The position numbers were made by a program, and so were the translations under genes. The notes under the pieces were generated by a model. That model saw nothing but the letters and a program-made list of their open reading frames with translations. It was not told the origin of the DNA and made no database searches. A stretch of 64,000 nt of DNA from Chloroflexota bacterium (GTDB lineage: Bacteria > Chloroflexota > Limnocylindria > P2-11E): contig JAJYLV010000001.1 of the NCBI GenBank assembly GCA_021787445.1, positions 6,968 through 70,967 on the forward strand, read 5' to 3'. Of this stretch, positions 1 through 64,000 are shown one piece after another; position 1 is the first letter of the stretch; the number at the start of each line of letters is the position of its first letter.

Positions 1-960
1 GGCACGTATGGCACCGGGCTGTGCCCGGCGACCACCCTCCAGACCGACTCGGCCGTGCCTACCAGGTCCGCATACGGCTGCGGCCCGGACGGCGCGGTGG
101 GCCGCTGGCGGTAGACGTACATGTAGTCGTAGGCAGTGAGCGCGTCGTAATGGACGCCCTGGAGGAAGAGCCGTTTCACATGCGAGTACGTCGGGCTGAT
201 CAGGGCGCCGGCGATCACATACACCCCGGGCAGGCCGTGCGCGCGGGCCAGCGCCTGCAGCTGGGCCAAGGCCGCGTTCACGCCCGCAGGACCACCGAAG
301 GTCCGCAGCATCCACTGGGCATCCAGGATGACGAGCAGGGGCTTGCCGTCCACCCGCACGTAGTCGGGGCGCTTGAAGTAGGCCTCCACCCAGTGGGCCA
401 CGATCGCCGACCAGTCCCGGGGACTCACCTGCCAGCGCGGCCCGTTGTCCACGAACATCAGCGCGAAGCCCACGCCGTGGTGGTCCTTCGATCGCTGGTA
501 GAGGTGGAGCGCGGTGTTCAGCAGTGCGTAACTCTGGCCTTGGCGGCCCGGATCGTGGTACCAGTCGAAGACGAAGAAGTCCAAGGCGGCGCAATGCGCC
601 CAGGCCAGCTGGGTCTCCAGCGTGCCCGGGTCGTCATCCTGCCAGCCATACAGCGGTTCGCGGCTCCGGTAGGGGCCGCCGACCAGGCCTTGGAATAGCG
701 TCGAGGTGAGCGGACCTGACCAGCCGTCGAAGTAGTACGCGCCTGTGCGCGCCCGCGCCGTCGTGGCGCCCCTCTCGTGGCCGCACCCTTCCGGGCTGAC
801 CGGGGTCGCCGGCGGTGAGGGAGCGGGCTCGGTCGTGGCGCGCGGAGCGCGCGCGGCCGGCGAGCTGGTCGTGGGCGCCGGGGAGGGTGTCGCACAGGCC
901 GTGACGAGCGAGACGGCGGCCAGGGCTGCGAGGACGTGCCGCGGGATCCCGTTCCTCATG
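1..960 (-). CDS. Putative glycoside-hydrolase-like lipoprotein (WbsX/GH99-like TIM-barrel family). The N-terminal 320 codons are present; the C-terminus runs off the window.
   Basis: Reverse-strand translation from the ATG at 958-960 gives MRNGIPRHVLAALAAVSLVTAC, a signal peptide with a lipobox. Downstream are YYFDGW and LDFFVFDWYHD motifs that resemble the WbsX/GH99-like family. Third codon positions are GC-rich. It is missing from the ORF track because there is no stop inside the window. Confidence 0.55.
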
Positions 961-1268
961 TCCGCCCTCCCGCCTCTTCTCACCTGCTCCGCTGCCCGTT
1001 CCCCGGCGCGGATCCTAGGCCACGGCGTGCCGCGTGCTCCCTTGATCCACCGCAAGCCGCGGTGCCCGGGAACGACGAGGACGACCGGCGCGCCCTGCTC
1101 CGCCAGAGCGCGCTGCGGCCAGGTCCGCGGATCGGCGACACCGCGCCATGAGCGGCGTCGGGAGCCTCAGGCTCCGCTCCGGCGGAGAGAGGTGGCCGAT
1201 GAGCGACCGGTTCCCGTCGACGAGGTCGCGCTTGTCATGGCGGCCCTACTCTCTCCGCCCAGGAAGGG

Positions 1269-2843
1269 ATGCGCGCCGACAGATCGTCCGGCCGCCTTCG
1301 CGGCGTGACGCGCTCGCTCGCGGCGAGCCTTCTCGCCGCCGCGGTCGCCGCCGCGTGCACGCAGTCCGGGCCGACCCCGACACCCCGGCCGAGCGCGCCC
1401 CCTCCTGCCGCTCCGCCGTCAGCGGCCGTACCTGGGCTCTGGTCGGTCACGGCTTTCGGAGCGCGGGGCGACGCCGTCCACGACGACACCGCTGCCTTCC
1501 AGCGGGCGGTGGACGCGGCCGGGGCCGCCGGCGGATCGGTGCTGGTGCCGCCCCTGCCCGGCGGCAGGGGCTACGTGATCGCCGGCACCGTGCGCGTGCC
1601 GGCGGCGGTCTCGCTCATCGGTGGCCTCGCGGGCTTCGGGAACAACGTCGAGGGGCCGATCCCGGAGGCGCAGATCAAGGGATCCAAGATCCTGGCCCGG
1701 CCGAGCGCGCTGCACCAGCCCCTCTTCCAGCTCGAGCGCGGGACGACCGTGCGGGGCCTCTGGATCTCCTACGACCAGCAGCCCATGCCCTCGGACCAGG
1801 AGTTCCAGGACCCCTCTTCCCCGTTCCACTACCCCTCTTTCGCGGCGGCGCGCGCCGGCTTCGTCCGCGACCACGTCAAGGCCGACGGCCCGACCTTCTA
1901 CATCCCGACAGGCGCCAACGTGGTGGTCGAGGACATCGTGGCCGACCGCTACTACGACTTCCTCTACCTCAAGGCCGGCGCTCGCCTGCAGGTCGATCGC
2001 CTGCAGCTCTACGGCTACGAGCGCGGCTTCGTCATCGAGGACTCCCGGGACGTCGACCGCCTCAGCCACGTCCTCTACGTGCCCGCCTCGGGCCCGGTGC
2101 CATTCGGGCGCCAGGGCGACCGCACCTGGTCGTGGATCTACGGCATCATCGCCTCTCAGCCTGGGAACGTCGTCATCCAGGCCGGCCGCGCCGACGGCTG
2201 GGAGCTGCACGACATCTACATCTTCGGCGCGCACACCGGCATCCAGATCGGAGCGTCGGCGGCGTTCCCCATCGTCGACCCGGTGTCGGGCAGCACCTTC
2301 ACCGATACCGCGCCGAACACGGGTCCGTGGGGCCAGCTCTCGAACATCGGCCTCGACCAGACAGTAGTGGGGCTTCATTTCGTGTGGCCGGACGGCATCG
2401 GCACGCAGATCGCGGACCTCGAGATGTACCCGGGCCTGAGCGACGGGTCGCTCTACCGCGCAGCCACGGGCAGCGGGGACCTCCGGCGCGTCGCGGCGCA
2501 GGCGGCCTTCCTCTTCGAGCCCACCTTCAGCGAGGCGAACGCGGGTCCGCTCATCCCCAGCGTGCTCGCGAGCAACGTCTCGGTCTTCGGGGTCAAGGAC
2601 GCGGCGCACTTCGCCGGCGCCGCGGCGACGCCGAGCGAAGCGAACGGCCGCCTCTTCCTCGTCGGCGGGGACCTGAGCATGGAGATCTCGAGCCTCTCGA
2701 CCCTCGGCTACGACGCTCGCCACCTGCTCGCGGCGGCCCCCACGGCCGGCGCCGTGAGCATCCGCGTGCGCGGCTACCTGAACGCCGGGCGGCCTCAGAG
2801 CGACCTCCGCTTGGACAAGAGCGGCGTCCGGTCGCTGCCGTGA
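1269..2843 (+). CDS. Secreted right-handed beta-helix lipoprotein of the pectate-lyase superfamily (Pectate_lyase_3-like glycosidase or lyase).
   Basis: The N-terminus has a signal peptide and an AAAC lipobox. The motif FGARGDAVHDDTAAFQRAVDAAG is the hallmark of the Pectate_lyase_3 / GH28-55-like beta-helix family. Internal overlapping ORFs on both strands are judged to be frame artefacts. Confidence 0.65.
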   Translation: MRADRSSGRLRGVTRSLAASLLAAAVAAACTQSGPTPTPRPSAPPPAAPPSAAVPGLWSVTAFGARGDAVHDDTAAFQRAVDAAGAAGGSVLVPPLPGGRGYVIAGTVRVPAAVSLIGGLAGFGNNVEGPIPEAQIKGSKILARPSALHQPLFQLERGTTVRGLWISYDQQPMPSDQEFQDPSSPFHYPSFAAARAGFVRDHVKADGPTFYIPTGANVVVEDIVADRYYDFLYLKAGARLQVDRLQLYGYERGFVIEDSRDVDRLSHVLYVPASGPVPFGRQGDRTWSWIYGIIASQPGNVVIQAGRADGWELHDIYIFGAHTGIQIGASAAFPIVDPVSGSTFTDTAPNTGPWGQLSNIGLDQTVVGLHFVWPDGIGTQIADLEMYPGLSDGSLYRAATGSGDLRRVAAQAAFLFEPTFSEANAGPLIPSVLASNVSVFGVKDAAHFAGAAATPSEANGRLFLVGGDLSMEISSLSTLGYDARHLLAAAPTAGAVSIRVRGYLNAGRPQSDLRLDKSGVRSLP

Positions 2844-3195
2844 GCTGTGCCCGAGGCTCAGTGCTCCGGGGCAGTGTCTCGGGCCGTGCGTTCCCTTGGC
2901 GGCGCCACGGATATTCGTCAGGCGATCCTGCCCCATGACATGCCACGGCAGATGGAGATGTGGTCCGGGGGCGCCGCCGAGACCGAGGGTGATGCAGCGC
3001 GCGGAGCGTTCGGGGGACCGACCCGCATCGAGCGCGAGAAGCGCTTCCGCCGCGTCTCGTTCGGCCGGCTGCTGCGTTATCCGTTCGACCGTCGACTCGG
3101 CCGTGCGGCTCCGCCGGGGCCACGAAGGTCCTCGGCAGCCCAGCAGGACACCGAACGTCCGGGAACATGGTCGTAGCGGTCCAGAGGGAGGAAGC

Positions 3196-3969
3196 ATGTT
3201 CAAGCTGGCTCGCTCGGTCATCAGCGTCGGGACGGCCATCGGCCTGTGCCTGGCGGCGTCCTCCGCCCCGGCGGGGGCGGTCTTCCACAAGCCCCGCGTC
3301 CCCGCGGACCGAGGGGCGAGAGGGACGTCCGCGGGATGGGCGTCGAGCAACTGGTCCGGCTACGCGGTCACGGGCGCGACGGGACACTTCACGTCCGCGT
3401 CCGGCAGCTGGGTCGTCCAGGCCGTGGCGCCGAGCCGGAAGGCCACCTACTCGTCGCAGTGGGTCGGCATCGACGGCTTCAATGACAGCGACCTCATCCA
3501 GACGGGGACCGGGTCCGACTACTACAGCGGCTCCGCCCACTACGCCGCCTGGTGGGAGATCCTTCCGGCCGCGGAGACCGTCATCCCCTCCATTACGGTC
3601 CACCCCGGCGACCACATGAGCGCGAGCGTCGCGCAGACGAGCGGCTCGACGTGGACCATCACGATCTCCGACACCACGACCGGCGTCTCGTTCAGCACCG
3701 CCCAAACGTACACAGGTCCCCAGACCTCGGCCGAGTGGATCGAGGAAGCGCCCAGCGTGGGCGGTCATATCGCAACCCTCGCGAACTACGGCAAGGCGAC
3801 GTTCGATCCCGGTACGGCCAACGGGGCGGACCCCGGCCTCACCGCTGCGGACGGCGGCGTGATGATCCAGCGGAACGCCCAGGTCTCGACGCCGTCGGCG
3901 CCCGACTCGGACACGGACGGCTTCAACGTGCAGTACGGCTCGACGGCGCCCACGCCGCCCAGGAGCTGA
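3196..3969 (+). CDS. Secreted glutamic peptidase of family G1 (eqolisin / scytalidoglutamic peptidase-like).
   Basis: It starts MFKLARSVISVGTAIGLCLAASSAPAGA, a signal peptide, behind a GAGGGAGGAAGC ribosome-binding site. The motifs NWSGYAV, SQWVGIDG, AAWWEILP, AEWIEEAP and LANYGKATF match scytalidopepsin B motifs, including the catalytic Gln and Glu contexts. Confidence 0.7.
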   Translation: MFKLARSVISVGTAIGLCLAASSAPAGAVFHKPRVPADRGARGTSAGWASSNWSGYAVTGATGHFTSASGSWVVQAVAPSRKATYSSQWVGIDGFNDSDLIQTGTGSDYYSGSAHYAAWWEILPAAETVIPSITVHPGDHMSASVAQTSGSTWTITISDTTTGVSFSTAQTYTGPQTSAEWIEEAPSVGGHIATLANYGKATFDPGTANGADPGLTAADGGVMIQRNAQVSTPSAPDSDTDGFNVQYGSTAPTPPRS

Positions 3970-4198
3970 CCGGAGCCGCGGTCCCCTCTTGCCCGAGGAG
4001 TAGCGGGCGGCCCGAGGCCACGATCGGCGTGGCCCCGGGCCGCTCGGCGTCGGGAGCCTGTACAACACGCGCCTCTGCGCCGTGCTCGCCGATGGGACGG
4101 TCGTCGAGGGCAAGGTGAAGGTGCGAGCGCCGGGGAAGGCGCCGGGTCGAGCTCCTGTTCTTGACAGAAGGAGCTGTCAGGAGCCACTACATTCAGAC

Positions 4199-4735
4199 GT
4201 GAGACCGTCGTTCGCGCGCGCGGCGGTCGGGTCGACCAACCCGGTGAAGATCGCCGCCGTGCGAAAGGGCCTCGCGGCGATCGCTCCGGACTGCGCGGTC
4301 GTCGCGCTCGACGTGTCGTCCGGCGTCGGCGCTCAGCCGTTCGGCGATGCCGCGACCCGCGCGGGCGCCGCGGCGCGCGCCGGCAAAGCGCTCGCGGCGA
4401 GCGGAGCGGACGTCGCCTTCGGCCTCGAAGGCGGTGTCGAGCTCGACGGCGGGCAGGTGTGGCTGCTGTCGTGGGTGGCGGCCATCGACGCATCGGGTCG
4501 CGAAGGGCTGGCGAGCGGGCTGCGGATGCTGCTTCCGCCCAGCTTTGCCGAAGGCCTTCGCGCCGGAGCAGAGCTCGGATCGCTCGTCGACGCTCTCTTC
4601 GGAGTGGCGCACAGCAAGATGGACGGCGGCGCGATCGGGCTGCTGACGGACGGCGCCGTCTCGCGTACCGATGCGTTCGCGGACCTCGTGGCCATGAGCC
4701 TCGCCCCGTGGATACATCCCGACCACTATCGCTAG
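4199..4735 (+). CDS. yjjX: Non-canonical purine NTP phosphatase (inosine/xanthosine triphosphatase) of the YjjX/DUF84 family.
   Basis: It resembles YjjX: an N-terminus VGSTNPVKIAAV and a C-terminus SLAPWIHPDHY. The start is assigned to the GTG at 4199. The track ORF 4082-4735 extends upstream into a non-homologous region. Confidence 0.55.
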   Translation: MRPSFARAAVGSTNPVKIAAVRKGLAAIAPDCAVVALDVSSGVGAQPFGDAATRAGAAARAGKALAASGADVAFGLEGGVELDGGQVWLLSWVAAIDASGREGLASGLRMLLPPSFAEGLRAGAELGSLVDALFGVAHSKMDGGAIGLLTDGAVSRTDAFADLVAMSLAPWIHPDHYR

Positions 4736-4861
4736 AGCGAGCAGCCCGTCGCGAGGGTCGCGTGGGCCTCGCCAGCGGAGGATCGGAAGACGCCGAGTGC
4801 GGCATGGGAGGGGTCCGGTCCGCCACAGCCCACCGCGTCACCCCCCGATACGCTTGCGCGA

Positions 4862-5416
4862 ATGACCGTCCAAGCCGTCGCGCAGATCATCCAGTTCATC
4901 CTTGCGCCGGTCGTCATGATCAGCGCCGCGGGGCTGCTGCTCCTCGGCCTTCTGACGCGCTACGGAGCCGTGAACGACCGCATCCGGGAACTCGTTCATG
5001 AGCGGTTCGATCTGCTGCGTTCCCTCGCGAGGTCGCAGGATCCGTTCGGTCGCGAGCGGCTCGCCGAGATCGACGCGCAGATGCCTCTGCTGACCGGCCA
5101 CCTGCGCCGGCTGCACAACGCCGTGCTCGCCCTCTACGTCTCGGTGGTCGCGTTCGTCGCCAGCATGTTCGCGATCGGGGTGGCCGCGGCGACGGGCTCG
5201 TCCCTCCTCGCCACGCTGGCGCTCGCGATCTTCCTCGTGGGGACCGCGGTCGTGCTCGTGGCCATGGCCCTCGCGGTGGTCGAGCTGAGGGCGGCGCAGG
5301 CCGCGGTCGAGTACGAAGTGCGCCGCGTCGCGGCTCTTTCCGCGAGCGGTGAGGTCGAGCACAGCCCCCCGACGGATCATCCGAGACCGGGAACTCCTGC
5401 CGGCACGCGCGCGTGA
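4862..5416 (+). CDS. DUF2721 family membrane protein.
   Basis: An N-terminal amphipathic region is followed by hydrophobic helices typical of DUF2721 (LAPVVMISAAGLLLLGL). Confidence 0.55.
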   Translation: MTVQAVAQIIQFILAPVVMISAAGLLLLGLLTRYGAVNDRIRELVHERFDLLRSLARSQDPFGRERLAEIDAQMPLLTGHLRRLHNAVLALYVSVVAFVASMFAIGVAAATGSSLLATLALAIFLVGTAVVLVAMALAVVELRAAQAAVEYEVRRVAALSASGEVEHSPPTDHPRPGTPAGTRA

Positions 5417-5519
5417 TAGCCGCGCCACTGCTCGCCGAATGCCTGCTCCAGCACGTCCTCCTCGCGGCGCGCGCGGACGAGGAGCGCGGGGAGGTTCAGC
5501 CAAATGAGCAGCAGCGCCC

Positions 5520-6212
5520 ATGGACGCCGTGCGCAAGGTGCGAAAGGATGTCCCGGTGCTCGACCTCGTCATCGTCGCGGCCGTCGCGCTCGGCGCGTTC
5601 AGCGGATGGCGGCGCGGGTTCGTCGTGCCGCTCGTCGCGACAGGCGGGACCCTCCTCCTGCTCTACGTCCTCTACACGCGCGGTGCGAGCTTCATACCCC
5701 CCGGTGCCTTCGGCCTCGCCATCGGCGCGATCGTCGCCTTCATCGGCGGCGGGATCCTCGGGCGGATCGGAGCGCTCATCGCCGGCCTCATCCACCGCGT
5801 CGGCGTCCTCAAGCGCGTCGACCAGGGTCTCGGCGTTCCGCTGGGCGCCGTGCTGGCGCTCCTCACCGTGTACTTCGCGCTCGTCGCGCTAGTGAGCTTC
5901 GACGGCATCCTGGCGCCGTTCCACGGGAAGCCGACCGTCGACGAGGCGGCCGTCGCCGCGGTGCGCGCCGCCGTCGCGTCCGATCCCCAGTTCGCGGTCA
6001 TCGTCGACCCGAAGACGCTCGATCGGATGGCCGCCGCGGCGACCAAGGCCGCGATCCCGCGCGATCGGGTCGCGACGTTCGACCAGGCGCTGGCTTTCTA
6101 CGAGGACGAGGTGCGGCCGCAGCTCCTGGCGAGCATCCTCGCGCCGGTCATCCTCGCCGTCGGCGAGCACGTGCCGTTCATCGGGCACCACGTCGCGTAC
6201 CCGACGGCGTAG
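5520..6212 (+). CDS. cvpA: CvpA family membrane protein (colicin V production protein-like).
   Basis: It contains the motif LDLVIVAAVALGAFSGWRRGFV and multiple transmembrane helices, with the same architecture as CvpA. Confidence 0.6.
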   Translation: MDAVRKVRKDVPVLDLVIVAAVALGAFSGWRRGFVVPLVATGGTLLLLYVLYTRGASFIPPGAFGLAIGAIVAFIGGGILGRIGALIAGLIHRVGVLKRVDQGLGVPLGAVLALLTVYFALVALVSFDGILAPFHGKPTVDEAAVAAVRAAVASDPQFAVIVDPKTLDRMAAAATKAAIPRDRVATFDQALAFYEDEVRPQLLASILAPVILAVGEHVPFIGHHVAYPTA

Positions 6213-6229
6213 CGACGGGCGGGTGGACG

Positions 6230-6559
6230 CTACTTCACGAAGGCGTTGACGGCCACGCCGCTGAGGCCGAGGAGCACGAGGACCGCGACGATGACCTTGC
6301 CCAGGCGCCCGAAGTCTTTGACGACGTAGCCGCGCTCGACGGAGGCGGCGCGCTCGAGCACCGGGGAGGCGTCGCCGATCGCCCGCGACGCGCCGGCGGC
6401 GGCAGGCGCGCCACGAGAGCGCGGACGGCGCTCGCCCCGCTCGGGGCGGCTGCGCTCGACCCGCTCGGGGCGCTCCGTGCGCTCGGGCCGCTCGATCGGC
6501 TGGGGGGCGGTCTGGACGGGTCGGCGCGCGCGGGCGCGCACCCGGTTCCGCTTCGGCAT
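6230..6559 (-). CDS. Small hypothetical C-terminally membrane-anchored protein. It is Arg/Glu/Pro-rich and carries tandem ERPER-type repeats.
   Basis: The ATG is at 6557-6559 on the minus strand. The 109-aa product is MPKRNRVRARARRPVQTAPQPIERPERTERPERVERSRPERGERRP...GKVIVAVLVLLGLSGVAVNAFVK. Third codon positions are strongly GC-rich, and the gene lies in the gap between cvpA and the DUF4446 gene. No convincing Shine-Dalgarno sequence was seen. Confidence 0.4.
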   Translation of the reverse strand: MPKRNRVRARARRPVQTAPQPIERPERTERPERVERSRPERGERRPRSRGAPAAAGASRAIGDASPVLERAASVERGYVVKDFGRLGKVIVAVLVLLGLSGVAVNAFVK

Positions 6560-6601
6560 CGGAAGGACCAGCATACCGGTGATCTCGGGTATGGTCGCGC
6601 C

Positions 6602-7105
6602 GTGCGCTTCGGCGATCAGGCCCTGTCGCTCCTCGTCGTCATCCTGGCCGTGGCGGTCGTCGGCCTCGCGGTCTGGGCGGCGGCGCTCCAGCGCACGCTC
6701 TCCGCGATGCGTCGCCGCCTGCGTGCGGCCTTCCGCGGAGGCGGCACGGGCCTCGACGAGGTCCTCGACCGCATCCTCAAGCGCCTCGAGGGGACCGACG
6801 AGCGGCTCGGCGCGCTGAGCTCGCTGCAGCAGGAGCTGGAGGCGCTCCTGCGCAAAGGGACGATCCGCAACGTCGGGATCGTTCGCTTCAACCCGTTCGC
6901 CGATGCCGGTGGCGACCAGTCGTTCGCGATCGCGCTGCTCGATCCGGAGGGCAGCGGCGTCGTCATCTCCAGCCTGCACGCGCGGACGGACACGCGCGTC
7001 TTCGCGAAGCCCGTTCAAGGCGGCCGCTCGCGCTATCCCCTCAGCGACGAGGAGCAGGACGCGATCCGGAGGGCCATGACGCCCGGCGAACGCGCGATCG
7101 GGTGA
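6602..7105 (+). CDS. DUF4446 family protein.
   Basis: The C-terminal region TIRNVGIVRFNPFADAGGDQSFAIALLDPEGSGVVISSLHARTDTRVFAKPV matches the conserved DUF4446 core, and there is an N-terminal TM helix. The start is uncertain; the GTG at 6602 was chosen. The track ORF 5504-7105 is a frame run-on. The stop overlaps the next gene as ATGA. Confidence 0.55.
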   Translation: MRFGDQALSLLVVILAVAVVGLAVWAAALQRTLSAMRRRLRAAFRGGGTGLDEVLDRILKRLEGTDERLGALSSLQQELEALLRKGTIRNVGIVRFNPFADAGGDQSFAIALLDPEGSGVVISSLHARTDTRVFAKPVQGGRSRYPLSDEEQDAIRRAMTPGERAIG

Positions 7106-7998
7106 TCGGGCGCGCGCACGCGTACGCGATCGTCAATCCCGTCGCCGGCCACGGTCGCGGAGCGCGCGTCGCTCGACGTATCGCGCGCGACTTCGCCTCG
7201 GCGGGCATGGTCGTCGAGGTCGCGGTCACGCCTGCGCCCGGCGAGGCCGCCCGGCTCGCCGCCGCGGCCGTCGACGACGGCTACCGCACGATCCTCGCGG
7301 TCGGAGGCGACGGCACGGCCAACGAGGTGGCGAACGGAATGATCGGATCCGGCGCCGCGCTCGCGCTCTACCCGATCGGCAAGGGGAACGACCTGGCGCG
7401 GATGCTCGGCTATCCGCGCGGCCGGCGCCTCCACCGCGTGCCCGCCTGGCTCGCGAACGAAGCGCGGCGGAGGAGGATCGACGTCGGTGAGGTGAACGGG
7501 CGGCTCTTCCTCAACGCGACGGGAGTCGGGATCGACGGGCACGTCGCCGAGCGCATCCGCGCGAGCGAGCGCGTGGTGGGTCAGCGCCTCGCGTACCTCG
7601 TCGGCTCGCTCGTGTCCATCGCGACCTATCGTCCGCAGCCGATGGAGCTGCGGATCGACGGCGCCGCGTCGTTCGGACGTTTCCTCACGGTCATCTCGTC
7701 GAACGGGACCTACTTCGGCGGCGGCATGAAGCCGGCGCCGCGCGCGTCCCTCGACGACGGCGAGCTCGACGTGACGGTCGCCGGGGACCTCTCGCGCATC
7801 GACTCGATCCTCGCTCTCGTGCGCCTCTACTTCGGCAATCACGAGAACGGCACGACGATCGTCACGCACCGCGCACGGTCCGTCGAGATCGAGCTCGAGC
7901 GGACGCTGCCTCTCCAGCTCGACGGCGAGGTCACGCACGCCGACCGCGTGAGCGTCACCATCCGGCCCGGCGCGCTCGACGTCCTCGCCGCGCCATGA
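7102..7998 (+). CDS. Diacylglycerol/lipid kinase catalytic-domain protein (DAGK_cat, YegS/BmrU-like).
   Basis: AIVNPVAGHGRG ... GGDGTANEV ... NATGVGIDG is the DAGK_cat signature. The gene is translationally coupled at both ends. Confidence 0.7.
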   Translation: MIGRAHAYAIVNPVAGHGRGARVARRIARDFASAGMVVEVAVTPAPGEAARLAAAAVDDGYRTILAVGGDGTANEVANGMIGSGAALALYPIGKGNDLARMLGYPRGRRLHRVPAWLANEARRRRIDVGEVNGRLFLNATGVGIDGHVAERIRASERVVGQRLAYLVGSLVSIATYRPQPMELRIDGAASFGRFLTVISSNGTYFGGGMKPAPRASLDDGELDVTVAGDLSRIDSILALVRLYFGNHENGTTIVTHRARSVEIELERTLPLQLDGEVTHADRVSVTIRPGALDVLAAP

Positions 7999-9350
7999 CG
8001 AAGGCGGTGGCCGACGACCGCCGCCGCAGCCTGCCGTCGGTCGACGCCGTGCTGCGCGAGGCAGGGACTCTCGACCCGGTGGCGCGGCGGCGCCTGGCCG
8101 CGGCCGTCCGCGACGTGCTCACTGCGAAGCGTGCGGGCGGCACGGCCATCGGCGCCGCCGACGTGGCGCGCGAGGCGCGCGACCTGCTCGCCGACCGCGA
8201 CCGCCCGACGATGCGCCCCGTCCTCAACGCGACGGGCGTCATCCTCCACACGAACCTGGGCCGCGCGCCCCTCTCCGAACGCGCGATCGCCGCGATGCGC
8301 GAGGCCGCGGGCGCGGTGAGCGTCGAGTACGACCTCGCCGCGGGACGTCGCGGCGAGCGGCACGGTCATGCGGCGCGGGTCCTCGCGGAGGTCACCGGGG
8401 CGGAGGACAGCGTCGTGGTGAACAACAACGCGGCCGCGGTGCTCCTCGCGCTCGCGGCGCTCGCCGCGCGGCGCGAGGTCGTCGTCGCGCGCGGCGAGCT
8501 CGTCGAGATCGGCGGCGGCTTCCGCATCCCGGAGGTGCTCGCGCGCTCGGGCGCCAAGCTCGTCGAGGTCGGCACGACGAACCGCACGTACCTGCGCGAC
8601 TACGCCGCGGCCGTGGGCGACCGTACCGCCGCCATCCTCCGCGTCCACTCGAGCAACTTCCGCGTCGTCGGGTTCACCGCGAGCGCCGCGTCGCGCGACC
8701 TCGCGTCGCTCGCGCGCGAGCGGGGGATCGCGTTCGTGCACGACCTGGGCAGCGGCACGCTCCTCGAGACGACCCCCTACGGCCTCGGCGCCGAGGAGAC
8801 GGTGCAGGAGGCGGTGACCGCCGGCGCCGACGTCGTGACGTTCAGCGGCGACAAGCTCCTCGGCGGTCCGCAGGCGGGGATCGCCGTCGGTCGCCGGGAG
8901 AGCGTGGCGAAGCTGCGCTCGCATCCCCTCATGCGCGCCCTGCGGCCCGACAAGATCGCGATCGCCGGCCTCGTCGCGACGCTCGCGGCGTACCGCGACG
9001 GGACCGCGGAGCGCGAGCTGCCGGTGTGGCGGATGATCGCGGCCTCGCCCGCGGGCCTCGCGCGCCGCGCGCGTGCGCTCGCGGCGGCCCTCGCTGGCGC
9101 GGGCATCGCCTGCGAGGTCGTGGAGACGCGGTCGACGGTCGGCGGCGGGTCGCTCCCGGAAGAGACCCAGGCCTCTCGCGCCGTCGGGCTCGAGGGACAC
9201 GCGACGCGGCTCGCGCAGCGGCTGCGGCAGGCGGACCCGCCGGTGATCGGCCACGTCGCCCAGGAGCGCCTCGCGCTCGACCTGCGCTCGGTGCTGCCGG
9301 AGGATGATGAGCGTCTCGCGCGTACCGTCATCGCGGCTCTCAGCCGTTAA
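7995..9350 (+). CDS. selA: L-seryl-tRNA(Sec) selenium transferase (selenocysteine synthase).
   Basis: It carries the motifs RPVLNATGVILHTNLGRAPL and FSGDKLLGGPQAGI, the latter being the PLP-lysine region. The length of about 450 aa fits SelA. Confidence 0.85.
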   Translation: MTKAVADDRRRSLPSVDAVLREAGTLDPVARRRLAAAVRDVLTAKRAGGTAIGAADVAREARDLLADRDRPTMRPVLNATGVILHTNLGRAPLSERAIAAMREAAGAVSVEYDLAAGRRGERHGHAARVLAEVTGAEDSVVVNNNAAAVLLALAALAARREVVVARGELVEIGGGFRIPEVLARSGAKLVEVGTTNRTYLRDYAAAVGDRTAAILRVHSSNFRVVGFTASAASRDLASLARERGIAFVHDLGSGTLLETTPYGLGAEETVQEAVTAGADVVTFSGDKLLGGPQAGIAVGRRESVAKLRSHPLMRALRPDKIAIAGLVATLAAYRDGTAERELPVWRMIAASPAGLARRARALAAALAGAGIACEVVETRSTVGGGSLPEETQASRAVGLEGHATRLAQRLRQADPPVIGHVAQERLALDLRSVLPEDDERLARTVIAALSR

Positions 9351-9363
9351 CGGGAGGACCGGA

Positions 9364-9747
9364 ATGAACGTCACAGCGACGCACACCGAGGACGCGCCGA
9401 AGGCGGTCGGGCCCTACAGCCAGGCGATCGTCGCCGGCGACCTCGTCTTCTGCTCGGGGCAGATCCCGCTCGACCCGCGGACGGGTCAGGTCGTCGAAGG
9501 CGACATCGCCGTCCAGACGCGGCGCGTCCTCGACAGCCTCGCCGCCGTCCTCGCCGAGGCCGGCAGCGACCTCTCGCACGTCGTGAGGACGAGCGTGTTC
9601 CTCACGGACCTGAACGACTTCAACGCCATGAACGAGGCGTACGCGCTGCGGTTCGGACAGCACCGTCCGGCACGCTCGACGATCGAGGTGGGGAAGCTCC
9701 CGCGGGGCGCGAAGATCGAGATCGACTGCATCGCCGTGAAGCGGTGA
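9364..9747 (+). CDS. ridA: RidA/YjgF family reactive enamine/imine deaminase.
   Basis: The motifs PKAVGPYSQA ... FLTDLNDFNAMNEAY match the RidA family. The start is the ATG at 9364, behind a GGGAGGACC ribosome-binding site. The track ORF 9304-9747 extends 20 codons upstream. Confidence 0.8.
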   Translation: MNVTATHTEDAPKAVGPYSQAIVAGDLVFCSGQIPLDPRTGQVVEGDIAVQTRRVLDSLAAVLAEAGSDLSHVVRTSVFLTDLNDFNAMNEAYALRFGQHRPARSTIEVGKLPRGAKIEIDCIAVKR

Positions 9748-9889
9748 GGCCCGGCGGCCCGGAGAGAGAGCGGGGACCGCGTCCGCTGGCGGTGGGCATC
9801 GCGCTCGGCATCTGGATCTCGGTGATGCTGCTCCTCGCCCTCGTCGTCGTGCCGCTCCTCTTCAGCCGCTGCGCGCCCCCGGCCCCGTC

Positions 9890-9893
<4 letters not shown>
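9744..9893 (+). CDS. Hypothetical 49-aa micro-protein with one TM helix, translationally coupled to selB.
   Basis: The GTG at 9744 overlaps the ridA stop as GTGA. The product is VRPGGPERERGPRPLAVGIALGIWISVMLLLALVVVPLLFSRCAPPAPS. Its stop, TGA at 9891-9893, overlaps the selB ATG at 9890 as ATGA. Third codon positions in the TM part are GC-rich. It is too short to appear in the ORF track. Confidence 0.35.
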
Positions 9894-11841
<1,948 letters not shown>

Positions 11842-11845
<4 letters not shown>

Positions 11846-13317
11846 GGTTCCGCGCCGTACGTCCCTCCGAGATCGCGTCCGTCGACGCTCTCATCGTCCC
11901 CGTGTTCGAGGACGGAGCGGCGCCGGAAGGGCTCTCGCGCGGTCTGCGCGCCACCGTCGAGCGCCTCCACAAGGAGGTCGGCGGCCGCAAGCTCTACACG
12001 ACGTCGACCCACGTCGGCGGCGAGCGCGGCGTCCCCGCGCGGCTCGTCGTCGTGAGCGCCGGCGATGCTGGCGAGTGGAACGTCGAGCGCGCGCGGAACG
12101 TGGCGGCGGCGGGGACGAAGGCGCTCTGGCGCTCGAGCGCGCGGTCCGTCGCGGTCGTCGTCGCGGGCGGGGCGCTGTCCATCGAGCGCGTCGCGGCGGC
12201 GACGGTGGAAGGCGTCGTCTACGCGACGTGGCGCCCCGAGGTGCACCGCAGCAGCGCCGCCGACCGGAAGCTTCCGCCGATCGGGACGGTCCTCCTCGTG
12301 ACGAAGGACAAGGCCGATCTCCGCGGCGCGGTCCGCCGCGGCGAGGCCGTCGGGACGGCGGTGAACATGGCTCGCCGCCTGGCCAACGAGCCCGCGAACA
12401 AGATGACGCCGACGATCCTCGCCGACGAGGCGCGCGCGCTCGCGAAGGAGCGCGGCCTGAAGGTCGAGGTCCTCGAGCGCGAGCAGTGCCGCAAGCTCGG
12501 GATGAACAGCTACCTCTCCGTCGCCCAGGGGAGCCACCAGCCGCCGAAGTTCGTCGTGCTGCGCTACGAGGGCAGGGGAGGACGGGGCTACGACATCGCC
12601 TTCGTCGGGAAAGGCATCACCTTCGACTCGGGCGGGATCTCGATCAAGCCCGCGGAGGGCATGTTCCACATGAAGGCGGACATGACGGGGGCGGCATCGG
12701 TCATCGCCGCGATCGGCGCGGTGGCCCAGCTGGGCATCGAGGCGAACGTCCTCGCCGTGGCGCCGTGCACCGAGAATCTCCCCGGTGGCGGCGCGACGAA
12801 GCCGGGAGACGTGTTCACGAGCATGAGCGGGCGGACCGTCGAGGTCATCAACACCGATGCCGAAGGGCGGCTCGTCCTCATCGACGGGGTCACCTACGCG
12901 CAGCGGCAGGGTGCGCGGCGCGTCGTCGACGTCGCGACGCTCACCGGCGCGATCCAGGTCGCGCTTGGGGATCACTTCACCGGCCTCTTCGGGAGGCCGG
13001 ACGCTTTCGTGGCCGAGGTGCGAGACGCCGGCGCTCTCGCGGGAGACCGCATGTGGCCGATGCCGCTCACCGACGACTACCGCGAGGAGATACGGAGCGA
13101 CATCGCCGACATCACGAACAGCGCCGGGCGCGGCGGCGGCGCGATCAAGGGCGCGGCGTTCATCGACGCCGTCGTGGAGGACGGCACCGAGTGGGCCCAC
13201 CTCGACATCGCCGGAACGTACTGGTCGGACAAGGATCGGCCGCAGTCGCCGAAGGGTCCGCAGGGTCCCGCCGTCCGGACGCTCATCGAGCTCGCTGCGC
13301 GTGCCGCGGCCCGCTGA
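11842..13317 (+). CDS. pepA: Leucyl aminopeptidase (M17 family).
   Basis: NTDAEGRL, the M17 signature, is present, along with the MKADMTGAA and GGGATKPGD regions. Confidence 0.85.
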
Positions 13318-16291
13318 CCAGCAGGAGCTCCCGCTCCGCGTAGCCGAACCCGCGCCGGACATCCTTCAGAAGCTCACCGGCGAGCAGCGGGCGGCGGTGG
13401 AGCACGGAGAGGGCCCCCTTCTGGTCATCGCCGGCGCGGGCACCGGCAAGACACACGTCATCACCGCGCGCATCGTCCACCTCATCCGCAGCGGGTCCGC
13501 CCGGCCGCATGAGATCCTCGCGCTCACCTTCACCGAGAAGGCGGCGGCCGCGATGCAGGAGCGCGTCGACCTCAACACGCCCATCGGCCAGAACGACGCC
13601 GCGATCCGCACCTTCCACGCGTTCGGCGACGAGGTCTTCCGCGAGTTCGCCCTCGAGCTCGGCCGCGCGGGGGAGCTGCGCGTCCTCTCGCCCGCGGAGC
13701 AGGTCATCTTCGTCCGCGAGCACCTGTACGAGCTGCCTTTGCACAGGTACAGGCCGGCCGCGGACCCGCTGCGGCACGTGCGAGCGCTCCTCGACCTCTT
13801 CAGCCGCGCGCGCGACGACGACATCTCGCCCGAGGCGTACGTCGCGTTCGCTCGCGGCCGGCGCGAGGTCGTCGGGAGCGCGGACGATCCCGTCGCGGCC
13901 GCGGACGAGGCCGACGCCCAAGAAGAGCTCGCGGCGGCGTACGCCGCCTACACCGAGCTCAAGCGCAAGGCGGGCGTCATCGACTTCGGTGACCAGGTCG
14001 CGCTCGCGCTCGATCTGCTCCGCGAGCGCCCGGCGTCGGCGCGCCGTCTCCAGGGCCGTTACCGCTACGTGCTCGTCGACGAGTTCCAGGACACGAACGA
14101 GGCGCAGTTCGACCTCGTGCGCCGTCTCGTCGAACCGCGCCGCAACCTCACCGTCGTCGGCGACGACGACCAGTCGATCTTCGCGTGGCGCGGGGCGACG
14201 CTCGCGAACTTCGATGCCTTCGTCGCCGCGTACCCCGAGAGGCGCACCGTCAGCCTGCTCGAGAATCGGCGCTCGCCGCAGGGCCTCCTCGACGCCGCGT
14301 ACCGGCTCATCGTCCGCAACGATCCGGAGCGGACGGAAGCGCGGCTCGGCATATCCAAGAAGCTGCGCGGCCGGCCCTCGATGGGCGAGGACGTGGAGCA
14401 CCTCGCCTTCCTGACGGCGGCCGACGAGGCCGAGGGGGTCGCCGGCCGCATCGCCCTGCTGGCGACGCGCGAGGGCCGGCGCTACGGCGAGTTCGCCATC
14501 CTCGTGCGCAACAACGCCGACGCGAACAGGGCGCTGAACGCGCTCGCGGCGCGAGGCATCCCGACGCACTTCTCGGGCGGCGGGCAGCTGTACGACCGGC
14601 CCGAGATCAGGCTCCTCATCTCCTTCCTCTGCGCGGTCGTTCAGCCCACCGAGTCGACGCACGTCTACAGCCTCGCGACGTCCTCGCTGTACGCGTTCCC
14701 GCCGAGCGAGCTGGCGCGCGCCTCCGAGACGCAGCGTCGGACGCACCGTCCCTTGCGGCAGCTCTTCGACGAGATCGGGAGCGGACAAGCTGCGGGGTAC
14801 CCCGAGGAGGCGGTCGCCTCCGCGGCGCGGCTCGCCGAGGACCTGCGCTACTACGAGGCGCGCGCGACCGAGCTGACCACCGCGGAGCTCCTCTTCGAGT
14901 TCCTCGAGCGCACTCAGCTCCTCAAGCGGTACCTCGATCCCGACTCCTCGCTCGCGGAGGAGCAAGGTCGCAACGTCGCGAAGTTCTTCCGTCTCGTGAC
15001 GAGCGCCGGGCGGGCGCTGCCCGTCGATCGCGCGTCGTTCTTCGTCCCGTACCTGGAGCTCCTGCGCGAGGCGGGGGACGACCCCGCGGCCGCGGACTTC
15101 GAGGCCAGCCTCGAGGCCGTGAACGTCCTGACGATCCACAAGGCGAAGGGGCTCGAGTTCGGCGTCGTCTTCCTCCTCGTGTCGACGGACGAACGCCTAC
15201 CCGGGTCGCTGCGCCGCCCCGACCTGCCGCTGCCCGAGGGTCTCGCGCGCAGCGCGCCTGTCGACCGCGACCGGCACGTCGCCGAGGAGCGGAGGCTGAC
15301 CTACGTCGCGATGACGCGCGCCAAAGACCGCTTCTTCTTCACCAGCGCGAGCGACTACGGCGGGCTGCGCGCCCACCGTCCCAGCCGTTTCATCGCTGAG
15401 GCGCTCGGGCACAAGGTCGAGCCCGTGCGCGGCCGGCTCGCCGCCGAGGTCGAGCTGGAGCGGTCGCGGCCCGCGCCGGCCGAGGCCGACGTGCGACTGC
15501 CCATGCTGGGGCCGGACGACGTCCTGACGGTCTCGTACAGCCAGATCGACGAGTACCTGCGCTGCCCGCTGCGCTACCGCTTCGCGCACGTCCTCCAGAT
15601 CCCGGTGCTGCCGAGCCCGCAGCTCATCTACGGCGACGCGCTCCACCGCGCGGTCGGCGACTACCTCGAGCGCAAGCGCGAGGGGCTGCGGCCCACGCTC
15701 GACGACCTCGAGCGGACCTTCCGCGCGACGTGGCTGAGCGAGGGGTTCATTTCGCCCGAGCACGAGGCTGACCGGTTCGAGGCCGGCCTCGCCGCGCTGC
15801 GCCGCTTCTACGAGAGCGAGAAGGATGCTCCGCCTCCCGATATGGTCGAGCAGCGCTTCTCCTTCCTCCTCGGCCGCGACCGCGTCGTCGGGCGATGGGA
15901 CCGTGTGGATCGCACGAAGGACGGCGCCGCGGTCATCGACTACAAGTCCACGGCCCTCGTCGAGGAGGGAGAGGAGGCCGCGCAGCGGCGGGCGTCGAGC
16001 GACCTGCAGCTGCTCGTCTACGCGCTCGCGTACGAGAAGATGTACGGCGAGCGGCCGGCGAAGGTCGCGCTGCACTTCCTCGAGACCGGCGAGCGCGGCG
16101 AGGTCAGGCCGCAGGCCGACGCGGTCAAGGCCGTGGCCGCCCAGATCACATCCACGGCGCAGCGCATCCGCGAGCGGCGGTTCCCGGCGCAGCCGCGGAA
16201 GCCCGAAGCGCGGACGTGCCGCGCGTGCCCGTTCGAGCGGATCTGTCCGGAGTCGTGGGCGGCGCGCGGGGTGGCCGGCAGCGGCGCCTGA
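13301..16291 (+). CDS. UvrD/Rep-family ATP-dependent DNA helicase fused to a C-terminal PD-(D/E)XK RecB/Cas4-like nuclease domain with a 4-Cys cluster.
   Basis: The N-terminal motifs [29 protein letters not shown] (Walker A) and [11 protein letters not shown] are present. The C-terminal motifs are [10 protein letters not shown] ... VIDYKST ... QLLVYALA ... [14 protein letters not shown]. The start is set at the GTG at 13301, overlapping the pepA end by 17 nt. The track ORF 12857-16291 extends deep into pepA. Confidence 0.7.
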
Positions 16292-16322
16292 CGCGCCTGC
16301 CTTTGCGCACGGACGACGCGCG

Positions 16323-17591
16323 TCAGGCGAGGCGCGACGGCGAGCGGTAGGAGCGGACGGGCGAGGCGACGAGGTACGTCACCGCGACAAGGGCGATCAG
16401 CCCCGCGACGAGGATCGTCGGCCGCATGCCGACCGCGGTCGCGGCGATCCCGGCGAGGAGGGCCGCCGGCGGCGAGACGCTCCACTGCATGACGTTGCTC
16501 GCGGCGGTCACTCGGCCGAGAAGGCGGTCCGGAGTAACGGCCTGCAGGAGGGAGCGGAAGGAGATCGACCAGAACGGCACCGTAAGCCCGACGAGGGCCT
16601 GAGTGAACGCGAGGACCGCCGCGGCGCGCAGCTCGCCTCCGCCGGCGAAGGGGAGGACGAGCCGGCTCGCCGCTTCGAGCGCCAGCCCGAGGATCATCGT
16701 GGGGCCCAGGCCGTAGCGGGAGATGACCGGTCCGGCGATCACCGAGCCGAGGATGCTGAAGGGGCCGACCGCGGCGAGCGCGAGCCCCAGCACGGCGGGG
16801 GAGAGCGCGAGGTCGTTGGTGGCGTAGACGACGAGGATCGCCTGCACCGCGAACCACTCGATGTTGGCCAGCGCGATCGCGACGATCGCGCGCATGACGA
16901 TGGGCTCGGCTCGGACGGAGGCGAGCCCATCCGCGATCTCGTGCCAGAAGCGCCGTCGTTCGGCACGCGGCGTCGAGCGCTCGTCGATGCGGATCGTTGC
17001 GAAGAGCATCGCTGACGCGACGAAGCTGACGGCATCGACGGCCATCGCGACCGGCGCGGTCAGCGCCTGGACGAGGGCGCCGCCCAGCGAAGGACCCGCG
17101 ACCTGGGCGACGGAATCCGACGACTGGAGGCGCGCGTTCGCGCGGACCAGCTCCTCGCGCCCGACGAGCCCCGGGACGATCGCGCCTTGCGCCAGCTGTG
17201 CCGCCACGGCGAATCCGCCGGCGAGGAGAGCGACGAGGTAGAGCTGCGCGAGCGTCAGGAGGTGCAGGACGGCGGCGACCGGCACCGACCCGATGACGAG
17301 GGCGCTCGCGAGCGCGGACGCGACGAGCACCGGCCGCCGCGGGTGGCGGTCGACGTACACCCCGATGAGCGGACCGACGAGGACGATGGGAAGCGTGCGC
17401 GCGGCGACGAGGATCCCCGTCTGCGTCGCGCCGCCGCCGAGGACGAGGATCGCCGTGAGCGGGAGCGCGAGCACGGTGACCTGGCTCCCGACGACCGAGA
17501 TCGTGTAGCCGGACCAGAGCCTGGGGAACCGGCGCGAGGGCGCCCTGAAGCTCACCGATGCGCGAAAGGGGAGCGGTCGCATCCGGCGCAC
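16323..17591 (-). CDS. MFS transporter.
   Basis: The protein has 12-TM topology and an MFS-like motif VDRHPRRPVLVASAL. The start could be MRRMRP or the internal MRPLPF. Confidence 0.7.
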   Translation of the reverse strand: MRRMRPLPFRASVSFRAPSRRFPRLWSGYTISVVGSQVTVLALPLTAILVLGGGATQTGILVAARTLPIVLVGPLIGVYVDRHPRRPVLVASALASALVIGSVPVAAVLHLLTLAQLYLVALLAGGFAVAAQLAQGAIVPGLVGREELVRANARLQSSDSVAQVAGPSLGGALVQALTAPVAMAVDAVSFVASAMLFATIRIDERSTPRAERRRFWHEIADGLASVRAEPIVMRAIVAIALANIEWFAVQAILVVYATNDLALSPAVLGLALAAVGPFSILGSVIAGPVISRYGLGPTMILGLALEAASRLVLPFAGGGELRAAAVLAFTQALVGLTVPFWSISFRSLLQAVTPDRLLGRVTAASNVMQWSVSPPAALLAGIAATAVGMRPTILVAGLIALVAVTYLVASPVRSYRSPSRLA

Positions 17592-17656
17592 GATAGCGAC
17601 GGCGTCCGCGGAGCCGCACCCCCGGCCGCTATCTATTCTGGGATCGTCGGCCGCTA

Positions 17657-17672
17657 TAGAACAAGTGTTCTA
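17657..17672. promoter_or_regulatory. Putative LexA/SOS box (Cheo-box type, GAAC-N4-GTTC) in the divergent intergenic region.
   Basis: The sequence cTATAGAACAAGTGTTCTAGa has perfect 7-bp palindromic arms, TAGAACA..TGTTCTA. It lies about 60 bp upstream of the rmuC start and about 65 bp from the MFS start. Confidence 0.5.
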
Positions 17673-17732
17673 GACCGCGCATGGGAGAATGGCGATGCGC
17701 GGGGCGGCGCGACGAACGGCCGGAGGTCGGGC

Positions 17733-18845
17733 GTGATCGAGCTCGTCGTCGCCGCGGCGCTTCTCTTCGCCGGGCTCGCGTTCGTCGCGGCCGCGATCGT
17801 CGTGCGTAGCGGGCGGACGCACGACAGCGCGGCCGCGGACGCGCGGACCTCCCTCGAGCTCCTCCAGGCGCAGGTCGCCGAGCTCGCGCGCGCGACGACC
17901 GCGAGCGTCGGCGACATGCGCGGCGAGCTCCAGCGCTCTCTCTCGACGACGGAGGAGCGGATGGGCGCGCAGACCGGGAACACGCAGCGCGCCCTCGGCG
18001 ACCTCGCGAAGCAGCTCGCCCAGCTGTCGGAGCGCAGCGAGCGGATCGGCGAGCTCGCGCGCGAGGTCGGCTCGCTGCACGACCTCCTCCGCGTCCCCCA
18101 GCCGCGCGGCGGCTTCGGCGAGCTCATGCTCGAGCGCCTCCTCGCCGACAATCTGCCGGCGGAGGCCTTCGAGCTCCAGCACTCGTTCCGCGACGGCAGC
18201 CGTGTCGACGCGGTCGTGCGCGCGGGCGGGCTGCTCGTGCCCATCGACGCGAAATTCCCCCTCGAGAGCTTCCAGGCGCTCCTCGCGGCGCAGACGGACG
18301 ACGAGCGGCGCGCACGCCGCCGCGCGTTCCTGCAGCAGGCGAAGCGGCACGTCGACGCCGTGAGCCGCTACGTGCGCCCCGACGAAGGGACCATCGACAT
18401 CGCCTTCGTGTACATGCCCGCGGAGCAGCTCTTCTACTCGGCGTTCGTCATCGAGGAGGAGGGCGAGGACATGCGCGCCTACTGTGCGCAGCGCCACGTC
18501 GTCCCCGTCTCCCCGAACACGCTGGTCTCGTACCTGCACCTCGTCGCGCTCGGGCTGCGCGGTCTCGCGATCGAGCAGCGCTCGCGCGAGATGCACGAGC
18601 AGATACGCCGCGCCGCGCTCGAGCTCGAGCGGTTCCGCGAGATGTACGACCAGCTGGGACGGCACGTCGAGAACGCGTCGAAGAAGTTCGCCGAGTCGCT
18701 TCGCGCGCTCGACAAGGCGAGCTCCGCCGTCGAGACGCTGGGCCAGACGCAGCTCGCGGCGCCCGCCCAGGCCACGCTGTCCCTCGACCTCGCCGCGGAC
18801 GGAGCCGCCGCGGAGACGCGCTCGCGCGCCGCGAGGGAGAGCTAG
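17733..18845 (+). CDS. rmuC: DNA recombination protein RmuC.
   Basis: An N-terminal TM helix is followed by coiled-coil segments and the conserved RmuC C-terminal region AVVRAGGLLVPIDAKFPLE ... DIAFVYMPAEQLFYSAF ... VVPVSPNTLVSYL. The start is the GTG at 17733, behind a GGAGG ribosome-binding site. The track ORF 17187-18845 has an out-of-family N-terminal extension. Confidence 0.75.
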   Translation: MIELVVAAALLFAGLAFVAAAIVVRSGRTHDSAAADARTSLELLQAQVAELARATTASVGDMRGELQRSLSTTEERMGAQTGNTQRALGDLAKQLAQLSERSERIGELAREVGSLHDLLRVPQPRGGFGELMLERLLADNLPAEAFELQHSFRDGSRVDAVVRAGGLLVPIDAKFPLESFQALLAAQTDDERRARRRAFLQQAKRHVDAVSRYVRPDEGTIDIAFVYMPAEQLFYSAFVIEEEGEDMRAYCAQRHVVPVSPNTLVSYLHLVALGLRGLAIEQRSREMHEQIRRAALELERFREMYDQLGRHVENASKKFAESLRALDKASSAVETLGQTQLAAPAQATLSLDLAADGAAAETRSRAARES

Positions 18846-18847
18846 GC

Positions 18848-19204
18848 CTGGGCCGGATCCTCGCGGCGATCCTCGTCCTCAGCGTCGGCGCCCTCGCGGC
18901 GGCGCTCCTGACGCAGGAGCCGACGCCGGCGGCGATCGCGGCCGTCGTCGGGAGCGTCTCGGTCGCCGCCGCGGCGCTCGCGAGCCTTCTCTTCCTGGGC
19001 TCCGCGGGCGCGGGCCGCGCCGCGCGCGCGCGCTCCGCACGGACGCGGGCGCTGCGCCGCGGCGTCGAGATCGGCGGGATCGTCGCGATCGTGTGCGTGC
19101 TCCAGCTCATCCGCGGCCTCACGCCGCTCACGGCGCTCTTCGTCGTCCTGTCGTTCGCCGTCGCCGAGTACGTGGTGTCCGCCGGAGCGTCGCCGTCGTC
19201 CTGA
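18848..19204 (+). CDS. Hypothetical small 4-TM membrane protein with a possible CTG start.
   Basis: The frame carries strongly GC-rich third codon positions and encodes LGRILAAILVLSVGALAAALL...AIVCVLQLIRGLTPLTALFVVLSFAVAEYVV. A GAGGGAGAG Shine-Dalgarno sequence sits 6 nt upstream of the CTG at 18848. No upstream ATG, GTG or TTG exists, which is why it is absent from the ORF track. Confidence 0.3.
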   Translation: MGRILAAILVLSVGALAAALLTQEPTPAAIAAVVGSVSVAAAALASLLFLGSAGAGRAARARSARTRALRRGVEIGGIVAIVCVLQLIRGLTPLTALFVVLSFAVAEYVVSAGASPSS

Positions 19205-19232
19205 CCGCGCGGCGATCACACTGAGCGGCCCG

Positions 19233-20813
19233 ATGGACAGCCTTCTGCTGCGCGGCGGCACGGTCGTCGACGGCACGGGCGCGGCGCCGCGGCGCGCCGA
19301 CGTCCTGGTGCGCGAGGGTCGGATAGCCGCGCTCGGGAGCGACGGATCTCCGGCGGCGGCCGACCGCGTCCTCGACGTGAGCGGGATGGTCGTCGCGCCG
19401 GGCGCGATCGACATCCACTCGCACTCGGACGAGCGGATGTTCGTGAGCAGCGCCATGGAGAGCGCGCTCCACCAGGGCGTGACGACGGTCGTCTGCGGGA
19501 ACTGCGGCGGCGCGTCCGCTCCCGTCCTCGGCCTCGCGGCGTCGGAGCTCGACCGCGACCTCGCGCGGTACGGCGTCGAGCGGACGTGGACGTCCTTCGG
19601 CGAGTACGCCGCCGCGGTGGAGCGGAACGGAACGAGCATCAACGTGTGCTCGTTCGTCGGCCACGGGACCCTCCGCATGTGCGTGATGGGCGCCGAGGCG
19701 CGGGAGGCGACGGCGGGCGAGCTCGCCGCGATGAGGGCGCTGCTCGCGTCGTCGCTCGCGGAGGGCGCCATCGGCATGTCGACCGGCCTCATCTACCCGC
19801 CGAGCGCGTACGGCTCGACCGATGAGATCGCCGCGCTCGCGAGCGCCGTCCGCGAGCGGGGCGGGCTGTACGCGAGCCACATCCGCAACGAGGGCGACGA
19901 GCTGCTCGAGGCGGTCGCCGAGGGGATCGAGATCGGACGGCGGTCGGGCGTCCGCGTGCAGCTCTCGCACCACAAGGCGTCCGTGAAGCGGAACTGGGGG
20001 AAGGTCCACGGGTCGACCGCTCTCATCGAGAGAGCGCAGGCGGACGGGATCGACGTCACCGCGGATCAGTACCCGTACACGGCGTCGTCGACCGGCCTGT
20101 CCGTGACGATCCCGAACTGGGCCCACGCCGGCGGACCGCTCGCGATGTGCGAGCGGCTGCGTGACGCGGCGGTGCGCGTTCGGATCCGCGACGAGTACGT
20201 GGAGACGGGCCGCAACTGGGACGCGATCGTCATCGCGCGCGCGGCGAAGCACCCGGAGTGGAGCGGCAAGAGCGTCGCGGCTCTCGCCGGCGAGGCGCAC
20301 CGCGACGCGCTCGAATGGACGTGCGACGCGCTCATCGAGCACGACGGCGCGATCGACATCGTCCACCACAGCATGAGCGAGGACGACGTCCGCTTCGTCA
20401 TGGCGAAGCCGTACGTCGCGATCGGGAGCGACTCGAGCGCCAACGCGCCGCACGGCCCGCTCTCGTTCGGGAAGCCCCACCCGCGCTCGTACGGCACGTT
20501 CCCGCGCGTCCTCGGGCGCTACGCGCGCGACGAGCAGGTGGTCACGCTCGAGGAGGCGGTCCGCAAGATGACGAGCCTGCCGGCCTCACGGCTGCGGCTC
20601 CACGACCGCGGCGTCGTTCGCGAGGGCGCCGCGGCCGATCTCATGGTCTTCGATCCCGCCCGCGTCGCCGACCGCGCGACGTACCAGGATCCGCACCGCT
20701 ACCCCGACGGCATCGCGCTCGTCCTGGTCAACGGCGAGATCGCGCTCGAGGCGGGGGAGGCGACGCCCGTGCGCGCGGGGCGCTTCCTGCGCCGCGGGAC
20801 GGACGCGGGATGA
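19233..20813 (+). CDS. N-acyl-D-amino-acid deacylase (D-aminoacylase) of the amidohydrolase superfamily.
   Basis: The motifs are GAIDIHSHSD, the metal-binding HxH region, and SHIRNEG, HHKAS and TADQYPY. The length of 526 aa fits the D-aminoacylase family. Confidence 0.7.
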   Translation: MDSLLLRGGTVVDGTGAAPRRADVLVREGRIAALGSDGSPAAADRVLDVSGMVVAPGAIDIHSHSDERMFVSSAMESALHQGVTTVVCGNCGGASAPVLGLAASELDRDLARYGVERTWTSFGEYAAAVERNGTSINVCSFVGHGTLRMCVMGAEAREATAGELAAMRALLASSLAEGAIGMSTGLIYPPSAYGSTDEIAALASAVRERGGLYASHIRNEGDELLEAVAEGIEIGRRSGVRVQLSHHKASVKRNWGKVHGSTALIERAQADGIDVTADQYPYTASSTGLSVTIPNWAHAGGPLAMCERLRDAAVRVRIRDEYVETGRNWDAIVIARAAKHPEWSGKSVAALAGEAHRDALEWTCDALIEHDGAIDIVHHSMSEDDVRFVMAKPYVAIGSDSSANAPHGPLSFGKPHPRSYGTFPRVLGRYARDEQVVTLEEAVRKMTSLPASRLRLHDRGVVREGAAADLMVFDPARVADRATYQDPHRYPDGIALVLVNGEIALEAGEATPVRAGRFLRRGTDAG

Positions 20814-21898
20814 GGGAGCGCGGGCCGCGTGTCGCGCTCCTCGCGATCGGTCTCTTCACCCCCGCCACCGCGAAGACGGCGATCGGCGTCCTGCGCTACG
20901 CGCGCTACCCCGTGGTGGCCGTCATCGATCCCGACCGCGCGGGGACGGACGCGTCGATGCACGTCGGCGCCGGCGCGGGCATCCCGGTCGTCGCGACGGT
21001 CGCGGACGCGATCGGCCGCGGCGCCGACGCCATCCTCGTCGGCACCGCGGCGGCCGGCGGGCGCATCCCCGACGCCTACCGCCCCGCGCTCGCGACGGCG
21101 CTCGAGCACGGGCTCGAGGTGTGGAGCGGTCTCCACGAGCGCGTGCTCGCGGACCCCGGGCTCCGTGCGGCGGCCGAGCGCGGAGGCGGGCGCGTGCGCG
21201 AGCTGCGCGAGCCGCCGGCGGACCTGCCGATCGGCGGGCATCGTCGACCGCGCTCGGGGACGGCCACCGTCCTCACCGTGGGATCGGACGCGGCGGTGGG
21301 GAAGATGACCGTGTCGCTCGAGATCGTGGCCGCGCTCGACCGCGGCGGCGAGCGCGCGGCCTTCGTCCCCACGGGACAGACCGGCATCGCGATCGCCGGA
21401 GAGGGCATATCCGTCGACGCCGTCGTCGCGGACTTCGTCGCGGGAGCGGCGGAGCGGATGGTGTGCGACGCGTCCGAGCGCGCCGACTGGGTCGTCGTCG
21501 AGGGTCAGGGATCGCTGACGCACCCCGGGTTCTCGGGCGTCACCCTCGGGCTGCTCCACGGGAGCGCACCCGACCTCATGGTGCTCTGCCACGACGCGTC
21601 GCGGCGGACGGTGAAGGGCTACGGGGAGCTCCCGCTGCGCCCCCTCGTCGAGCTCGTGCGTCTCTACGAAGAAGCGGCGCGCTGGTCGCGCCACCCCGAT
21701 GCCCCGCGCGCCCGCGTCGTCGCCGTCGCGCTCAACACGTCGGCCCTCGACGGGCGCGACGCCGCGCGCGCCATCTTCGACGCGTCGGCGACGACGGGCC
21801 TCCCCGCGGGCGATCCGATCCGGGAAGGCGTGGCGGGCGCTGACCGCATCGCGCACTCGCTGCGCGAGGCGCGCGCCGAGAGGATGGCGGCGCGGTGA
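20810..21898 (+). CDS. DUF1611 family protein with an N-terminal Rossmann-like domain and a P-loop-like domain.
   Basis: VLTVGSDAAVGKMTVSLEI is the P-loop. The ATG at 20810 overlaps the D-aminoacylase stop as ATGA. DUF1611 is typically syntenic with dipeptide epimerases. Confidence 0.6.
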   Translation: MRERGPRVALLAIGLFTPATAKTAIGVLRYARYPVVAVIDPDRAGTDASMHVGAGAGIPVVATVADAIGRGADAILVGTAAAGGRIPDAYRPALATALEHGLEVWSGLHERVLADPGLRAAAERGGGRVRELREPPADLPIGGHRRPRSGTATVLTVGSDAAVGKMTVSLEIVAALDRGGERAAFVPTGQTGIAIAGEGISVDAVVADFVAGAAERMVCDASERADWVVVEGQGSLTHPGFSGVTLGLLHGSAPDLMVLCHDASRRTVKGYGELPLRPLVELVRLYEEAARWSRHPDAPRARVVAVALNTSALDGRDAARAIFDASATTGLPAGDPIREGVAGADRIAHSLREARAERMAAR

Positions 21899-22920
21899 GG
21901 GTCACGGTCCGCGCGATCGACGTGCACCTCGAGGTGCCGTTCGCGATATCGCGCGCCGTCCGGACGGAGAAGCGCCTCACCCTCGTCGAGCTCGAGGAGG
22001 ACGGCCGTATCGCTCGCGGCGAGGCATCGCCCGATCCGTTCTTCGGCGAGACGACCGAGGGGCTTGAGGCGGATGTCCGCGATGCCGTCGCGCTCCTCCC
22101 CGAGGATCCGCGCGATCTGGAGGCGGTACGCGCACGCCTCGACGCGCGCTTCCCGCACGGCGGGGCGGCCGCGGCGGCCATCGACATCCTCGCGCACGAT
22201 CGCGCCGCTCAAGAGGCGGGCGTCCCGCTCCGGACGCTCCTCGGCCTCGAGGGCCGGGAGGCTCCGCCGACCTCGTTCACGATCGGCATCGCCGAGCCGG
22301 ACCTCATGGCCGAGCGCGCCGCGGCGGCCGCGGCCAAGGGGTTCACGGTCCTCAAGGTGAAGCTCGGCCACGGCGGCGACGACGCGACGACGCTCCGGCT
22401 CATCCGCGAGCGCTTCCACGGCACGATCCGCGTCGATCCGAACGCGGCCTGGACGCCGCGCGAGGCACCCGGGCGGATCGAGAAGATCGTGCCGTACGAC
22501 GTCGAGTTCGTCGAGCAGCCGACGCCGCCCGAGGACATCGACGGGCTCGCGTACGCGCGCGAGCGCTCCCCGCTGCCGATCGTCGCGGACGAGGCGGCGG
22601 TCCGGCTCGCCGACGTCGATCGCCTGGCGCGCGCGTGCGACGGCATCAACGTGAAGCTCCAGAAGTGCGGCGGGCTGGCCGAAGCGCGCGCCATGATCGA
22701 GCGGGCGCACGAGCTCGGGCTCAAGGTCATGCTCGGGTGCCGCGCGGCGGAGACGAGCGTCGGGATCGCCGCCGCGGCGCACCTCGCCCCGTCCGTCGAG
22801 TGGGCGGACCTCGACGGCAACCTGCTCATCGTCGACGATCCCTTCGTCGCCGTCCCCGTCCGAAATGGACGCTTCGTCTTCAGCGCCCGCCCGGGCCTGG
22901 GCGCGCTCCCTCGCGCGTGA
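21895..22920 (+). CDS. Dipeptide epimerase (L-Ala-D/L-Glu epimerase-like) of the enolase superfamily, MLE subgroup.
   Basis: The motifs LKVKLG ... IRVDPNAAW ... FVEQP ... INVKLQKCGGL are enolase-superfamily metal and catalytic-lysine contexts. Confidence 0.7.
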   Translation: MRVTVRAIDVHLEVPFAISRAVRTEKRLTLVELEEDGRIARGEASPDPFFGETTEGLEADVRDAVALLPEDPRDLEAVRARLDARFPHGGAAAAAIDILAHDRAAQEAGVPLRTLLGLEGREAPPTSFTIGIAEPDLMAERAAAAAAKGFTVLKVKLGHGGDDATTLRLIRERFHGTIRVDPNAAWTPREAPGRIEKIVPYDVEFVEQPTPPEDIDGLAYARERSPLPIVADEAAVRLADVDRLARACDGINVKLQKCGGLAEARAMIERAHELGLKVMLGCRAAETSVGIAAAAHLAPSVEWADLDGNLLIVDDPFVAVPVRNGRFVFSARPGLGALPRA

Positions 22921-23624
22921 GCGGGCACCGGACGCGCCCGTCGCTCTGGCTCACGGCGCTCTTCGCGCTCGCCTTCGCGTGGGCCGGCGTCGTCGGTGCG
23001 GTGTTCGCGTTCGCTCCGAACGAGAGCGTCTACCGCTCGCTCGTCGTGCCCGAGGAGCCGCGGGAGATCGTCGTGCGCCTTCCGGCCGGCGGCACGTGGT
23101 CGTTCTCGCGCGAGATGCTCGTCTTCCTCCACCGCCGGACCGTCGCGTACGTGCTCAGCGCTTCCCCCTCGCTCCCGACCGCGCCCGGCGGCGCGGCGAT
23201 CTACACCGCGAACGAGAGCTCGCACTTCGCCGACGTGCGTCGCGTCTTCGACATCGTCCGCGCCGCCGCTGTCGCCGCGGGCCTCGTCGTCCTCGCGAGC
23301 GCGGCCTGGGCACGGCGACGCGGGTACCTGGCGCGGCTCGTCCGCAACGGGGCGATCGCGGCCGCGCTGCTGGTCGTCGTCATCGCGGCGGTGTTCGCCG
23401 TCGCGTTCGAGCCGGCATTCCTCGCCTTCCACTACCTCTTCTTCCCGGAAGGGAACTTCCTCTTCGACCCCGCGACCTCGAACATGCTTCTCGTCTATCC
23501 CGAGCGGTACTGGTACGGCATCACCCTCCGGATCGGCGTCGCGTTCATCGCCCTCGCGGCGATCGTCGCCGGACTCGCCGCATTGGGCGAGCGGCGGGCC
23601 TCCGCTATCGTTCCGACGACATGA
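22917..23624 (+). CDS. TIGR01906/DUF1461 family integral membrane protein (Lit-like).
   Basis: The motif AFHYLFFPEGNFLFDPATSNMLLVYPERYW is characteristic of this family. The GTG start at 22917 overlaps the epimerase stop. Confidence 0.5.
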   Translation: MSGHRTRPSLWLTALFALAFAWAGVVGAVFAFAPNESVYRSLVVPEEPREIVVRLPAGGTWSFSREMLVFLHRRTVAYVLSASPSLPTAPGGAAIYTANESSHFADVRRVFDIVRAAAVAAGLVVLASAAWARRRGYLARLVRNGAIAAALLVVVIAAVFAVAFEPAFLAFHYLFFPEGNFLFDPATSNMLLVYPERYWYGITLRIGVAFIALAAIVAGLAALGERRASAIVPTT

Positions 23625-24727
23625 AGCGTGTCCTTGTCGTCGAGGACCTGCCGCAGGTCGCGGAGCACCTGAAGGGGCTGCTCGGGCGGGAGCAGGACGT
23701 ACAGGTCACCGGCGTGCAGACGCAGGCCGAGGCGGCGATCACGCAGGCGACGACGGAGCGGCCCGAGGTCGTCCTCGTCGACGCCCTCCTGCAGGGGAAG
23801 GTGAGCGGCACCGAGGTCGCGAAGCGGATCCGCGCCGGCTCGCCGGGGACGCGGATCGTGATGGTGACCGTCCCCCAGAAGCCCGTGACGCCGCGCCCTG
23901 AGGAGGGGGTCGACGCCGTCTTCGTCCTTCCCGGCGGCGCGAACGAGATCGCCCTGGCCCTTGGGGGCGGCGAGCGGAAGGCGGGTGGAGGCGGGGCGGT
24001 GGCGACCGCCGTGTACTCGCCGAAGGGCGGGACGGGCAAGACGCTCATCGCCGTCAACCTCGCGACGCACCTCCGGCGGCAGGGCGCGTCGGTGGCGGTG
24101 CTCGACGGCGTCATGCAGTTCGGCGGGGTCCGCCACTTCCTGAAGGTGCCGCCCGACGCGCGGTCGATCGTCGACCTTCCCCCCGGCGGCGCGATGAAGG
24201 CCGCGCTGCCGGAGGCGTTGTGGGAGGGACCGAGCGGCGTCCACTACCTCCTCGCGCCGCCGCGGCCCGAGCAGGCGGACCTCGTGGCGGCGTCGGAGCT
24301 GGCGAACGCCGTCGGCCTCCTCGCCGGGACGCACGATCACGTGATCGTCGATACGCCCGCGCGGCTGGCCGAGGACGCGCTCGCGCTCCTCGACGCGGCC
24401 AGCGCGATCCTCGTGGTCGTGACGTACAACGGGCCCGCCATCGCGAACGTGAAGGCCGCGATGGAGACGTTCGACGAGCTGGGCTACCGGAAGCAGAAGC
24501 CGATCCTCCTCGTCGTCGATCAGGCGGACGAGACCGCGGGTCTCTCGAAGGGCGCGCTCGAGCACACCATCGGCGTCGCGGTGACGGCGGAGATCCCGAC
24601 CGACCGGAAGCTGGTCGCGGAGTCGCTCGCGAAGCAGGAGCCGTTCGTCGTGACCGCGCCGAACGCGCCGATCAGCCAGGCCATCGGGGCCCTCGCCACC
24701 GCGCTCGTGGCGCAGCGGCGGAAGTAG
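23621..24727 (+). CDS. Response-regulator receiver domain fused to a ParA/MinD-type ATPase (CpaE/TadZ-like).
   Basis: It begins MKRVLVVEDLPQVAEHL...VVLVDALLQG, a receiver domain, and continues with VYSPKGGTGKTLIAVNLA, a deviant Walker A as in ParA/MinD. The ATG at 23621 overlaps the preceding stop. The track ORF 22865-24727 is a run-on. Confidence 0.65.
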   Translation: MKRVLVVEDLPQVAEHLKGLLGREQDVQVTGVQTQAEAAITQATTERPEVVLVDALLQGKVSGTEVAKRIRAGSPGTRIVMVTVPQKPVTPRPEEGVDAVFVLPGGANEIALALGGGERKAGGGGAVATAVYSPKGGTGKTLIAVNLATHLRRQGASVAVLDGVMQFGGVRHFLKVPPDARSIVDLPPGGAMKAALPEALWEGPSGVHYLLAPPRPEQADLVAASELANAVGLLAGTHDHVIVDTPARLAEDALALLDAASAILVVVTYNGPAIANVKAAMETFDELGYRKQKPILLVVDQADETAGLSKGALEHTIGVAVTAEIPTDRKLVAESLAKQEPFVVTAPNAPISQAIGALATALVAQRRK

Positions 24728-24775
24728 GTGTTGGCCGGTCGGCGCTCAGCGAGTGATGCCGCCGCGCGGTGGATG

Positions 24776-24818
24776 GATCAGTCCTCGGCCGGGTGACGCA
24801 CCCGGCCTCGGACTGATC
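24776..24818. repeat. Long imperfect inverted repeat (hairpin) between the CpaE-like gene and murI.
   Basis: The sequence GATCAGTCCTCGGCCGGGTG-acg-CACCCGGCCTCGGACTGATC pairs at 18 of 20 positions. No U-tract follows. Confidence 0.4.
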
Positions 24819-24829
24819 GGCTAACGCCT

Positions 24830-25648
24830 GTGCCGAGCGATCGCCCGATCGGCGTCTTCGACTCGGGCGTCGGCGGGCTCACGGTGCTCAAGGAGCTGCG
24901 GAAGCAGCTGCCCGGCGAGTCGACCGTGTACCTCGGGGACGAGGCGCGCATGCCGTACGGCGAGCGGGAAGCCGCGGAGGTCGTCCTCTTCACCCGACAG
25001 GCGATCCGCTGGCTCGCGGCGAACGCGGATCCGAAGCTCGTCGTGGTCGCCTGCAACACGGCGACCGCGGTGGCGCTCGAGGTCGTGCGCGAGGAGAGCG
25101 GCGTGCCGATCATCGGCGTCGTGCGCCCGGGCGCGGCCGCCGCGCTGAGCGCGACGTCGCGCCGCGCGATCGGCGTCCTCGCGACGCGGCTCACCGTCCG
25201 CTCCGGCGCCTACTACCGCGCGCTCCGAGACCTCGACCCGCTGGTCGACGTCCTTCAGCAGCCCTGCCCCACGCTCGTGCCGCTCATCGAGGCGGGGAAG
25301 GCGCGATCGGAAGAGGCGCGCGCCGCCGTCCGCCAGTACATGGCGCCCCTCCTCAGCGAAGGGGCGGTCGTGGCCCCGGGCGTCGACACGGTCCTCCTCG
25401 GATGCACGCACTATCCGCTCATGCGCTGGGCCATCGAGGAGATCGCCGGGCCGAGCGTCCGCGTCGTCGACTCCGCGACGACGACGACGCTCGCGGTGCG
25501 AGAAGTGCTCGCGTCGCACGGCGCCCTCTCGCGCGCGTCGTCCGCCGAACACCGCGTCTTCGCGACCGGCGAGCGCGAGCGTCCCCGGGCGGTCGCGCGC
25601 GCGATGTTCGAGGAGGACGTCGAGGTGGAGGAGGCCACGCTGTCGTGA
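24830..25648 (+). CDS. murI: Glutamate racemase.
   Basis: The motifs are VFDSGVGGLTV, VVACNTA and GCTHYP. Confidence 0.85.
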   Translation: MPSDRPIGVFDSGVGGLTVLKELRKQLPGESTVYLGDEARMPYGEREAAEVVLFTRQAIRWLAANADPKLVVVACNTATAVALEVVREESGVPIIGVVRPGAAAALSATSRRAIGVLATRLTVRSGAYYRALRDLDPLVDVLQQPCPTLVPLIEAGKARSEEARAAVRQYMAPLLSEGAVVAPGVDTVLLGCTHYPLMRWAIEEIAGPSVRVVDSATTTTLAVREVLASHGALSRASSAEHRVFATGERERPRAVARAMFEEDVEVEEATLS

Positions 25649-26754
25649 GCCTGGTCACGACGATCACCGGTATCTCCTTCGTCGGCAAGACCACGCTCTT
25701 CGACCTGCTCACGGGGCAGAAGATCCCGACGGGCACCTTCGCGGGGGCGGAGGCGGAGACGAACGTCGGCGTGGCGAAGGTGCCGGACGAAAGGCTCGAC
25801 AAGCTCGTCCCCCTGTTCGCGCCGAAGAAGGTGACGCACGCCGAGATCACGTACCGCGATCTCGGTCTGGCGAAGGGCGCCGGAGCGGGCGAGGGGATCA
25901 GCGCGAAGAAGCTCGGCGACCTGCGGACGTCGGACGCGCTGCTGCACGTCGTGCGCGCCTTCCGCGACCCCTCCGTGCCGCATCCCGAGGGCTCCGTCGA
26001 CCCCGAGCGCGACCTCGCGACGATCGACCTCGAGCTCGTCGTCGCGGACCACTCCGTCGCGGAGAAGCGGATCGAGCGCATCGAGCCGGAGATCCGCGGC
26101 GCGCGCGCGGGCGGGGAGCGCGAGGCGAAGGAGCGCGAGCGCGACCTGCTCACGCGGTGCCTCGACGCCCTCGGCGACGAGCGGCCGCTGCGCGACGTCG
26201 ACCTCGAGCCCGACGAGCTGAAGCTCCTCCGCGGCTATCGGTTCCTCACGCTCATGCCTCAGCTCGTCGTCGTGAACCTCGACGAGGCCGACGTGGCCGA
26301 GCCCGAGACGGTGCTCGCGCCGATCCGCTCCGTCGTCGCGCGGCATCGGTCGAGCGGCGTCGTGCACGTGTGCGCGAAGCTCGAGGCCGAGATCGCCGAG
26401 CTCTCGCCCGACGAGGCCGTCGCCTTCCGAGAGGAGGCGGGGCTCCACGAGCCCGCGCTCGAGCGCGTCGTGCGCGCGACCTACGACCTCCTCGGACTCG
26501 TCTCGTTCTTCACCGTCGGCCCCGACGAGTGCCGTGCCTGGACGATCGACAAGGGAGCGACGGCGCCCGAGGCCGCGGGCGCGATCCACTCCGACCTCGA
26601 GCGCGGGTTCATCCGGGCGGAGGTCGTGCGCTGGGACGACCTGCTGCGGGTCGGAAGCGAGGCGGAAGCGAAGAAGCACGCGCTGGTCCGGACGGAGGGC
26701 AAGAGCTGGGTCGTCGAGGACGGATCCGTGATCAACGTCCTGTTCAACGTCTGA
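25645..26754 (+). CDS. ychF: Ribosome-binding ATPase YchF (Obg-like GTPase family with a TGS domain).
   Basis: GISFVGKTTLFDLLTG is the G1 motif. The C-terminal TGS-like segment is CRAWTIDKGATAPEAAGAIHSDLERGFIRAEV. The GTG at 25645 overlaps the murI stop as GTGA. Confidence 0.8.
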   Translation: MSLVTTITGISFVGKTTLFDLLTGQKIPTGTFAGAEAETNVGVAKVPDERLDKLVPLFAPKKVTHAEITYRDLGLAKGAGAGEGISAKKLGDLRTSDALLHVVRAFRDPSVPHPEGSVDPERDLATIDLELVVADHSVAEKRIERIEPEIRGARAGGEREAKERERDLLTRCLDALGDERPLRDVDLEPDELKLLRGYRFLTLMPQLVVVNLDEADVAEPETVLAPIRSVVARHRSSGVVHVCAKLEAEIAELSPDEAVAFREEAGLHEPALERVVRATYDLLGLVSFFTVGPDECRAWTIDKGATAPEAAGAIHSDLERGFIRAEVVRWDDLLRVGSEAEAKKHALVRTEGKSWVVEDGSVINVLFNV

Positions 26755-26763
26755 CGTCCGCTC

Positions 26764-27393
26764 CTAGCGCTCGCGAAGATCCGCCTCCACCAGGTCCGCG
26801 ATGACGCCGGCGTCGTCGCTGCCGTGAGCGCGCAGGCCCGCGGCCATCTCCTCACGATCCGCCCGCGATCGGTTCTGGCCGAGCTTGCGCTTGCCCTCGA
26901 GGCGCGCGATCGGCGTCTCGAAGCCGACGACGGCGTCGAGGAGCCCGTCGATGACCTTCGGCTCGACGGAGGACATCCGCCACGGCGCCTCGAAGCCGTC
27001 CTCGTAGCGGTGCGTGGTCTCGTCGACGAGGCGGCGCAGCGCGTCCGGGTCCTCGACGAGGCGCGGCGTGCCGTAGGCGTGGACCGCGAGGTAGTTCCAG
27101 GTCGGGACGCGCCCGCTCGTCGCGTACCACGATGGCGACACGTACGCGTGCGGTCCCCGGAAGATGACCAGCATCTCCGCACCGGATGCCCAGTGCTTCC
27201 AGTGGTCGTTCGCCCGCGCGATGTGGCCGCGGAGCGTCCCGAGCCGACCGGCGGCGCGGTCGAGGAGGACGGGGACGTGCGTCGCGACGATCCCGTCGGG
27301 CCCGGCCGAGACGAGCGTGGCGAAGCTGTTCCGCTCCATGATCGCGTGGAGCACGTCGAGCCGCTCTTCGCGGAAGTGCTGCGGGCGGTACAT
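26764..27393 (-). CDS. paiB: FMN-binding negative transcriptional regulator of the PaiB family.
   Basis: It starts MYRPQHFREERLDVLHAIMERNSFATLVS and has the PaiB family architecture. Confidence 0.65.
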   Translation of the reverse strand: MYRPQHFREERLDVLHAIMERNSFATLVSAGPDGIVATHVPVLLDRAAGRLGTLRGHIARANDHWKHWASGAEMLVIFRGPHAYVSPSWYATSGRVPTWNYLAVHAYGTPRLVEDPDALRRLVDETTHRYEDGFEAPWRMSSVEPKVIDGLLDAVVGFETPIARLEGKRKLGQNRSRADREEMAAGLRAHGSDDAGVIADLVEADLRER

Positions 27394-27443
27394 GCCATCA
27401 CCCTCCGGCGCGGATCGGGTCCTGACGCTACGGTAGCGCGGCG

Positions 27444-28286
27444 ATGACGCGCGTCGTCGCCGTCGGGCACGTCACGCACGACCTGTTCCCCGACGGCTCG
27501 CGCCGCCTCGGCGGCACCGCGTTGTACGCGGCCGCGGCGGCCGCGCGGCTCGGTCTCGACACGGCGCTCGTCACGCGCGTGGGACGCCGCGAGCGCGACG
27601 AGCTCGCTCGCGTGTGCGCGCAGAGCGGGATCGACCTGCGCGCACACGACGCCGAGGTCACCACGACCTTCGTCTTCCGCTGGGATGAGGCCGGCCGGCG
27701 CGTCCTCCGGCTGAAGGCGCGCAGCCGGTCGTTGACGCGTGCCGACGTCCCGCCGGAGCTTCTCCCCGCGGACGCGCTCGTTCTCGGAACGGTCGCGCAC
27801 GAGATCGCGGACGACCTCATCGCCGCTCCGCCCGCGCGCATCTCCGTCCTCGCCGCGCAGGGCATGCTCCGCTCGTGGGACGCCGACGGGACGGTCCGCG
27901 CGTCCCCGTGGACGGGCGCGGAAGAGCTGATCCGGGCGCTGAGCTGCATCGTGCTGAGCGAGGAGGACGTCGCCGTCGACCCCGGCCTCGTCGAGCGCTG
28001 GTCGCGCCTCGTCCCGATGGCGCTCACGCTGGCGGAGCGCGGAGCGCGGCCCTACGAGAACGGGCGTCCGGCGGCGGAGGTGGCGGCGTTCCGGCCGGCC
28101 GCGGTCGTGGACACGACGGGGGCGGGCGACGCGTTCGCGGCCGGGCTCGCCGTCGCCCTCGCCGAGGGCCGGCCGCTCGCGGAGGCCTGCCGCTTCGCGA
28201 ACGCCGTGGCGTCCTTCGGGCTCGAGGCGGCGGGGACCGCGGGCCTCGCCGGACGCGCTGCCGTGGAGCGCCGTCTCGCGGGATAG
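27444..28286 (+). CDS. PfkB-family carbohydrate/nucleoside kinase (ribokinase-like).
   Basis: The C-terminal motif DTTGAGDAFAAG is the PfkB signature 2. Confidence 0.65.
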   Translation: MTRVVAVGHVTHDLFPDGSRRLGGTALYAAAAAARLGLDTALVTRVGRRERDELARVCAQSGIDLRAHDAEVTTTFVFRWDEAGRRVLRLKARSRSLTRADVPPELLPADALVLGTVAHEIADDLIAAPPARISVLAAQGMLRSWDADGTVRASPWTGAEELIRALSCIVLSEEDVAVDPGLVERWSRLVPMALTLAERGARPYENGRPAAEVAAFRPAAVVDTTGAGDAFAAGLAVALAEGRPLAEACRFANAVASFGLEAAGTAGLAGRAAVERRLAG

Positions 28287-28295
28287 CGCGAAGGG

Positions 28296-29213
28296 TCAGG
28301 CCGCCGGCCGCCCCCTGTCGTGCGGGCCGTCCTTGAGATCGCCCGAAAGAGGCGAGATCCACTTCTTGTACAGCGCCGGCCAGCGTCCGTCGGCGATCAT
28401 CGCGGCGATGACCGTGTTGATGAACGGGACGAATCCCACCCTCTTCTTCCGCACGCCGATCCCGCAGGGGACGCTCGAGAGGTAGCCGCCGACGATCTTG
28501 GTCGTGGGGTCCTTGGCGACGAGGCCGAAGAGCGTCGTCTCCTTCGCCCACACCGCATCGGCCGCGCCCTGCCGCAGCGCGTCGAGGCAGGCGTCGATCG
28601 TGTCGAGGCGCAGGACCTTCGCATCCTTCGCCTTCGGGGGGATCGCCTTCTCGGCGGACGAGCCCTTGTTCACGCACACCGTCCGGTCGTGGATGTCCGC
28701 GACGGACGCGATCGTCGACGCCTTCGTGACGAGGAGCCTGTCTCCCGTGACGAAGTACTGCGATGAGAAGTCGATCTGCCGCATGCGCGTGTCGGTGACC
28801 TCGAAGTCCGACGCGACGATGTCGGCCTTGTCGTCGGTGAGCGCGGAGACCATCGTCGCGGGGACGACAGGGACCCAGGTGATGTAGGCGTCGGGATCGG
28901 CCGCGCTCGCCGTTCCGAAGATCGCGATCGCGATCTGGCGCGCGACGTCGGCGTCGAATCCCTCGTACCGGCCGGTCGCGCTCTTCTGCGCGAAGGGCGG
29001 ATCGTCGTCGCGGATCCCGACGCGGAGCTTGCCCTTCGTCTGGATGGCGAACTGGTAGCTGGCGAGCTCGAAGGTGGGGACGGCCGCCGCGGTCGGTATC
29101 GGCGACGGCGTCGGCGACGGCGAGGGGGACGGAGCGACGGTCGGCGTGCAGGTGACGAGCATCGACGACACGACGAGAGCCGCGACCGCGCGGACGAGCA
29201 CGCGCATACGCAT
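28296..29213 (-). CDS. ABC transporter substrate-binding lipoprotein (polar amino-acid-binding family 3). No adjacent permease or ATPase.
   Basis: A signal peptide with the lipobox SSMLVTC is followed by a low-complexity PSPSPSPTPSP linker. The SBP_bac_3-like core includes KGKLRVGIRDDDPPF ... DIVASDFEVTDTR. Confidence 0.65.
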   Translation of the reverse strand: MRMRVLVRAVAALVVSSMLVTCTPTVAPSPSPSPTPSPIPTAAAVPTFELASYQFAIQTKGKLRVGIRDDDPPFAQKSATGRYEGFDADVARQIAIAIFGTASAADPDAYITWVPVVPATMVSALTDDKADIVASDFEVTDTRMRQIDFSSQYFVTGDRLLVTKASTIASVADIHDRTVCVNKGSSAEKAIPPKAKDAKVLRLDTIDACLDALRQGAADAVWAKETTLFGLVAKDPTTKIVGGYLSSVPCGIGVRKKRVGFVPFINTVIAAMIADGRWPALYKKWISPLSGDLKDGPHDRGRPAA

Positions 29214-29271
29214 CCCTCCCTCGGCCACAGCCTACCGGCGCCGGCGGGGTGGGGCGCAACAGGCGCGGGCT

Positions 29272-30102
29272 ATGGCTAGTGTCGGCGCGGTGACGCTCGT
29301 GGATCGCTTCCGCGAACGCGCCGGCGCGTGCGACGGGCGTGTGGGTGCCGTCCTCATCGGCTCCGAGGGGCAGGAGGTCCTCGCGCTGGACGCCGACGGC
29401 GTCTACGCCGCCGCGTCGGTCATCAAGCTGCCGCTCGTGATGACGCTGTACGAGGACGTCAAAGAGGGGCGCATCTCGCTCGAGGAGCGCCTTCCGATCG
29501 GCGAGCGCGTCGGCGGGTCCGGAGTGCTGCGGGAGCTCGTCGACGTGAGCGCGATGAGCGTGCGCGACCTCGCGGTCCTCACGATGGAGGTGAGCGACAA
29601 CACCGCGACGAACCACCTCATCGATCGCGTCGGGGCGGATCGCGTGCACGAGCGCCTGCGGTCATGGGGCTGCACGACGACCGCCTTGCGGCGGAAGCTC
29701 TTCGACGACGACGCGCGGGCGCGCGGCCTGGAGAACGTCATGACCCCGCGCGAGACGGCGGCGCTCCTCCGGCGCGTGCGCGAGCGCGCGGGAGCCGGCG
29801 ACGAGGCGAGCGCGCGGGTGCTGCGGCTCCTCGAGGGGGACCAGAACACGCAGCGGCTGGGGTCGTTCCTGCCGCGGGGCGTCGTCCTCGCGCACAAGGA
29901 GGGCTGGCTGAGCGATCCCGAGCCCGTCGAGAACGACGCCGGGATCGTCCGTGCGCGAGAGAGCGTGGTCGCGGTCGGGTTCACGCACGGGGTGCACCCG
30001 GTCGTCGCCCGGCCGCTCCTCGGTCTGCTCGGCCTCGCGGCGGCCGAGCTCGCGGGCGCCGACCTCGGCGGGCTTCCGTCGGGGGTCCTCCGTGGTGCAT
30101 GA
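29272..30102 (+). CDS. Class A beta-lactamase-like serine hydrolase, apparently cytoplasmic because it has no signal peptide.
   Basis: The motifs are S-x-x-K (AASVIKL), SDN (EVSDNTATN), and a K(T/S)G-like HKEGW. The start is the ATG at 29272. The track ORF 29074-30102 has an upstream run-on. Confidence 0.6.
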   Translation: MASVGAVTLVDRFRERAGACDGRVGAVLIGSEGQEVLALDADGVYAAASVIKLPLVMTLYEDVKEGRISLEERLPIGERVGGSGVLRELVDVSAMSVRDLAVLTMEVSDNTATNHLIDRVGADRVHERLRSWGCTTTALRRKLFDDDARARGLENVMTPRETAALLRRVRERAGAGDEASARVLRLLEGDQNTQRLGSFLPRGVVLAHKEGWLSDPEPVENDAGIVRARESVVAVGFTHGVHPVVARPLLGLLGLAAAELAGADLGGLPSGVLRGA

Positions 30103-30497
30103 TCCGACCGATGCGACCTCGCCGGCGCCGCCGCTCGCGCCTCGGTGACCTGGCGCGCCCCGCCGTCGCGGTCGTCGTCCTCGCCGCCGGTCTGCTGCTG
30201 AGCGGTGCGTTCGTCGGGATCGCGGTGCAGCAGTCGAGCGTGGATAGGCAGGCGCGCGTCGCGCAGCAGCAGATCGACGCGGAGCTCGCGAAGCGCAGCG
30301 AGCTGGAGTCCGCGATCGCGCAGCGGAAGACGGATGCGTACGTGATCGACAAGGCGCGCGACCTCGGATACGTGCGGCCGGGGGAGGGCCTGATCGCCGT
30401 CGAGCGCGGTCCGTCCGGGCTGCCGACCGTGCGGATCAACTCCTCGGACGGGGGCCGCTTCGCGCGCTGGTGGGCGCTGTTCTTCGGCGCGAAGTAG
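30099..30497 (+). CDS. Septum formation initiator family protein (FtsB/DivIC-like).
   Basis: An Arg-rich N-terminus is followed by a single TM helix (AVAVVVLAAGLLLSGAFVGIAV), then a coiled coil (QQQIDAELAKRSELESAIAQRK) and a conserved YVIDKARDLGYVRPGE tail. The ATG overlaps the preceding stop as ATGA. Confidence 0.55.
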   Translation: MIRPMRPRRRRRSRLGDLARPAVAVVVLAAGLLLSGAFVGIAVQQSSVDRQARVAQQQIDAELAKRSELESAIAQRKTDAYVIDKARDLGYVRPGEGLIAVERGPSGLPTVRINSSDGGRFARWWALFFGAK

Positions 30498-30506
30498 AAT
30501 GCGATG

Positions 30507-30578
30507 CGCGGGGTGGTGGAGTGGTACCACGCGGGGCTCATAACCCCGAAGCCCTGGGTTCGAATCCCAGCCCCGCAA
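30507..30578 (+). tRNA. Initiator tRNA-fMet with anticodon CAT.
   Basis: It folds as a cloverleaf with acceptor CGCGGGG/CCCCGCA, showing the C1·A72 mismatch, D stem GTGG/CCAC and anticodon stem CGGGG/CCCCG. The anticodon stem has three consecutive G:C pairs closing the CTCATAA loop. The T arm is CTGGG-TTCGAAT-CCCAG, the discriminator is A, and CCA is not encoded. The C1·A72 mismatch together with the 3 G:C pairs are bacterial initiator identity elements. Confidence 0.85.
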
Positions 30579-30618
30579 CAGTCGTCCCCCGCGGCCCTCT
30601 CGCTCAGGAGAAGGCCGT

Positions 30619-30891
30619 TCAGCGCGCTCGGACGCCCTTCCGGCGCCGCTCCGTCCCGGCGCTCCCCAGAGGCTCCCTCTCCGCGTCGGCCATGAGCCGC
30701 GAGGGATAGACGCCGAGCGCTTCGGCGATCTGCGCCAGCGCGTCGACCGAGATGTTCCGGTAGCCGCGCTCGACGAGCGAGATGTAGGTGCGGTGGAGGC
30801 CGGACTCCGCGGCGAGCGCCTCCTGCGACAGGCCGACGTCCTGGCGGTAGCGGCGGATGACGCGACCGACACGGGGAGCGAGTGCTGGCAC
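30619..30891 (-). CDS. XRE-family helix-turn-helix transcriptional regulator.
   Basis: RRYRQDVGLSQEALAAESGLHRTYISLVERGYRNISVDALAQIAEALGV is a Cro/C1-type HTH. Confidence 0.75.
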   Translation of the reverse strand: MPALAPRVGRVIRRYRQDVGLSQEALAAESGLHRTYISLVERGYRNISVDALAQIAEALGVYPSRLMADAEREPLGSAGTERRRKGVRAR

Positions 30892-30966
30892 GGCGCGAGG
30901 GTGTGCGCCGCCGAGACAAGGAGTCTACAGACGATAGTCTGCAAGCGCCGTCCGATCACATGCCCC

Positions 30967-31194
30967 GTGAGCTATCGGGTGCGGAGCGTCGGGCGGTGGC
31001 GCGACCTCGCCGACGCGCGCGACGAGTCCGTCGACCGCCTCGCGTTCGCCCTCGCGGTCTTCGGCGCGGAAGCGACGCTGCGCCACGTGCGCCGCGCCGG
31101 CACCGTCACGCTGTACGACCGCCACGGACGCGAGCTGCTCGCGTACGAGGGCGAGCGTCTCGCCGTCCGCGGCGGTCCCTACCTGCGCAGGTAG
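30967..31194 (+). CDS. Hypothetical 75-aa protein divergent from the XRE regulator gene.
   Basis: The GTG start at 30967 lies in the frame of track ORF 30793-31194. Third codon positions are strongly GC-rich, and the product VSYRVRSVGRWRDLADARDESVDRLAFALAVFGAEATLRHV... is non-repetitive. The overlapping Arg-rich frame 30882-31223 is judged an artefact. Confidence 0.35.
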   Translation: MSYRVRSVGRWRDLADARDESVDRLAFALAVFGAEATLRHVRRAGTVTLYDRHGRELLAYEGERLAVRGGPYLRR

Positions 31195-31247
31195 ACGCCC
31201 GATCGAAGGCGCGGATCCGATAGACTCGAGGTCTCCACCTCGATATC

Positions 31248-31320
31248 GGCTGGGTAGCTCAGTGGTCAGAGCAGGCGACTCATAACCGCCAGGTCGTGGG
31301 TCCGATCCCCACCCCAGCCA
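31248..31320 (+). tRNA. Elongator-type tRNA with anticodon CAT (tRNA-Met, or possibly tRNA-Ile2 read by lysidine).
   Basis: The acceptor is GGCTGGG/CCCAGCC, the D arm GCTC-AGTGGTCA-GAGC and the anticodon loop CTCATAA. The T arm is GTGGG-TCCGATC-CCCAC and the discriminator is A. It lies immediately upstream of tilS, 6 nt before the tilS ATG. Confidence 0.75.
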
Positions 31321-31325
31321 CCGCC

Positions 31326-32756
31326 ATGACGAGCGCGACGACACCCGAGCGGATCCGCGAGACCGTGCGTCGCTACGCGCGGGAGCACGACCTCCTGCAT
31401 CCCGGCGCGATCGTCGTCGCCGTGTCCGGCGGCGCGGATTCGACGGCGCTGCTGCTCGTGCTCGCCGACCTCGCCCCGGAGCTCGGCCTCGTCCTTCATG
31501 TGGCGCACTTCGATCACCGCATCCGGCGGAGCGGCGCGGCGGACGCGCAGGCGGTCGCGGACCTCGCGGCGCGCGTCGGCGCGCCGATCCACGTCGGCCG
31601 GGCGGAGCGCGTGCCGCGCAGCGAGGACGAGGCGCGCCGGGCCCGCTATGCCTTCCTCCGGCGCGTCGCCGCGGACCGCGGAGCGGCCCAGGTCGCGACC
31701 GGGCACACGCGCGACGACCAGGCGGAGACGGTGCTCCTGCACATGGCGCGGGGGAGCGGCATCGGGGGTCTCGCGGGGATGCGTCCGTCGCGCGACGGCA
31801 TCGTGCGTCCGCTCCTGTGCATGGGCCGGGCGGAGACCGAGGCGGTATGCCGCGCCGCGAGGTCGACGCCACGCGAGGATCCGTCGAACCGGTACCTGCG
31901 CTACGCGCGCAACCGCATCCGGCGGAAGGTCCTGCCGGAGCTGCGCGCCATCAACCCGCAGGTGGCGGCGGCGCTGGCGCGTCTGGCGGACAGCGCCGCC
32001 CTCGCCGCGCACGCGGCGCGCGGCGCGGCGGAGCGCGCTCTCGTGGCGGCCCAGCGTGACGGCGCGGTCGATCTCGACGCGCTCCGCGCCGTGGACCCCG
32101 TCACCGCCGTCGACGCGCTCACGCTCGCGTGGGAGCGGGCGACGGGGAACGTCCTCGCGGCGGCGCATCGCGAGGCGCTCGCGCACGTGGCCGCGCGGCG
32201 GGACGGCAGCATGTCGCTCGACCTTCCCGGTGGCCGCATCGTCCGCGAGTACTCCTCGCTTCGGATCGAGAGGCGCGCCGCTCCCGCCTCGGAAGCGGCC
32301 GCGGGTCGCGGCCCGACGCACGATGGGCCGTCCGCGGCGCCGCCTGGTGACCTTGCTCTCTCGCTCGGCGAGCCGGTGGAGTGGAACGGTTGGCGCATCG
32401 AGCTCCTCGAGAGGCGCCCGGAGGCCGCGTGCGACGTCGCAGCGCTCATCCCCGCGGGCGACGCGGACGGACTCGTCGTGCGCGCGCGCCGCGCGGGCGA
32501 CCGGATGGCGGGGTCGCATACGAGGATCCAGGACGTGTTCACCGACGCGAAAGTCCCGGCGCGCCAAAGGTCCCTGCTGCCGCTGGTCGCGACCCGCAGC
32601 GGAGAGGTCGCTTGGATCCCGGGTATCGCGGCCGCGTGGAATGAGGTGTCAGACGGGTACGTTCTTGTGGCACACCCACCAGCGGCATGGGAGATGCCCC
32701 GCCGGGCCCCGGGATCGCGCGTAGCATCTTCGTATATGGGCACAGAGGGAGACTGA
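31326..32756 (+). CDS. tilS: tRNA(Ile)-lysidine synthetase.
   Basis: The PP-loop motif VAVSGGADSTALL is present, followed by HFDHRIR, then the TilS substrate-binding and C-terminal domains. The start is the ATG at 31326. The track ORF 31296-32756 begins inside the tRNA. Confidence 0.8.
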   Translation: MTSATTPERIRETVRRYAREHDLLHPGAIVVAVSGGADSTALLLVLADLAPELGLVLHVAHFDHRIRRSGAADAQAVADLAARVGAPIHVGRAERVPRSEDEARRARYAFLRRVAADRGAAQVATGHTRDDQAETVLLHMARGSGIGGLAGMRPSRDGIVRPLLCMGRAETEAVCRAARSTPREDPSNRYLRYARNRIRRKVLPELRAINPQVAAALARLADSAALAAHAARGAAERALVAAQRDGAVDLDALRAVDPVTAVDALTLAWERATGNVLAAAHREALAHVAARRDGSMSLDLPGGRIVREYSSLRIERRAAPASEAAAGRGPTHDGPSAAPPGDLALSLGEPVEWNGWRIELLERRPEAACDVAALIPAGDADGLVVRARRAGDRMAGSHTRIQDVFTDAKVPARQRSLLPLVATRSGEVAWIPGIAAAWNEVSDGYVLVAHPPAAWEMPRRAPGSRVASSYMGTEGD

Positions 32757-32757
32757 C

Positions 32758-34704
<1,947 letters not shown>

Positions 34705-34801
34705 GCGGCGCCGCGATCGGCGGCCGACATCGCGGCGTTACATCGAAGACACGCGATCGCGCGCTCGCCCGTCCGGCACGACGGTTGCTCTTCTCGGCGG
34801 C

Positions 34802-34942
34802 ATGGACGACGACGTCACGCGCCGGCGCGACGCGCCGGTCAGCGCCACGCAGACGCTCCTGCTGGGGGTGTTCACGACCTTCCTCGCGCTCGCGTTCGTT
34901 CTCCTCCTGATCGGCGATCAGGTCTCGGCGCACAGGTTCTAG
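34802..34942 (+). CDS. Hypothetical 46-aa single-TM micro-protein.
   Basis: The product is MDDDVTRRRDAPVSATQTLLLGVFTTFLALAFVLLLIGDQVSAHRF, with GC-rich third codon positions. It lies in the intergenic gap after ftsH. Confidence 0.3.
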   Translation: MDDDVTRRRDAPVSATQTLLLGVFTTFLALAFVLLLIGDQVSAHRF

Positions 34943-34971
34943 CGCGCGCCCGCGCGCCTAGGCTCCGCCGT

Positions 34972-35559
34972 GTGCCTCGCCTCTTCGCCGCCATCCCCGT
35001 CCCGCCCGGGGTCGCCGCGTCCCTCTCGGACGCGCTTCCGGGCGGCCTTCCCGCGCTGCGGCGGGTCGCGCCGGAGCTGCTGCACGTCACGCTCGCCTTC
35101 GTCGGGCAGGTGGGGGAGGACCGCGTCTCCGGTGTGCGCGCCGCGCTCGCGGAGTCCGTGCGCGGCGTGCCCGCTTTCCGCGTCGCGTTCACCGGTCTCG
35201 CGCTTTTCCCAGAGCACGGGCCGCCGCGGATCGTGTGGGCGGCGACGGATGCCGGGCGCGAGATCGAGCGGACCGGCGCCGCCGTGCGGCGCGCCCTGGA
35301 CGAGCACCGGATCCCCTTCGACCGCAAGCCTCTGCGTCCCCACGTGACGCTCGCCCGCGTCCGCGACGGAGCGCGCGCGACGGACGCGGCCGCCATCGCC
35401 GAGGCCGTCGCCGCGGCCCGGGTGCCGGAGGGGCTCGCCTTCGCCGCGGACGCCCTCCACCTCATGGAAAGCGTCCTCTCGCGCTCTGGCCCGCGCTACT
35501 CTTCGATAGCGCGTGTGGCGCTCGTCGACGACGGGACGGACGGCGCACCGGGGGGGTGA
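34972..35559 (+). CDS. thpR: RNA 2',3'-cyclic phosphodiesterase (2H phosphoesterase, LigT/ThpR family).
   Basis: Two H-x-T-x motifs, HVTLAF and HVTLAR, are spaced as in LigT. Confidence 0.75.
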   Translation: MPRLFAAIPVPPGVAASLSDALPGGLPALRRVAPELLHVTLAFVGQVGEDRVSGVRAALAESVRGVPAFRVAFTGLALFPEHGPPRIVWAATDAGREIERTGAAVRRALDEHRIPFDRKPLRPHVTLARVRDGARATDAAAIAEAVAAARVPEGLAFAADALHLMESVLSRSGPRYSSIARVALVDDGTDGAPGG

Positions 35560-35563
35560 GGAT

Positions 35564-35827
35564 GTGTCCGCGGAGCAGCTGCACGCGATCCTCGACCGCG
35601 CGATGGCCGACGAGGCCTTCCGCGAGCTGCTCGCGCACGATCCGGAGACGGCGCTTGCCGGCTACGACCTCTCGCCCGAGGAGCGGGGCTCGTTCGGAAG
35701 TGGGACCGCGCGCGCGGAGAGGCTGGAGCCGCGCGTCTCGAAGAGCGACCTGTCGGCGGGCCTGGGAGTGAAGACGGGGACCGTCGACATCCGGCCCCCC
35801 TCGCAGACGATCCGGCCGCGCCGGTAG
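35564..35827 (+). CDS. Small protein (87 aa) with an NHLP/Nif11-like leader-peptide domain, a candidate RiPP-type precursor.
   Basis: The GTG at 35564 sits 4 nt after a GGTGAGGA Shine-Dalgarno sequence that lies inside the thpR 3' end. The segment SAEQLHAILDRAMADEAFRELLAHDPETALAGYDLSPEERGSF resembles the nitrile-hydratase-leader-peptide / Nif11 leader consensus (..AW.DEAF+.+LL..P.aAL...g..LpE..). Third codon positions are strongly GC-rich. The C-terminal 40 aa are Cys-free and Gly/Arg/Pro-rich. Confidence 0.5.
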   Translation: MSAEQLHAILDRAMADEAFRELLAHDPETALAGYDLSPEERGSFGSGTARAERLEPRVSKSDLSAGLGVKTGTVDIRPPSQTIRPRR

Positions 35828-35830
35828 GCG

Positions 35831-37777
35831 TCAGGACAGCCCCGGCTCCGGCCGGGAGCGCGCGTCGAGCGCCTCCATCGCGAACGGCGACACGCACATG
35901 ACGGCGACGCCCGCGGCCGCGACGACGCCGATGGCGGTGCGCGCCGGATCGCCGACGTACGCCGCCAGGAGCGTGTTCGCGACGGCCGGTACGCCGGCGA
36001 GGGCGATCGCGCTCGCGCCGAGGACGTAGGCGAGCGCCGCGAGGACGTACGCGACGGCTCCGGCCTCCCGTCGCGAGCGTGGCCGGCGGGGACGCCGCGC
36101 GAGGTCGCCGAACACGAAGCGCATGGCTTTGCGGCGCAGGGCGTTCGTATCGGTGAGGTCCGCGAGGACGTAGTAGCCGTCGAACTCGAGGAGCGGCGAA
36201 AGGTTGAACGCGACGAGGACGACGTTCGTCAGCGAGAGCCAGACGAGGAGGTCTTGTGCGGCCCCCGACGCGAGGCGCGCCGCGAGCCCGAGGACGCCCG
36301 CGAGCGCGAGGTTGAACAGGGGGCCCGCGGCGTTGACGCGGATCCGTCCCCAGCGGCGGATCGACCAGGTGGACGACGTGTCGACGTAGACGACCGGTGT
36401 GAACCAGAAGAGCCCGATGCCGGCGCGCCCGAGGCGCGACCCCTCCGCCTTCGCCGCGAGAGCGTGCGCGACCTCGTGGCCGATCCCGGCGAGGAGCAGC
36501 GCGACGAACGCCACGGCGACCCCGGCGATGCCGAACGCCGTCGGCGATGCGCCGCGCAGGACGGGCAGCGCGGCGACGAGGCCACCGATCCCGACGACGA
36601 TGGCGACGCCGGCGGCGGGGCCGGAGAACAGCGGCCGCAGGACGCGATGGAGCGCCGTCGCCGCGCCGTCGGCGCTCGCCAGCTCGACGTGCGGCGCCAG
36701 GACGGCGTCGATCGCGCGCAGGATCCGCCCGTTGCCGCCCGGCGTCGCCACGCGCGGCGCGGTGGCGAGACCCGCGACCTGCAGCGCGGCGACCGTCGAG
36801 AAGACGGCGTGCGGGTCGAGCCGTCCGGTCCGCTCGAAGTGCCGCAGCGAGAGGTCGCGCAGCGTGCGCTCGCCGTCCAGGTCCTCGTAGATCGCGAGCG
36901 CCTGGCGGTCGAGGCGGAGGTACACGCCGCGCTGCGGGTCGCCCACGATGACCGCGTCGGGATCGTCCGGAGCCGTGTCGATGCGATGCTGCCCCGCCCG
37001 GCGCGGAGCGTGGCGCGCCTGCATGACGGAGCGGACGCGCTCGAGGAGAGCGCGGTGCCGGATCACGACGGAGCGGACGTCGGCGCCGGGTATGACGAGG
37101 GCGTCGACGTCCGTGACGCATCGCACCAGCGCGGTCCGGGGCGACCCGGTGAGGACCGCGATCTCGCCGACGAGCGCGCCGGATCCGAGCCGTGACAGGA
37201 CGCGCTCCTCGGTGCCATCCGTCCGGACCACCTCGACCGTTCCCTCGCGCACGAGGTACACCTCGTCACCGCGCTCGCCCTGTCGCATGAGCACGGTGCC
37301 CGCGCCGAGGTGCACGGGGCGGAGACGCGCGGCGAGCTCCTCGGTCTCGTCCGAGGGGAGGTCCGTGAACGGCCCGGACCGGCGGAGGAACGCGTTCGCG
37401 CGCCGCGCCTCGGCGAACGACGCGAGCATCCGGGCGAAGTCCTCGTGGCGCTTCGCCACCTGGCGCAGGTCGGCCGCCTCGATCCGCAGGGCACGCACGG
37501 GGTCGAGGGCCACGACCGCGGCCGAGCGGCGCAGGCCGCCGAGGACCGCGAGCTCGCCGGTGAGGGCCGGTGCGGCCATCGTCGCGAGCGCGGTGCCGTC
37601 GTGCCCGATCACGCGGACGCGCCCGCTCAGCACGGCGAAGGCCGCGTCCGAGGCCTCACCCGGACGCATGAGCGGCTCGTCGCGCCGGAAGCGCACCGGA
37701 CGCGCGCGCGCGGCGAGCTCGGCGCGCGCCGCGGCGGGAAGGCCGAGGAATGGGCCGAAGGCGAGGTCGTCCGCCAC
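35831..37777 (-). CDS. Multi-domain membrane protein with two N-terminal cyclic-nucleotide-binding (CAP-like) domains fused to a C-terminal M50/site-2-protease-like polytopic zinc metalloprotease domain.
   Basis: Two cNMP-binding folds are present, including LGSGALVGEIAVLTGSPRTALVRCVTDVDALVI and the earlier TGELAVLGGLRRSAAVVAL. The C-terminal half has at least 6 TM helices carrying an HEVAH motif (HExxH) inside a helix and a downstream NLSPLLEFDGYYVL motif, which is the LDG-type third zinc ligand of S2P proteases. Confidence 0.65.
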   Translation of the reverse strand: MADDLAFGPFLGLPAAARAELAARARPVRFRRDEPLMRPGEASDAAFAVLSGRVRVIGHDGTALATMAAPALTGELAVLGGLRRSAAVVALDPVRALRIEAADLRQVAKRHEDFARMLASFAEARRANAFLRRSGPFTDLPSDETEELAARLRPVHLGAGTVLMRQGERGDEVYLVREGTVEVVRTDGTEERVLSRLGSGALVGEIAVLTGSPRTALVRCVTDVDALVIPGADVRSVVIRHRALLERVRSVMQARHAPRRAGQHRIDTAPDDPDAVIVGDPQRGVYLRLDRQALAIYEDLDGERTLRDLSLRHFERTGRLDPHAVFSTVAALQVAGLATAPRVATPGGNGRILRAIDAVLAPHVELASADGAATALHRVLRPLFSGPAAGVAIVVGIGGLVAALPVLRGASPTAFGIAGVAVAFVALLLAGIGHEVAHALAAKAEGSRLGRAGIGLFWFTPVVYVDTSSTWSIRRWGRIRVNAAGPLFNLALAGVLGLAARLASGAAQDLLVWLSLTNVVLVAFNLSPLLEFDGYYVLADLTDTNALRRKAMRFVFGDLARRPRRPRSRREAGAVAYVLAALAYVLGASAIALAGVPAVANTLLAAYVGDPARTAIGVVAAAGVAVMCVSPFAMEALDARSRPEPGLS

Positions 37778-37819
37778 GTCGGACGGAGCGTATCGGGCGC
37801 TCGCCGGTGGCGGGTCGGG

Positions 37820-38314
37820 CTAGGCGGAGAACTCCCGCGCGAGCAGGGCGCGCTCGCCGCGGCGCACCCGCGGCGGCAGCACGATCCCGCGGCGGCGGTA
37901 GTTCGCGTACGCGTAGCGGTCGCATTGCACCTCGGCGGACGTGCCCCAGCCGTGCACCAGGAAGAGCCAGTAGTGGCAGAACTCGTGGAGATAGAGGAAG
38001 CGGATCACGTCCCGGCGGGTGCGGAAGGGGACGAGGGGCCGTCCCAGGCTCCCGAGGTCGCAGACCTCCGCGAACGGGAGGAACGGCTCCGGTACCTGGA
38101 GCACCATCTCGGGCCGGTCCCAATAGGTGAAGGCCTGGAGATGCGGGCGGGTCCGGTAGCGGAGAGGCTTCACGCTGAGGCGGTAGCCGGTGGCCATCGG
38201 CAGCCCGCGCACGACGTCGCGGATCTTCTCCGCGGGATGGCTGGACAGCGCCGAGCGGACCGCCATCGGGCCGAGCGGGCGACCAGGGCCTTGGCGGGCA
38301 GGAATGATGGCCAT
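37820..38314 (-). CDS. SprT-like HExxH zinc-metallopeptidase-domain protein (164 aa).
   Basis: FLYLHEFCHYWLFLVHG parallels the SprT/Spartan motif LLHEMIHAYLF, with a third His 7 residues downstream. The composition is non-repetitive. It lies 43 nt upstream of, and is co-oriented with, the cNMP-M50 gene. Confidence 0.5.
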   Translation of the reverse strand: MAIIPARQGPGRPLGPMAVRSALSSHPAEKIRDVVRGLPMATGYRLSVKPLRYRTRPHLQAFTYWDRPEMVLQVPEPFLPFAEVCDLGSLGRPLVPFRTRRDVIRFLYLHEFCHYWLFLVHGWGTSAEVQCDRYAYANYRRRGIVLPPRVRRGERALLAREFSA

Positions 38315-38464
38315 GGAGCCTCAATGTACGGATGCGGATCGCGCGTCCGTTCCTGGTGGCTGGGGCGCCTCGCCCGGCCGCCTCTTGACGATCGCAAAAG
38401 CCCCTCCGGACGGCCTCCTGCTTGCCGCGCCGCCGCCCCCGCGCCTACCATCGGGCCAGCGTCG

Positions 38465-38722
38465 CTCGAGCGGGAGCGAGTAGGTCGCGGGAGCCGGTCA
38501 GAGAACCCCGGTCGGTGAGAAGGGGAACGGCGAAGGCGACGGAATGGGTCCCGCGAGACGCCGCCCTGAAAGCGCGAGCGAGTAGGGGCGGCCGGAAGCC
38601 CGCCGTTACCACCGGGCGGCCTGTATCTGCAGGCGCATGAGGCCCGCGGCGCGAGCCGCGAGCGAGTTCGGGTGGCACCACGACCCTCGTCCCGATGTTG
38701 GGGACGAGGGTCTTTGTTTTTT
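38465..38722 (+). promoter_or_regulatory. T-box riboswitch leader, probably tryptophan-specific, with a terminator/antiterminator in front of trpE(G).
   Basis: The conserved T-box sequence AGTTCGGGTGGCACCACG at 38665-38682 matches the consensus AAUUAGGGUGGNACCGCG, with N=C as expected for the G73 discriminator of tRNA-Trp. It overlaps the 5' arm of a perfect 12-bp terminator helix. An F-box-like CCGTTACC is present, there are duplicated GAGTA and AGAGA elements typical of Stem I, and a candidate UGG specifier lies at GGAATGGG. Confidence 0.6.
38682..38722 (+). terminator. Intrinsic terminator (attenuator) of the trp T-box leader.
   Basis: GACCCTCGTCCC-gatgttg-GGGACGAGGGTC is a 12-bp perfect stem followed by TTTGTTTTTT. 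It ends 10 nt before the trpE(G) ATG. Confidence 0.75.
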
Positions 38723-38732
38723 GGAGGCGGCG

Positions 38733-40937
38733 ATGGCGGAGACAGGCGAAAGGACGGCGCGCTACCGGACGCGTGGCGGCATCGGCGTCGTCCGGACGTC
38801 GACGCCGCTCGACCTGCCGGGCGCGATCGAGCCGATCGTCGACGCGCTCGACGAGCGCCTCGGCGTGCTCCTGGCCTCGAGCTACGAGTACCCGGGGCGG
38901 TACACGCGCTGGGACATCGGCTTCGTCGATCCGCCGCTGCGGGTCACGACGCGTGACCGGTCGTTCACGCTCGAAGCGCTCAACGATCGCGGCGCCATCC
39001 TCCTGCCGCGGCTCGCGCGGCATGTCGGCGCGCTGGATGCGGTCGAGAGGATCGACCGAACGGAGCGGCTCATCGAGGGGCGCATCCGCGAGGCGGAGCG
39101 GCGCTTCTCGGAGGAAGAGCGGAGCAAGCAGCATTCCGCTTTCTCGCTCATCCGCGGGGTCGTCGACCTCTTCGCGGCCCCGGAGGACAGGCACCTCGGC
39201 CTCTACGGCGCGTTCGCCTACGACCTCGCGTACCAGTTCGAGCGCATCGCGTACCGGCTCCCGCGGCCGGCCGACAAGCGCGACCTCGTGCTGTTCGTCC
39301 CCGACGAGCTCATCGTCGTCGATCACCGCCGCGAGGTCGCCACGCGGCACCGCTACGACTTCGAGGTGGACGGTCGCGTGACCGTCGGCCTCGAGCGGAC
39401 GGGCACCCGGGTCCCCCTCGCGCCCGCCCGCGCTCCCGAGCACGCTAACGACCACGCCCCCGGGGAATACGCCGCCACCGTGCGCGTCGCCCGCGAGGCG
39501 TTCGCGCGCGGCGACCTCTTCGAGGTCGTGCCGGGGCGGACCTTCTTCGAGTCGTGCGCTGTCCCGCCGTCCGAGCTCTTCCGGCGGCTGCGCGAGCGGA
39601 ACCCCGCGCCGTATGGCGCGCTCATGAGCCTCGGCGAGGGGGAGCACCTCGTCAGCGCGTCACCGGAGATGTACGTGCGCGTCGAAGGGACGCGCGTCGA
39701 GACGTGCCCGATCTCGGGCACCATCGCGCGCGGGATCGACGTCATGGGCGACGCCGACCACATCCTCGAGCTGCTCAACTCCGCCAAGGACGCGTCCGAG
39801 CTGACGATGTGCACCGACGTCGACCGCAACGACAAGTCGCGGATCTGCGTGCCCGGGAGCGTGCGAGTGATCGGGCGGCGGCAGATCGAGATGTACTCGC
39901 GCGTCATCCACACCGTCGACCACGTCGAGGGAACGCTGCGCGACGGCTACGACGCGATCGACGCGTTCCTCAGCCACGCCTGGGCGGTGACGGTCACGGG
40001 CGCGCCCAAGCTGTGGGCGATGCGGTTCATCGAGGCGCACGAGCGCTCGTACCGCGCGTGGTACGGCGGCGCGATCGGCGTCATCGGGTTCGATGGGAGC
40101 ATGAACACGGGGCTGACGCTGCGGACGATCCAGCTGAAGGGCGGCGTCGCGCAGGTCCGCGCGGGCGCGACGCTGCTCATCGATTCCGACCCGGAGGCGG
40201 AGGAGCGCGAGATCGACCTCAAGGCCGCGGCGTTCTTGGACGCCATAAGGCGTGCGCCGGGACGGATCGAGGGCGCGGCCCCGGAGAAGCCGCGCCGAGC
40301 CACGGACCTCCGTGGCGTCCGGGTGCTTCTCATCGACTACGAGGACTCGTTCGTGCACACCCTGGCGAACTACATACGACAGACCGGGGCGGAGGTGTCG
40401 ACGATCCGCGCGGGGCTCACGCGCGAGCAGCTCGCCGAGCAGCTCGCGGCCTACCGGCCGGACGGCGTCGTCCTCTCTCCCGGCCCCGGATGCCCGGCCG
40501 ATCTCGACGTGTCGCTCGCCGTCGGCGCCGCCGTCGAGGCGGGCCTGCCCCTCTTCGGCGTGTGCCTCGGGCTCCAGGGGATCGTCGAGCACTTCGGCGG
40601 GAAGCTCGGAGTGCTGCCGTACCCGATGCACGGGAAGGCCTCGCGGATCGACGTCCTCGGCGGGGCCATCTTCGAGGGTGTCCCCACGCCGTTCCGCGCC
40701 GGCCGGTACCACTCGCTGTACGCGCTGCGCGAGGCTCTGCCGGCAGACCTGCGCGTCACGGCGGTGGCCGACGACGGCGTCATCATGGCGATCGAGCACA
40801 CGCGGCTGCCGATCGCCGCGGTCCAGTTCCATCCCGAGTCGATCCTCACGCTGAAGGACGAGGTCGGGTCGCTCATCGTGCGCAACGTGGTCGAGCGGCT
40901 GGTGGCGCGAAGGCCGGCGCTGGCCGGAGGAAGGTAG
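38733..40937 (+). CDS. trpE(G): Anthranilate synthase with fused component I (TrpE) and glutamine amidotransferase component II (TrpG).
   Basis: The N-terminal 500 aa form a chorismate-binding TrpE domain (LMSLGEGEHLVSASPEMYVRV, CPISGTIARG, GYDAIDAFLSHAW, GAPK, RAWYGGAIGVIGFDG). The C-terminal 200 aa are a class-I GATase with the catalytic Cys context LPLFGVCLGLQ and HS..V.FHPES. The start is the ATG at 38733 behind a GGAGG ribosome-binding site. The upstream part of track ORF 38637-40937 belongs to the T-box leader. Confidence 0.8.
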   Translation: MAETGERTARYRTRGGIGVVRTSTPLDLPGAIEPIVDALDERLGVLLASSYEYPGRYTRWDIGFVDPPLRVTTRDRSFTLEALNDRGAILLPRLARHVGALDAVERIDRTERLIEGRIREAERRFSEEERSKQHSAFSLIRGVVDLFAAPEDRHLGLYGAFAYDLAYQFERIAYRLPRPADKRDLVLFVPDELIVVDHRREVATRHRYDFEVDGRVTVGLERTGTRVPLAPARAPEHANDHAPGEYAATVRVAREAFARGDLFEVVPGRTFFESCAVPPSELFRRLRERNPAPYGALMSLGEGEHLVSASPEMYVRVEGTRVETCPISGTIARGIDVMGDADHILELLNSAKDASELTMCTDVDRNDKSRICVPGSVRVIGRRQIEMYSRVIHTVDHVEGTLRDGYDAIDAFLSHAWAVTVTGAPKLWAMRFIEAHERSYRAWYGGAIGVIGFDGSMNTGLTLRTIQLKGGVAQVRAGATLLIDSDPEAEEREIDLKAAAFLDAIRRAPGRIEGAAPEKPRRATDLRGVRVLLIDYEDSFVHTLANYIRQTGAEVSTIRAGLTREQLAEQLAAYRPDGVVLSPGPGCPADLDVSLAVGAAVEAGLPLFGVCLGLQGIVEHFGGKLGVLPYPMHGKASRIDVLGGAIFEGVPTPFRAGRYHSLYALREALPADLRVTAVADDGVIMAIEHTRLPIAAVQFHPESILTLKDEVGSLIVRNVVERLVARRPALAGGR

Positions 40938-40939
40938 CC

Positions 40940-41968
40940 GTGGACTGTCGTGAGGCTCTCGGCGCCGTCGTGACCGGGCGGACCCTGACGCGTGAGGAGG
41001 CGCGGACCGTGATGACGTCCGTCATGGCGGGCGAGGCGACGCCGGCGCAGCTCGGCGCTTTCCTCGCCGCCCTGCGCGTGCGCGGCGAGACCGTCGATGA
41101 GATCGCCGGCTTCGCCCTCGGCATGCGCGAGGCGGGTGTCCCCGTACGTCTCGACGCGCCCGCCGTCGACATCGTCGGCACCGGTGGCTCCCAGACGGAC
41201 CCGTTCAACATCTCGACGGTCGCGAGCATCGTCGTCGCCGGCGCGGGGGCGCGCGTCGCGAAGCACGGCAACCGGGCGGCATCGGGCAAGTGCGGGAGCG
41301 CGGACGTGCTCGAGGCCCTGGGCGTCCGGATCGACCTCGGCCCCGACGAGATCGCGCGGTGCGTGCGCGACGTCGGGATCGCGTTCATGTTCGCTCCGCG
41401 CTTCCACCCCGCCATGCGCCATGCGGGGCCGGTGCGGCGCGAGATCGGGATCCGTACGTTCTTCAACCTCCTCGGTCCGCTCGCGAACCCCGCCGGCGTG
41501 CGTACGATCGTCATCGGCGTGCCCACCCCGGAGCTCGGCGAGCGCCTCGCGCGCGTCCTCGCGGAGCTGGGCATCGAGCGCGGGCTCGTCGTGCACGGCC
41601 ATGACGGTCTGGACGAGATCAGCCCGACCGGACCGAGCCGGACCTGGGAGGTCCGCGCCGGCAGCGTGCACGAGGGGACGATCGACCCCGCCGCGCTGGG
41701 GATCCGGCTGGCCTCGGTGTCGGAGATCCTCAGCGGCGATCCGCCCGCGAATGCCGCGACGGCCCGCGCGATCCTCGCCGGCGAGCAGGGCGCGCGACGC
41801 GACACGGTCGTCCTCAACGCCGGCGCGGCGCTCGTGGTCGCGGGCGTCGCGGGCGACGTCCGCGAGGGGATGGCGCTCGCCGCGCGCTCGATCGACAGCG
41901 GCGCGGCGCAGGCGACGCTCGCGCGCTGGGCGGAGACGAGCCAGCGGCTGGGGGCTGCGGGCGCATGA
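40940..41968 (+). CDS. trpD: Anthranilate phosphoribosyltransferase.
   Basis: DIVGTGGSQTDPFNISTVASIVVAGAGARVAKHGNRAASGKCGSADVLEALG is the TrpD signature. The start is the GTG at 40940, 3 nt after the trpE(G) stop. Confidence 0.85.
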   Translation: MDCREALGAVVTGRTLTREEARTVMTSVMAGEATPAQLGAFLAALRVRGETVDEIAGFALGMREAGVPVRLDAPAVDIVGTGGSQTDPFNISTVASIVVAGAGARVAKHGNRAASGKCGSADVLEALGVRIDLGPDEIARCVRDVGIAFMFAPRFHPAMRHAGPVRREIGIRTFFNLLGPLANPAGVRTIVIGVPTPELGERLARVLAELGIERGLVVHGHDGLDEISPTGPSRTWEVRAGSVHEGTIDPAALGIRLASVSEILSGDPPANAATARAILAGEQGARRDTVVLNAGAALVVAGVAGDVREGMALAARSIDSGAAQATLARWAETSQRLGAAGA

Positions 41969-42819
41969 GCGACTTCCTCGAACGGGTCGTCGCCGAGCGG
42001 CGGGCGGACGCGGAGAACGCGTCGCACGCCGTGGCTGAGGCCGACGTCGTGGCGCGCGCTCGCCGCCGCGGTCCGACCCGAGCTCCGTCGGGCGGATCGA
42101 ACGACCCGTTCACCCGCGCGCTGGCGGAGCGCCGCGCGGCGGCGCGGCTCGCGGTCATCGCCGAGGTCAAGAGGGCCTCCCCCTCGCAGGGCGTGCTCGG
42201 TCGCGGCGTCGACGTCCGTGCCCTCGCGCGCCGCTACGCGGGGGCGGGCGCCGCCGCGATCTCGGTGCTGTGCGAGCCGCGGCACTGGGGCGGCTCGCTC
42301 GCCGACCTGAGCGCCGTGCGCGAGAGCGTCGACGTGCCCGTGCTGTGCAAGGACGTCATCGTGACCGGATACCAGGTCGCGGAGGCGTGCTCGGCGGGGG
42401 CGAGCGCCGTCCTCCTGATCGCGGAAGCCCTCGACGACGAGGAGATCCGGCGCCTGGCGACGCGCGCCTTCGAGCTCGGGATGGGGGTCCTCATCGAAGC
42501 GCACGAGACCGCGGCCTTCGAGCGCGCGGTGCGGACCGGCGCGGCGGTCGTTGGCGTGAACGCACGCGACCTGCGCGCCCCGGCGGAGATCCGCCCCGAG
42601 CGGATCCGGCTGCTGCACCATCTCGCGCGGCCGGAGCACATCCTCGTCGCGGAGTCGGGCATCGGGAGCGAGGAGGACGCCCGCGCGCTCCCTGCGCGCG
42701 TCGATGCCGTTCTCGTCGGCGCCGCGCTCATGCGCGCCAGCGACCCCGGGGTCCTCGTCCGCCGGCTGGCGTCGCTGACGCGCGAGCGGGCGGAGCCAGC
42801 GGGAAGGAGCGTCCCATGA
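41965..42819 (+). CDS. trpC: Indole-3-glycerol phosphate synthase.
   Basis: The motifs [36 protein letters not shown] and LVGAALM are present. The start overlaps the trpD stop as ATGA. Confidence 0.85.
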
Positions 42820-43997
42820 GCCTGCCGGAGGCGGCGCGCGGACGGTTCGGGGCCTTCGGCGGGCAGTACGTCCCCGAGACGCTCATGCCCGCGGTCATCG
42901 AGCTCGAAGCGGCCTTCGACGAAGCGTGGAAGGAGCCGGCGTTCCGCGACGAGCTCGACGGCCTCCTCCGGACGTACGTCGGCCGGCCGACGCCACTGAC
43001 CGACGCACGTCGCCTCGCCGACGCGGTCGGGCTGCGGCGCGTGCTCCTCAAGCGCGAGGACCTCACGCACACCGGCGCGCACAAGATCAACAACGCCATC
43101 GGCCAGGCGCTCCTGGCGAAGAGGATGGGGAAGAAGCGTGTCATCGCCGAGACCGGCGCGGGTCAGCACGGCGTCGCGACGGCGACCGCGTGCGCCCTCC
43201 TCGGCCTCGAGTGCGTCGTCTACATGGGGACGCTCGACATGGAACGCCAGCGGCCGAACGTGTTCCGCATGCGCCTCCTCGGCGCCGACGTTCGCGGCGT
43301 CGACGCGGGGAGCCGGACGCTCAAGGACGCGGTGAACGAGGCGATCCGCGACTGGGTGACGAACGTGCGTACGACGTACTACCTCCTGGGGTCGGCCATC
43401 GGGATGCACCCGTATCCGACGATCGTGCGTGAGCTGCAGTCGGTCATCGGCCGCGAGGCGCGCGCGCAGTCGCTGGACCTCCTCGGCCGCCTCCCGGACC
43501 TGGTCACGGCGTGCGTCGGCGGCGGCTCGAACGCGATCGGGACGTTCGCGGCCTTCCTCGGCGACACGGCTGTGAGGCTCCGGGGCGTCGAGGCCGGCGG
43601 GGAGGGTGTGCCGAGCGGCAAGCACGCCGCGTCGATCGTCGGCGGCTCCGTCGGCGTGCTGCACGGGACGAAGACGTACGTACTGCAGGACGACGATGGG
43701 CAGATCCGCGAGACGCACTCGATCTCCGCCGGGCTCGACTACCCGGGGGTCGGCCCGCAGCACGCGGCGCTGCACGACAGCGGGCGCGTCACCTACGTCG
43801 CGCGCACCGACGCCGAGGCGCTCGACGCGTTCCGGCTCCTCTGCCGCACGGAGGGGATCATCCCCGCGCTCGAGCCCGCCCACGCGATCGCGGATCTCCG
43901 CTACGTCGCGCGGGAGCTCGGACGTGACCTCGACGTCCTCGTCTGCCTCTCGGGCCGCGGCGACAAGGACCTCGACACGGTGATGAGGACGCTGTGA
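42816..43997 (+). CDS. trpB: Tryptophan synthase beta chain.
   Basis: [36 protein letters not shown] (the PLP-lysine context) and GGGSNAIG are present. The start overlaps the trpC stop as ATGA. Confidence 0.9.
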
Positions 43998-44812
43998 CCG
44001 TCGCACGTCTCAGCGGCATCGAGCGGATCGAGCGCGCGTTCGCGGCGGCCAAGCGCGAGCGGCGGATGGCCATCGTCATCTACCTCATGACCGGCTTCCC
44101 GCGCCGCGACGCGACGCGCGGCCTGGTCCGCGCGGCGCTCGACGGCGGCGCGGACGTCATCGAGCTCGGCGTGCCCTTCAGCGATCCGATGGCCGACGGG
44201 ACGACGGTCCAGCGCGCGGGCGAGACCGCGCTGCGCGAGGGGATCCGCCTCGACGACTGCATCGCCGAGGCGCGTACCGCGGTCGCCGAGCGCGACGCGA
44301 CGGTCGTGCTCATGGGCTACCTCAACCCGTTCTTGCGGTACGGGCCGCAGCGTCTCGCCGATGCCCTGCGCTCCGCGGGGGTCGCGGGCGTCATCGCGCC
44401 CGACCTCCCGGTCGAGGAGAGCGCCGAGATCGACGCGGCGCTCATGCCCGCGGGGGCGGCGCGGATCGACATGTTCGCGCCGACGACGCCGGACGGTCGC
44501 CTCGAGCGCCTCCTTCCGCGGGCGCGCGGCTTCGTGTACTGCGTGTCGCTCACCGGCGTGACGGGAGCCCGCGCCGGCCTGTCGGAGGAGGTCGGTCCGT
44601 TCGTCCGGAGGGTGCGCGCGCGCACACCGCTCCCGATCGTCGTCGGCTTCGGGATCAGCCGCCCGGAGCACGTCCGCGCGCTGCGCGGCGTCGCCGACGG
44701 CGTCGCCGTGGGCAGCGCCGCGATCGACGCGATCGACCGTGCCGAGCGGGGTCGATCGGAGGATGCGCTGCGCGACCTGGTGCGGTCGCTCCGAGAGGCC
44801 GGCGCCGCATGA
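43994..44812 (+). CDS. trpA: Tryptophan synthase alpha chain.
   Basis: The motifs are [35 protein letters not shown] and VVGFGIS. Confidence 0.9.
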
Positions 44813-45192
44813 CGGCCGTGCGCGGCGTCCGCGGCGCGACGACGGTCGCGGCGAACGACCGGGATCAGATCGTCTCCGCGACGAAGGGCCTGCTCGAGCG
44901 GATCGTCGCGCTGAACGGGATGGTCCCCGACGACGTCGCGAGCGTGTGGTTCACCGTCACGCCCGACCTCGACGCCGAGTTCCCCGCGGTGGCGGCGCGT
45001 GGGATCGGGTGGACGGACGTCCCGCTCATCTGCGGGCGCGAGATCCCCGTCCCCGGATCCCTGGAGCGCTGCATCCGCGTCCTCATCCACTGGAACACGG
45101 ACCGCGCCCAGTCCGAGGTCCGCCACGCCTTCCTGCGCGAGGCACGGGCGCTGCGCCCGCAGTGGGCCGTGGACGAGAGGGAGGCGACGTAG
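44809..45192 (+). CDS. aroH: Chorismate mutase of the AroH class (monofunctional).
   Basis: The N-terminus AVRGVRGATTV and the 127-aa size match the AroH-class fold. The start overlaps the trpA stop as ATGA. Confidence 0.7.
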   Translation: MTAVRGVRGATTVAANDRDQIVSATKGLLERIVALNGMVPDDVASVWFTVTPDLDAEFPAVAARGIGWTDVPLICGREIPVPGSLERCIRVLIHWNTDRAQSEVRHAFLREARALRPQWAVDEREAT

Positions 45193-46233
45193 ATGCTCGT
45201 GGTCATGAAGCGCGACGCGACGCAGGCCGAGATCGACCAGGTCGTCGCGCGCGTCTCGGAGCTCGGCCTCACCGCGATCCCGCTGCCCGGGACGGAGCGC
45301 ACCGCGATCGGCACCTTCGGCGTCGCGGCGCAGGAGGCGGGGGAGCAGCTGGAATCGATGCCGGGCGTGCAGGAGATCGTCTACGTGTCGCGGCCGTTCA
45401 AGCTGAGCTCACGCGAGGTCCGCGCCGAGGACACGATCGTGCGCATCGGCGGCGTCGAGGTCGGCGCGGGCCGCCCGGTCGCGGTGATGGCCGGGCCCTG
45501 CTCGGTCGAGACGCGCGAGCAGACGATCGCGACGGCGCGCGCCGTCCACGACGCGGGTGCGACGGTGCTGCGCGGGGGCGCGTACAAGCCGAGCACCTCG
45601 CCGTACCACTTCCGCGGGCTCGGCGAGCCCGGGCTCGCGATCCTTCAGGAGGCGGGGCGCGCGGCCGGCCTTCCCGTCGTCACCGAAGTGCTCACGCCCG
45701 GGGACGTCGACCTCGTCGCGCGCCACGCCGACTGCCTCCAGATCGGCACGCGCAACAGCCAGAACTTCAGCCTCCTCGACGCCGTCGGCGAGACGCGCAT
45801 GCCGGTCCTGCTCAAGCGCGGGATGTCCGGGACGATCGAGGAGCTCCTGCTCTCGGCCGAGTACATCCTCGCCAAGGGCAACCCACAGGTGATCCTCTGC
45901 GAGCGCGGCATCCGCACCTTCGAGAAGTACACCCGCAACACTTTCGACGTGAGCGCGATCCCTCTCCTCAAGCGCTTATCGCACCTGCCCGTCATCGCCG
46001 ACCCGTCGCACGGCACGGGCAAGTGGTACCTGGTCGCTCCGGTCGCGCTCGCCGCCGTCGCGGCCGGCGCCGACGGCGTCATCATCGAGGTGCACCCGAG
46101 CCCGGACCACGCGCTGAAGGACGGCTTCCAGTCGCTCACGTTCGAGAACTTCGCCGGGCTCATGCGGACGCTCCCCGGAGTGGCGCGCGCCGTGGGGCGT
46201 CCGGTCGCCGCGGCCGCTGCCGTGACCGCGTGA
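45193..46233 (+). CDS. aroF: 3-deoxy-7-phosphoheptulonate (DAHP) synthase, type I-beta, with an N-terminal ACT/ferredoxin-like regulatory domain.
   Basis: A KDSO8P/DAHP synthase TIM-barrel core ([46 protein letters not shown]) is preceded by a regulatory domain of about 80 aa, as in the Thermotoga-type enzyme. Confidence 0.8.
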
Positions 46234-47027
46234 TGCGGGTCCGCGTCGTCGGCCTGGGGCTCATCGGTGGGTCGATCGCGCTGGGCCTGCGGGGGCGCCA
46301 CGACGTCGCGGGGTACGACCGGGACGACGCGGCGCGGGCCGCGGCGCGCGGGCGCGGCATCGTCGTCGTCGACGCGCTCGACGCCGTGCTCCCGGCCGAC
46401 GCGGTCGTCGTCGCGACGCCGCTCGCGGCCGTCGTGCCGACGCTGCGCGCTCTCGCGCCGCGCGCGGCCGGCGCGGTGCTCGTCGAGGTCGGCTCGCTCA
46501 AGGCCGACGTCGCCCTGTTCGCCGAGAGCGCTCCCGAGAGCGTGCGGATCGTCGGCCTGCATCCCATGGCGGGCAGCACCGCGAGCGGCATCGCCGCCGC
46601 CGACCCGGCCCTGCTGCGCGGACGGCCATTCCTCGCGGTCGCCACGGCGCGCTCGGACGAGCGCTCCATGGCGCTCGTCGGCGACCTGGCCCGCGACCTG
46701 GGCGGGAGCGTGACGGTCTGCTCGCCGGCGGTCCACGACCGCGCCATCGCCGCCGTGTCGGCGCTCCCCCTGGCGTCGGCGATCGCGCTCGACGCCGTGG
46801 CGCGGGCGGCGCTGCCGATGCCCTTCGAGGCGGTCGCCGGCACGGGTATCCGTGACGCGACGCGGCTCGCCGCGACGCCGCCCGAGCTCGCGCTTCCGCT
46901 CCTGGGAGCACCGGGACTGCCCGAGCACATCGCCGCGCTGCGCGAGCGGTTGGGCGAGATCGAGCGCGCGCTCGGCGACGAGCGCGCTCTGCGCAGGCTC
47001 CTCGCGGAGCGCGCGGAGCGGGCGTGA
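46233..47027 (+). CDS. tyrA: Prephenate dehydrogenase.
   Basis: The Rossmann motif VVGLGLIGGSIALGL is followed by GLHPMAGS. The start overlaps the preceding stop as TGATG. Track ORF 44739-47027 is a run-on in this frame. Confidence 0.75.
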   Translation: MRVRVVGLGLIGGSIALGLRGRHDVAGYDRDDAARAAARGRGIVVVDALDAVLPADAVVVATPLAAVVPTLRALAPRAAGAVLVEVGSLKADVALFAESAPESVRIVGLHPMAGSTASGIAAADPALLRGRPFLAVATARSDERSMALVGDLARDLGGSVTVCSPAVHDRAIAAVSALPLASAIALDAVARAALPMPFEAVAGTGIRDATRLAATPPELALPLLGAPGLPEHIAALRERLGEIERALGDERALRRLLAERAERA

Positions 47028-47815
47028 CGGCGGTCGGCTTCGCCTTCGACGCCGCGCTCGGTCCCGGCGTCTCCTCGGCGGTCGCCGCGGAGGTCGAGCG
47101 CCTCGACTACGCCAGCCTGTGGACGAACGACACGCCGAACGCGCCGGGCCTGCCGATCCTCGCCGCGGCCCAGCGCGTGACGGCCCGCATCCCCGTCGGC
47201 GTCGGTGTCATCCCGTGCGACCGCCGCTCGGCGAGGGACGTCGCCGCGGGCGTCACGAACGCCGGGCTCGACCTGCGCCGCGCGGTCATCGGTATCGGCG
47301 CGGGCCGCGCCGAGCGCCCCGCCGCCGCCGTCCGCGAGGCGGTGGACGAGCTGCGGCGCGTCCTGCGCCCCGGCGCGGTCGTCGCCGTCGCCGCGATGGG
47401 CCCGCGCATGTGCCGTCTCGCGGGTGAGATCGCGGACGTCGTCCTGCTCAACTGGATGACGCCCGAGCGCATCCGCTGGGCGCGCGAGCGTGTTCGCGAA
47501 GGAGAGCGCCGAGCGGGCCGCGACGCGGGCAGTGTCGTCGTCGCCTCGTACGTCCGCGTCGCGGTGGGTCGCGATGCGCGCGAGCGCCTCGCCCACGCGG
47601 CGGAGAGGTACACGCGCTTCCCGGCGTACGCCCGCAGCTTCGCGGCGATGCGCGTCGCACCGGAGACGGTGGGCGTCGCCGCGGTGAGCGAGGAGGAGGC
47701 GCGCGCGGCGCTCGCGCCGTACCGCGAGGCGCTCGACGAGACGATCGTGCGGGCGCTGCCGACCTTCCCGACGGCGGAGAGCGTGCTCGAGCTCGCGCGA
47801 GCGACGCGTCCCTAG
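47024..47815 (+). CDS. LLM-class flavin- or F420-dependent oxidoreductase (luciferase-like monooxygenase family).
   Basis: It shows the luciferase-like TIM-barrel pattern (LDYASLWTNDTP ... AGEIADVVLLNWMTPE). It is translationally coupled to tyrA as ATGA. Confidence 0.5.
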   Translation: MTAVGFAFDAALGPGVSSAVAAEVERLDYASLWTNDTPNAPGLPILAAAQRVTARIPVGVGVIPCDRRSARDVAAGVTNAGLDLRRAVIGIGAGRAERPAAAVREAVDELRRVLRPGAVVAVAAMGPRMCRLAGEIADVVLLNWMTPERIRWARERVREGERRAGRDAGSVVVASYVRVAVGRDARERLAHAAERYTRFPAYARSFAAMRVAPETVGVAAVSEEEARAALAPYREALDETIVRALPTFPTAESVLELARATRP

Positions 47816-48978
47816 CCCACGAAGTCCCCGATCACGAGCTCGTTCGCGATCGCCGCGAGGAGGAGCAGCGACACGATGGCGTAGGACCACAGCGCGCGGC
47901 GCCGCTCGAGCAGGAGCGCCAGGACGACGAACGCGGGGAACACCACCAGCAGGTAGCGTGACGTCGACGTCAGCGGCGTCGGGAGGATGCGGAGCCACAG
48001 GAACGCGATCTGAGGGGCCGCGTAAAGGGAGAGGTCGGCCCGCAGCCGGGCGGCACCCACGATGAGGAGGGCCGTGGCCCCGACGAGCAGCGCGAGCTCG
48101 AGCGCTTCCAACGGGTCGCCCCGGCGCCGCGTCCAGTCGAGCGCCGCGGCGAGGACGTCCCAAGGGGGGTGGTACGCGGAGCCGGTCCAGAGCGCGGAGG
48201 CGGCGAACATGGAGACGCCGACGACGCGCTGCGTGTAGAGGACGAACGCGCCGAACGCCGCGGGCGCCGCCACGACGGCGGCGGCGGCGGCGACACGTTC
48301 CTCACGCTCCGCGCGGCGCCGCCACGCCGTCCACAGGAGCGGCAACACGAGGACGACGCCGACCGGACGCGCCAGGGCGGCGAGGAACGCGCATGCCGCG
48401 GCGGCGCTCCAGCCCCCGCGCCGCGCGAAGTCGAGTGACCAGACGGAGGCGGCGAGAAGGATCGCTTCGGAGAACGGCGCGACGAGGAACAGCGACGCGG
48501 GGAAGACGCTCAGGAGGAGGATCGCCCGGCGTGCGACGTCCCTGCCGTGATCGTCCTCGACGATCCGGTGGATGCCCCAGAGCGCGAGGACCGCGGCCAC
48601 GAGGTCGACGATCATGCCCGCGATCACGACGTGCGGACCGAAGAGCGCGACGACGCGCTCGAGCGCCGGGAAGAGCGGGAAGAACGCCGTCGAGCCGTCG
48701 CCCTGGTAGCCCGTCGTCGCGATGTGCGCGTACCAGCACGCGTCCCAGCGCTCCCAGACGCCGACGAGCTTGAACGCGAGGCCCTCCTTGTACTGGAGCG
48801 GCATCACGCTCCAGCCGTTGCGCGCCTCTTCGAAGTGGCACGGCTGCGGGATGGTGCGCTCGCTCGCGACGTACAGCGCGAAGATCGAGAGCGCGACGCG
48901 GAGCGTGAGGACCAGCCACGTCGCCTCGAGGAGGCCGTCGGGGAGCGCCCGAAGGCGGCGGAGCGCGCCGTCGATCAG
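47812..48978 (-). CDS. PIG-V/mannosyltransferase-like polytopic membrane glycosyltransferase (GT family resembling GPI mannosyltransferase 2).
   Basis: The conserved WERWDACWYAHIATTGY ... AFFPLFPALE motif follows a first TM helix, and there are more than 8 TM helices downstream. Only the C-terminal 390 aa of the giant track ORF 47812-51345 are real. The TM helix precedes the first ATG or GTG, so the start is tentatively placed at the CTG that overlaps the aroA stop. Its stop overlaps the LLM gene stop convergently. Confidence 0.55.
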   Translation of the reverse strand: MIDGALRRLRALPDGLLEATWLVLTLRVALSIFALYVASERTIPQPCHFEEARNGWSVMPLQYKEGLAFKLVGVWERWDACWYAHIATTGYQGDGSTAFFPLFPALERVVALFGPHVVIAGMIVDLVAAVLALWGIHRIVEDDHGRDVARRAILLLSVFPASLFLVAPFSEAILLAASVWSLDFARRGGWSAAAACAFLAALARPVGVVLVLPLLWTAWRRRAEREERVAAAAAVVAAPAAFGAFVLYTQRVVGVSMFAASALWTGSAYHPPWDVLAAALDWTRRRGDPLEALELALLVGATALLIVGAARLRADLSLYAAPQIAFLWLRILPTPLTSTSRYLLVVFPAFVVLALLLERRRALWSYAIVSLLLLAAIANELVIGDFVG

Positions 48979-50267
48979 TGACCGAGCTCCCGCACCATGT
49001 CGTAGAAGCCGGGGTACGTCTTCGAGACCGCCTCCCAGCCCTCGATCTCGACCCCGGGCACCTGGAGGCCCAGGACGCTGAAGGCCATGGCGATGCGATG
49101 GTCGCCCGATGCGTCGACGCGTCCGCCGTGCAGCGGGACGGGATCGACCGCGATGCCGTCGGCGTACTCGGTCACCTGACCCCCGAGCGCGCGCAGCCCG
49201 GAGGCGACCGCGGCGATGCGGTCGCTCTCCTGCCGCCGCGCGTGGCCGACCCCGAGGATCTCGCTGCGCCCCTCGGCCATGGCCGCGACCACCGCGAGGG
49301 TGGGGAATACGTCGGAGATGTCGCGGACGTTCTCGCGGATGCTGAAGAGGGCGCCTCGCCGGGAGACCTTCACGTGCCCGAAGTGGCGTGCGACGGCGCA
49401 GCCCATGCGCTCGAGGAGGTCGAAGAACCGCACGTCGCCCTGAGCGCCGGGTCGTGGGCGCGGGTCGACGTTCTGAACGATGACGCCTCCGCCGAGGATC
49501 GCGGCGGCGGCGGCGGGATAGCTCGCCGCGGTCGCGTCGCCCGGCACCTGGACCGAGCGGGCGCGGATGCGCTGCGGGCGGACGCGGAACGTGTTCGGCG
49601 TGAGCAGACGCTCGACGGCCACCCCGCGCTCCCGGAGAACGGCGGTCGTGAGGTCGAGGAACGGAGCCGAGACGACGCTGCCCGAGATGCGCATCTCGAT
49701 GCCCTCGGCCGCGCGGGCGCCCGCGAGGAGCAGCGCCGACGCGAATTGGCTCGACTCGTGCCCGGGGACCACGACCCGGCCGCCGCGCAGCGGTCCGGCG
49801 ACCGTCAGCGGGAGCGCGTCGCCCTCGACCGTCGCCCCCAGCTCGCGCAGCGCCTTCGCGAGCGATGACATCGGCCGTGCGCGCATGCGCTCGTCGCCGT
49901 CGATCCGCGTCCGGCCCGGAAGGACCGCGGCGGCGGCGGCCACGAAGCGGGCCACCGTGCCCGCCTGCCCCGCGTTGACGCTCGCGTCGCGCGCGACGGG
50001 CGAGCGACCGAGCCCGGTGATGCGGATCGTCCCGGTGGGACCGCCCTCCACCGCGCAGCCGAGCTCGAACAGCGCGTCGCGCATCGCGCGGACGTCGTCG
50101 CCGGGATCGAGCTCTCCGACGTCGACATGAGACGTGCCCTCCGCGAGCGCCGACAGGAGGAGCTCGCGGTTCGCGACGCTCTTGGAGGCAGGCACGCGTA
50201 TCCGCGCGTCGATCGGGTGTCGGATGGGTGGGATCGATCTCGCCGTCACGCTCGCGGGTGTCAGCAT
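48975..50267 (-). CDS. aroA: 3-phosphoshikimate 1-carboxyvinyltransferase (EPSP synthase).
   Basis: IRVPASKSVANRELLLSALAEG is the N-terminal signature, and the EPSPS/MurA fold motifs run through to the C-terminus. The start is taken at MLTPASV; the track offers an alternative ATG at 50315. Confidence 0.85.
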   Translation of the reverse strand: MLTPASVTARSIPPIRHPIDARIRVPASKSVANRELLLSALAEGTSHVDVGELDPGDDVRAMRDALFELGCAVEGGPTGTIRITGLGRSPVARDASVNAGQAGTVARFVAAAAAVLPGRTRIDGDERMRARPMSSLAKALRELGATVEGDALPLTVAGPLRGGRVVVPGHESSQFASALLLAGARAAEGIEMRISGSVVSAPFLDLTTAVLRERGVAVERLLTPNTFRVRPQRIRARSVQVPGDATAASYPAAAAAILGGGVIVQNVDPRPRPGAQGDVRFFDLLERMGCAVARHFGHVKVSRRGALFSIRENVRDISDVFPTLAVVAAMAEGRSEILGVGHARRQESDRIAAVASGLRALGGQVTEYADGIAVDPVPLHGGRVDASGDHRIAMAFSVLGLQVPGVEIEGWEAVSKTYPGFYDMVRELGH

Positions 50268-50304
50268 AGGCACGGAAATGACCGGCCGCCGCGACGCTCG
50301 ACCG

Positions 50305-51429
50305 ATGGCGATCATGGTGGGGATCGCCGTCCTGTTCGCGGCCGTCCTCTACTCCGCGGTCGCCGGCGGCCGGCTGAGCGGCGGCGGCCCCAGCCTCGCC
50401 GCGGTCACGCCGTCGCCGTCGCCGCATGTGGCCGCGCCGACCGTCACCTTCCTGCACCAGACCTGCTGCACCCAGGCCGCCCGGTTCCTCGACGCGGCCT
50501 GGGGGTCGAACGAGCGGATCAGCGCCGCGAGCTTCAGCCTCGACCCGGCGCCGCCGTTCGCGTGCTCCGCGACCGTCGACGCGACCGGCCTCGCCGGGCG
50601 CTTCGGGTGCGTCGGCCTGCTCGCCGGCGCGACGGACTTCGTCGGACACCTCCTCCTCACGACCGACGCCGGGACGTTCACGTACGAACACGCCTTTCGC
50701 ACCATGGGGGACTCCCTCCAGGGAGTGAAGTGGTTCACGGAGTTCGAGGACCCGACGGGCGACCCCGTCGAGTGCGCCGCGGCCAGCGTGCGGATGATCC
50801 AGCTCTACACGACGGGCGAGGACAAGCTGACCGCGACCGAGATCCTCCAGGCCGGCAGGGCCTTCAACAAGAGCGCCGATCCCGGCATCGACCCGGCCGC
50901 GATCGCGACGGAGATCCACCAGCTCGACCCGCGCAACACTTACCACTACTACCGCTTCGCGACGCGCGCGGACGCCACGGGCGCCGCGGTGTACTGGCTT
51001 CTCCGCAGCGGCAAGCCCGTCATCGCGATAACCCTCGCGGGCCAGCACGCGCCCGTGGTGACCGGCTTCCAGGGGACGTACGGGACGTACTACGACGACC
51101 CGAACAACAAGATCACCGGCGTCGTCGTCGAGGATCCACAGCGCGGCGACCTGAACCCGGCGACCGCGGGCCGGCGCCCGGACAAGCCGCGCGCCGCGGA
51201 CTACCAGACCGGGCACCTCGTCCCGCTGCAGGAGTGGAACACCGACGACTGGTGGCTCGGCTACGCGTACCAGGGGACGATCAAGATGCCGAACGGGTCG
51301 TACCTGAACATCGACCGCAATGACCGCGCGTACCCCACGCCGCACTGGGCGGGGAAGTTCGTGATCCTCGTGGACGACGGCGACGCGGCGAACCCGCCGG
51401 ACAGGGAGGGCCGCGTCACGTTCCGGTAG
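50305..51429 (+). CDS. Hypothetical secreted, N-terminally membrane-anchored protein containing Cys residues.
   Basis: A TM anchor ([19 protein letters not shown]) is followed by a 350-aa domain carrying several Cys ([30 protein letters not shown]). It has normal composition and GC-rich third codon positions, and it is divergent from aroA. I did not recognize a family. Track ORF 50134-51429 has two earlier candidate starts. Confidence 0.5.
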
Positions 51430-51466
51430 CGAGCGCGCGCTCCTCCGGACGGCGTCCCGGACCCCC

Positions 51467-51558
51467 TTGCAGCACTACGCCTGGGTCGCGACGGGATACA
51501 TGCTCGCGTCGGCCGTCATGGTCCCCATCTGGGGCAAGCTCTCGGACATCCGCGGATG
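51467..51558 (+). pseudogene. Remnant of an MFS (DHA2/EmrB-QacA-type) transporter gene.
   Basis: It translates as [30 protein letters not shown]. This is the highly conserved MFS motif A/TM region (ywlvtaYllasav.[10 protein letters not shown].Gr), but it is only about 30 codons long, with no plausible start and no continuation. Confidence 0.5.
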
Positions 51559-51600
51559 AGGCGCCTCCGCGGCGGCTGATGCCCGCGCCGGACGGAGCCT

Positions 51601-52425
51601 CTACGCGATGAGCTTGCGCTCCATCCGGCGCAGCGCGAGCGAGATGGCCGCGACGAAGAAAGCGACGAGGTACGCCAGGTCCCACAGCTGACCGCCTCCC
51701 AGGAGGCCGGTCGAGAGGCCGCGGCACAGGCTGATGGCGTGGTAGAGCGGCGTCGCCTGCATGAAGAGCTGGATGGGCGTCGGGTAGATCGAGATCGGGA
51801 AGAAGGTGCCGCTGAACAGGAACATCGGCATCACGATGAGACCCATGGGGACGTCGAAGTCGTTCACCGTCCGCAGGTACGCGGAGCCGGCGAGGCCGGC
51901 GGCGCTGAAGGCGGCCGACACGAGCAGCGCCGCCGGGACGAGCAGCAGCGCCCACGGCGACAGGACGAGCCCCATGGCCGCCATGAGCGCGAGCATCGCC
52001 ACGGCGTAGAGCGCCGCGCGCAGGAGAGCCCACAGCAGCTCGCCGAGGGCGATCTCGGTGATCCCCATGGGCGTCGCGAGGACGGCGTCATACATGTGCG
52101 AGAAGTTGAGCTTGAAGAACACGTTGAAGATGGTCTCGAAGACCGCGCCGTTCATCGCCGCGGTCGCCAGGAGCGCGGGCGCGACGTAGGCGGCATAGGA
52201 GACGACGCGCCCGTCGGGCAGGGAGACCTCGCGGACGATGCTCCCGAGGCCGAGCCCGATGCTCAGGAGGTAGAACACCGGCTCGAAGGCGCCCGAGAGG
52301 AGGACGATCCACTCGTAGCGGTAGACGAGCACGTTGCGCTGCACCATGCGGCGCGAGCGCCAGAGGCGAGACCACGCCTCTGCGGGCGGCGCCGGCCTCG
52401 CCAGGGGCCGCAGGAGCGTGCTCAT
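51601..52425 (-). CDS. ABC-2 type transporter permease.
   Basis: It has 6 TM helices, an ABC-2 family-like sequence (NodJ/DrrB-type), and the N-terminal motif RNVLVYRYEW. Confidence 0.7.
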   Translation of the reverse strand: MSTLLRPLARPAPPAEAWSRLWRSRRMVQRNVLVYRYEWIVLLSGAFEPVFYLLSIGLGLGSIVREVSLPDGRVVSYAAYVAPALLATAAMNGAVFETIFNVFFKLNFSHMYDAVLATPMGITEIALGELLWALLRAALYAVAMLALMAAMGLVLSPWALLLVPAALLVSAAFSAAGLAGSAYLRTVNDFDVPMGLIVMPMFLFSGTFFPISIYPTPIQLFMQATPLYHAISLCRGLSTGLLGGGQLWDLAYLVAFFVAAISLALRRMERKLIA

Positions 52426-52438
52426 GTCCGGACCCGTC

Positions 52439-53224
52439 TCACACCGTCAGCCGACGGCGCAGCAGGCGAGGCGCGAGCAGGGCGCCGACGCCGAAGAAGG
52501 CGACGAGGTACGCCACGTGCCAGGGTGCCGTGGCCGGATCGAGCCGGCCGCTCGTGGCCCCGCGCACGAGCTCGACCGCGTGGAAGAGCGGCGTGGCCCA
52601 CGCCAGCACTTGTACGGCCTCGGGCAGCCGGTCGAGCGGGAAGAACGTGCCACTGAAGAGGAAGAGCGGATTGATGACGAAGCGGAAGACCGCGTTGAAC
52701 CCGATGTCGTTGCGCTGCGTCGCGGTGAAGGCGATCAGGTTCGCGCTGAAGCCGAGGCCGACCAGCAGCGCGACCGGGAGGGCCAGGATGGCCAGCGGGC
52801 TCGTGGCCACGCCGAACAGCGCGAGCACGACCAGGAAGATCGTCGCGAGCGTCAGGATCCGGAAGCCGATCCACGCCAGCTCGCCGGCCACGAGGTCGCC
52901 GACCGCCAGGGGGGTCGAGAGCATGGCCTCGTAGTTCCGTCCCCACCTGATCTTGTTCATGATCGGATAGGTCGACTCGAAGGTCGCCGTCTGCATCGCC
53001 ATCGCCGCGAGCAGGCCGGGCCCGAGGAATTGCAGGTAGCCGACCCCGCCGAACGCCTGCTGCGACCCCGCGCTCATGAGCGATCCGATGCCGATCCCCA
53101 TGGCGCTGAGGAAGAGCGCGGGCTGCAGGAAGCCGAAGGCGATGCTCCGGAGCCACAGCCGGCGGTACACGAGCCAGTTCCTGTGGAAGACGCGGCGCGA
53201 CAGCGTCGACGCTCCGATGCTCAT
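52439..53224 (-). CDS. ABC-2 type transporter permease (second subunit).
   Basis: It is a paralogue of the downstream permease, with the same architecture. The start is the ATG at 53224 (MSIGASTLSRRVFHRNWLVYRR). Track ORF 52439-53509 has an upstream run-on. Confidence 0.7.
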   Translation of the reverse strand: MSIGASTLSRRVFHRNWLVYRRLWLRSIAFGFLQPALFLSAMGIGIGSLMSAGSQQAFGGVGYLQFLGPGLLAAMAMQTATFESTYPIMNKIRWGRNYEAMLSTPLAVGDLVAGELAWIGFRILTLATIFLVVLALFGVATSPLAILALPVALLVGLGFSANLIAFTATQRNDIGFNAVFRFVINPLFLFSGTFFPLDRLPEAVQVLAWATPLFHAVELVRGATSGRLDPATAPWHVAYLVAFFGVGALLAPRLLRRRLTV

Positions 53225-53234
53225 CGGCCCTCCG

Positions 53235-54198
53235 TCAGTCGACGAGCGAGCGGCCCGTGAGGCGGAGGAAGACGTCCTCGAGCGTCGCGCGCCGCACGAG
53301 CGCGCTCTCGAGGGGGATGCCGCGCGCGCGGATCTGCTCGAGCGCGCGCTCGCCGTCGGAGGTGTAGAGGAGGACGCGGTCCGGGAGCTCCTCGACGCGG
53401 TCGGCGAGCTGCGCGAGCCGGCCGTCCAGCGCACCGCGCTCGCTGTCGCCGACGCGGATCTCGACCACCTCTCGCGAGCTGTAGCGGCCGATGAGCTCGC
53501 GCGGCGCACCCTCGGCGACGATCCTGGCCTTGTCCATGACCACGAGGCGGTCGCAAAGCTGCTCGGCCTCGTCCATGTAGTGCGTCGTGACGATCAGGGT
53601 CGCGCCGCGCTTCTTGAGCTGATACAGCCGCTCCCACAGGAGGTGTCGCGCCTGCGGGTCCAGGCCGGTGGTCGGCTCGTCGAGGATCACCAGGTCGGGC
53701 TCGTTGATGAGAGCGCGGGCGATCGTCAGCCGTCGCTTCATGCCACCGGACAACGGCTCGACCTGATCCGCGGCCCGCTCGCTGAGCCGCACGAAGTCGA
53801 GCAGATCGGTCGCTCTGCGCCGCGCGAGCTGGCCCGGGATGTCGAAGTAGCGGGCGTACATCTCCAGGTTCTCGCGGACCGTGAGCTCGATGTCGAGGTT
53901 GTCGGCCTGCGGCACGACCCCCAGGCGCGCCTTGATCTGCCGCGGCTGCGTGCGCGGGTCCATCCCCATGACCGTGAGCTCGCCGCTCGTGATCGGCGAC
54001 GAGCAGGCGATCATCCGCATCGTGCTCGTCTTGCCCGCCCCGTTCGGGCCGAGGAAGCCGAAAGCCTGCCCCGGAAGGACGTCGAACTCGATGTCGTCGA
54101 CCGCGGTGAGCCCGCCCGGGAAGCGCTTCACGAGGTGTCGTGCGCGGACGAGCGCGTCCACCCGGGTCACGGTCGGCGACGTCGCGGCATGCGTCAAT
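53235..54198 (-). CDS. ABC transporter ATP-binding protein (DrrA/NodI-like) of the ABC-2 exporter.
   Basis: The Walker A motif is GFLGPNGAGKTST, the signature is LSGGMKRRL and the Walker B motif is LVILDEPTTGLD. The start is set at the TTG at 54198; a GTG alternative is at 54174. Track ORF 53235-54827 has an N-terminal run-on. Confidence 0.75.
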
Positions 54199-54309
54199 GT
54201 TCGCTCCGATACCCTCGGCGTGCGGGTGCCGTCCGCCGAGGACCGCGGCGTCGAGCTCGCGTGCCTCGCACGGAGCGGCTTCGCCGTGTGAGCATGGCGT
54301 CGTGACGAG

Positions 54310-54753
54310 GTGCGTGTCGTGAAGCGGCGCGTCCTGTTCCTGTGCGTCCGCAACAGCGCACGGTCGCAGATCGCCGAGGGGCTCCTGCGCTCGCTCGCGG
54401 GCGACCGGTTCGACGTCGCGAGCGCCGGCCTCGCCCCCGGCAGCGTGCGGCCCGAGGCGATAGCGGTCATGCGCGAGATCGGGATCGACATCTCGGGGCA
54501 TCGGAGCAAGGCGGCCGACGAGTACGCGGGCCAGGAGTTCGACCTCGTCGTGACGACGTGCGACGAGGCGAAGGAGGCGTGCCCGCTCTTCCCGGGTGCG
54601 AAGCGCATGTTGCACTGGTCGATCCCGGATCCGACGGCCGCCGTCGGCGCGGAACGGATGGCCGCGTTCCGGTCCGTCCGGGACGAGATCGAGCGGCGGA
54701 TCGAGAGCGACCTGCGGGGGGAGGACGTCCGGACAGGCGACGCGCGGGGGTGA
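54310..54753 (+). CDS. arsC: Arsenate reductase (thioredoxin-coupled, LMW-PTP family).
   Basis: VLFLCVRNSARSQIAEG is the CX5R P-loop, and there are downstream Cys residues. Confidence 0.7.
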   Translation: MRVVKRRVLFLCVRNSARSQIAEGLLRSLAGDRFDVASAGLAPGSVRPEAIAVMREIGIDISGHRSKAADEYAGQEFDLVVTTCDEAKEACPLFPGAKRMLHWSIPDPTAAVGAERMAAFRSVRDEIERRIESDLRGEDVRTGDARG

Positions 54754-54783
54754 CGCCCGGGAGGTCGTGGTAGCGTCGCGCGC

Positions 54784-55470
54784 GTGAGCGAGCGGCACTG
54801 CTGGGACGACGTCATCGACGACGACACGCGCCGCGTCTACTCCGCCTACGAGCGCGAGCGCTGGGTCGGACCACGTCCGGCGGTCCTCGCGGTCGACCTC
54901 TACAACGCGGTGTTCGAGGGCGGTCCGCGGCCGGTGCCCGAGCTCGTCGCGGCGTACCCGAGCGCCTGCGGCATCGACGCCTGGAACGCGATCGGTCCCC
55001 TCCGCCAGCTCCTCGCGACGGCGCGAGACGCGGGTCTGCCCGTCATCTACACGACGGGCGAGACGCGATCCGACGCGGGCGTCGCGGTCCGCGCGACGCG
55101 GCGTGGGGGAGCCGCCCACGGCACCCACGACTACGCGTTCAAGGAGGATCTCGCGCCGGTGGAGGGCGACCTCGTCGTGCGCAAGCAGCGCGCGAGCGCG
55201 TTCTTCGGCACGCCGCTCGTGGCCGACCTGGTGCAGCGCGGCATCGACACCGTCGTCGTCTGCGGCGAGACGACGAGCGGCTGCGTCCGCGCGAGCGTGG
55301 TCGACGCGTACTCCTACGGGTTCCACGTCGTGCTCGCCGAGGAGTGCTGCTTCGATCGCAGTGCCCTATCGCACAAGGTGAACCTCTTCGACCTCCATCA
55401 GAAGTACGCCGACGTCATGCACCTCGAGGAGGTCGAGCGGCGCCTTCGCTCGCTGCCGAAGGCCCGCTAG
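54784..55470 (+). CDS. Isochorismatase-family cysteine hydrolase.
   Basis: The family features are LAVDLYN, the Asp of the catalytic triad region, and VVVCGETTSGCVRAS, which holds the catalytic Cys. Confidence 0.65.
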   Translation: MSERHCWDDVIDDDTRRVYSAYERERWVGPRPAVLAVDLYNAVFEGGPRPVPELVAAYPSACGIDAWNAIGPLRQLLATARDAGLPVIYTTGETRSDAGVAVRATRRGGAAHGTHDYAFKEDLAPVEGDLVVRKQRASAFFGTPLVADLVQRGIDTVVVCGETTSGCVRASVVDAYSYGFHVVLAEECCFDRSALSHKVNLFDLHQKYADVMHLEEVERRLRSLPKAR

Positions 55471-56330
55471 TGCCGCCCGCGCGCTCGGGTCCGTTCCCCT
55501 ACAGCGCGATGCCCGGCCGCGCTCCGCTGCGCTGGCCGAACGGCGCGCGGATCGCGGTGTGGGTCGTCCCGAACATCGAGTCGTTCGCGCTCGACGAGCC
55601 GATCGCCGGCGGGACGGGGACGGTGCCCGACGTCCCCGCGTGGTCCGTGCGCGAGTACGGCGCGCGCATCGGGGTGTTCCGGATCATGGACGTGCTGCGG
55701 CGGCACGGCGTGCGCGGCACCGTCGCGCTGAACGCCGACGTGTGCGGCGCCTACCCCGAGGTCGTCGCGGCCACGCTCGATCTCGGATGGGAGCTCATGG
55801 GGCACGGCGTGACGAACACGCGTCGCCTGAGCGCCGTGGCCGACGAGGCCGTCGTCGTGCGCGAGACGTTCGAGCGGATCGAGCGCGCGACGGGGACGCG
55901 GCCCGTCGGATGGCTCAGCCCGGGACTGCAGGAGACGTGGGACACCCTGGATCACCTCGCGGCCTCCGGAGCGCGGTACGTCGCGGACTGGACCGTCGAC
56001 GATCAGCCGATCTGGCTGAGCGCGGGCGGGACGCGGCTCGTCGGGGTGCCGTACACGTTCGAGCTCAACGACAAGCCCGCCTACGAGCGGATGGGCCGGA
56101 CGCCCGACGAGTTCGCGGCGACGATCCGGCGGCAGTTCGACGTCCTCTACGCGGAGTCGGCCACGTCGGGGCGCGTCATGGCCATCGCGCTCCACCCGTA
56201 CCTGAGCGGATACCCGCACCGCATCGGCGCCATCGACGACGCGCTCGGGTACGTGCGCTCGCATGACGGCGTCTGGCTCGCGACGGGCCGCGAGATCGCC
56301 GACGCCTTCCGCGAGGCCATGCGCGGCTAG
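55470..56330 (+). CDS. Polysaccharide deacetylase family protein (NodB-homology, PuuE-like).
   Basis: WPNGARIAVWVVPNIE ... ALNADVCGAYPE ... MGHG ... ALHPYLSG is the deacetylase-fold pattern. The GTG at 55470 overlaps the preceding TAG stop; an ATG alternative is at 55509. Confidence 0.6.
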   Translation: MPPARSGPFPYSAMPGRAPLRWPNGARIAVWVVPNIESFALDEPIAGGTGTVPDVPAWSVREYGARIGVFRIMDVLRRHGVRGTVALNADVCGAYPEVVAATLDLGWELMGHGVTNTRRLSAVADEAVVVRETFERIERATGTRPVGWLSPGLQETWDTLDHLAASGARYVADWTVDDQPIWLSAGGTRLVGVPYTFELNDKPAYERMGRTPDEFAATIRRQFDVLYAESATSGRVMAIALHPYLSGYPHRIGAIDDALGYVRSHDGVWLATGREIADAFREAMRG

Positions 56331-56424
56331 CGCCTCGCGCACGAGGTGCCGCGGGCGCTCGGCGTAGGGCGCGGCCTGTGGCCGGCCTCCGCGCGAGCCG
56401 GTCCACGGCTAACATGGTGGGACC

Positions 56425-56520
56425 AACGGGAGCTCGGGCCTGCCGGGCTGAGAGGGTGGCGGGGGCCACCGACCGTGCAAGGGACCTGATCCGGGTAATG
56501 CCGGCGCAGGGACGAGGTCC
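56425..56520 (+). promoter_or_regulatory. TPP (THI-box) riboswitch.
   Basis: GGCCTGCCGGGCTGAGAGGGTGGCGGGGGCCACCGACCGTGCAAGGGACCTGATCCGGGTAATGCCGGCGCAGGGA contains the conserved CUGAGA and ACCUGAUCCGG.UAAUGCCGGCG.AGGGA elements of the TPP aptamer. It lies 40 nt upstream of thiD. Confidence 0.85.
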
Positions 56521-56557
56521 AGCGGCAGGGAGCTTCCGGGTCGTGGAGGGCTGCCGC

Positions 56558-57403
56558 ATGACACGTCCGAGCGGTCGCGAGCGCTGGGGGCGCGCCGTCG
56601 CGCTCACCATCGCGGGCTCGGACTCCTCGGCCGGCGCCGGCATCCAGGCCGACCTCAAGACCTTTCAGGCGATCGGCGTCTACGGCGCGAGCGCGATCTC
56701 GGCGCTCACGGCGCAGAACACGCTCGGCGTACGGGGGGTCGAGGAGGCCTCGCCGGAGATCGTCGCCGCGCAGATCGACGCCGTCGTCGAGGACCTGGGG
56801 GTCGACGGCGCGAAGACGGGGATGCTCGCGAACGGCCGGGTCGTGCACGCGGTCGCCGATCGCGTGCGTCGGTGGGCGCTCGGGGACGTGCTCGTCGTCG
56901 ATCCGGTGATCCTCGCGACGGATGGCACGCGGCTCCTCGGCGAGAGCGGCCTTCGCATCCTCGTCAGCGAGCTCCTCCCGCTCGCCGCCGTGGTCACGCC
57001 GAACCTCCCGGAGGCCGCGGCGATCCTCGGGCACGTGGTCGCGGACGACGACGACGAGCTCCGCCGGGCGGCGCGCGAGCTGCGCGAGCTCGGGCCGCGC
57101 GCGGTCGTCCTCACGGGTGGGCACCGCGTGGGCCCCGCCCGCGACGTGTACGTCGATGGCCGCACCGAAGAGCTCCTCGACGCCGAGCGGGTGGCCACTA
57201 CGAGCACCCACGGCACCGGCTGCACGTTCTCCGCCGCGATCGCGGCGCGGATCGCGCTCGGCGACGAGGCGATCGACGCCGTCCGCTACGCCAAGGGCTT
57301 CGTCACGCGGGCGATCGAGCTCGCGCGCCCGCTCGGTGGCGGACACGGCCCGCTCGCGCACGAGGCCGCCGCCCGCTCCGAGGGAACGCCGGTGGCCCGA
57401 TGA
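56558..57403 (+). CDS. thiD: Hydroxymethylpyrimidine/phosphomethylpyrimidine kinase.
   Basis: TIAGSDSSAGAGIQADLKT is the ThiD signature, with ribokinase-like fold motifs. The start is the ATG at 56558. The upstream part of track ORF 56378-57403 is the riboswitch. Confidence 0.85.
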   Translation: MTRPSGRERWGRAVALTIAGSDSSAGAGIQADLKTFQAIGVYGASAISALTAQNTLGVRGVEEASPEIVAAQIDAVVEDLGVDGAKTGMLANGRVVHAVADRVRRWALGDVLVVDPVILATDGTRLLGESGLRILVSELLPLAAVVTPNLPEAAAILGHVVADDDDELRRAARELRELGPRAVVLTGGHRVGPARDVYVDGRTEELLDAERVATTSTHGTGCTFSAAIAARIALGDEAIDAVRYAKGFVTRAIELARPLGGGHGPLAHEAAARSEGTPVAR

Positions 57404-58173
57404 GGATCCAGATGGACACACCCGTCGCGGAGCGGATCGCCGCCCTGCGTGCGGCGGCGCCCCTCGTCCACTGCATCACCAACGACGTGACGTCGCACCG
57501 GGTCGCGGACGCGCTCGTCGCGCTCGGCGCGCTGCCGGTGATGGCGTCCGCGCCCGAGGAGGTCGAGGTCGTCGCGCGCTCCGCCGACGCGCTGCTCCTC
57601 AACTGCGGGACGCCCTCCGCCGCGCGCTGGGACGCCATGCGCGCCGCCGCCGCAGTGGCGTCGCAGCGCGGCATCCCCGTCGTGGTCGACCCCGTCGGCG
57701 CCGGCGCGAGCTCCTCGCGGACGGAACGCGCGCGGGGTCTGGTGTCGGCGAGCGGCGCGATCGTGCGCGGGAACGCGCCCGAGGTCGCCGCGCTCGCGGG
57801 CGTGGATGCCGTCGGGCGCATCCGCGGCGTCACGGCCGTCGGCGTGCCGGCCGACGCGCTCCCGGGTCTCGCGCGGTCCGCGGCGGCGGCGCTCGCGACG
57901 ACCGTTCTCATCAGCGGACCGGTCAGCGTGGCCTCCGACGGCTCCCGCTCCCGTTCGCTGCCGGCGGTGCCGCCGCGCTATCCGGCGGTCGGCCTCGGCG
58001 ACGTCCTGGGCGCGCTGGTAGCGGCCGTCGCTTGCGTCGAGACGGATCGGCTCGAGGCCGCCTGGTCGGCGCGCGAGCTGATGGATCGGGCGGTGGACGC
58101 CGCCGGCACCATCGCGCGGGGACCGGGGTCTTTCTGGCCCGCGCTCATCGATGCGCTCGGGACGCACAGGTGA
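57400..58173 (+). CDS. thiM: Hydroxyethylthiazole kinase.
   Basis: The motifs LVHCITNDVTSHRVADAL and LLNCGTPS are present. The start overlaps the thiD stop as ATGA. Confidence 0.75.
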   Translation: MRIQMDTPVAERIAALRAAAPLVHCITNDVTSHRVADALVALGALPVMASAPEEVEVVARSADALLLNCGTPSAARWDAMRAAAAVASQRGIPVVVDPVGAGASSSRTERARGLVSASGAIVRGNAPEVAALAGVDAVGRIRGVTAVGVPADALPGLARSAAAALATTVLISGPVSVASDGSRSRSLPAVPPRYPAVGLGDVLGALVAAVACVETDRLEAAWSARELMDRAVDAAGTIARGPGSFWPALIDALGTHR

Positions 58174-58835
58174 GCGGGAGCTCCGCTCTGCGCGACGCGC
58201 TGCGGCTCTATCTCATCGCCGACACCGGCCTCGTCGCGCCGGAACGGCTGCCCGATGTCGTCCGCGCGGCGACGCTCGGCGGCGTGACGATGGTGCAGCT
58301 GCGGGCGAAGGGCCTCACGACGCGCGCGCAGGTCGACCTCGCGCGCGCGCTGCGCGGCGCATGCGACGCCGTGCGTGTTCCGCTCATCGTCAACGACCGC
58401 GCCGACGTCGCGTCGGCGGCGGGGGCGGCGGGCGCGCACGTCGGCCACATCGGCCAGGAGGACCTGCTGCCCGGCGAAGTGCTGGGCATCCTGGGGCCGC
58501 AGGCGATCGTCGGCGTGTCCGTGGGCAGCGCCGAGGAGGCGACGCGCGTGCGCGACGCGGCGTACCTCTCGGCGGGGCCGATGTACGCGACGACGACGAA
58601 GGGCGACGCCGGACCCGCTGTCGGCCCCGCGCTCGTGCGGGCCATCCGCGCGGTCACGACGCAGCCGCTCGTCGCCATCGGCGGCATCACCCTCGACCGC
58701 GTCGGCGAGGTGCTCGCGGCGGGGGCGGACGGCGTGTGCGTCGCGTCGGCGATCCTTCGCGCTCCCGACCCGCGTGAGGCGGCCGCGTCGTTCGCGTCGG
58801 AGCTCGGCATCAGACGGATGGAGGGAACGAGATGA
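58170..58835 (+). CDS. thiE: Thiamine-phosphate synthase.
   Basis: LYLIADTG ... VQLRAKG ... LIVNDRADVA ... VAIGGI are present. The start overlaps the thiM stop as GTGA. Confidence 0.8.
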   Translation: MSGSSALRDALRLYLIADTGLVAPERLPDVVRAATLGGVTMVQLRAKGLTTRAQVDLARALRGACDAVRVPLIVNDRADVASAAGAAGAHVGHIGQEDLLPGEVLGILGPQAIVGVSVGSAEEATRVRDAAYLSAGPMYATTTKGDAGPAVGPALVRAIRAVTTQPLVAIGGITLDRVGEVLAAGADGVCVASAILRAPDPREAAASFASELGIRRMEGTR

Positions 58836-59407
58836 GCACAGAGACCGCGATCGGGCAGGTGCGGACGATCCCGCGGACGCAGCGCCTCGCGCTGACGGCG
58901 ACGCTCACCGCACTGGGCGTCGTCCTCGGCACCCTGTCGGTCCCCATCGGACCCGCGCGCGTCGCGCCGTTCCAGCACTTCATCAACGTCCTCGCCGGCG
59001 TTCTCGTCGGCCCCTGGTACGCGCTTCTCACCGCTTTCGCGATCAGCGTCCTGCGCAACGCGCTCGGGACGGGCACGTTCCTCGCGTTCCCCGGCTCGAT
59101 GTTCGGCGCGCTCTTCGTCGGGCTCGCGTACCACTACGTGCGGCGCACGGACGTCGCGGCGTTCGTCGAGCCGATCGGCACGTCGATCGTCGGCGCCCTC
59201 GTCGGCTATGCGCTCATCGCGCCGCTGCAGGCGAAGACCCTCCTGCTCGGCTTCGTCGCGGCGAACCCGCCCGCGTATCCGCCGTACCTCGCGGGCCTCG
59301 GCGGTCCGATCGCGATGGTGGTGCTGTTCGCGATCAGCGACATCCCGGGGTGCATCCTCGGCTTCTTCGCGCTCCGAGCGCTGCGGCGCGCGGGCGTCGC
59401 CTTCTAA
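58832..59407 (+). CDS. thiW: ECF transporter S component for thiazole/HET (ThiW).
   Basis: It has 5-6 TM helices, and the APFQHFINVLAGVLVGPWYA region is typical of ThiW. Confidence 0.7.
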   Translation: MSTETAIGQVRTIPRTQRLALTATLTALGVVLGTLSVPIGPARVAPFQHFINVLAGVLVGPWYALLTAFAISVLRNALGTGTFLAFPGSMFGALFVGLAYHYVRRTDVAAFVEPIGTSIVGALVGYALIAPLQAKTLLLGFVAANPPAYPPYLAGLGGPIAMVVLFAISDIPGCILGFFALRALRRAGVAF

Positions 59408-59417
59408 GGGGACGTCG

Positions 59418-61124
59418 ATCGCGACGGCGCCGCCGACGCCGATCCGCCTGCACGACGTCACCTTCCGCTACCCCGGCGCCGCGGACGCCGCGCTCGACGG
59501 GATCTCGTGCGACATCGCGGTGGGGGAGCGGGTGCTCGTCGTGGGCCCGACGGGGTCGGGGAAGTCGACGCTGCTCCGCGCCCTCATCGGGCTGGTCCCC
59601 CACGTGTCGGGCGGCGACCTCACCGGGGACGTCGAGGTCGCGGGCGTCCACACCCGCGGCCTCGCACCGCACGACATCGCAGCGCGCGGGGTCGCTCTCG
59701 TGGCGCAGGATCCCGCCGAGACGTTCGTCGCCGACCGCGTCGCGGCGGAGGTCGCCTTCGGGCCGGAGAGCCTCGCGCTTCCGGAGCGCGAGGTGGACGA
59801 GCGGGTGGGCGAGGCGTTGGAGGCGGTGAGCCTGGCGTCCGCTGCCCGGCGCCGCGTTCGCGAGCTGTCCGGCGGCGAGCAGCAGCGTGTCGCCATCGCG
59901 GCGGCGCTCGCCCTCCGCCCGAGCGTCCTCCTCATGGACGAGCCCACCGCCCACCTGGACGAGGCGACCGCACGCGCGATCCTCGAGCTCGTCGCCGCCA
60001 TCGCGCGTGAGCGCGGGATGACCCTCGTGCTCTCCGAGCACCGCCTCGGCATCGCAGCGTGTCTGGTCACGCGTGCGCTCGTGATCGCCCAGGGCCGGCT
60101 CGTCCTGGACGGCGCTCCGCGCGGCGTGCTCGCCGACCCGTCCGTCGAGCGGCTCGGCGTCCCCGTCCCGCGGTCGACGCTCGTCGCCGCGGCGCTCGCG
60201 CTGCCGGCGCCCCTCGCCCTCACGCCGCAGGAGCTCGTGGCGCGCGTGGAGGCGCTCGAGGCGGCGTGGGCGCCGCCCGCACCTCCGCCCGCACCCGAGG
60301 CCGGAACGGCCCTGCGCTTCGAGCACGTCACGTACGCCTACCGCTCCGCGGAGCGTCCCGCCGTGCGGGACGTGTCGTTCGCGCTAGGCCATGGGGAGCG
60401 CGTGGCGCTCATCGGCCCGACGGGGTCGGGGAAGAGCACGCTGGCGCGGCTCGCGCTCGGGCTGCGCCGTGCGGACGCCGGCGAGGTGACGCTCGCGGGC
60501 ATGCGGACGCGGAGCACGCCGATGTCACGACTCGCCGGCGTGGGCGGGCTGGTCCTCCAGGATCCGACCCGGCAGCTCATCGCCGAGCGCGTCGAGGACG
60601 AGGTCGCGTCGGGGCTCGCTGGCCTCCCGCCGTCCGAAAGACGGTCCCGCGTCGAGCGTGAGATCGAGCGCTTCGGGCTCGGTCCGCTTCGAACGCGTCA
60701 TCCGCTCACGCTGAGCGAAGGCCAGCGCCGCCGCGTCGTCCTCGCCGCGGCGACGGCGCGGCGGCCGGCGGTCCTCGTGCTCGACGAGCCGACGCTCGGT
60801 CAGGACGCGCGCCAGCGCGACGCCCTGGCACGGCTCGTCGCCGATCTCGCCGCGGAGGGTACGGCCGTGCTCGCCATCAGCCACGACCCGGAATTCGTCG
60901 CGGACGCGTGTGAGCGCGCGCTGGTCCTGCGCGAGGGCTCGCTCGTCGCCGATCTTCCGATCGGCGGCACGCCGGTCCAGCTCCGTGCCCTCGCGGACGC
61001 GGCGGTGCCGCTGTCCGACGTCGGAGCCGCCGTCCTCCTCCTGTCGCGGCGGGGGACCCCCGTCGCGGCGCGCACGGTCGACGAGCTCGTGGCGCGCGTC
61101 ACGGCGGCCCGAGCGCCCGTATGA
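59418..61124 (+). CDS. ecfA: ECF transporter ATPase with two fused ABC domains (EcfA1-EcfA2 / CbiO duplication).
   Basis: There are two full nucleotide-binding domains: VVGPTGSGKSTL...LSGGEQQRVAIA...LLMDEPTAHLD and LIGPTGSGKSTL...LSEGQRRRVVLA...LVLDEPTLGQD. The only in-frame canonical start is the ATG at 59208, 200 nt inside thiW. The start is therefore tentatively placed at the ATC at 59418, 5 nt after an AAGGGGA Shine-Dalgarno sequence. Confidence 0.75.
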   Translation: MATAPPTPIRLHDVTFRYPGAADAALDGISCDIAVGERVLVVGPTGSGKSTLLRALIGLVPHVSGGDLTGDVEVAGVHTRGLAPHDIAARGVALVAQDPAETFVADRVAAEVAFGPESLALPEREVDERVGEALEAVSLASAARRRVRELSGGEQQRVAIAAALALRPSVLLMDEPTAHLDEATARAILELVAAIARERGMTLVLSEHRLGIAACLVTRALVIAQGRLVLDGAPRGVLADPSVERLGVPVPRSTLVAAALALPAPLALTPQELVARVEALEAAWAPPAPPPAPEAGTALRFEHVTYAYRSAERPAVRDVSFALGHGERVALIGPTGSGKSTLARLALGLRRADAGEVTLAGMRTRSTPMSRLAGVGGLVLQDPTRQLIAERVEDEVASGLAGLPPSERRSRVEREIERFGLGPLRTRHPLTLSEGQRRRVVLAAATARRPAVLVLDEPTLGQDARQRDALARLVADLAAEGTAVLAISHDPEFVADACERALVLREGSLVADLPIGGTPVQLRALADAAVPLSDVGAAVLLLSRRGTPVAARTVDELVARVTAARAPV

Positions 61125-61786
61125 AGCGGATCGATCCGCGCGCCCAGCTCGCCTGGCTCGCCGCGATCGTTGCGGGCGCGCTCTTCGCCGGCGCACCCGG
61201 CGTCGCCGCGGCGCTCACGCTGGGCATCGCGGTCCTGGCGCGGAGCGGACGCTTCACGAGGTCGCTCCGCCTCGTCCCCACCGTGCTCCCGCTTGCGGTC
61301 GGCATCGGCCTCCTGGACGCTTTCTCGGGCGATCCCGCCGGCGGCGCCACGGCGGGTGCGCGCATCATCGCCCTCGTCGTGGTCGCCGCCGCGTTCGCCG
61401 CCGTCGCGGATGGCGATGCGCTCGTCGACGCGCTCCGCTGGCTGCGCGTCCCGTTCGACGTGACCTTCGCGCTCGTGACCGGCGCGCGCCTCGTGCCGCT
61501 CGCGGCGGCGGACCTTTCGGACCTCGCCGACACCGCGCGCCTGCGCGGGATCGACATCGACGGCGCGCCGCCGCGCCGGCTCCGATCGTGGGCGCGGCTT
61601 CTCGTCCCCCTCCTTGTGGTCACGGTGCGCCGCGGCCTCCGTCTCGGCGAGGCGATGGAGGTCCGCGCATTCACGGCGGACCGTCCGCGGACGAGGCGAT
61701 CGCGCATGCGATGGCGGCGGCGGGACCTCGTTGCGTTCGGAGGCGCGCTCGTATACCTATCGGCCGTCGTCGTCATGGTCCTTTGA
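61121..61786 (+). CDS. ecfT: ECF transporter transmembrane (T) component of the EcfT/CbiQ family.
   Basis: It has the CbiQ-like topology, with an Arg-rich C-terminal coupling-helix region. The start overlaps the preceding stop as ATGA. Confidence 0.7.
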   Translation: MKRIDPRAQLAWLAAIVAGALFAGAPGVAAALTLGIAVLARSGRFTRSLRLVPTVLPLAVGIGLLDAFSGDPAGGATAGARIIALVVVAAAFAAVADGDALVDALRWLRVPFDVTFALVTGARLVPLAAADLSDLADTARLRGIDIDGAPPRRLRSWARLLVPLLVVTVRRGLRLGEAMEVRAFTADRPRTRRSRMRWRRRDLVAFGGALVYLSAVVVMVL

Positions 61787-61830
61787 CCCAGTCGCGGGCG
61801 CAGAAGGCCGGAGTACGCTCGGGCCGAAAG

Positions 61831-63180
61831 ATGATCGTCCGTGCGCTGTTCCGCGCTGCGCTGGTGACCTGCGTCGCGCTCGGCCTGGCCGGTCTGGCCC
61901 TCGACGGCAGCGCCGCCGCCGCCGCTCAGGGCGGCACGGTCCTCGTCGGCAGCATCAACGGAACGATCGACCCCGTGGCCGCGCGCTACGTCGATCGGGT
62001 CATCTCGGACGGGGAGCAGCAGGACGCGCGCGCGGTCGTGCTGACGATCGACACCCCGGGCGGCGACCTCTTGTCCACCTCCGACATCACCACCCGCATG
62101 CTCAACGCGCGGGTCCCCGTCATCACCTTCGTCTACCCCTCGGGATCGCGCGCCGCGTCGGCCGGCACGTTCATCACCCTCGCCGGCAATGTGGCCGCGA
62201 TGGCGCCTCTGACGAACATCGGCGCGGCGCACCCCGTCGGCTCGAACGGCCAGGACCTGCAGGGGGACGAGCGCACGAAGGCCGTGAACGACGCGGTGGC
62301 GCAGATCCGCAACATCGCGACGGCGAGGGGCCACAACCCCGAGTGGGCGGAGCAGGCCGTCCGCAACAGCGTGAGCATCACCGCCGATGAGGCCGTCTCG
62401 ATGCACGTCGCGGACCTGGAGGCGAGCGACGTGCCCGACCTCCTGCGCAAGGTCGACGGCCGCGAGGTCTCGCTGCCCCAGGGGAAGGTGACGCTCCGAA
62501 CGGCGGGCGCGACGATCGTGGACGACCAGCCGAGCCCCTTCGAGCAGGTGCTCAAGCTCCTCACCGACCCGACCGTGGCCATCATGCTGTTCAGCGTCGG
62601 GACGTACGGGCTGATCTTCGAGCTGGCCAACCCGGGACTCATCTTCCCCGGCGTCATCGGCGTGGTCGCCATCCTTCTCGCGCTCCTCTCGTTCGGCACG
62701 CTCGACGCCAACGCCGCCGGCATGGGGCTCCTCCTGTTCGCGGTGCTCCTCTTCCTCTCGGAGATATGGGTGCCCAGCCACGGCATCCTTACGGCCGGAG
62801 GGATCATCTCGACGATCATCGGGGCGGTCATCCTCTTCCCTCCGGGCCGGCCCACGCTGCCCGGCGGCGAGGTCGGGGTCCCGCCCTCGACGATCGCGGT
62901 CATCGCCGGCATCAGCGGCGTGTTCTTCTTCTTCCTCGCGCGGGTGGGCTTGCGCTACCACGGCCTCCGGCCGATCGCCGACACCTCGGCGCTCGTCGGC
63001 GCGGTCGGGATCGCCAAGAGCGACGTCGATCCCGCCGGTGTCGTTCACGTCGGCAACGAGGACTGGAGCGCCCGGAGCGAGGCCGGCGGCATCCACATCG
63101 GAGACAAGGTCACCGTTCGCGCCGTCGAAGGCATCCGGCTCGTGGTCACGCGTGCGCCAGAGGGAAAGGAAGGGTCCTGA
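61831..63180 (+). CDS. nfeD: NfeD-family membrane-bound ClpP-class serine protease (stomatin operon partner).
   Basis: A signal/TM segment is followed by a ClpP-like domain (IDTPGGDLLSTSDI...SRAASAGTFITLAG), a multi-TM region and a C-terminal OB-fold (VVHVGNEDWSARS). The start is the ATG at 61831. Track ORF 60910-63180 has an upstream run-on. Confidence 0.75.
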   Translation: MIVRALFRAALVTCVALGLAGLALDGSAAAAAQGGTVLVGSINGTIDPVAARYVDRVISDGEQQDARAVVLTIDTPGGDLLSTSDITTRMLNARVPVITFVYPSGSRAASAGTFITLAGNVAAMAPLTNIGAAHPVGSNGQDLQGDERTKAVNDAVAQIRNIATARGHNPEWAEQAVRNSVSITADEAVSMHVADLEASDVPDLLRKVDGREVSLPQGKVTLRTAGATIVDDQPSPFEQVLKLLTDPTVAIMLFSVGTYGLIFELANPGLIFPGVIGVVAILLALLSFGTLDANAAGMGLLLFAVLLFLSEIWVPSHGILTAGGIISTIIGAVILFPPGRPTLPGGEVGVPPSTIAVIAGISGVFFFFLARVGLRYHGLRPIADTSALVGAVGIAKSDVDPAGVVHVGNEDWSARSEAGGIHIGDKVTVRAVEGIRLVVTRAPEGKEGS

Positions 63181-64000
63181 ATGACCGATCTAAGCGGCTT
63201 GATCGTGCTCGTCCTCATCCTGGTCATCGTCATCTTGTTCCTGCGTGCGACGGTCCACATCATTCCCGAATACCAACGCATCGTGGTGTTCTCGTTCGGC
63301 CGTTTCCAGGGGATGGGAGGACCGGGCCTGGTCCTGCTCCTGCCTCCGCCGTTCCAGAGCGTGGCCCAGACGATCGACCTGCGCGAGTTCGTGGTCGAGA
63401 TCCCGCAGCAGACCTGCATCACGCAGGACAACGCGCCGATCGCCGTCGACTTCCTCATCTACCAGAGGGTCCTGGTCGAGCAGGCGAAGGACTCCTTCCT
63501 CAACATCCAGAACTTCCGGCAGGCCATCAACGGGATCGCGACGACGACGCTGCGCTCGGTCATCGGCAACATCCCGCTCGACGACGTCCTCTCCAAGCGC
63601 GAGCAGATCAACGAGGCCCTTCGCATCAAGCTCGACGAGGTCACGCACCGCTGGGGCATGAAGGTGACGAATGTCGAGATCAAGGAGATCGTCCCGCCTC
63701 GCGACATCCAGGACGCCATGAACCGGCAGATGTCGGCAGAGCGCAACCGGCGCGCGGCCATCCTCGAGGCCGAGGGGAAGAAGCAGTCCGCGATCCTCGT
63801 TGCGGAGGGCGACAAGCAGTCGCACATCCTCCAGGCGGAGGGTCAGCGGCAGGCGCAGCTCCTGCACGCGGAGGGCTTCGCGCTCGCGCTCGACAAGATC
63901 AACGAGGCCGCCGGACACGCCGACCCGCGGACGATGACGCTCCAGTACCTCGAGGCCCTCAAGCAGCTCGGCGCGTCGCCCGCGACGAAGCTCGTGATCC
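63181..64000 (+). CDS. SPFH/band-7 (stomatin-like) protein. The 5' part is present and the gene continues past the window end.
   Basis: An N-terminal TM helix is followed by IVPEYQRIVVFSFGRFQGMGGPGLVLLLP ... VDFLIYQRV ... RSVIGNIPLDDVLSKREQIN ... VEIKEIVPPRDIQDAM. The ATG at 63181 lies behind a GGAAAGGAAGGG ribosome-binding site. It is not in the ORF track because it has no stop. Confidence 0.8.
   Translation, partial: MTDLSGLIVLVLILVIVILFLRATVHIIPEYQRIVVFSFGRFQGMGGPGLVLLLPPPFQSVAQTIDLREFVVEIPQQTCITQDNAPIAVDFLIYQRVLVEQAKDSFLNIQNFRQAINGIATTTLRSVIGNIPLDDVLSKREQINEALRIKLDEVTHRWGMKVTNVEIKEIVPPRDIQDAMNRQMSAERNRRAAILEAEGKKQSAILVAEGDKQSHILQAEGQRQAQLLHAEGFALALDKINEAAGHADPRTMTLQYLEALKQLGASPATKLVI

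Follow-up and report, generated by a model that had tools for sequence, protein, structure and literature searches.

Which tRNA stands directly before tilS, the gene of tRNA(Ile)-lysidine synthetase: the tRNA-Ile2 that this enzyme modifies, or an elongator tRNA-Met with the same CAT anticodon? The question is raised by a 64-kb stretch of Chloroflexota DNA (Ca. Limnocylindria), hereafter the window, in which a preliminary description took the second of two CAT tRNAs for the TilS substrate. We analysed the window together with ±10 kb around the loci of relatives. Over its whole length ARAGORN finds two tRNAs in total, each with a CAT anticodon and on the + strand; against Rfam RF00005 (gathering score 29), tRNA 1 scores 65.9 bits and tRNA 2 64.2 bits. 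The locus is laid out in Table 1.

Table 1. Features of the tRNA-tilS locus, in window coordinates.
Feature	Position	Strand	Remarks
divIC/FtsB-like septum-formation gene	30108..30497	+	Pfam PF04977; upstream anchor of the conserved cluster
-10-like hexamer TAGAAT	30495..30500	+	6 nt 5' of the initiator tRNA; overlaps the divIC stop codon
Initiator-type tRNA (CAT), tRNA 1	30507..30578 (to 30579 in ARAGORN)	+	ARAGORN, RF00005; no encoded CCA
XRE-family HTH regulator	30619..30891	-	Pfam HTH_3, 1.6e-16; PHROG transcriptional regulators
Small ORF, 77 aa (71 aa from 30979)	30961..31194	+	Coding-type composition; divergent from the XRE gene
-10-like hexamer TAGACT	31221..31226	+	21 nt 5' of tRNA 2; putative promoter for the tRNA-tilS-ftsH unit
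Elongator-type CAT tRNA, tRNA 2	31248..31322 including CC; A73 at 31320	+	ARAGORN, RF00005
tilS, type I tRNA(Ile)-lysidine synthetase, 476 aa	31326..32756	+	PF01171, PF09179, PF11734
Shine-Dalgarno-like GAGGGAG for ftsH	32745..32751	+	Inside the tilS 3' end
ftsH	32764..34704	+	Pfam M41, AAA, FtsH_ext; last gene of the conserved tRNA-tilS-ftsH unit

These genes likely belong to an ancient conserved cluster, divIC – tRNA(s) – tilS – (hpt) – ftsH. Homologues of divIC lie directly 5' of the initiator tRNA in the relatives L001-L005 as well. At the other end, ftsH probably starts with CTG at 32764: the first ATG or GTG comes at 32812, the tblastn alignment with Geobacillus FtsH begins at 32770, and the homologue in L329, the closest relative, is annotated from the equivalent CTG.

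The upstream tRNA had been proposed to be an initiator, and its stems bear this out. The acceptor (CGCGGGG/CCCCGCA) provides C1·A72, G2:C71 and C3:G70, and the anticodon stem (CGGGG/CCCCG) has three G:C pairs at 29-31:39-41, all as in bacterial tRNA-fMet. It differs from tRNA-fMet in the D stem (GUGG/CCAC), with U11:A24 in place of the A11:U24 that is found in essentially all of 457 initiator genes (~100% conserved; Silva et al. 2006). The U11:A24 pair is common to the window and L329 only, L001-L005 having A11:U24.

TilS itself is a type I enzyme, with a PP-loop N-terminal domain carrying SGGxDS, followed by CTD1 and a CTD2 with PxxxRxxxP. It aligns over its full length with the G. kaustophilus TilS of PDB 3A2K (residues 13-438), VPARQRSLLP standing opposite IPRMERDRWP. 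The longest mechanical open reading frame begins at GTG 31296, inside the T arm of the tRNA as previously noted; ATG 31326 is also called as the start in an independent Logan assembly (8-kb contig), and in codons 2-9 the third-position changes relative to L329 are synonymous. AUA codons are in use, at 11 of 10,421 codons and about 14 times more rarely than AUG. Since AUA is used and tilS is intact, a substrate of TilS must exist.

The tRNA before tilS folds as an elongator cloverleaf, with anticodon CAU and with C32, A37, A38 and A73; tRNA-Met has this set too, so it does not discriminate. Its acceptor stem is GGCUGGG/CCCAGCC, with G1:C72, C3:G70, U4:A69 and G5:C68, and its 3' end encodes A73 followed by CC, not a full CCA. 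The earlier portrayal of an elongator-type tRNA holds for G1:C72 and for the regular stems, except that the latter include an A31·C39 mismatch. The T loop reads UCCGAUC, with a C55 that would be strange in a tRNA under heavy use. Both this base and the fast evolution of the anticodon stem between close relatives were counted against assignment to tRNA-Met.

In the acceptor stem, Met and fMet tRNAs usually have C3:G70, while G3 or A3 mark Ile2, which very often has C4:G69 and C5:G68 (Silva et al. 2006). Identity pairs were located among 3:70, 4:69 or 5:68 in all three type-I TilS systems studied, and BcTilS activity is nearly abolished when C4:G69 is changed to G4:C69. None of the Ile2 acceptor marks read by type-I TilS and IleRS (G3/A3, C4:G69, C5:G68) is found in tRNA 2. 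The GGGCC acceptor that classical Ile2 has in common with a Chloroflexota tRNA-Ile(GAU) of L030 is not that of tRNA 2.

Isotype scoring, the check that accompanied the Ile2 proposal, was carried out against 111 elongator CAT tRNAs that a single generic metagenome scan had supplied as references. Their Met class is defined by exclusion (not G3/A3), so that a non-classical Ile2 family would hide inside it. On a log-odds profile of Ile2 against Met, with zero leave-one-out errors, tRNA 2 scores -26 bits, compared with +28.7 for E. coli ileX and -22.5 for metT. Nearly all of this score is due to the acceptor stem, with -28 bits; outside it the molecule is neutral to slightly Ile2-like (+5 bits, including the short D loop). 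A difference ratio of the Silva type (mean differences to Ile over those to Met) gives 1.15 for tRNA 2 and 1.12-1.26 for all Limnocylindria copies, where Ile2 ranges over 0.54-0.78 (ileX 0.73) and Met over 1.01-1.64 (metT 1.05). Both measures thus place tRNA 2 on the Met side, the first of the two outcomes that had been named beforehand as speaking against Ile2. The A31·C39 mismatch is present in 8 of 25 U32-type Met tRNAs and absent from all 50 classical Ile2, which have C32 and A38 in 50 of 50 cases each.

Some comparisons were set aside. E. coli anchors alone favour ileX for the window tRNA and are uninformative for other phyla. When 141 CAT tRNAs, 120 viral-contig loci among them, are clustered hierarchically, no clean classes result, since phage tRNAs deviate too far; a search of the 120 loci for TilS genes found none. 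Tetranucleotide similarity, tried for assigning metagenomic contigs to Limnocylindria, is driven by GC content. In the metagenome sample no GGCUGGG-type tRNA was found.

Within 10 kb of 80 tilS genes we count 46 tRNAs, of which 32 carry CAT, and nearly all lie on the same strand directly 5' of tilS. The 26 examined come from Acidobacteriota, Chloroflexota, Omnitrophota, Thermodesulfobacteriota, Eiseniibacteriota and others; every one has C3:G70 and G4/U4-G5, and none is a classical Ile2. U38, against the A38 of classical Ile2, is present in 9 of the 26. They are also untypical as Met tRNAs, since all have G1:C72, against G1·U72 in 30 of 44 reference Met tRNAs, and many have the otherwise very rare C2:G71. 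Conversely, classical Ile2 adjoins tilS in 0 of 50 metagenomic cases. Three further metagenomic contigs carry an initiator paired with a Met-type elongator, and an initiator beside a classical Ile2 was seen in 0 of 50. Met-Glu tRNA pairs on contigs L299 and L309 were discarded, as they are not in a tilS region.

Geobacillus has a counterpart. There the order is mazG-yabO-yabP-yabQ-divIC-yabR-[tRNA GGCGGUG…UUCAUAC…, tRNA-Glu]-spoIIE-yabS-yabT-tilS-hpt-ftsH, and the tRNA in the slot, of U32 type, is clearly an elongator tRNA-Met (-56.6 bits, ratio 1.41); its B. subtilis counterpart is known as trnSL-Met1. In Geobacillus genomosp. 3, this tRNA-Met shares with tRNA 2 the CAT anticodon, the elongator cloverleaf, C3:G70, purines at 4 and 5, G1:C72 and A73, and it occupies the same slot, from divIC to tilS-ftsH, on the same strand. 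It differs in having U32/C38 and G31:C39 where tRNA 2 has C32/A38, A31·C39 and C55; tRNA-Glu comes after it, and 4.5 kb, or three sporulation genes, separate it from tilS, whereas tRNA 2 has the initiator on its 5' side and touches the tilS start codon. We consider tRNA 2 a likely positional orthologue of the Firmicutes tRNA-Met between divIC/yabR and tilS. The widespread tRNA-tilS linkage appears to involve tRNA-Met, a look-alike of Ile2 that was passed on as part of the divIC…tilS-ftsH cluster. In the literature searched, the paper on ava2C included, we found no earlier description of such a linkage, an absence that is not proof.

The proposal that tRNA 2 is Ile2 and the substrate of TilS is therefore countered by its Met-type acceptor stem, by both classifiers and by the Met identity of its Geobacillus counterpart: tRNA 2 is probably an elongator tRNA-Met. 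The strongest competitor, which we hold to be unlikely and which generalises the earlier proposal, makes it a tRNA-Ile2 of non-classical kind, its acceptor stem resembling that of Met, in a substrate-enzyme operon conserved in several phyla. It would account for the predominance of CAT among the tRNAs near tilS, nearly all of them directly upstream on the same strand, and for the fusion of the tilS start to the tRNA in nine Limnocylindria species and L310, together with spacers of 3-9 nt in three Acidobacteriota loci; a repeated zero spacing has an obvious rationale only with a substrate tRNA. With classical Ile2 (E. coli ileX/ileY; the B. subtilis tRNA-Ile2 of PDB 3A2K), tRNA 2 shares CAT, C32, A37, A38 and A73, and the GGCGA 5' strand of its anticodon stem and its 8-nt D loop are identical to those of ileX. 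The latter is its nearest E. coli tRNA (16 differences, against 22 for metT), and its top BLAST matches are all annotated 'tRNA-Ile' by PGAP, which we counted against the Met assignment. The slightly Ile2-like body, the G1:C72 and rare C2:G71 that set tilS-upstream tRNAs apart from typical Met, and the required existence of a substrate point the same way, as does the tilS-fused tRNA of L310, which is intermediate (ratio 0.91, -4 bits). An Ile2 without C4:G69/C5:G68 has a precedent in A. aeolicus (Silva et al. 2006), but that tRNA is paired with a type II TilS lacking CTD2. The window enzyme, on the contrary, is of type I, and tRNA 2 offers neither it nor IleRS their acceptor elements; the 31:39 pair is mismatched where classical Ile2 has A:U, and profile and ratio lie in the Met range. 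Against an Ile2 also speak the Geobacillus tRNA, an elongator Met in a genus of Firmicutes, whose Ile2 is located elsewhere, the U38 or A32 of many tilS-upstream homologues where classical Ile2 is invariably C32/A38, and the occurrence of the same tRNA type in L253 with no tilS downstream. That the tilS-upstream CAT tRNAs of all these phyla make up an unrecognised Ile2 family, with a Met-like acceptor, a weak or mismatched 31:39 pair, co-transcription with TilS and a leaderless tilS mRNA, seems correspondingly doubtful. If true, it would mean a substrate-enzyme operon, perhaps a remnant from the time when tRNA-Ile2 arose out of tRNA-Met. It would also reveal a set of Ile2 identity elements not seen before, and another means by which type-I TilS discriminates Ile2 from Met.

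Two other readings are far less probable. One has tRNA 2 as the sole elongator CAU tRNA, mostly with C34 and acting as Met, a small TilS-modified fraction reading AUA as Ile. Mixed Met-like and Ile2-like features, the rarity of AUA relative to AUG and the physical coupling to tilS would suit it; it lacks a precedent, rejection of tRNA-Met is a known property of TilS enzymes, the acceptor-stem IleRS identity elements are missing, and it presupposes that there is no third CAT tRNA, when the tRNA census is that of the 64-kb window. We give as little credence to the idea that tRNA 2 does not work as a tRNA and is instead in decay, or serves the tilS leader as a tRNA-like element in cis, such as an autoregulatory binding site. 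This idea could draw on the unusual 31·39 mismatch and C55, the unencoded CCA and the overlap with the region where tilS translation must start. Yet in 7 sequences the cloverleaf is maintained by compensatory changes at 9 pairs, spread over three stems, with 95.9% of cells paired and 0 of 500 shuffles as good, and on this covariation we reject a pseudogene; anticodon loop, D arm and acceptor stem do not vary among the compared homologues, the RF00005 score is high, and ordinary Met-type tRNAs often have the 31·39 mismatch as well. In annotation, a tilS-adjacent CAT tRNA should not be named tRNA-Ile2 from context alone.

The space between the two tRNAs is probably a variable cargo slot, filled with an HNH endonuclease in most relatives and with the XRE gene and the small ORF here. 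Their insertion, noticed beforehand, is lineage-specific: the XRE gene has an 87% identical homologue in L329 and is absent from the same interval in L001-L005, where the small ORF has no homologue either. The latter, without a Pfam or PHROG match, has a composition like that of real genes of this genome (GC3 0.94, GC2 0.54) and is called as a 71-aa gene from 30979 in the Logan assembly. It is divergent, as described before, with a length of 77 or 71 aa instead of 75.

The abutment of tRNA 2 on tilS is as close as had been claimed (5 nt, given earlier as 6): A73 is followed by CC-GCC-ATG, so that the tilS ATG begins 5 nt past A73 and 3 nt past CC. In 9 of 9 Limnocylindria species (window, L001-L005, L325, L329 and L330) a gap of 0-3 nt separates CC(A) from the tilS start; on the unrelated metagenomic contig L310 it overlaps the CCA, and in the three Acidobacteriota loci it follows the tRNA 3' end at the distance given above. 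This zero-spacer junction is a conserved and unusual operon design, new and robust. Direct comparison of loci reveals a -10-only motif: a TANNNT hexamer lies 5-6 nt 5' of the initiator tRNA in 10 of 10 loci (the motif has only 31 occurrences on the + strand of the whole window), and 8-11 nt 5' of the tRNA 2 homologue in 7 of 10, or 21-25 nt in the window and L329. A simple sigma-70 scan found no full -35/-10 promoter. Between tRNA 2 and tilS there is no room for a Shine-Dalgarno sequence or a promoter, whereas ftsH has a Shine-Dalgarno sequence; with its start codon 0-3 nt past CC(A), tilS is thus left without either of its own. A -10 box 5' of the tRNA and no room before tilS imply a tRNA–tilS–ftsH co-transcript, so the architecture strongly favours the co-transcription of tRNA and tilS put forward earlier.

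We infer that tilS, and probably ftsH too, is transcribed from a tRNA-Met promoter, each of the two tRNAs being served by its own putative -10 element a few nucleotides upstream. Cleavage after A73 by RNase Z-type enzymes is the textbook route of 3' maturation for CCA-less tRNAs. Such endonucleolytic processing of tRNA 2 would leave a tilS mRNA with a leader of 2-5 nt, which would have to be translated in leaderless fashion; little TilS may then be made per transcript, while the downstream ftsH would use its strong Shine-Dalgarno sequence. In E. coli, thrU-tyrU-glyT-thrT-tufB is a tRNA-mRNA co-transcript, and mitochondrial 'tRNA punctuation' yields leaderless mRNAs. As with tufB, a protein gene would here be transcribed from a tRNA promoter, but tufB keeps a spacer with a Shine-Dalgarno sequence where tilS has 0-3 nt. 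As in mitochondria, the mRNA 5' end would arise from tRNA 3' processing with almost no leader, though at a single junction and in a free-living bacterium that otherwise uses Shine-Dalgarno sites, as for ftsH. Leaderless mRNAs of Actinobacteria likewise have very short or absent leaders (264 S. coelicolor mRNAs with leaders below 10 nt) and tolerate GUG and UUG starts (29% and 3% of leaderless starts in P. acnes); their 5' ends are transcription starts with a triphosphate, whereas that of tilS would be a processing product. The literature searched yielded no tRNA-processed leaderless mRNAs in bacteria, which does not prove their absence.

Altogether, this conserved junction without a spacer provides a clean example from bacteria where the 3' maturation of a tRNA may determine an mRNA's 5' end, and may so limit the translation of TilS, an essential tRNA-modifying enzyme.

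The 64-kb window, from a genome of about 73% G+C, contains two tRNA genes, both with a CAT anticodon. The preliminary description had placed them around an XRE gene, with the second at the start of tilS, and ARAGORN, Rfam and the sequence itself bear this out in every particular.

Features of the tRNA–tilS locus (window positions unless a relative's locus, L-numbered, is named)
Feature	Position	Strand	Remarks
Class-A beta-lactamase-like gene			First in order, upstream of the DivIC/FtsB-like gene
DivIC/FtsB-like gene	30108-30497		Precedes tRNA 1
−10-like box of tRNA 1	30495-30500		Overlaps divIC stop codon
tRNA 1	30507-30579	+	Rfam 65.9 bits
tRNA 1 D arm	30516-30531		U11:A24
Initiator of L329	L329:153-225		U11:A24
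Interval between tRNAs	30580-31247		XRE + small ORF
Interval, L004			73 nt, empty
Interval, L002, L005, L325, L330	L002:285-869; L005:3032-3608; L325:9339-9921; L330:9299-9883		HNH endonuclease gene
Interval, L001	L001:8732-9922		Two HNH copies
Interval, L329	L329:226-1457		HNH + XRE
XRE/HTH_3 gene	30619-30891	−	Between the tRNAs
Small ORF	30961-31194		71/77 aa, divergent from XRE gene; between it and tRNA 2
TANNNT before tRNA 2	31221-31226
tRNA 2	31248-31322	+	Rfam 64.2 bits
tRNA 2 T loop	31301-31307		UCCGAUC
tilS	31326-32756		PF01171, PF09179, PF11734; directly after tRNA 2
Junction, window and L329			ACC-GCC-ATG
Junction, L001 and L002			ACC-G-TTG
Junction, L003			ACC-G-GTG
Junction, L004			ACC-GTG
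Junction, L005			ACCA-GTG
tilS–ftsH interval	32757-32811		No hpt
ftsH start region	32745-32815		CTG at 32764
ftsH			Downstream of tilS
pabB/pabA	~39.1-40.9 kb
Region of L274 with U32-type Met tRNA and tilS	L274:550-1970		Just past tilS 3′ end, opposite strand

The first tRNA was described as an initiator with a C1·A72 mismatch and three G:C pairs in the anticodon stem. Both features are present: the acceptor opens with C1·A72, G2:C71 and C3:G70, and the anticodon stem carries GGG/CCC. In the D arm, U11:A24 (D stem GUGG/CCAC) replaces A11:U24, the pair that virtually all of 457 bacterial initiator genes carry (Silva et al.). The state is common to the window and its closest relative, L329; other Limnocylindria keep the canonical pair.

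Among one-genome-per-species contigs, the closest TilS proteins come from Chloroflexota or Candidatus Limnocylindria MAGs (56-72% identity); a protein collection holds nearer relatives at 78%, labelled Chloroflexota. We compared nine species-level loci: the window, L001-L005, L325/L327, L329 and L330. All nine share the order beta-lactamase-like gene – divIC – initiator tRNA – variable interval – CAT tRNA – tilS – ftsH. The interval is a variable cargo slot, and the XRE gene and ORF, rightly seen earlier as an insertion, are one of its states. The HNH frame of L002, L005, L325 and L330 extends into the 5′ end of tRNA 2, stopping at a UAG at tRNA positions 8-10.

tRNA 2 has G1:C72, A73 and an A31·C39 mismatch. 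Its acceptor stem, D arm and anticodon loop are invariant across the Limnocylindria copies, while the anticodon and T stems vary by compensatory substitutions, with two-sided changes at nine pairs. Of the cells, 95.9% are paired, and none of 500 shuffles was as good; unpaired cells occur only at 31:39, where each copy has A·C, A·G or A·A. Judged by this covariation, tRNA 2 is a working tRNA rather than a relic. Its T loop reads UCCGAxx, with C55 at the pseudouridine-55 site, where U is near-universal. Five of the nine species have C55 (window, L001, L002, L005, L325) and four U55 (L003, L004, L329, L330); the initiator T loop is a normal UUCGAAU in the same loci where the tRNA 2 homologue has C55.

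That the second tRNA physically abuts tilS is confirmed: CC-GCC-ATG follows the discriminator, and this ATG is the tilS start. In all Limnocylindria loci, tilS has its first in-frame ATG, GTG or TTG 0-3 nt past the tRNA CC or CCA, and no alternative start codon lies ahead of the SGGxDS motif in L003, L004 or L005. Differences between the window and L329 in tilS codons 2-9 are partly synonymous third-position changes, as expected if this stretch is translated, and the same 476-aa product was called in an independent assembly. In L310, an unrelated metagenomic contig (TilS 39% identical), the tilS ATG overlaps the A of CCA, and the gap is 3-9 nt in three Acidobacteriota loci. On these comparisons, the tRNA–tilS junction is real and conserved.

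TANNNT hexamers are rare (31 on the forward strand of the window). The initiator tRNA is preceded by one at a distance of 5-6 nt in 10 of 10 loci (window, L001-L005, L325, L329, L330 and L310); such a −10-like box before every initiator implies almost no tRNA 5′ leader. Upstream of the second tRNA the distance is 8-11 nt in seven of the ten loci, and 21-25 nt in the window and L329. A terminator-like hairpin follows the initiator in L001 and L002. As read from the junction sequence, tilS has no expression signals of its own, unlike ftsH, which has GAGGGAG upstream, within the tilS 3′ end. The ftsH start is most likely a CTG, with this GAGGGAG as SD; a conserved 15-residue FtsH N-terminus is encoded upstream of the first ATG/GTG, and annotation of the L329 homologue begins at the same CTG.

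An arrangement of −10 box, tRNA, tilS and ftsH without independent tilS signals would make co-transcription of the three genes almost a necessity. RNase Z cuts CCA-less tRNA precursors after the discriminator. Processing of the tRNA 3′ end would give the tilS mRNA a leader of 2-5 nt, and this mRNA may be translated in a leaderless manner. Leaderless mRNAs with GUG and UUG starts are documented in Actinobacteria.

The preliminary description proposed tRNA 2 as a candidate tRNA-Ile2, the substrate of TilS, and the context is persuasive at first. Around 80 tilS genes (±10 kb) we found 46 tRNAs, 32 of them CAT, almost all on the same strand and directly upstream, in at least six phyla; moreover, among E. 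coli tRNAs, ileX (tRNA-Ile2) matches tRNA 2 best. The acceptor stem opposes this identity. According to Silva et al., C3:G70 is usual in Met and fMet, G3/A3 is exclusive to Ile2, and C4:G69/C5:G68 is very frequent in Ile2; for all three type-I TilS enzymes that have been studied, the pairs recognised are 3:70, 4:69 or 5:68. tRNA 2 has C3:G70, U4:A69 and G5:C68, and C3 with G4/U4 and G5 recurs in 26 of 26 tilS-upstream tRNAs. In Aquifex, a non-classical Ile2 is paired with a type II TilS; this exception would not obviously apply here, because the window TilS is a full type I enzyme, its CTD2 bearing the PxxxRxxxP motif. In Vicinamibacterales the tilS-upstream tRNA takes two forms, GCCGGAG…CUCAUAA (L028, L043, L047, L072, L076) and GCCGGUG…CUCAUAU (L017, L025, L026, L059, L060, L062), which share an otherwise rare C2:G71.

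As reference we used 111 elongator-type CAT tRNAs from one generic scan of metagenome contigs. Fifty are classical Ile2 (G3/A3), with C4:G69 in 45 and C32, A38 and a Watson-Crick 31:39 in all; one Chloroflexota tRNA-Ile(GAU) has a GGGCC acceptor, as in classical Ile2. Clear Met types number 44, in three groups: a U32 group resembling Geobacillus and B. subtilis tRNA-Met, which sits in Thr-Tyr-Thr-Met clusters; an A32 group with tRNA-Trp close by, an arrangement known from Actinobacteria (P. acnes carries a Met-Thr(GGU) operon); and an E. coli-like, proteobacterial group. Eleven more have an A31·G39 mismatch (e.g. L222, L250, L264) in an anticodon arm that, this pair apart, hardly differs from that of classical Ile2, and five resemble the tilS-upstream types. 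None of the 50 classical Ile2 adjoins tilS or an initiator; three Met-type tRNAs adjoin initiators. In L274, a U32-type Met tRNA shows a different kind of proximity to tilS.

Position-specific log-odds of Ile2 against Met, with the Met class set by exclusion, gave no leave-one-out errors. They place ileX at +28.7, although it carries C3 and is not trivially covered by the Ile2-defining rule, and metT (E. coli elongator tRNA-Met) at −22.5; tRNA 2 stands at −26.4, and the Limnocylindria copies all fall between −18 and −35. The ratio of mean differences, the second method of Silva et al., spans 0.54-0.78 for Ile2 and 1.01-1.64 for Met, with ileX at 0.73, metT at 1.05, tRNA 2 at 1.15 and its Limnocylindria relatives at 1.12-1.26. 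A31·C39 occurs in eight of 25 U32-type Met tRNAs (e.g. L224, L241, L273) versus none of the 50 classical Ile2. More broadly, a non-Watson-Crick 31:39 is common in Met-type CAT tRNAs of the metagenome loci (L203-L322).

Using G. kaustophilus TilS, rebuilt from a PDB alignment, we located the locus in a complete Geobacillus genome: mazG – yabO – yabP – yabQ – divIC – yabR – tRNA(CAT) – tRNA-Glu – spoIIE – yabS – yabT – tilS – hpt – ftsH. Its CAT tRNA (GGCGGUG UA GCUC … UACGG UUCAUAC CCGUG … CACCGCC A) is a plain U32-type elongator Met (−56.6 bits, ratio 1.41), and several Acidobacteriota tilS-upstream tRNAs have exactly the same acceptor stem. L310 has mfd – mazG – … – initiator tRNA – one ORF – CAT tRNA – tilS. 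The window shares tilS – ftsH – … – pabB – pabA with Geobacillus; hpt, between tilS and ftsH there, is missing from that place in Limnocylindria (window, L325, L329, L330). From this gene order, the tilS-upstream CAT tRNA is explained best by positional orthology to an elongator tRNA-Met within an old gene cluster, rather than by recruitment of a substrate to its enzyme.

We therefore consider tRNA 2 likely to be an elongator tRNA-Met: acceptor marks, both classifiers, A31·C39 and synteny all oppose Ile2. Against the Met call, the acceptor stem supplies nearly all of the log-odds (−28 bits), and the rest of the molecule is neutral to slightly Ile2-like (+5 bits). The tilS-upstream tRNAs are uniformly G1:C72 and often have C2:G71, whereas most reference Met have G1·U72. 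Zero spacing to tilS has more than one origin, the anticodon stem evolves rapidly even between the window and the relative with 78% TilS identity, U55 is often lost, and the CAT tRNAs compared in all these species are those of the tilS loci. A non-classical Ile2 is unlikely; a dual identity, or a regulatory or decayed role, shares the little that is left beside it and elongator tRNA-Met. AUA makes up 11 of 10,421 codons in 26 high-GC3 ORFs of the window (AUU, 2), and none in tilS, ftsH or divIC; its use despite 73% G+C means that a lysidine-type decoder is needed.

Altogether, the two tRNAs are of ordinary kinds with some unusual details, and the substrate–enzyme story is probably wrong. In an incomplete coverage of the literature, we found no published tRNA–tilS linkage or tRNA-processed leaderless bacterial mRNA. 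The conserved abutment of tilS on a tRNA 3′ end would be a new variation on tRNA–mRNA co-transcription, leaderless translation and mitochondrial tRNA punctuation, at a junction that is directly testable.

Follow-up and report, generated by a model that had tools for sequence, protein, structure and literature searches.

Genes at the locus

The analyzed stretch of DNA (64 kb, hereafter the window) carries nine closely packed genes of aromatic amino acid metabolism, all on the + strand. The first, trpE(G) (38733-40937), encodes a 734-residue fusion of anthranilate synthase components I and II. Its start codon is at 38733, corrected from an earlier placement at 38734. The protein matches TIGR01815 over residues 11-726 (1081.3 bits, cut-off 739) and NF010081 (1100.6 bits, cut-off 645), and contains the Pfam domains Chorismate_bind and GATase; equivalog membership holds over both components. 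The next four genes are trpD (anthranilate phosphoribosyltransferase, 40940-41968; TIGR01245, 394 bits, cut-off 199), trpC (indole-3-glycerol-phosphate synthase, 284 residues, 41965-42819; Pfam IGPS, 224.6 bits, residues 5-268), trpB (tryptophan synthase beta, 42816-43997; TIGR00263, 610 bits, cut-off 392) and trpA (tryptophan synthase alpha, 43994-44812; TIGR00262, 215.7 bits, cut-off 102). TrpC has no TrpF domain. Searches with tblastn and a TrpF HMM found no trpF in the operon, the 64-kb window or related loci, and its predicted absence from the first two is thereby borne out.

Four additional genes follow. An AroH-class monofunctional chorismate mutase (CM, 44809-45192) is identified by TIGR01796 (150 bits, cut-off 82) and Pfam CM_1. 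The type I-beta DAHP synthase (DAHPS, 45193-46233; NF006421, 462 bits, cut-off 335) is composed of DAHP_synth_1 and an N-terminal ferredoxin-like regulatory domain in residues 1-66 (Pfam DAHP_snth_FXD), which probably adds feedback by Tyr or Phe at the enzyme level. TyrA (46233-47027, 264 residues) is a prephenate/arogenate dehydrogenase with the Pfam domains PDH_N and PDH_C and without an ACT domain. Its best NCBIfam model, NF005650, gives 139.5 bits and is below its cut-off of 290, so the substrate specificity was left unassigned. The last gene (47024-47815), overlapping tyrA by 4 nt, encodes a short luciferase-like (LLM) oxidoreductase of 263 residues (Pfam Bac_luciferase, 61.8 bits). Pfam and NCBIfam thus confirm the nine-gene set of the original prediction. 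The near-complete coupling that it described is also seen: successive junctions measure +2, -4, -4, -4, -4, 0, -1 and -4 nt.

Architecture of the leader

The 418-nt intergenic region 5' of trpE(G) very probably encodes a promoter and a class I T-box leader. The putative sigma-70-type promoter (38422-38451, +) consists of a -35 element TTGCCG (38422-38427), an 18-nt spacer and a -10 element TACCAT (38446-38451), which would place the transcription start near 38458. A consensus promoter scan matched none at the leader, and we infer the promoter from comparison of leaders. In 81 of 99 homologous leaders, a TAnnnT hexamer ends 9-10 nt 5' of the conserved leader start; with the distance widened to 8-11 nt, the count is 93 of 99. 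The window and loci L002, L006 and L085 share TTGCC(G/A/C) followed, after 17-18 nt, by TACCAT.

The leader RNA aligns with the Rfam T-box model RF00230 over its full length (38456-38697, +; model positions 1-219). Stem I (38466-38558, +) is defined by the Rfam alignment, RNAalifold and pair counts. A GA (K-turn-like) motif is located at its base, with the specifier loop above it. The AG bulge AGAGA (38500-38504) and the distal loop GGUCGGUGAGAA (38510-38521) form the platform characteristic of the family. Stem II (38560-38592, +) contains eight pairs. It is followed by the Stem IIA/B pseudoknot (38593-38617, +), which is formed by GCCC (38598-38601) and GGGC (38614-38617) and includes the F-box. 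The latter was predicted as an F-box-like CCGUUA, and CCGTTA is found in the DNA at 38603-38608.

Stem IIA/B and Stem III are separated by an extra hairpin (38619-38634, +), which is outside the Rfam consensus and is treated by Rfam as an insertion. The same site carries insertions of 60-90 nt in L003, L004, L086, L087 and L097. Stem III (38642-38663, +) has nine pairs, most of them with compensatory changes, and is capped by a GCGA tetraloop. The antiterminator (38669-38694, +), defined by the Rfam alignment, is formed by a CGGG/CCCG helix, a 7-nt bulge UGGCACC and an ACGA/UCGU helix. The near-consensus T-box sequence that had been noted, GGGTGGCACC, is present in it at 38670-38679.

The antiterminator overlaps an intrinsic terminator (38682-38722, +) identified by a terminator scan. 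Its hairpin (38682-38712) has a perfect 12-bp stem and a 7-nt loop and is followed by UUUGUUUUUU, with the U-tract TTTGTTTTTT at 38713-38722. The terminator had been predicted as a perfect 12-bp helix with a U-tract, 10 nt ahead of the start codon, and it is present as such. The U-tract is weak in some relatives (L006 and L007). The 3' strand of the antiterminator (38687-38694) shares positions with the terminator 5' arm (38682-38693), in agreement with the predicted overlap, and the two structures are mutually exclusive. A Shine-Dalgarno sequence, GGAGG (38723-38727, +), is read 5 nt before the ATG.

Covariation among homologous leaders

Homologous leaders were found in six Chloroflexota genome loci and at least 120 metagenome contigs. 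Among the matches listed, 102 distinct leaders from Chloroflexota MAGs and soil metagenomes made up the comparison set. The nearest genomes are MAGs labelled as Chloroflexota or 'Candidatus Limnocylindria'. Leaders with enough downstream sequence precede trpE, trpE(G) or, at three loci (L096, L155 and L192), trpD. The motif GGGTGGNACC is absent upstream of TrpE(G) in 34 checked loci of other phyla (L008-L049).

The proposed helices are maintained across the 102 leaders. Base pairing is observed in 91.2% of pair cells, compared to 39-44% when the partners are slid, and none of 500 shuffles reached the observed pairing values. Changes on both sides are found in 38 of 61 pairs, and RNAalifold on six sequences identified 22 compensatory pairs. 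Both RNAalifold and pair counts indicate compensatory changes in every Stem I helix. In Stem II, seven of the eight pairs have changed on both sides and 96.9% of cells are paired. The three pairs of Stem IIA are nearly invariant. The pseudoknot is 97.8% paired and includes two pairs with double changes (C-G to U-A). In the extra hairpin, five of six pairs show double changes and 98.5% of cells are paired. These compensatory changes support all helices, including the pseudoknot. The antiterminator is invariant in the relatives, but it was the search pattern itself and hence carries no covariation information.

In the 102 leaders, Stem I residues A40, G41, G43, A44, U56, G57 and A60 are invariant, as are the platform motifs AGNGA and GGUG..A, and the F-box CCGUUA is invariant from its second base onward.

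Assignment to the T-box family

The RF00230 search called for in the original prediction gave a mixed result. The match is full length, with E-values of 2.3e-9 for the leader alone and 3e-7 for the whole 64-kb window. However, its score of 47.2 bits, with a large composition bias term of 26.2, is below the gathering score of 93, and the leader narrowly escaped being left without a hit. An Rfam scan at the gathering threshold reported no T-box; an E-value threshold was needed to recover the match. The related leaders score 41-62 bits and are likewise below the gathering score. The gathering score is an operational cut-off and not a structural feature of the T-box family. The evidence for the assignment is the structure and its covariation, not the Rfam threshold.

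Two other measures are not informative. The minimum free energy fold of the whole leader has a z-score of only -1.74 and favors the terminator form. The bare 10-mer GGGTGGNACC was rejected as evidence for a T-box: it matches once where 0.38 matches are expected, and 30 of 100 shuffles contain at least one match.

The predicted reading of the leader as a Trp T-box on the nine-gene operon is supported, with all of its listed features found where they had been placed. We conclude with high confidence that the leader is a class I transcriptional T-box of the attenuation type with a Trp (UGG) specifier.

Specifier codon and the proposed switch

The candidate UGG specifier occupies 38545-38547 (+) within GAA-UGG-G, which leads into the helix UCCCGC. 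Its position in the 3' end of the specifier loop is canonical: the codon is the three bases preceding the last unpaired base. This corresponds to the '+0' frame, the TBDB convention for specifier codons. AATGG is invariant in all 102 distinct leaders, and TGG is found in all 94 leaders recovered by regular expression. The base after it is A in 52, G in 27 and C in 15 of the 94, so the canonical purine is not universal. All 97 leaders that could be scored retain the closing pair A15-U89, in one of them as G-C. Within the antiterminator bulge, UGGC (38673-38676) is complementary to GCCA, the tRNA 3' end, and would pair with it. Cognate tRNA-Trp species carry a discriminator G (TBDB), which would pair with the C of UGGC. 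No tRNA-Trp gene was found in the window or in any related locus collected, so the G73-C match is predicted from tRNA-Trp in general.

These features suggest a mechanism for the switch. Stem I would display UGG to the CCA anticodon of tRNA-Trp, while the AG bulge and distal loop would provide the platform that docks the tRNA elbow. When the tRNA is uncharged, its free 3' end GCCA would pair with the UGGC bulge and stabilize the weak antiterminator, which evaluates at -5.0 kcal/mol, allowing RNA polymerase to read into the operon. When the tRNA is charged, the antiterminator would not be stabilized. Its 3' strand would be captured by the 12-bp terminator, which folds at -26.9 kcal/mol, and transcription would stop 10 nt before the start codon. 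Both tRNA binding and antitermination itself are inferred from the sequence.

Read-through would produce a transcript spanning the nine tightly packed genes from trpE(G) to the LLM gene, which are predicted to be co-transcribed. No further terminator-like site is found on the + strand in 38000-48500. The order trpE to trpA, CM, DAHPS and tyrA is kept in all relatives extending far enough, except in L183, which is without DAHPS. Charging of tRNA-Trp would thus jointly set transcription of the Trp branch, the shikimate entry enzyme and the Tyr branch.

Alternative explanations

Two alternatives concern the nature of the switch. The specifier could be read in an overlapping frame, as GGN (glycine) or AUG, in which case a different tRNA would be sensed. 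In GAAUGGG, the +0 frame would indeed be GGG if the A15-U89 pair did not form, and any of the bases seen after UGG (A, G or C) would still specify Gly. The conservation of this pair and its covariation to G-C argue against the Gly frame, which would moreover imply that close relatives use three different tRNA-Gly isoacceptors. The UGGC bulge fits the discriminator G of tRNA-Trp, whereas position 73 of bacterial tRNA-Gly is normally U. The downstream operons are all trp operons. We consider a non-Trp specifier improbable in the extreme. Alternatively, the leader could be a decayed T-box relic, or the operon could be controlled by leader-peptide attenuation, a TRAP-like protein or a translational mechanism, with a terminator that is constitutive or irrelevant. 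The sub-threshold Rfam score is consistent with such explanations. A further ATG, at 38637, shares the frame of trpE(G), and its reading passes one UGG. However, purifying selection on RNA pairing over 102 leaders and the invariance of all tRNA-contacting motifs argue against these explanations. No short leader ORF with tandem Trp codons is present. The reading from 38637 has neither a stop codon nor a Shine-Dalgarno sequence, and the NCBIfam model begins at residue 6 of the protein started at 38733. The Shine-Dalgarno sequence of trpE(G) is outside the terminator hairpin, which makes translational sequestration unlikely. Together these observations make a relic or another mechanism highly improbable, and a functional Trp T-box is the preferred reading.

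A third alternative accepts the Trp T-box but limits its reach. The switch may effectively govern the trp genes only, with aroH, the DAHP synthase gene, tyrA and the LLM gene expressed mainly from an internal promoter within trpA or upstream coding sequence; a super-operon under one switch would then be an overstatement. The B. subtilis aromatic supraoperon has internal promoters. Some relatives (L005, L163, L171 and L188) have gaps of 70-120 nt between CM and DAHPS. The absence of DAHPS from L183, and of CM and tyrA from L006, indicates that the distal block is modular. In the window, however, the distal junctions of -4, 0, -1 and -4 nt leave no intergenic space. No sigma-70 consensus promoter was found in 38000-48500, although promoters may lie inside coding sequence, and the CM-DAHPS gap of L005 contained no regulatory RNA or + strand terminator. 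The gene order conserved across the clade also argues against an internal promoter. We consider this alternative unlikely, though less so than the preceding two, and favor control of the whole unit by the T-box.

The LLM protein and the trpF step

The original prediction described the LLM-class enzyme in this operon as unexplained. Among NCBIfam models, F420 LLM families match it best, all of them below cut-off (best TIGR03620, 70.1 bits, cut-off 219.8). Only Pfam Bac_luciferase passes, so the protein is not placed in an F420 subfamily. The closest PDB sequence is the F420-dependent Mer (E 7.5e-11, ~70 residues). The protein probably belongs to the F420-dependent branch, and the cofactor is only suggested by these matches. 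Loci L188, L207 and L208 also carry the gene as the last of the operon, and in L006 it follows DAHPS. It is found, together with a convergent membrane mannosyltransferase-like gene, between tyrA and a convergent aroA. The LLM gene is a subclade-specific addition at the operon tail and not a core pathway gene.

A role of the LLM protein as a conserved aromatic-pathway enzyme, or as a TrpF substitute in general, was rejected: most T-box operons of the clade are without the LLM gene and yet also without trpF. Its homologues at no more than 48% identity are found in unrelated contexts (nrdR/dcd, thiamine genes and serS), which also argues against a general pathway enzyme.

Discussion

Trp T-boxes on trp operons were already known in Firmicutes and Chloroflexi, and our understanding of the mechanism is unchanged. 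The present leaders extend Trp-specific T-box control to a poorly studied but abundant soil and freshwater lineage of Chloroflexota. Default Rfam annotation misses the entire group, with 41-62 bits against a threshold of 93, and the alignment of 102 leaders could serve as a new seed for the T-box model in high-GC genomes. The placement of a Trp-specific attenuator ahead of the shikimate entry enzyme and the Tyr branch also offers a testable case of cross-pathway regulation.

A more speculative reading combines these points. The leaders would make up a T-box subfamily of their own, high in GC and marked by the additional expandable stem, that escapes Rfam annotation and is widespread among Chloroflexota of soil and freshwater. 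In these organisms, transcription of the genes for DAHP synthase, chorismate mutase and TyrA would be governed solely by one tRNA-Trp sensor, and charging of tRNA-Trp would thereby set the flux into all aromatic amino acids. A non-orthologous enzyme would carry out the universally missing trpF step, either a PriA-like HisA encoded elsewhere in the genome or, in the subclade of the window, the LLM barrel protein at the operon tail. We regard this combination as improbable.

The leader closely resembles class I T-boxes such as that of Bacillus subtilis tyrS. The similarities include the Stem I GA motif, the S-turn/specifier loop, the AG bulge and distal loop, Stem II, the IIA/B pseudoknot with F-box, Stem III, the UGGN bulge, the overlapping terminator and the +0 codon. 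As in the T-boxes of Firmicutes trpEGDCFBA operons, a Trp specifier is located upstream of trp biosynthesis genes. Unlike the trp operons of some bacilli, which carry tandem T-boxes, a single T-box is found here. The variable bulge position is C, Watson-Crick to G73, whereas it is U in 46% of Trp T-boxes in TBDB. The leaders also differ from the RF00230 family in their very high GC content, which accompanies their low scores, and in the extra covarying hairpin with its large insertions in some members.

Within the phylum, Trp T-boxes were described on Dehalococcoides trpE and trpB-like genes (Wels et al., 2008; PMC2494555) and on Chloroflexus/Roseiflexus trpB and Herpetosiphon trpS (Sun et al., 2013; PMC3766115, supplement 2). 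These share the riboswitch class, the specificity and Trp biosynthesis targets with the present leaders. The lineage is different, and the unit of eight to nine genes adds chorismate mutase, DAHP synthase and tyrA. The fused TrpE(G) is similar to the TIGR01815 'TrpE-clade3' proteins (Rhizobium/Azospirillum/Nostoc type) in its full-length match and its chorismate-binding and class-I GATase domains. Here it is located behind a T-box, and sister lineages have split trpE and trpG at the same position.

Co-transcription of trp genes with common-pathway or Tyr-branch genes is also found in the B. subtilis supraoperon (aroFBH-trpEDCFBA-hisC-tyrA-aroE) and in the streptococcal tyrA-trpEGDCFBA unit, which is controlled by a Trp T-box. 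In such arrangements, a signal for Trp also affects the other branches of aromatic synthesis. The present operon differs from both units in gene order and content and has no trpF. Trp control is exerted by TRAP in B. subtilis and would be exerted by the T-box here, where DAHP synthase and chorismate mutase are located downstream of the trp genes, behind a Trp-specific attenuator.

The trpE(G) leader

The GC content is ~72% across the whole window. The intergenic region before trpE(G) is 418 nt long, and its other flank is a divergent ORF of 164 aa on the minus strand (37820-38314), which has no Pfam match. Further upstream, a gene fragment at ~35733-35827 has a precomputed Pfam match to Frankia_peptide (PF14407). 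It adjoins a cNMP-binding/M50 peptidase gene on the minus strand (35831-37777).

All leader elements named in the original prediction are found in the sequence. These are the T-box 10-mer GGGTGGCACC (38670-38679), the F-box CCGTTA (38603-38608), a TGG specifier (38545-38547) within GAATGGGTCCCGC, and a perfect 12-bp hairpin (38682-38712) directly followed by the tract TTTGTTTTTT (38713-38722). The Shine-Dalgarno sequence GGAGG is located at 38723-38727 and the trpE(G) start ATG at 38733. The 10-mer by itself is not significant, with one match vs 0.38 expected by chance, so the case must rest on the entire RNA.

A Rfam scan of the window at the gathering threshold reported only two tRNA-Met genes and no T-box. 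With an E-value threshold, 38456-38697 matches the T-box model RF00230 from end to end (model positions 1-219). The score is 47.2 bits, well under the listed gathering score of 93, with E values of 2.3e-9 on the leader and, when all 4227 families are run against the full window, 3e-7. The leaders of relatives score 41.5-62.3 bits, all full length and likewise below 93.

Other RNA matches were observed. The tRNA-Met (CAT) genes form a plus-strand pair (30507-30579 and 31248-31322) with ~700 nt between them. A TPP riboswitch match at 56426-56512 (plus strand; 44.1 bits vs a gathering score of 54.3, E 2.3e-5) includes the CUGAGA and CCUGAUCCGGGUAAUGCCGGCG motifs. It is located 45 nt upstream of thiD (56558-57403; phosphomethylpyrimidine kinase, Pfam Phos_pyr_kin 278.7 bits), and is another high-GC riboswitch that default thresholds miss. 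In the metagenome contig L188, 82 nt (2177-2258) match the animal mir-3158 model at 60.8 bits, equally on both strands. Presumably the stretch is a hairpin formed by a near-perfect palindrome and no microRNA.

Conservation and covariation

Genome loci (n=80) were retrieved with the fused TrpE(G) protein as query. The six closest TrpE(G) loci (69-86% identity) are all from Chloroflexota MAGs, one labelled 'Candidatus Limnocylindria'. GGGTGGCACC is present 72-107 nt upstream of the gene in all six, whereas the 34 loci checked at greater distance (L008-L049) all lack it. Metagenomes scanned for the antiterminator pattern GGGTGGCACCACGA(N)CCCTCGTCCC yielded at least 120 contigs, mostly from soil.

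RNAalifold predicted 71 pairs for the six genome leaders, 22 of them with compensatory changes. For pair counts, the canonical T-box structure including the IIA/B pseudoknot was written onto an alignment of 102 distinct homologous leaders. Standard pairs make up 91.2% of 6195 pair cells, vs 39-44% after sliding the 3' partners by 1-3 columns. Double-sided changes are found in 38 of 61 pairs (628 cells), and the covariation score is 0.289 vs 0.05-0.07 with slid partners. None of 500 shuffles matched any of these measures. Stem II has double changes in seven of its eight pairs, Stem III covaries heavily, and two pairs of the pseudoknot covary. The middle helices of Stem I are lower, at ~67% paired, which we attribute to MAFFT misalignment near small indels; the helices are not disproved. 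The antiterminator is uninformative on covariation because it served as the search pattern.

Unlike the Rfam T-box consensus, the window leader has an extra hairpin at 38619-38634, which separates the pseudoknot from Stem III. It is 98.5% paired, with double changes in five of six pairs. Several relatives, including L003, L004, L086, L087, L097, L133, L149 and L180, carry structured insertions of 60-90 nt at this site. Stem II loop insertions are observed in other relatives.

Specifier codon

TGG directly follows GAA in all 94 leaders in which the simple pattern could be placed among the matches listed, and AATGG is invariant in the 102-leader alignment. The pair A15-U89 opens the helix closing the specifier loop, and is kept in 97 of 97 scorable leaders (G-C in one). 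UGG is thereby placed immediately before the final unpaired loop base. TBDB assigns specifiers in this '+0' frame, which puts the predicted UGG in the canonical position. TBDB also lists a G discriminator on the cognate tRNA-Trp species. Such a G would be a Watson-Crick partner for the C in the UGGC bulge. No tRNA-Trp gene was found in the window or in any related locus examined.

An overlapping GGN frame would specify glycine. In the 94 leaders placed among the matches listed, TGG is followed by A (52), G (27) or C (15), and GGA, GGG and GGC would have to be read by different isoacceptors in close relatives, all regulating trp genes. The register is fixed by the closing pair, and the bulge base mismatches U73, which is usual in bacterial tRNA-Gly. 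We rejected the glycine frame on these grounds. The full-length RF00230 alignment, the covariation and the invariant UGG support the original reading of a Trp T-box, and the observation as a whole is confirmed. Judged from sequence, the leader is very likely a Trp-specific transcriptional T-box.

Proposed switch and promoter

The antiterminator is composed of helix CGGG/CCCG, bulge UGGCACC and helix ACGA/UCGU, and evaluates to -5.0 kcal/mol. Its 3' strand is contained in the 5' arm of the terminator, which folds at -26.9 kcal/mol. This corresponds to the standard T-box arrangement: termination would be the default state, and the antiterminator would be held only with uncharged tRNA. The Shine-Dalgarno sequence is outside the terminator hairpin, thus control in the window would be transcriptional. 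In some relatives the hairpin is kept and followed by interrupted, C/G-containing U-tracts (TTTCGCGTTCTT, GTTTCCGTCTCT; L006 ~9950-9990, L007 ~270-310), which puts termination efficiency in question there.

A conserved TAnnnT hexamer precedes the leader: in 81 of 99 leaders the distance from its end to the first conserved base is 9-10 nt, and 93 of 99 fall within 8-11 nt. TTGCCG, followed by TACCAT 18 nt on, is common to the window and its closest relatives. These motifs point to a putative promoter (38422-38451), from which transcription would start near 38458.

The aromatic operon

Pfam and NCBIfam matches bear out the identities of the nine predicted genes. trpE(G) (TIGR01815, 1081 bits) is followed by trpD, trpC without a TrpF domain, trpB, trpA, an AroH-class chorismate mutase, a type I-beta DAHP synthase with an N-terminal ferredoxin-like domain, a TyrA-family dehydrogenase and a luciferase-like protein (LLM) of 263 aa. 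The junctions are, in order, +2, -4, -4, -4, -4, 0, -1 and -4 nt. On its downstream side, the operon faces two convergent minus-strand genes, a PIG-V-like mannosyltransferase gene and aroA. Besides the leader terminator, no terminator-like site was found on the plus strand between 38000 and 48500. Less certainly than the T-box assignment itself, transcription of all nine genes is probably controlled by this T-box alone, with an internal promoter as the main rival.

Among the matches listed with sufficient downstream sequence, the leader is followed by fused trpE(G) (70-78% identity), by trpE then trpG, or by trpD, the last in three loci (L096, L155, L192). The order from trpE-trpG or trpE(G) through trpD, trpC, trpB, trpA, chorismate mutase and DAHP synthase to tyrA recurs in every related locus long enough, bar three: L183 is without DAHP synthase, L006 is without chorismate mutase or tyrA, and L155 is rearranged. 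Among the 38 long loci listed with homologous Trp T-boxes (from L002-L007 and L082-L201), anthranilate synthase is split into trpE and trpG in 29 and fused in 8. In a neighbor-joining tree of TrpD, computed without support values, fused-type loci are interspersed with split-type loci at no fewer than four separate positions. This pattern suggests that the first gene or genes may have been exchanged in situ repeatedly, with the riboswitch kept.

The LLM gene and trpF

The nearest database relatives of LLM have generic names only. Orthologues with 56-62% identity are located at the same site in L207 and L208, with the 4-nt tyrA overlap. LLM follows tyrA in L188 and DAHP synthase in L006, and homologues at or below 48% identity are in unrelated gene neighbourhoods. 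In most relatives tyrA directly abuts the convergent aroA. Only in the window's subclade do LLM (plus strand) and the mannosyltransferase-like gene (minus strand) intervene (47024-48900), so the simplest view is that LLM joined the operon tail later and is no core enzyme of the aromatic pathway. F420 as a possible cofactor is hinted at by a weak resemblance to the F420-dependent Mer and by matches to F420 LLM subfamilies, all below cut-off.

We searched for trpF with the TrpF sequence of the distant locus L016 and an HMM from seven TrpF sequences of more distant loci. In agreement with the original prediction, neither found trpF in the 64-kb window; nor was it found in any related T-box operon (L002-L007, L082-L201), despite the presence of trpD and trpC. 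In more distant TrpE(G) loci (L011, L012, L016, L017, L020, L025, L041), trpF adjoins trpC. Either another locus must encode the step, or a different enzyme carries it out, for example a PriA-like HisA as in Actinobacteria.

Comparison with known T-boxes

The accepted T-box range covers Firmicutes, Actinobacteria, Chloroflexi and Deinococcus-Thermus (TBDB). Chloroflexi T-boxes were reported in 2008, including, in Dehalococcoides, elements preceding trpE and a trpB-like gene (PMC2494555). In a later regulon survey (PMC3766115), Trp T-boxes are listed for trpB or trpS of Chloroflexus, Roseiflexus and Herpetosiphon, and for the streptococcal tyrA-trpEGDCFBA unit. Since Trp T-boxes are already reported in Chloroflexi, the window element belongs to a known kind. 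Its particulars are its lineage and systematic shortfall against the Rfam threshold, the extra expandable hairpin, and a Trp-specific attenuator that also stands ahead of DAHP synthase, chorismate mutase and tyrA.
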